UHGV virus genome: UHGV-1634937
DNA from: a virus
Direction: 5' to 3' (one strand)
DNA length: 22,898 nucleotides
Part shown: positions 1 through 22,898 of the stretch, piece by piece
Layout of the letters: each line of letters opens with the position of its first letter
How positions within the stretch are numbered: the first letter of the stretch is position 1
Notes under the pieces: model-generated
The model's input: only the letters and a program-made list of their open reading frames with translations
What the model was told of the DNA's origin: nothing
Databases searched by the model: none
Made by a program: the position numbers and the translations under genes

Positions 1-97
1 TGGTGTAAAAACCAATTTTTTTCGGTGATGGACAGCGATCAAGAACGTCCTGTAATTCGTTCAACCATGCCTGTTCTTTTTTTGTCAAAGTTGCCAT
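1..97 (-). CDS. hypothetical protein, N-terminal fragment (gene continues past the left window edge)
   Basis: ATG at 97-95 preceded by AAGGA, 1 nt after the TGA stop of the 99..317 ORF; frame open to position 1 (MATLTKKEQAWLNELQDVLDRCPSPKKIGFYT...). Confidence 0.3.
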   Translation of the reverse strand, partial: MATLTKKEQAWLNELQDVLDRCPSPKKIGFYT

Positions 98-98
98 A

Positions 99-317
99 TC
101 AGTTTTCCTTATACGGATTAATTTTATTGTGCAGTGTGTTGAACGGAGCCCATACCACGTCGTTATACAATTCAATAACTGGCTCAATTATTTTTCCGAT
201 TCCCCATACCAGAATTAACGGGGATATCGGTATCATCAACACGATAAACAGAATGAGAAACAAAAATTCTGTCGCTCTACTTTTTCGCGGATATTCTTTT
301 CTGAATAATGTAGGCAC
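99..317 (-). CDS. small membrane protein (72 aa)
   Basis: GTG start 1 nt after the TGA stop of the upstream gene, with GGAGAG RBS embedded in that gene's last codons; hydrophobic stretch FLFLILFIVLMIPISPLILVWGIG. Confidence 0.4.
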   Translation of the reverse strand: MPTLFRKEYPRKSRATEFLFLILFIVLMIPISPLILVWGIGKIIEPVIELYNDVVWAPFNTLHNKINPYKEN

Positions 318-318
318 A

Positions 319-533
319 TCACTCTCCTTTGTTGCTCCTCAAAATTTTATGCCCTGGCGCAAAAGCACGCGTTTTGTCTTTGCTTATTCGCCACCCGTCT
401 TTACGGGCCTCTTTTGCACAGCCAGCCCATGACGTACCTATATACTCACCGAAGTCTGGCACTGGATATACACCTTCCGTGCACTGACGGCAGTCACAAT
501 AGAGATGCATGGTGTAACTTGCAGCGATAGCCA
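319..533 (-). CDS. small Cys-rich protein (71 aa)
   Basis: ATG at 533-531 lies 2 nt after the TGA of the 536..724 gene with GGAGAG RBS; ORF-track start at 606 would overlap the upstream gene, so the coupled start is preferred; HLYCDCRQC motif. Confidence 0.4.
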
Positions 534-535
534 TA

Positions 536-724
536 TCACTCTCCTTTAGTACGCAAGTGGTTTTTCCAGCGGTTTTGCGCCGCGCTGGGCTTTTTGCAAA
601 AACCACAATCCATCATCCCGTAATGTTTCATTAACCCCATCCGTCGGTTGCTGAGTCTCACCCACTGCCAGACGCCAGGAGCGTTTCTACGAACTAACAG
701 AATCTTTGCTTTACGGTTTTTCAT
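536..724 (-). CDS. small basic protein (62 aa)
   Basis: ATG with AGGAGA RBS 8 nt upstream; stop overlaps the RBS of the next gene; K/R-rich. Confidence 0.4.
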   Translation of the reverse strand: MKNRKAKILLVRRNAPGVWQWVRLSNRRMGLMKHYGMMDCGFCKKPSAAQNRWKNHLRTKGE

Positions 725-896
725 CGCTTTGCTCTCCTGCGTCTCTTTGCTGCTCGTCGTGCCGCTGCAATACCGGTATGGCGGCGCTTTGGTGCTGGGG
801 TGATGTTGTCAGCCATCAGGACCTGTGGCTTTGCAATTAGCGCAGAAGCCCAAAAACGAGTCGGGTACGGTAACAAGCCAATACATGCCACACGCA

Positions 897-1385
897 CTAC
901 TCACCTCCGTTGATGCGAATGCCTGTTGCAATGCTGTTTATGATGCTGTCAGTGCATGGGGTAGAAAGCTGGGCATCTCCAGCAATTTTCATGACATCAA
1001 CATCTGCATATCGAATACCGAGGTGTATCAGACCGGCTATACCTGACTTAAGCCGAGCATTTTCCATAAACAGATCCTTTGCCCGCTGTTTTTCTGCCTC
1101 AAGCTCAACGCGCAACTTCCCTACCGTTAGCGCAATATCCTCGTTCTCCTGGTCGCGGGATTTGATGTATTGCTGGTTCCTTTCCCGTTCATCCAGTAGT
1201 GCCCGCACGGTTTCTGGTCCGGCCAGAAATTTGAAGGCGTTGAGCGCATCAATATCCACACCGTAATCTTTAAGTTCCTGTTCACTTAACAAATCATCAT
1301 CAGCTGGCAACATTAACAGGCGTTCCATTGCTGGAATTGCACGTTCCGCCGCCTCACGCAGTGCCTGGTAATTAATTTCGCTCAC
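897..1385 (-). CDS. Ead/Ea22-like family protein (162 aa)
   Basis: GTG start coupled to upstream stop (CAGTGA) with AAGGAGG RBS; N-terminus xSEINYQALREAAERA resembles prophage Ead/Ea22-like proteins (from memory); coiled-coil C-terminus. Confidence 0.5.
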   Translation of the reverse strand: MSEINYQALREAAERAIPAMERLLMLPADDDLLSEQELKDYGVDIDALNAFKFLAGPETVRALLDERERNQQYIKSRDQENEDIALTVGKLRVELEAEKQRAKDLFMENARLKSGIAGLIHLGIRYADVDVMKIAGDAQLSTPCTDSIINSIATGIRINGGE

Positions 1386-2116
1386 TGGTTGCCTCCTTTG
1401 CGAAGCTGGGCAGCAAAGTCAACTAACCACTCAGTCATTTCAACCTTCCCTACCAGGTCTGAACCAGGGTGCATACAGCAATCACTCTGCGCCGCTTTGA
1501 AATCCTTATACTCATATTCTTGGGCCACCAGATTTTTTGCAGCTTCTATAGCAGCATCCACGCCCTGCGCCCGCACTTCAGCCAGGAAAGCATCGGTGGC
1601 TGGCATATTTCCTGTTGCCTTCATGGCCTCCAAAATAACCAGAACGCCATCTCGCCCAACCACCTCAGCGATAACCTCGGTGTTGTCGCCAACAACATCG
1701 CAGAATGCCTGAACTGCCTTACGAGCCAGCTCATTCTCCACTGCCAGCGCCGTGCGATTACCCTCCAGCTCTGCAATGCGCTGTTTTGCGGCATCCAGTT
1801 CAATCGACAATTTTTCCAACTGCTCTTGATGCTTCTTGTATTCCTGATATGCGTGCCAAGACTGACCTTTGCGCACACTATCAGTGATATCAGTAATCTG
1901 TTCTGGTGTTAGCGTGGTCAGTGGCTGTGATGGGAAAATAAGCACTTTCCCGGAATCCCAATCAAAACCAGCGTGAATTGACTGAACCTCAACTGAAGGT
2001 GTTGAACCAATGCTGCCAGGCGAATGAACAACGATTGTTACATCCATATCGCGACGATGGCTGTGGTTGTTGGACAAAATACGATTCACCAACTCAGAAA
2101 ATTTGGAAAATTTCAT
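1382..2116 (-). CDS. Ead/Ea22-like paralog (244 aa)
   Basis: ATG overlaps the upstream TGA (ATGA); C-terminal region (MPATDAFLAEVRAQG...AAQLRKGGNQ) is paralogous to the C-terminus of 2400..3266 (TPATDAFLSEIRAEA...AEQIRKGSSQ). Confidence 0.55.
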   Translation of the reverse strand: MKFSKFSELVNRILSNNHSHRRDMDVTIVVHSPGSIGSTPSVEVQSIHAGFDWDSGKVLIFPSQPLTTLTPEQITDITDSVRKGQSWHAYQEYKKHQEQLEKLSIELDAAKQRIAELEGNRTALAVENELARKAVQAFCDVVGDNTEVIAEVVGRDGVLVILEAMKATGNMPATDAFLAEVRAQGVDAAIEAAKNLVAQEYEYKDFKAAQSDCCMHPGSDLVGKVEMTEWLVDFAAQLRKGGNQ

Positions 2117-2403
2117 GCTGATTCCCCTTTCTCTGCTCTCTCCTGTCGGAACATCACTATCATCAGGTCGCCTTTTGTCGCTATCCTGGCTGTTGTACCT
2201 GGTTCAATGCGGCTAAGCTCAAATGCGTCATAGAACGCTTCTAATGCCTTCTGGCGTAGTTCCTGTTTGCGCCGTTTTTTCCACTGTTTTAGGAAAATGG
2301 AACCCAGCCATCGCCATGTGCGGGACATGATGTAAAGCCAACCGAGAAGTGCCAGACCGGTATTTAGGAGCGTATCGATCGTTACGGTCGTGTCGATATT
2401 CAC
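2113..2403 (-). CDS. small membrane protein (about 96 aa)
   Basis: GTG at 2403-2401 overlaps the TGA of the upstream Ea22-like gene (CAGTGA) with AAAGGAAG RBS; hydrophobic segment LLNTGLALLGWLYIM; stop overlaps the ATG of the next gene (ATGA). ORF-track start at 2436 is an alternative. Confidence 0.4.
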   Translation of the reverse strand: MNIDTTVTIDTLLNTGLALLGWLYIMSRTWRWLGSIFLKQWKKRRKQELRQKALEAFYDAFELSRIEPGTTARIATKGDLMIVMFRQERAEKGESA

Positions 2404-3266
2404 TGGCTGCTTCCTTTGCGAATCTGTTCCGCCCATTCTTCAAGGGATTTCTCCGCATATTCACCAGACAGGCCATCAATCGGATGCGCTTCATTAGCCA
2501 ACTCTTCTTTCGCTGACAAAATCATGCGTGTAACGTCGAAAACTTCACGCAAAGACTTATTGATAAATCCGTGATTGAACGCAGCAGCAAGACGGCTGGC
2601 GGTATAGTTAATCCCCTCGTTGCGTGCTTCCGCACGAATTTCAGACAGGAAAGCATCGGTGGCTGGGGTTTCGACATTAGGTCGAAGCTCATAATCACAA
2701 ACTCTTTCAATCCATGGTGATACTCTGTCGCATTTCCTCTTCTTGCGTTCACCGACCTTGGTTGCCTGCTGAATAATTACCCCCCAGCAAATGCTTTCGA
2801 CCTCTTCGCTCCATCCATCGCAAGCATCGCCTCTATAGTCGTCAATTGCAGCCTCAGCAGCAGCGATAGCCTCCTCAGCAGTTTTGTGACACTCGAAACT
2901 AAATTCAGAGCCATATGAGAAATACATAGCCCCGGCCTTCAGCGCCGCATTCTCCGCTGCCAGCGCCGCGAGATTAGTCTCAAGCTCTGCAATTCGACAC
3001 ATAGCATCAATATTTGTGTCCTCCAGGCGCTTAATTTCACCAAGCAGCTCCAGTGCAACCTTTGGGTTGAACGCGGCAACATAACGAGCGTTGTTCTCTG
3101 CATTTTTCTGTCCATCAAAGCCGGTCCATTTGATAACGTCTTCACATCGTTCATCACCGGGCGTGTGCACCGCATAAGTACCAGTATCCGTCGAAATAAA
3201 TGCGACCCATTCGTCTGGTGTTGCCTTTTCTGCCGCCTCACGCAGTACCTGATAGTCAATTGTCAT
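2400..3266 (-). CDS. Ead/Ea22-like family protein (about 288 aa)
   Basis: ATG at 3266 overlaps the TGA of the upstream gene (ATGA) and has GAAGGA RBS; N-terminus MTIDYQVLREAAEKATP parallels 897..1385; coiled-coil middle. Confidence 0.55.
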   Translation of the reverse strand: MTIDYQVLREAAEKATPDEWVAFISTDTGTYAVHTPGDERCEDVIKWTGFDGQKNAENNARYVAAFNPKVALELLGEIKRLEDTNIDAMCRIAELETNLAALAAENAALKAGAMYFSYGSEFSFECHKTAEEAIAAAEAAIDDYRGDACDGWSEEVESICWGVIIQQATKVGERKKRKCDRVSPWIERVCDYELRPNVETPATDAFLSEIRAEARNEGINYTASRLAAAFNHGFINKSLREVFDVTRMILSAKEELANEAHPIDGLSGEYAEKSLEEWAEQIRKGSSQ

Positions 3267-3908
3267 TCTCGCCATCCTTCACAGTTGTAATCACTACAGC
3301 CTTCAAAATCATATGGGCTGTACTGCCAGGTTATTTTTCCGCAATGCGGACAATTCCAACGCACCTTCCCGCTTCGCGACTTCTTTCTTCTGTTTTGCTT
3401 TTTCAACCAGTCAGGCATGACCAAACCTGCGCCCTGAACCATTGTTCTGCGGTTAAAATTATTGATATTGAACGTCCGCCGCTTTGCTGCATCGGCAATG
3501 GAAAATGGCAACCAAACTATTCCTGGTTCGTTTTTGTTGGCGACGCTAAAGATGGTTGCTTTACTGAAGTCATCGGTTGGCAATCCACCGTGTTGAAGCC
3601 AGTAAACATCGTTGCCGTTCCAGCTACCTTTTTTGTAGGCCACATACGCAGTGCAATCTGACTCAATCAGGCTTTCTGTAGGGATGTACTGGCAATCAAC
3701 GTGCCACACAGCCATTGCATCCACACTATCGGCACAAACAGGCTGATCGATATCTCGCCCACAATTCCAGGCTTTTTGGGCTTCTTCCAGCGTGTAAACA
3801 TGAGCGCGATCGATATCAGAACTGTAACCATTGCCGTTATGGCAATGGAATGAGGCGTTATTACCCACAGTTTCACGCAAACACATCATGTAAAAACGGT
3901 TGCTCACT
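3263..3908 (-). CDS. hypothetical protein with C-terminal Cys cluster (about 214 aa)
   Basis: GTG at 3908 with AAGGAGG RBS 6 nt upstream, overlapping the TGA of the 79-aa gene (GTGA); C-terminal WNCPHCGKITWQYSPYDFEGCSDYNCEGW looks zinc-ribbon-like. Confidence 0.5.
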
Positions 3909-4143
3909 GGATGCCTCCTTGGTGGAGTTGCGCTGCGATGCACGAAAAAAAAGACTCCCGAGTATGACTGTTAAGAGCTGGTGCGAACGCCTCGTTAAGA
4001 ACGGCGGCATCACAGCCGTCATCAATATAGAGCGCAATTTTTTTCTCCAGGCGCGCTTTGGCTTCCTGCAACTGCATACCCCGGCACGCACGCGGGATAT
4101 AATCAGCAATTTGAGCGATAGCTTTTTCGTTCTGTTTAAACAT
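3904..4143 (-). CDS. hypothetical protein (79 aa)
   Basis: ATG overlaps the stop of the upstream 67-aa gene; its own stop overlaps the GTG of the next gene. Confidence 0.45.
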   Translation of the reverse strand: MFKQNEKAIAQIADYIPRACRGMQLQEAKARLEKKIALYIDDGCDAAVLNEAFAPALNSHTRESFFSCIAAQLHQGGIQ

Positions 4144-4339
4144 GCTTCACCTCGATAGGCTTGATGGTGTCTAACAGCAGTCGGCGGCGCGTATTTTCTG
4201 CAAAATGGCGGCGTCCAGTTTCTTTGTGGTAAAACTCGTTTTTGCCAACGACCCACATCCGCTCTGTTTGGTGCAGTTTTTTTACCTTCGGGCCATCTTT
4301 GGTGATCACGGTACCGGTATGGGTTTTTACGATTGTCAT
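4136..4339 (-). CDS. hypothetical protein (67 aa)
   Basis: ATG with AGGTAG upstream; coupled to the downstream gene. Confidence 0.4.
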   Translation of the reverse strand: MTIVKTHTGTVITKDGPKVKKLHQTERMWVVGKNEFYHKETGRRHFAENTRRRLLLDTIKPIEVKHV

Positions 4340-4422
4340 GCCACTACCTATTCGAACAGATGAACGAGACAGGCCGATGCTCGTCCACCTGAAAAACTGA
4401 CGATTTGATGCATACTCACGGT

Positions 4423-5151
4423 TTATTCCTGAATGCGCTTAAACTCGATTACCCACACCCAGGGATTAGCGTTCCAGCTTTCTTCACCATAGATGGATTC
4501 CCACAGGCGCTGGAACGCAACCTTGGCCATTGCGAAATCCCCCTTGGGAGTAAGGAATGTTCCCGGGTGATCAGGAAGCAAACTTCCAGCAGGCGGAACG
4601 CCCTCATCCCTTGCATCGCATTCGCTGATATTGTTCAACCGCTCAACGCGCACGTTGGTAATTTCCAACAGGATGCGTGATGCCCAGCGCGGCATGTGAA
4701 TTGATGGACGCCACCCACCATCAAACTTTTCATTCACAGTGTGAGGTTTCCAGTCGGCATCATCGGGTATCGACCATAAACCGTAATCACCAGGCTTTTG
4801 CTCACAACTGGCCCGATAAATCCTTGCTGCGTTCTTCTCATCGCCACGACAAAGGTTGTCGTTCCAGTCCACACTGCAACCATCTTCATTGCCTAATATC
4901 GCCCATGTTTCACGAACCCAAATTCGATCGCCGACGATACCAAAGGGGCAATTGAAAACACTGCTTACACCATCAGCCCCGTACCACTGAAAACCTGCAC
5001 CAATTTCCCTAACCATCACTGGTGCTTCTGGACCAACTTCCGCAGGCTGATTTTTCATTATCCGCCGCGTCTGCGTTTTCCTTCCTTCGAGGATGGCTCG
5101 GACCATCTCATCGTTGAAAATCATGCCGCGCTCTTTCACTTCGCCTTTCAT
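4423..5151 (-). CDS. ASCH-domain-like protein (242 aa)
   Basis: AGGGGGA RBS before ATG at 5151; N-terminal MIFNDEMVRAILEGRKTQTRR ... GDRIWVRE resembles the ASCH/YqfB-type motif (from memory). Confidence 0.5.
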   Translation of the reverse strand: MKGEVKERGMIFNDEMVRAILEGRKTQTRRIMKNQPAEVGPEAPVMVREIGAGFQWYGADGVSSVFNCPFGIVGDRIWVRETWAILGNEDGCSVDWNDNLCRGDEKNAARIYRASCEQKPGDYGLWSIPDDADWKPHTVNEKFDGGWRPSIHMPRWASRILLEITNVRVERLNNISECDARDEGVPPAGSLLPDHPGTFLTPKGDFAMAKVAFQRLWESIYGEESWNANPWVWVIEFKRIQE

Positions 5152-5160
5152 GCATCCCCC

Positions 5161-5247
5161 TTACCCATGCGCGACGATGCCGCCAAAAGTGATAGAGAAC
5201 AGCCAGAAATAGATCGCGGCCATAATGATTTTGAATGCCGTGTTCAT
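5161..5247 (-). CDS. small hydrophobic peptide (28 aa, MNTAFKIIMAAIYFWLFSITFGGIVAHG)
   Basis: ATG at 5247 with AGGAG 8 nt upstream; TAA stop 10 nt before the ASCH gene start; below the 60-aa ORF-track cutoff. Confidence 0.35.
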   Translation of the reverse strand: MNTAFKIIMAAIYFWLFSITFGGIVAHG

Positions 5248-5274
5248 ATTTTCAGCTCCTGTGATTGATTGGAT

Positions 5275-5306
5275 ACATGCCGCGCCTTACGGCATGTTTT
5301 TATTTT
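5275..5306 (+). terminator. intrinsic-terminator-like hairpin oriented on the plus strand
   Basis: ACATGCCG / CGGCATGT 8-bp stem, 7-nt loop, followed by TTTTATTTT on the plus strand only; lies between two minus-strand genes. Confidence 0.4.
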
Positions 5307-5329
5307 CACTTTCTCTGTTTTAAAAATCA

Positions 5330-5346
5330 AGATTTATTAGAGCAAT
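5330..5346 (-). promoter_or_regulatory. C1-operator-like site (16/17 match to ATTGCTCTAATAAATTT) with overlapping promoter-like hexamers
   Basis: Minus-strand reading ATTGCTCTAATAAATCT; TTGCTC, 17-bp spacer, TAAAAC follows. Abuts the stop of the HAD-like gene. Confidence 0.5.
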
Positions 5347-5852
5347 TATTGTTGATGGAGAAGCGCGTTTTCATACTCCCTGACCATTAACGTAAGTACG
5401 CCGTGACTCCTGAAAACACGCGCCACTTCAATCTTATCTTCCAGCGCGAACGCAATTTTACTTAGACCAATTTTCTTCAGGAGATCAATCTTTGCTGGAC
5501 CGTCATTTCTGTCATCGGTGGCAGGACGCATAGATAGCAAAGGCTCCGCCCCATTTGTTACGTGCTTACGCAACCAGGCTCGTGTTTTATCCCTTGCTAT
5601 CTCACAGCGCCCGGTTACAAACCAGAGGGTGTAAATGCCGGACAACTGGCGCACCATATCAATAACTGGAGTGATGGGAGCATCAGTGTCACAGGCAAGG
5701 TTAAACTCGTTCCAGTGCTCTGTTAATGCACCTTTGCCAGGTGGTGGAAGTAAATGCAGTCTGTCTTCCGTTGCCTCTGATATCGTCCCATCAATATCTA
5801 CTATGACGATGTACGGACGTTCCTGGTGTGCGTGTTTATTGAAAATACTCAA
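5346..5852 (-). CDS. HAD-superfamily phosphatase-like protein (168 aa)
   Basis: HAD motif I DIDGT (IVIVDIDGTISE); TTG start with GAGGAGG upstream. Confidence 0.5.
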   Translation of the reverse strand: MSIFNKHAHQERPYIVIVDIDGTISEATEDRLHLLPPPGKGALTEHWNEFNLACDTDAPITPVIDMVRQLSGIYTLWFVTGRCEIARDKTRAWLRKHVTNGAEPLLSMRPATDDRNDGPAKIDLLKKIGLSKIAFALEDKIEVARVFRSHGVLTLMVREYENALLHQQ

Positions 5853-5870
5853 ATGCCCTCCTCATTGGAC

Positions 5871-5904
5871 GAAAAAAATGCTGGTGGGAGCACTCCACCA
5901 GCAT
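5871..5904 (-). terminator. intrinsic terminator (minus strand)
   Basis: ATGCTGGTGG / CCACCAGCAT 10-bp stem with GAGCACT loop; in the minus-strand RNA it is followed by UUUUUUU; sits 20 bp downstream of the 5925..7187 gene. Stem contains Chi octamers in both orientations. Confidence 0.55.
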
Positions 5905-5924
5905 TAAAAGTGACACTGTAACTA

Positions 5925-7187
5925 TCAGCGAACGTAAATAGTGCCGCCGTTCTCTTTTTCCCATGCATCGCTACGTGCATAGCAAACATCGAGAAGTCTT
6001 CTTGCCGCAGTTTCCTCTAAACCCAATTCGACAACCAACTGCTCATGACGGCGGGTAACCACATCAAACAGGGTATGCAACCCTTTAGTTGCCAGATCAT
6101 CAATGAATTCCGGTTCGAACGGCAGCTCTGTATCTGCCAACATAACCTCTTGCGCCCACTCAACTCGACGGACCAATTCCGGGCGGCGGCTTTCCATCTC
6201 TTTACAGATCAATTCATGGAAGAACTCTACCCAACCTTCCGGCTGGAACTCGCCGAAAATGGCCAGCGGCTGGAAGTTTGGCATCAACCATTCGTTGATT
6301 CGGATATCAATGGCATAGCCCATGTCGCAGCAGAACTGATAAGCAAAGTCCAGCTTAGAAACGATATAAGGACGCTCGTTATTGAACTCTTTAGGCGATG
6401 AGATCCCATAAGCCAGGAGGCGCGGGAAGAAGGAGATTTGCCCTAACGTCGGATGAAGTTTGCTTGCAGGGAAACGGCGCTCAGTAATGCCATACATTTC
6501 CTTCTTGAGCGTCGCAAATTTGGCATTCTCATTAACCAGCGCGGTAACCTCTGCTTTTTTATTAGCAAATGCCACGCGCGCTTCGCTTGCATCTTTAATA
6601 GTTTTTTTGAGCTGTTGGTTAAGGTCGGCGACCTGCTTACGCAGTTCCTGTCGCTCGCTTTTAGCTTTGTTATAGCGTTTCTCAAGGTTAAAAGGATCAA
6701 GTTTCATGATCTCTTTATATTGAGATTTTAGCGTTGAAATCTGTGAGTTCCGCAGTTCAACCATCGCGGTCATTTCATTGAGTTTTGTTTCCAGCTCAAT
6801 GCTTATACGTTCGGCATTATCAGCACGCTGGTTGGCGTCATGCGTCGCATCGTCGATCGCGTCCTGTTGCTGGCGTTTCAAATGTTCAATTTGTAGCTGA
6901 AGCTCTTCAATTTCTTTACCCTTCAGACCGAGATCCAACTGCATATTTTCAGCTGCATCTACCAGGGAGTTATGGCTATCAGCTTCTGCGTTATAAACAT
7001 CAATAAGCTGTGCGTGAAGCATCTCCGCTGACTGAACCGCATTATCAAAAAAACGTGCTGTGAGGTCATCACAACTAACGCGGCGTTGCGCGGCCCGGAT
7101 GTTCTGGATAATGGCCGGGATACCGGCATTCAGGACATCAGGGATAGATACATTTTCGATTGATTGGTTTTGTGCTGAAGTGCTCAT
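5925..7187 (-). CDS. hypothetical protein with long N-terminal coiled coil (420 aa)
   Basis: Long ORF; heptad-like charged N-terminal half (ELQLQIEHLKRQQQ..., LRKQVADLNQQLKK); no catalytic motif recognised. Confidence 0.55.
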   Translation of the reverse strand: MSTSAQNQSIENVSIPDVLNAGIPAIIQNIRAAQRRVSCDDLTARFFDNAVQSAEMLHAQLIDVYNAEADSHNSLVDAAENMQLDLGLKGKEIEELQLQIEHLKRQQQDAIDDATHDANQRADNAERISIELETKLNEMTAMVELRNSQISTLKSQYKEIMKLDPFNLEKRYNKAKSERQELRKQVADLNQQLKKTIKDASEARVAFANKKAEVTALVNENAKFATLKKEMYGITERRFPASKLHPTLGQISFFPRLLAYGISSPKEFNNERPYIVSKLDFAYQFCCDMGYAIDIRINEWLMPNFQPLAIFGEFQPEGWVEFFHELICKEMESRRPELVRRVEWAQEVMLADTELPFEPEFIDDLATKGLHTLFDVVTRRHEQLVVELGLEETAARRLLDVCYARSDAWEKENGGTIYVR

Positions 7188-7188
7188 T

Positions 7189-7407
7189 TCAAAGTTCCGT
7201 ATTAGCTTGTGCTTCGGTCATTTTTCCTAAGTATGAAGGAGGAAGGACTACGCAATTTGTATCCAGTCCCTCACCTATGGCAGCCTGTAAAATTCTGGCT
7301 AAGGTGAGTCTCTTGTTGCGATACCTGGTGATGACATGCCTGATACCGCCGGTCGGCGTAACAAAGGCGATCAGCCAGTAGTGATATTTCCGTCGGAATG
7401 GCCACAT
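7189..7407 (-). CDS. possible small ORF or untranslated leader (72 aa if translated)
   Basis: Open frame but no convincing RBS at the 7407 ATG; lies between the operator/terminator region and the 420-aa gene. Confidence 0.2.
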   Translation of the reverse strand: MWPFRRKYHYWLIAFVTPTGGIRHVITRYRNKRLTLARILQAAIGEGLDTNCVVLPPSYLGKMTEAQANTEL

Positions 7408-7421
7408 AGTGCACCCTGTAG

Positions 7422-7438
7422 ATTGCTCTAATAAAAAA
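7422..7438 (+). promoter_or_regulatory. C1-operator-like site, plus orientation (14/17)
   Basis: ATTGCTCTAATAAAAAA on the plus strand; inverted relative to the copy at 7471-7487. Confidence 0.45.
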
Positions 7439-7462
7439 CGTGATGAGTGTACATCACGTTTT
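7433..7462. terminator. bidirectional intrinsic terminator
   Basis: AAAAAA CGTGATG AGTGTA CATCACG TTTT: perfect 7-bp GC-containing stem flanked by an A-run and a T-run. Confidence 0.6.
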
Positions 7463-7470
7463 AAAAATAT

Positions 7471-7487
7471 GGAATTATTAGAGCAAT
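7471..7487 (-). promoter_or_regulatory. C1-operator-like site (14/17) with overlapping promoter-like hexamers
   Basis: Minus-strand reading ATTGCTCTAATAATTCC; TTGCTC, 17 bp, TAAAAC; 2 nt downstream of the stop of 7489..8190. Confidence 0.45.
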
Positions 7488-7488
7488 A

Positions 7489-8190
7489 TTATTCTGATTC
7501 TCGCTCAAAAAATGAGCTGATAAGGGGAAGCCAATCCTCTGACACTTCGCGAGGTCGCGGTTTGCCGTGGAAAAAGATTATTCGGCAGTCTTTTGGTAAT
7601 GCCCCATTCCCCCTGGAGTAACGCGCGCTCGCATATTTTGAACCAGGTTCCACAACATCGGCCTTGTAACTTACAAACCATCCTGGATACAGATCCTGAA
7701 ATGCTGGTGTATCATCGCCCATAACCTTTCGTAAGAACCCCTGGTCACCCCAGCACTCAGTAGTGACACAACGAGAAATCCAACCTTCCGGATCTTGCCA
7801 GAATGAACTCCAGATATGCGCTTTAACACTATTTGGTATCCACAGGGCACCGCTGCCACGATATTGTGGATGGTAAAAATCCCTAAGCATGGTGAAGCTG
7901 GTTGGTGGATGCTCTAGGATTGGGCGTATATCACCGGCAATAACCGTGTCCAAATCCAGATAGAACAGATCATCGGTTATATCCGGTCGGAACAACTCGA
8001 TTTTCGCCCACCAGCCACGGCACTTTTGCCACTGGTTGATCAATGGGACAACTTTGACGCCAGGTACATGTAAACGCTTCAGGTCTGTCAGGCAAATAAT
8101 TTCATAGCCTTTTGGCAGTTGATTAACCAGCCACTGCACATCGGAAGCGTTATAGTCACCACCAGAGCGAAAAACTAAAGCAATCTTCAT
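7489..8190 (-). CDS. putative nucleotide-sugar transferase-like protein (233 aa)
   Basis: ATG overlaps the phosphatase TGA (ATGA); WAKIELFRP ... YLDLDTV resembles a DxD-type glycosyltransferase motif (weak, by eye). Confidence 0.4.

Positions 8191-22898: not shown

Follow-up and report, generated by a model that had tools for sequence, protein, structure and literature searches.

PmgS, the 420-residue product of the pmgR-pmgS operon of P1-like phage-plasmids, is probably mislabelled as a head-assembly protein; the labels 'head morphogenesis', 'sheath contraction' and 'scaffold' attached to it are unsupported, and are contradicted alike by knock-outs, by virion proteomics and by the context of the wider family. 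The reading that we favour, as a serious possibility that stops short of being probable, is that PmgS is an early, non-virion and non-structural elongated adaptor, whose putative docking partner would be either DNA itself or a DNA- or RNA-handling protein. This 48-kDa protein belongs to the core set of a classic model phage, and its gene ranks with the most conserved of P1-like phage-plasmids. A lead on its function is provided by a C-terminal (HhH)2 domain, and by relatives without a PmgR match in unrelated temperate phages, where they lie in early regions devoted to recombination and methylation. As a sequence feature nothing about the locus is new, since the literature already covers the operon, its operators and the essential role of pmgR; new here are the coiled-coil and apex architecture of PmgS, its 233–350 domain, its (HhH)2 C-terminus, and the reach of the family and its early neighbourhoods beyond P1.

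The window analysed here is the whole 22,898-nt stretch of the virus genome UHGV-1634937, and the region under study can be identified, with near certainty, as the pmgR-pmgS operon carried by a P1-like phage-plasmid. DNA identity to phage P1 is 99.3% over ~2 kb (window 5700–7700), and the P1 GenBank record AF234172 annotates the same unit, comprising Op86a/Op86b (equivalent to OpmgRa/OpmgRb), PpmgR, pmgR and pmgS. PmgR is 100% identical to its P1 counterpart, and PmgS differs from that of P1 at 3 of 420 residues; the two proteins belong to phrog_3177 (E = 4.3e-47) and phrog_1660 (E = 4.6e-195), respectively. The synteny of pmgQ, operators, pmgR, pmgS and pap is that of P1 (Punavirus), as is the predicted promoter, and no substantial difference from P1 was found within the cassette. 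The element departs from canonical P1 only past pap, where mosaic lambdoid/Stx-phage-like genes take the place of the pmgT-U-V region. The same gene pair is named shtA-shtB in P7, PmgS has served as a PCR marker for P1-like phage-plasmids, and a literature search on PmgS-like and shtB returned unrelated acronyms only. The original prediction of a unit at 7407–5925, with ORFs of 72 and 420 codons, an operator/terminator junction upstream and a strong terminator downstream, was borne out in each of these elements, which are as follows.

7471–7487, minus strand: C1 repressor operator Op86a (OpmgRa), from a consensus match and the P1 protein_bind annotation; overlaps the –35 of PpmgR
7458–7486, minus strand: PpmgR, predicted sigma-70 promoter, from P1 annotation transferred by coordinates and sequence reading
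7433–7462, minus strand: hairpin (7435–7462) with an 11-bp stem and 6-nt loop, then a T-run, from an inverted repeat and the junction fold; sits between both operators
7422–7438, plus strand: C1 repressor operator Op86b (OpmgRb), in the opposite orientation to Op86a; past the promoter and ahead of pmgR
7189–7407, minus strand: pmgR (72 aa, 8.3 kDa, pI 10.1)
5925–7187, minus strand: pmgS (420 aa, 48.3 kDa, pI 5.1, net charge –16)
6492–7067, minus strand: PmgS residues 41–232, antiparallel coiled-coil hairpin, from an AlphaFold monomer model
6138–6491, minus strand: PmgS residues 233–350, alpha/beta domain without detectable relatives, from the AlphaFold model
5952–6134, minus strand: PmgS residues about 352–412, (HhH)2 domain, from fold and sequence-profile matches
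5870–5905, minus strand: intrinsic terminator closing pmgR-pmgS (stem 5905–5877, 11 pairs, 7-nt loop, then a T-run)

The two operator matches in front of pmgR, which are predicted sites, have in common a perfect 13-bp inverted core, ATTGCTCTAATAA, and the whole window contains six C1-operator matches, compared to 0.08 expected by chance. The predicted PpmgR (–35 TTGCTC at 7486–7481, 17-nt spacer, –10 TAAAAC at 7463–7458) fits the consensus weakly (8/12), and it fell under the threshold of a consensus promoter scan. The 96-nt upstream junction folds with –26.9 kcal/mol (z = –5.7). We infer that the hairpin within it is the terminator of the upstream pmgQ operon; the predicted start of PpmgR lies inside its loop, which would make a promoter-inside-terminator. 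At the other end of the unit, the terminator region folds with –22.7 kcal/mol (z = –3.98), and none of 200 shuffles folds as well. In a lysogen, C1 bound at the two inverted operators Op86a/b would repress the weak sigma-70 promoter PpmgR, the operators bracketing the hairpin that probably ends the pmgQ operon. With the predicted start inside the loop of this hairpin, transcripts reading through from pmgQ would terminate there and those initiated at PpmgR would not. In this model, pmgR and pmgS are translationally coupled; the TGA stop of the former and the ATG of the latter are one base apart (TGAAATG), and the strong terminator closes the unit. The description of this region as a self-contained, terminator-bounded and repressor-controlled cassette agrees with the P1 annotation, and the paired-operator layout is kept in a diverged element whose PmgS is 53% identical.

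The 72-residue ORF, which had been regarded as doubtful or as a leader, is a real gene, given that PmgR homologues of 35–51% identity adjoin diverged PmgS genes, and that deletion of pmgR is published to leave heads and tails unjoined with loss of infectious particles, a defect complemented in trans (PMC9024508). Relatives of PmgR were found only in P1-like elements of about 90–100 kb, and a PmgR match was absent from the non-P1 phages that carry PmgS homologues. We consider it exceedingly improbable that the cassette is functionless, with pmgR a leader or spurious ORF and pmgS a decaying passenger. Such a reading can point to CRISPRi, which did not score pmgR as essential, and to the absence of a laboratory phenotype for pmgS; however, it is refuted by the published complementation of pmgR together with the deep conservation of both proteins, which extends down to 20–35% identity with invariant motifs, and both also keep their full length in hundreds of plasmids.

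By published genetics, an in-frame deletion of pmgS plates normally, gives normal plaques, and shows normal restriction on EcoA, EcoB and EcoK hosts, and CRISPRi knock-down resulted in an EOP of 1.2. Neither the main text of the paper on the P1 virion proteome nor the virion-protein table in it mentions PmgS, and published work on P1 states that genes 88–103 probably do not belong to 'head structure and processing'. Both pmgR and pmgS nonetheless belong to a set of 21 genes described as 'extremely conserved' across 77 P1-like phage-plasmids (PMC9603915), and plasmid records with at least 90% identity number 677 for pmgR and 682 for pmgS. A 456-aa ORF considered as a 'core gene' control for these plasmid counts is the multi-allelic helicase gene ban, and was hence unusable. 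By the conserved 21-gene set and the plasmid records, the cassette is not variable accessory cargo; PmgS itself may still have an accessory, host-takeover or anti-defence role, for which the single test on record, restriction on the EcoA, EcoB and EcoK hosts, was negative. The earlier placement of the 420-aa protein among accessory functions had been made contingent on the protein not being universally conserved with an assigned morphogenetic or replication role; the conservation was found, whereas the morphogenetic role was not, the name 'putative morphogenetic' being only nominal because the deletion plates normally.

The AlphaFold model of full-length PmgS has helices at residues 41–160 and 168–232 (mean pLDDT 86.8), which supports the original prediction of a 420-aa protein with a long coiled coil, its function not established. 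Arm 1 of the coiled coil is acidic and arm 2 basic, a complementary pattern that holds across 55 homologues, and the apex carries a conserved K-L-D-P motif (about residues 161–165), with K158, E159, L163, D164 and P165 invariant. Residues 233–350 contain the conserved motifs R-x-N-E-W-L-x-P and (H)P-x-L-x-x-R-x-E-W-A; a profile of this domain alone had no match in the PDB or Pfam, use of the whole-protein model yielded no fold match for it, and the BFVD viral fold library gave no significant match to the PmgS model. The C-terminus has the five-helix (HhH)2 fold according to its fold matches, a profile built on the family hits the N-terminal domain of RAD51 (E = 3.9e-8), and Pfam HHH_5 is matched by 16 of 55 homologues. 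Of the C-terminal part that had been described as unrecognised, residues 233–350 indeed remain so, whereas residues about 352–412 are recognizable as (HhH)2.

P1 PmgS alone produced no Pfam match, HHH_5 not being reached, and its (HhH)2 domain has a pI of 4.5 and a net charge of –8, acidic as in the whole P1 clade. The hairpins of P1 PmgS read K-G-L-H-T and L-G-L-E-E, the second being without a second G or S (G-L-E in the P1 clade); across the family, a G-h-G/S motif occurs near the C-terminus in 61 of 83 full-length homologues. The missing HHH_5 match, the charge and pI, and the G-L-E hairpin argue against simple DNA binding in P1. In addition, 28 of the 83 full-length homologues end in -AA, and a C-terminal -AA resembles the ssrA-type ClpXP degradation signal.

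As an adaptor, PmgS would consist of a stalk, namely the antiparallel coiled coil of 120 residues with its conserved basic apex, and of a foot, in which the domain without detectable relatives (233–350) is followed by the C-terminal (HhH)2 module responsible for the putative docking. Most family members have a canonical K-G-I-G-x-K-T-A hairpin in their (HhH)2 module, which is predicted to be DNA-binding. Given the acidic module and degenerate second hairpin of the P1 clade, docking onto a protein is possible there instead, as for the acidic repeats of NusA. The role would lie in intracellular transactions of phage DNA (for example recombination, replication, modification or establishment) and not in virion assembly.

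The distribution and neighbourhoods of the family are consistent with such a role. The PmgS family comprises 117 representative clusters and reaches past P1 into lambdoid-type temperate phages, and all 55 homologues tested matched phrog_1660. Single-protein scans of viral contigs found two loci for the family protein P0051 and none for P0081, and the P0051 locus had no match in complete E. coli genomes. Neighbourhoods were assessed in about 11 contexts, which do not amount to a systematic census. In phiARM81mr, the PmgS homologue lies in a leftward operon beside CI, together with genes for exoVIII, RecT, a Dam methylase and an exonuclease; the capsid/head genes are about 20 kb away. A RecT-like gene is directly upstream of the homologue at locus L006, with an integrase downstream, and at locus L012 a NinH-like gene and an RNase_T exonuclease follow it. 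Methylation genes recur as well, with a DNA methyltransferase directly downstream of the homologue in two Vibrio phages and a C5 methylase two genes upstream at locus L014. In P1, pmgS is among early accessory genes (ppp, pmgQ, pap), outside the capsid/portal/protease module. The neighbourhood evidence is not specific, since exclusion and anti-defence genes are also found in the early regions of temperate phages.

Two other readings of PmgS have to be weighed. PmgS could be a non-essential morphogenetic helper of PmgR, whether as an assembly chaperone, a scaffold-like protein or a head-completion accessory, as is implied by the labels 'putative morphogenetic function' (P1), 'ShtB sheath contraction' (P7), 'putative prohead scaffolding protein' (D6) and 'PmgS-like head morphogenesis' (PHROG 1660). 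The tight pairing of pmgS with pmgR, a morphogenetic gene, in all of the P1 and D6 lineages counts against the adaptor reading; P1-like and D6-like elements, as well as more distant ones, retain the pair, and the plasmid-record counts for the two genes are nearly the same. An acidic PmgS (pI 5.1) and a basic PmgR (pI 10.1) would also suit a complex, and scaffolds are typically elongated, acidic and helical, with none identified in P1. However, scaffolds are normally essential, whereas plaques of the pmgS deletion are normal, and the homologues without a PmgR match occur in lambda-organised phages with head modules of their own, in early operons ~20 kb from the capsid. PmgS is missing from the list of virion proteins, and neither its sequence nor its fold resembles that of a sheath, scaffold or head-completion protein. 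We rejected an identity as scaffold or head-morphogenesis protein on the normal plating of the deletion, the EOP of 1.2 and the position of the gene away from the capsid module; the tail-sheath identity of P7 ShtB was rejected on the lack of a sheath match in sequence or fold, the assignment of gp22 as the P1 sheath protein, and the absence of PmgS from the virion proteome list. On this balance, a helper role appears unlikely.

Alternatively, PmgS may be an early acidic effector of host takeover or anti-defence, the value of which is visible only in natural hosts. Its module, resembling the alpha-CTD or the acidic repeats of NusA, could attach to the RNA polymerase of the host, to NusA or to some other target, or the protein could act as an acidic DNA mimic that blocks a nuclease or an SMC-type defence. 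A predicted early promoter under C1 repression, dispensability in laboratory E. coli combined with extreme conservation in nature, and the frequent presence of orphan DNA methyltransferases, which are often antirestriction functions, as neighbours would all fit, and the -AA end of 28 of the 83 homologues would suit a tightly dosed effector, if it is a degron. Nevertheless, restriction by the EcoA, EcoB and EcoK hosts is normal in the deletion, pmgS is a core gene of uniform length, unlike the usual anti-defence gene with its variable and patchy occurrence, and toxicity or a host phenotype has not been reported. PADLOC, whose models cover defence systems only, returned no match past coiled-coil noise; its hits to LmuB, JetC and PbeC were weak, sub-threshold, confined to the coiled-coil arms, and rejected as compositional. 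We regard the effector reading as doubtful, and continue to favour the early adaptor. A wider proposal for phrog_1660 is a tentative possibility: the family, defined by its coiled-coil stalk with conserved apex, its domain without detectable relatives and its (HhH)2 module, may be an uncharacterised class of early temperate-phage factors with a new function in the establishment or recombination of phage DNA, or else in countering a host system, in which the P1 module has been converted to acidic protein docking and one third of members are dosed by ClpXP via -AA.

Phage scaffolds, invoked by the annotation of the D6 homologue, resemble PmgS in being elongated, acidic, helical and not listed in the mature virion, but PmgS is non-essential, is encoded outside the head module, and has homologues in early lambdoid-type operons. 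Like SMC, Rad50 and SbcC proteins, which it matches weakly and by composition, PmgS has a long coiled coil folded back antiparallel within one chain, with a conserved apex and, at the foot, a nucleic-acid-related module. It is without their ATPase head, Walker motifs, zinc hook and hinge, and its arm measures 120 residues compared to several hundred. An SMC/Rad50 ATPase was accordingly rejected, as NCBIfam matches reached 15–23 bits against cut-offs of 300–1000 bits and covered coiled-coil stretches only, such that the resemblance to SMC/Rad50/SbcC is one of coiled-coil architecture only. The C-terminus, finally, is of the (HhH)2 type found in the RAD51/RadA N-terminal domain, NusA AR1/AR2 and the RNA polymerase alpha-CTD, and differs from these in its partners, being joined in PmgS to a coiled coil and a domain without detectable relatives instead of a recombinase, NusA or an RNA polymerase subunit.

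The minus-strand cassette is a member of the pmgR–pmgS operon of phage P1, and every defining feature tested was found in it. Over the 2-kb cassette stretch, identity is 99.3% to P1 and 98.5% to P7 (in which the pair is named shtA and shtB); the encoded PmgR has the same sequence as in P1, and PmgS differs from P1 PmgS at 3 of 420 residues. The P1 record gives the order pmgQ, OpmgRa, PpmgR, OpmgRb, pmgR, pmgS, pap, and states that OpmgRa (formerly Op86a) "controls expression of pmgR and pmgS"; OpmgRb is Op86b. The elements in the window are as follows.

7471–7487, minus strand: C1 operator Op86a/OpmgRa, a P1 operator match
7486–7481, minus strand: −35 hexamer TTGCTC of PpmgR, transferred from the P1 annotation, within Op86a
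7463–7458, minus strand: −10 hexamer TAAAAC of PpmgR, transferred from the P1 annotation, at the 5′ foot of the hairpin
7435–7462: hairpin (inverted repeat) with an 11-bp stem, flanked by Op86a and Op86b
7422–7438, plus strand: C1 operator Op86b/OpmgRb, a P1 operator match
7407–7189, minus strand: pmgR, an ORF call of 72 aa
7187–5925, minus strand: pmgS, an ORF call of 420 aa
5905–5877, minus strand: 11-pair stem of the intrinsic terminator 3′ of pmgS, followed by a T-run (region 5870–5905; hairpin and fold)

The two genes are separated by a single base (TGAAATG). The folding energy of the terminator region is −22.7 kcal/mol (z = −3.98), with none of 200 shuffles equally stable; the upstream junction has a fold z of −5.7, and six C1 operator matches occur in the window against 0.08 expected by chance. 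The original prediction of ORFs, terminator and operators was thus structurally correct and does not reflect coincidence. Given the P1 annotation and the near-identity, the cassette is already known and annotated, an ordinary component of the P1 core genome, carried here by a P1-like variant that is not P1 itself.

Upstream of pmgR, the two operator matches share a perfect 13-bp core and are inverted relative to each other. PpmgR is a predicted sigma-70 promoter with a weak consensus match (8/12), under the threshold of the consensus scan; a start ~7 nt past the −10 hexamer would lie inside the hairpin loop. Read-through transcripts from pmgQ would consequently contain the whole hairpin and U-run and may terminate, while those started at PpmgR would carry only the 3′ arm and continue elongation, with Op86b, downstream of the predicted start, possibly serving as a second C1 site. 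This layout of paired operators and hairpin is conserved, as a P1-like contig with a 53%-identical PmgS shows: its pmgR homologue likewise lies downstream of a hairpin bracketed by two operator-like sites in inverted orientation, and a further operator follows the pap-like gene.

Other C1 operator matches were also recorded. One on the minus strand with one mismatch (5330–5346) lies just beyond the end of pap and is the counterpart of P1 Op88/OpmgT; the diverged locus L004 has an equivalent perfect operator core after its pap-like gene (8153–8165). A single match at 11095–11111 corresponds, by coordinates, to P1 Oppp (former Op83), and overlapping matches in opposite orientation at 21518–21534 (plus) and 21529–21545 (minus, a perfect 17-mer) look like a bivalent operator. 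The pap gene itself (5346–5852) has a TTG start and a strong GAGGAGG ribosome-binding site, and begins ~20 nt past the pmgS terminator; the P1 record lists no promoter for pap, leaving read-through or an unrecognised promoter as candidates for its transcription. Past pap and the Op88-like operator, window positions 1–5330 hold mosaic sequence in place of P1 pmgT–pmgU–pmgV, a region corresponding to the published "variable region H" (PMC9603915). Its best matches are lambdoid and Stx-converting phages and some P1-like variants, its genes include Ea22-like, DUF4752 and "recombinational DNA repair protein" genes, and any one phage record covers at most 52% of it. This places the cassette on the border of a region that is hypervariable among P1-like phage-plasmids.

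Published genetics bear on both genes. Among 29 P1 knock-outs of one gene each (Gonzales et al. 2022, PMC9024508), deletion of pmgR yielded no infectious virions, with accumulation of tails and incomplete heads; plaque formation was restored in trans, and lysogen-forming particles were rescued 180-fold. PmgS is absent from the main text of that study, virion proteome table included, and its authors consider that genes 88–103, formerly assigned to "head structure and processing", probably do not act there (PMC9024508). Phage with an in-frame pmgS deletion formed plaques normally and behaved normally in restriction on EcoA, EcoB and EcoK hosts; genome-wide CRISPRi also found pmgS non-essential (EOP 1.2; PMC10695390). 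Across 77 P1-like phage-plasmids, 21 genes are described as "extremely conserved", both of these included, and pmgS has served as a PCR marker (PMC9603915). In our searches, both occurred in 19/19 P1-like phage records, and plasmid records with a match of at least 90% identity numbered 677 for PmgS and 682 for PmgR. The 72-aa ORF, earlier considered doubtful, is accordingly a real and essential gene whose morphogenetic role the literature has shown, and a non-functional cassette, to which we assign next to no probability, is refuted. The same data show PmgS to be dispensable in the laboratory yet strongly conserved. The term "accessory cassette" holds for the repressor-controlled, terminator-bounded layout but not for its content, which is conserved core genes rather than variable cargo.

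What remains of interest is PmgS: this 48-kDa protein from a model phage is conserved, and its functional label is unsupported. Against Pfam, NCBIfam and PADLOC, P1 PmgS gave only sub-threshold coiled-coil matches. A first search for close relatives returned 29, and an exhaustive profile search revealed a far wider family of 117 representative clusters (83 at E ≤ 1e-10), mostly of 360–470 aa; all 55 members tested match phrog_1660, labelled "head morphogenesis". An AlphaFold model built with a 55-sequence alignment was confident (mean pLDDT 86.8) and predicts the following parts.

Residues 15–36: N-terminal helix
Residues 41–160: long helix of 120 residues
Between helices 41–160 and 168–232: invariant K-L-D-P apex, a break
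Residues 168–232: returning helix of 65 residues
Residues ~233–350: alpha/beta domain
Residues ~352–412: C-terminal five-helix domain

The first arm is acidic across the family (median charge −9; P1 −13) and the returning arm basic (median +4; P1 +7), consistent with an antiparallel hairpin. For the middle domain, no relatives were detected by sequence profile in the PDB or Pfam, nor any fold match when the whole-protein model was searched; the residues conserved in it are largely structural or hydrophobic ones (W, P, L, R), among which no catalytic constellation is obvious. The C-terminal domain reached a Foldseek TM-score of 0.80 on the target, and the family profile matched the RAD51 N-terminal domain (E = 3.9e-8) and the RNA polymerase alpha-CTD (E = 1.4e-6). 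Pfam assigned HHH_5 to 16/55 members and RNA_pol_A_CTD to 12, and the NCBI pipeline names one Citrobacter phage-plasmid homologue "alpha C-terminal domain-containing protein". Predicted fold and profile both place the C-terminus, in structural terms, in the (HhH)2 superfamily, so that the earlier description of the C-terminal domain as unrecognised stands for residues ~233–350 but not for ~352–412. PmgS has thus gained a defined architecture, in which predicted domains are backed by fold and profile matches, as well as a domain without detectable relatives and a wider early-gene family. Scaffold, sheath-protein and SMC/Rad50-ATPase readings of PmgS were rejected because the defining features tested were absent.

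The C-termini and apparent fusions of the family are of separate note. The dipeptide -AA ends 28 of 83 full-length homologues (P0041–P0134), preceded by highly divergent tails, and we take it to resemble an ssrA-type ClpXP degradation signal (a putative degron); the P1 clade instead ends in a conserved -(I/F)YVR. Three single-member proteins (P0002, P0005 and P0016) join PmgS to a DNA cytosine methyltransferase (480 aa) or metallophosphoesterase (463 aa) domain; true fusions are less likely here than artefacts of gene calling or rearrangement at P1-like plasmid edges.

PmgR relatives occur only in P1-like elements of ~90–100 kb (31% identity in D6). A marginal tblastn match to Pseudomonas phages of ~72 kb (PA26, Ab09; 33% over 60 residues, E ~2e-3, 65 records) falls on a small hypothetical ORF and may reflect either distant kinship with this head-completion protein or chance; PmgR also weakly matches phrog_7212 (E = 1.3e-5). 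PmgS relatives occur additionally in phages with no PmgR match, including Aeromonas phiARM81mr and ST4, Vibrio phages douglas 12A4 and 1F273_PE002, Pseudomonas phage 15b and several metagenomic prophages. In phiARM81mr, of lambda-like layout, the homologue lies in the leftward operon adjoining CI with exoVIII, RecT, Dam methylase and exonuclease genes, ~20 kb from the capsid gene. Elsewhere its neighbours are an upstream RecT-like gene and a following integrase (L006), a DNA methyltransferase directly 3′ (both Vibrio phages, one with YfdP/YfdQ-like genes upstream), a C5 methylase two genes upstream (L014), 3′ NinH-like and RNase_T genes with a ParA-like gene close by (L012), or HTH regulators and an integrase (L013). 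Among the non-P1 contexts examined, it never lay within a module for heads or tails; in ST4, a large terminase gene with the same orientation follows ~4 kb downstream. Four loci of D6-like and other diverged P1-like elements (L003, L004, L009 from D6, and L017) carry a giant darB-like methylase-helicase gene and a ulx-like gene a few kb upstream of pmgR–pmgS in the same orientation; in P1, darB lies elsewhere in the genome.

These neighbourhoods bear on what PmgS does. Its coupling and co-conservation with pmgR favour a non-essential assembly helper for PmgR, a role that we consider quite unlikely given the pmgS knock-out result, the virion proteome and the phages that carry PmgS with no PmgR match. 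A host-takeover or anti-defence effector is unlikely: early expression, acidity, methylase neighbours, possible degron tails and strong conservation despite laboratory dispensability favour it, but the pmgS deletion was negative in the restriction test, PADLOC models gave no match beyond sub-threshold coiled-coil ones, and PmgS behaves like a core gene. The literature shows pmgS to be dispensable and its product not to be among the listed virion proteins. We tentatively suggest, at a little under even chances, that PmgS serves phage DNA transactions as an elongated early adaptor of non-structural type, whose (HhH)2 foot would dock on DNA or on a DNA/RNA-handling protein. In the P1 clade this domain is acidic (net charge −8, pI 4.5, versus a family median of −1), and its second hairpin reads G-L-E in place of the K-G-I-G-x-K-T-A of the family; in these respects, it resembles the protein-binding acidic repeats of NusA more closely than a DNA clamp.

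Follow-up and report, generated by a model that had tools for sequence, protein, structure and literature searches.

The 66 bp that separate the pmgQ and pmgR genes of P1-like phages may serve at once to end one transcription unit, to begin the next, and to place the new beginning under repressor control. We propose, at odds a little better than even (a probability of roughly 0.55), that the junction holds a terminator acting one way, on the sense strand, set between two inverted C1 operators, with a C1-repressible early promoter for pmgR-pmgS nested in the same space. The DNA analyzed, called the window below, is a stretch of 22,898 nucleotides from the virus genome UHGV-1634937, and the junction occupies its positions 7422-7487. 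The operators and the promoter prediction are not new, as both already appear in the genome annotations of P1 and P7. The hairpin that lies between the operators is unannotated, and much of what follows concerns the direction in which it acts and its relation to the -10 hexamer of the promoter.

Identity of the locus

By its sequence the window is that of a P1/P7-type phage. From 6900 to 8300 it is 100% identical to Escherichia phage vB_EcoM-Ro157c2YLVW, 99.8% identical to P7 and 99.3% identical to P1, and the 66-bp core is sequence-identical to the P1/P7 locus and lies between the same genes, pmgQ/hdmD upstream and pmgR-pmgS/shtA-shtB downstream (P1/P7 names). The P1 record is written in the opposite direction; near this site, position w of the window is AF234172 position 89,639 - w. 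According to the open reading frame list and the P1 and P7 annotations, the neighboring genes are all on the minus strand of the window, which is the strand called sense throughout. The gene pmgQ (hdmD in P7; 7489-8190, minus strand; 99-100% identical to the P1 and P7 records) is the last of the upstream unit and ends in a TAA stop codon at 7491-7489. The first gene of the downstream early unit, pmgR (shtA in P7), has its Shine-Dalgarno sequence AGGGTG at 7417-7412, its ATG at 7407 and its coding sequence at 7189-7407 on the minus strand, an assignment that draws on the open reading frame list, the annotation and the RNA-seq step-up described below. It is followed by pmgS (shtB in P7; 5925-7187, minus strand), which is assigned from the open reading frame list and the annotation. 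Positions 7422-7487, judged by these matches, are the pmgQ-pmgR intergenic region, and carry two C1 operators already known, Op86a and Op86b, in opposite orientations. An Rfam search of the whole window at gathering thresholds returned three tRNAs only, with no match at the pmgQ-pmgR junction.

The two C1 operators

Op86a, now OpmgRa (ATTGCTCTAATAATTCC; 7471-7487, minus strand), starts 1 nt past the pmgQ stop codon. Op86b, now OpmgRb (ATTGCTCTAATAAAAAA; 7422-7438, plus strand), is inverted with respect to Op86a and has the hairpin on one side and the ribosome-binding site of pmgR on the other. Each operator matches 14 of the 17 positions of the asymmetric 17-bp C1 consensus, ATTGCTCTAATAAATTT, as quoted in PMC8546580, the first 13 consensus positions all being matched, and the two share a perfect 13-nt inverted repeat, ATTGCTCTAATAA, at 7422-7434 and 7475-7487. 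Such matches are not a matter of base composition: the window contains 6 sites with at most 3 mismatches to the consensus, the mean for shuffled sequence is 0.08 (n = 100), and none of the shuffles reached 6. Both sites are annotated in the records for P1 (AF234172) and P7 (AF503408), where Op86a is a protein_bind feature for ‘phage repressor C1’. AF234172 gives the labels ‘monovalent C1-controlled operator OpmgRb’, former Op86b, and OpmgRa, former Op86a, controlling pmgR and pmgS, and AF503408 names the same two sites Op(sht[a]) and Op(sht[b]). An earlier note on this DNA, made from the letters without database searches, had called two C1-operator-like sites in opposite orientation at 7422-7438 and 7471-7487, and it is borne out by both the consensus match and the annotations; C1 is predicted to bind at each. 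The same note described the 66 bp as a composite palindrome, which is true of both arms and not of what joins them, as 12 unpaired asymmetric bases (7463-7474) are present in the right half only.

Among relatives of P1 the operator arrangement is kept. The Op86a core, TTG[C/T]TCTAATAA, is present in 24 of the 24 distinct junction variants that we aligned, and the 40-nt gap between the operator cores is constant across lineages, the exceptions being 3 of 120 contigs whose A- or U-tract has gained or lost 1 nt. Op86b ends in AAAAAA, not in the AATTT of the consensus, because its A-rich end is also the U-tract of the hairpin, and this double use likewise explains why the U-tract run never varies although the corresponding positions of Op86a do.

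A conserved stem-loop between the operators

The hairpin (7435-7462, minus strand) is a perfect 11-bp inverted repeat, with its 5′ arm at 7462-7452, a 6-nt loop at 7451-7446 and its 3′ arm at 7445-7435. The core that contains G and C is 7 bp long (7458-7452 with 7445-7439), has 4 G-C pairs, and folds at -8.5 kcal/mol alone. The hairpin as a whole folds at -13.4 kcal/mol on either strand, with z scores of about -5.3 to -5.6, and none of 200 shuffles folds as well. When the operator arms are also paired, the full 71 nt reach a folding energy of about -27 kcal/mol (-26.9).

Is the stem maintained among relatives? Junctions were gathered from P1-clade contigs, a Salmonella plasmid, the Cronobacter phage JK004 and metagenome lineages by way of their PmgR homologues, and the 24 distinct variants, representing about 10 lineages, were aligned (alignment A3, used for all pair counts). 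The comparative depth is modest: the PmgR relatives are all at least 72% identical, and a scan of genome contigs yielded P1-clade loci only. The layout is the same in every lineage, with an operator core, 40 nt, and an inverted operator core, and with the hairpin and its T-run adjoining the downstream operator. Stem pairing is kept in 95.8% of the cells of the alignment, and three pairs show double changes. The covariation score and the paired fraction were unmatched in 500 shuffles; since the lineages are related, this is support for the stem and not proof of it.

The double compensatory changes run from G-C to A-U, from A-U to G-C, and from A-U by way of G.U to G-C. Where P1 has the stem arms AAAACGUGAUG/CAUCACGUUUU, the Salmonella-type junction has AAAACAUGGUG/CACCAUGUUUU, which differ from those of P1 by two double compensatory changes. 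JK004 and lineage L311 have GAAGCAUGGUG/CGCCAUGUUUU, with three G.U pairs, and in L314 one of the G.U pairs of this type has been turned into G-C. The L317 stem is re-registered and rich in G+C, CGGCAUG/CAUGCCG, and is followed by U6. Among 120 independent IMG/VR contigs the stem is perfect in 98, has G.U changes only in 12, has a mismatch in 7, and is accompanied by a 1-nt indel of the A- or U-tract in 3. The invariance of the U-tract is in part confounded with Op86b, and that of the 5′ arm with the annotated -10 hexamer.

Pairing of the operator arms in RNA was also considered as a selected feature, and was rejected. Column 7/64 of the alignment does covary (C-G, U-A, U.G), but all three operators within 20 kb in the L314 lineage read TTGTTC, and the covariation is explained by this lineage-wide operator change, not by RNA pairing.

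One might suppose that the inner palindrome works at the level of DNA, as the binding site of a dimeric protein or as a cruciform, and not as an RNA element. A perfect 11-bp palindrome, such as the window has, is what such a site would call for. The relatives, however, keep the RNA pairing, by means of G.U pairs and the re-registered stem of L317, rather than a DNA motif, and the palindrome does not resemble the -22 box of P1 late promoters. A DNA-level site seems to us scarcely credible.

Direction of the probable terminator

On the sense strand the stem-loop has an immediate U-rich tract, as an intrinsic terminator should, and its conservation is compensatory. The U-tract, read from the sequence as UUUUUUAUU (7430-7438, minus strand), shares bases with the A-rich end of Op86b, and alignment positions T53-T57 do not vary. 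Does the hairpin also terminate transcription from the other side? The earlier note took it to be a perfect bidirectional terminator hairpin, and there is something to be said for this, as the stem of the window and of P1 is indeed perfect over 11 bp whichever strand is read, and an A-tract and a T-tract flank it on opposite sides. The perfect stem stands, but the two directions do not: by the evidence of tails, scores and conservation, the hairpin is not a bidirectional terminator. Its tails are asymmetric, UUUUUUAUU (U6) on the minus strand versus UUUUAAAAA (U4 and then A5) on the plus strand. The terminator score (the d’Aubenton-Carafa discriminant) is +10.7 for the sense strand and -20.7 for the antisense strand of the window, and in all main lineages the sense score is positive (10.7-28.4) and the antisense score negative. 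The G.U pairs of the relatives become A.C mismatches in the antisense RNA, so that the alignment holds 22 G.U cells for the sense RNA versus 4 for the antisense RNA, and 11 mismatches versus 29. The divergent lineages fold at -11.4 to -16.5 kcal/mol in the sense direction and at -5.8 to -11.0 kcal/mol in the antisense direction. L317 is without the upstream A-tract, and neither the open reading frame list nor the annotation has a plus-strand gene that converges on the hairpin.

A terminator scan of the whole window puts the junction in perspective. Only four minus-strand sites score above -5: the pmgQ-pmgR junction, a strong site after pmgS, the ban leader, and dbn/gene 5. The dbn/gene 5 junction, where transcription is convergent, scores on both strands, as expected of a true bidirectional site. 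The 10.7 of the pmgQ-pmgR junction compares with about 29-32 at two other sites in the window. A consensus scanner called no terminator and no promoter at the junction in the window; the terminator is missed because the scanner extends the stem into the U-run, and in L317 the same scanner calls a terminator, on the sense strand only, at the homologous place.

The hairpin is, on this evidence, a conserved sense-RNA stem-loop with a U-tract, which is most simply read as a moderate intrinsic terminator that ends the pmgL/pmgN-pmgQ unit. It is probably leaky, the stem being short and flanked by A/U pairs, and transcripts arriving from that unit are predicted to end there in part. In AF234172 and AF503408 the hairpin is unannotated, an absence that is uninformative, as terminator annotations are lacking throughout the 23.5 kb of P1 examined. 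These 23.5 kb include places with strong candidates from the scan. RNA-seq at 30 min gives 11.66 for pmgQ, 10.81 for pmgR and 11.70 for pmgS (PMC8201110), gene-level values that are not length-normalized and that neither show nor exclude termination.

A sense-RNA element need not be a terminator, of course. The hairpin might instead be a 3′-end stabilizer, or a processing site, of a transcript that reads through from pmgQ into pmgR. Conservation in the sense direction only would fit any role of the sense RNA, the terminator score is only moderate, and there is no clear fall in expression from one side of the junction to the other at 30 min; moreover, the full read-through RNA can fold into an interrupted helix of 24 bp that includes the operator arms (71 nt, -26.9 kcal/mol). 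Yet an invariant U-run comes straight after the stem, as is characteristic of intrinsic terminators, the stems of L317 and L314 have become richer in G+C with the U-run retained, and the covariation in the operator arms is owed to the change to TTGTTC and not to pairing in RNA. We therefore regard another role for the stem-loop as unlikely, and keep to the one-way terminator in what follows.

The early promoter

Is there a promoter at the junction at all? Evidence for one comes from published RNA-seq of P1vir infections. At 10 min, the wild-type logFC values are 7.39, 6.99 and 6.95 for the three table entries preceding pmgQ, 7.05 for pmgQ itself, and then 9.02 for pmgR and 9.99 for pmgS; the corresponding values for dksA are 6.09 for the entry before pmgQ, 6.23 for pmgQ, 9.00 for pmgR and 9.09 for pmgS (PMC8201110 Table S1). 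A second data set has, at 10 min, 6.08 for ppp, 5.94 for pmgQ and 7.96 for pmgR, and, at 20 min, 8.08 for pmgQ and 9.36 for pmgR (bioRxiv 10.64898/2025.12.28.696737). The early step-up, of at least 4-fold, thus falls exactly between pmgQ and pmgR, with pmgR and pmgS about 2-3 log2 units above pmgQ at 10 min (two studies, four conditions). The values come from voom/limma and are probably not length-normalized, and because pmgR is short, the true step per base would be larger. The RNA-seq also places pmgR-pmgS in the early class, together with the other C1-controlled genes ant1, hrdC and pmgT. From the jump of at least 4-fold we conclude that a local early promoter acting at the pmgQ-pmgR junction is real.

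One could imagine operators without a local promoter. C1 bound beside the terminator would then be a roadblock, or a looping partner for distant operators, and pmgR-pmgS would be fed by read-through only. The promoter hexamers of the window are at chance level (see below), and a protein bound at Op86b, which adjoins the U-tract, could halt polymerase there, both of which would suit such an arrangement. But in both data sets pmgR and pmgS exceed pmgQ at least 4-fold at 10 min, a difference that could not arise by read-through alone. CRISPRi blocks in pmgO to pmgQ, in addition, are not polar on the essential pmgR (PMC10695390), a weak argument, as knock-down of pmgR itself failed to score. We think it very unlikely that the operators act here without a promoter of their own.

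Where, then, is the -10 hexamer of the promoter? The annotated PpmgR of AF234172, a predicted sigma-70 promoter (7458-7486, minus strand), has the -35 hexamer TTGCTC at 7486-7481, a 17-nt spacer, and the -10 hexamer TAAAAC at 7463-7458, implying a start at about 7452-7450. Loop conservation suggests an alternative candidate (7446-7474, minus strand), whose -10 hexamer, TACACT, occupies the loop of the hairpin at 7451-7446, whose -35 would be the weak TTCCAT (7474-7469) or TCCATA (7473-7468), and whose implied start is at about 7441-7439. A promoter weight matrix, a rough one with approximate hexamer frequencies, gives 6.1 bits to the annotated PpmgR and 6.5 bits to the loop site, which is the best score in the 70-nt junction; on the same scale Pban scores 8.6 bits and lac 10.5 bits. 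The best score of a shuffled junction has a median of 7.9 bits, and 77% of shuffles equal or beat 6.5. In the window, the hexamers alone are at chance level and give no statistical support for either candidate.

Comparison among relatives bears differently on the two. The annotated TAAAAC is replaced by TGAAGC in JK004, L311 and L314 and by TGCGGC in L317, and TAAAGC and TGAAAC are recurrent variants inside the P1 clade. Every change of TAAAAC in relatives preserves pairing in the sense RNA, and therefore these bases seem to be constrained as a stem arm, not as a -10 hexamer. The loop, by contrast, never departs from TAnnnT in the 24 variants (TACACT, TATCAT, TATTAT or TACGCT), its first, second and sixth bases being T, A and T throughout. 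T, A and T at those places are the three most conserved positions of the -10 hexamer. In 8 of the 8 non-P1 lineages scored, the loop site has the top score, at 8.5-10.2 bits, as TTTACT-16-TATCAT or TATTAT, and the consensus scanner calls a promoter at the loop site in L317 and L314.

The combination TTGCTC-N17-TAAAAC is also found at the operator Op88, without a hairpin, which favors the annotated -10 in P1 itself. The earlier note had pointed to TTGCTC-N17-TAAAAC hexamers overlapping the right-hand operator. The hexamers are there and are those of the annotated PpmgR, but the claim does less well for TAAAAC in particular, which is lost in relatives and scores at chance level. For the exact hexamers it may be said that they equal the annotation, that the identical pair occurs at Op88 together with a common ATTTTTAAAAC, and that the experimentally named Pban likewise takes the TTGCTC of its operator as -35; against them, TAAAAC is without the conserved final T of a -10, and it changes in relatives while the sense pairing stays. 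The reading of the earlier note as it was written, a bidirectional terminator combined with a promoter of exactly TTGCTC-N17-TAAAAC whose -35 lies inside Op86a, is in our judgment quite unlikely. As to which -10 is used, conservation leads us to a slight preference for the loop over the annotated TAAAAC. It is a tentative step further, and one we hold to be possible though doubtful, to suppose that the annotated PpmgR hexamers are wrong and that the true -10 is TAnnnT, the unvarying loop sequence of the terminator that ends the upstream operon.

A P1 late promoter, dependent on Lpa, was also looked for and rejected. Such a promoter has a 9-bp -22 box of the type AAGTnACTT about 4-9 bp upstream of its -10, and the arms of the hairpin are unlike the annotated -22 boxes of LPpmgL/LP26 and LPhot (tagtcattt, aagttactt).

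A model for the junction

How might terminator, promoter and operators work together? Transcription arriving from the pmgL/pmgN-pmgQ unit would meet an intrinsic terminator, of moderate strength and probably leaky, that consists of the stem-loop and U6 and works in the sense direction alone, and a C1-repressible early promoter for pmgR-pmgS would be nested within the same 66 bp. The -10 of this promoter would be in the 5′ arm (TAAAAC) or in the loop (TACACT, the better-conserved candidate). With the annotated -10, transcription would start at about 7452-7450, at the end of the 5′ arm or in the loop, and with the loop -10 at about 7441-7439, in the 3′ arm. RNA from upstream would carry both arms. 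RNA born at the promoter would start inside the hairpin, would be without the 5′ arm, and would be unable to form the terminator. The earlier note had made much the same suggestion, that transcripts from the promoter escape while read-through from upstream stops, and its geometry holds, as the predicted start is inside the hairpin for either -10. We infer the insulator logic, and with it the exact start site, from this geometry.

The operators are placed to suit such a promoter. Numbered from the predicted start, Op86a is at about -36 to -20 with the annotated -10, or -46 to -30 with the loop -10, and Op86b is at about +13 to +29 or +1 to +17, respectively. RNA polymerase at the promoter would span both operators, with Op86a covering or adjoining the -35 region and Op86b a short way past the start, so that C1 at either site should block initiation in a lysogen. 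That polymerase would reach over both would also be a plain reason for having two sites.

If the loop -10 is the true one, a stem-loop of only 28 nt would both stop incoming polymerases and launch transcripts unable to form the hairpin, with a repressor site on each flank, and P1-like phage-plasmids would possess a conserved punctuation module that is three things in one. Under the proposal, one promoter prediction would be amended and one terminator missing from the annotation would be added. Outside P1 biology the import of this is small; for P1, a classic phage and the backbone of many phage-plasmids that carry resistance, it would make the transcription map tidier. One practical use may be mentioned: as a natural packing of terminator, promoter and operators into 66 bp, the junction could serve as a compact repressible insulator part.

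Comparison with known systems

Terminators that overlap the next promoter are known in compact genomes, and a start site nested in a terminator is neat but unsurprising in a compact phage genome. The present picture is already known, with a modest refinement, and the sole mildly novel reading is that which has the annotated -10 wrong and the real one in the terminator loop. OpmgRa/OpmgRb with PpmgR in P1, and Op(sht[a])/Op(sht[b]) in P7, are the same locus, and the operators and hexamers of the window do not differ from theirs. As a stem-loop with an immediate U-run at the end of a unit, conserved in structure and variable in sequence, the hairpin is like the canonical intrinsic (Rho-independent) terminators of E. 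coli and its phages. It is unlike them in having a short stem with A/U flanks, in sharing bases with a repressor site, and in containing a nested promoter.

Two other C1-controlled promoters of P1 invite comparison. At Op72a/b-Pban, a bivalent C1 operator, there are likewise two inverted C1 sites at one promoter, with TTGCTC as the -35. The Op72 sites, however, overlap (with an 11-bp offset) and serve a promoter with a good -10, TAATAT, whereas the Op86 sites are 49 bp apart, center to center, with a hairpin between them and a poor -10. Op88 and its promoter P2pmgT resemble the junction even more in detail, having TTGCTC-N17-TAAAAC, ATTTTTAAAAC at an equal distance from the operator, and a position immediately past the stop codon of the gene before it, which for Op88 is pap. 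Op88 differs from Op86 in being a single operator and in having its TAAAAC outside any hairpin. The hexamers of Op88, too, are not conserved in relatives, where TTGTTG is found in L318 and TAAGGT in JK004.

Discussion

Are the C1 operators of the related phages and plasmids all of one kind? In the lineage of L318 (Salmonella contig ABACHN010000013.1), to which the related sequences L311 and L314 also belong, all three C1-type operators found within 20 kb (9920-9936, 9969-9985 and 12061-12077 in L318) read ATTGTTCTAATAA or TTTGTTCTAATAA, with T rather than C at consensus position 5. Because every one of the three carries this T, the sequences suggest that the operator has been altered lineage-wide, and the specificity of the repressor has possibly shifted as well. 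The related L313/L209 is mixed, in that Op86a, one of the inverted pair at the pmgQ-pmgR junction, carries the change and its partner Op86b does not.

Within the window, Op88 (5330-5346, minus strand), a single operator near pmgT, lies directly 3' of the pap stop codon, and sequence comparison shows that it has TTGCTC-N17-TAAAAC in common with Op86a. About 35 nt beyond Op88 is a hairpin, CATGCCG...CGGCATG (5276-5296; terminator score +15.2 by the d'Aubenton-Carafa discriminant), which, since its T-run is on the plus strand, looks like a terminator directed against pmgT. We note that in Cronobacter phage JK004 (L319) only 2 nt separate the C1-type operator ATTGCTCTAATGAATGT (15228-15244, minus strand) from the downstream hairpin AAAACGCCAA-TTA-TTGGCGTTTT and the T-run that comes after it, a second example of an operator adjoining a terminator-like hairpin, at a locus different from that of Op86.

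Other terminator-like sites are present in the window. A scan by terminator score ranked 5879-5903 (minus strand; a 9-bp stem of -15.6 kcal/mol, then T7, score +31.8) highest in its half of the window; the site separates pmgS from pap, and the P1 record has no annotation for it. Read on either strand, the hairpin GCCCGGCGTTCGGGC (15941-15955), at the convergent junction of dbn and gene 5, has the score of a terminator; it is a genuine site of the bidirectional type and serves as a contrast. About 160-180 nt separate the Op72/Pban promoter from a downstream hairpin at 21333-21352 (minus strand; -12.2 kcal/mol, T7, score +29), where P1 is annotated 'dicF-like region'; this hairpin has no Rfam match at the gathering threshold. 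The three tRNA genes that Rfam places on the minus strand (18634-18706, 20710-20782 and 20788-20860) agree with the P1 ban-region annotation.

For many plasmid records the match to the query stops within pmgQ, at about 7666, when 7150-7666 is compared with 7667-7900. These match ends suggest a mosaic boundary there, with P1-like plasmids having alternative 5' parts of pmgQ.

If the -10 in the hairpin loop (TACACT, 7451-7446, minus strand) is used at the pmgQ-pmgR junction, then in the stretch 7433-7441 (minus strand) the transcript would start with the G or A immediately 5' of a run of six U. The pyrBI and codBA promoters are controlled by reiterative transcription. It is pure speculation that the junction might resemble promoters of this type, the likeness being a predicted start directly before a U-run.
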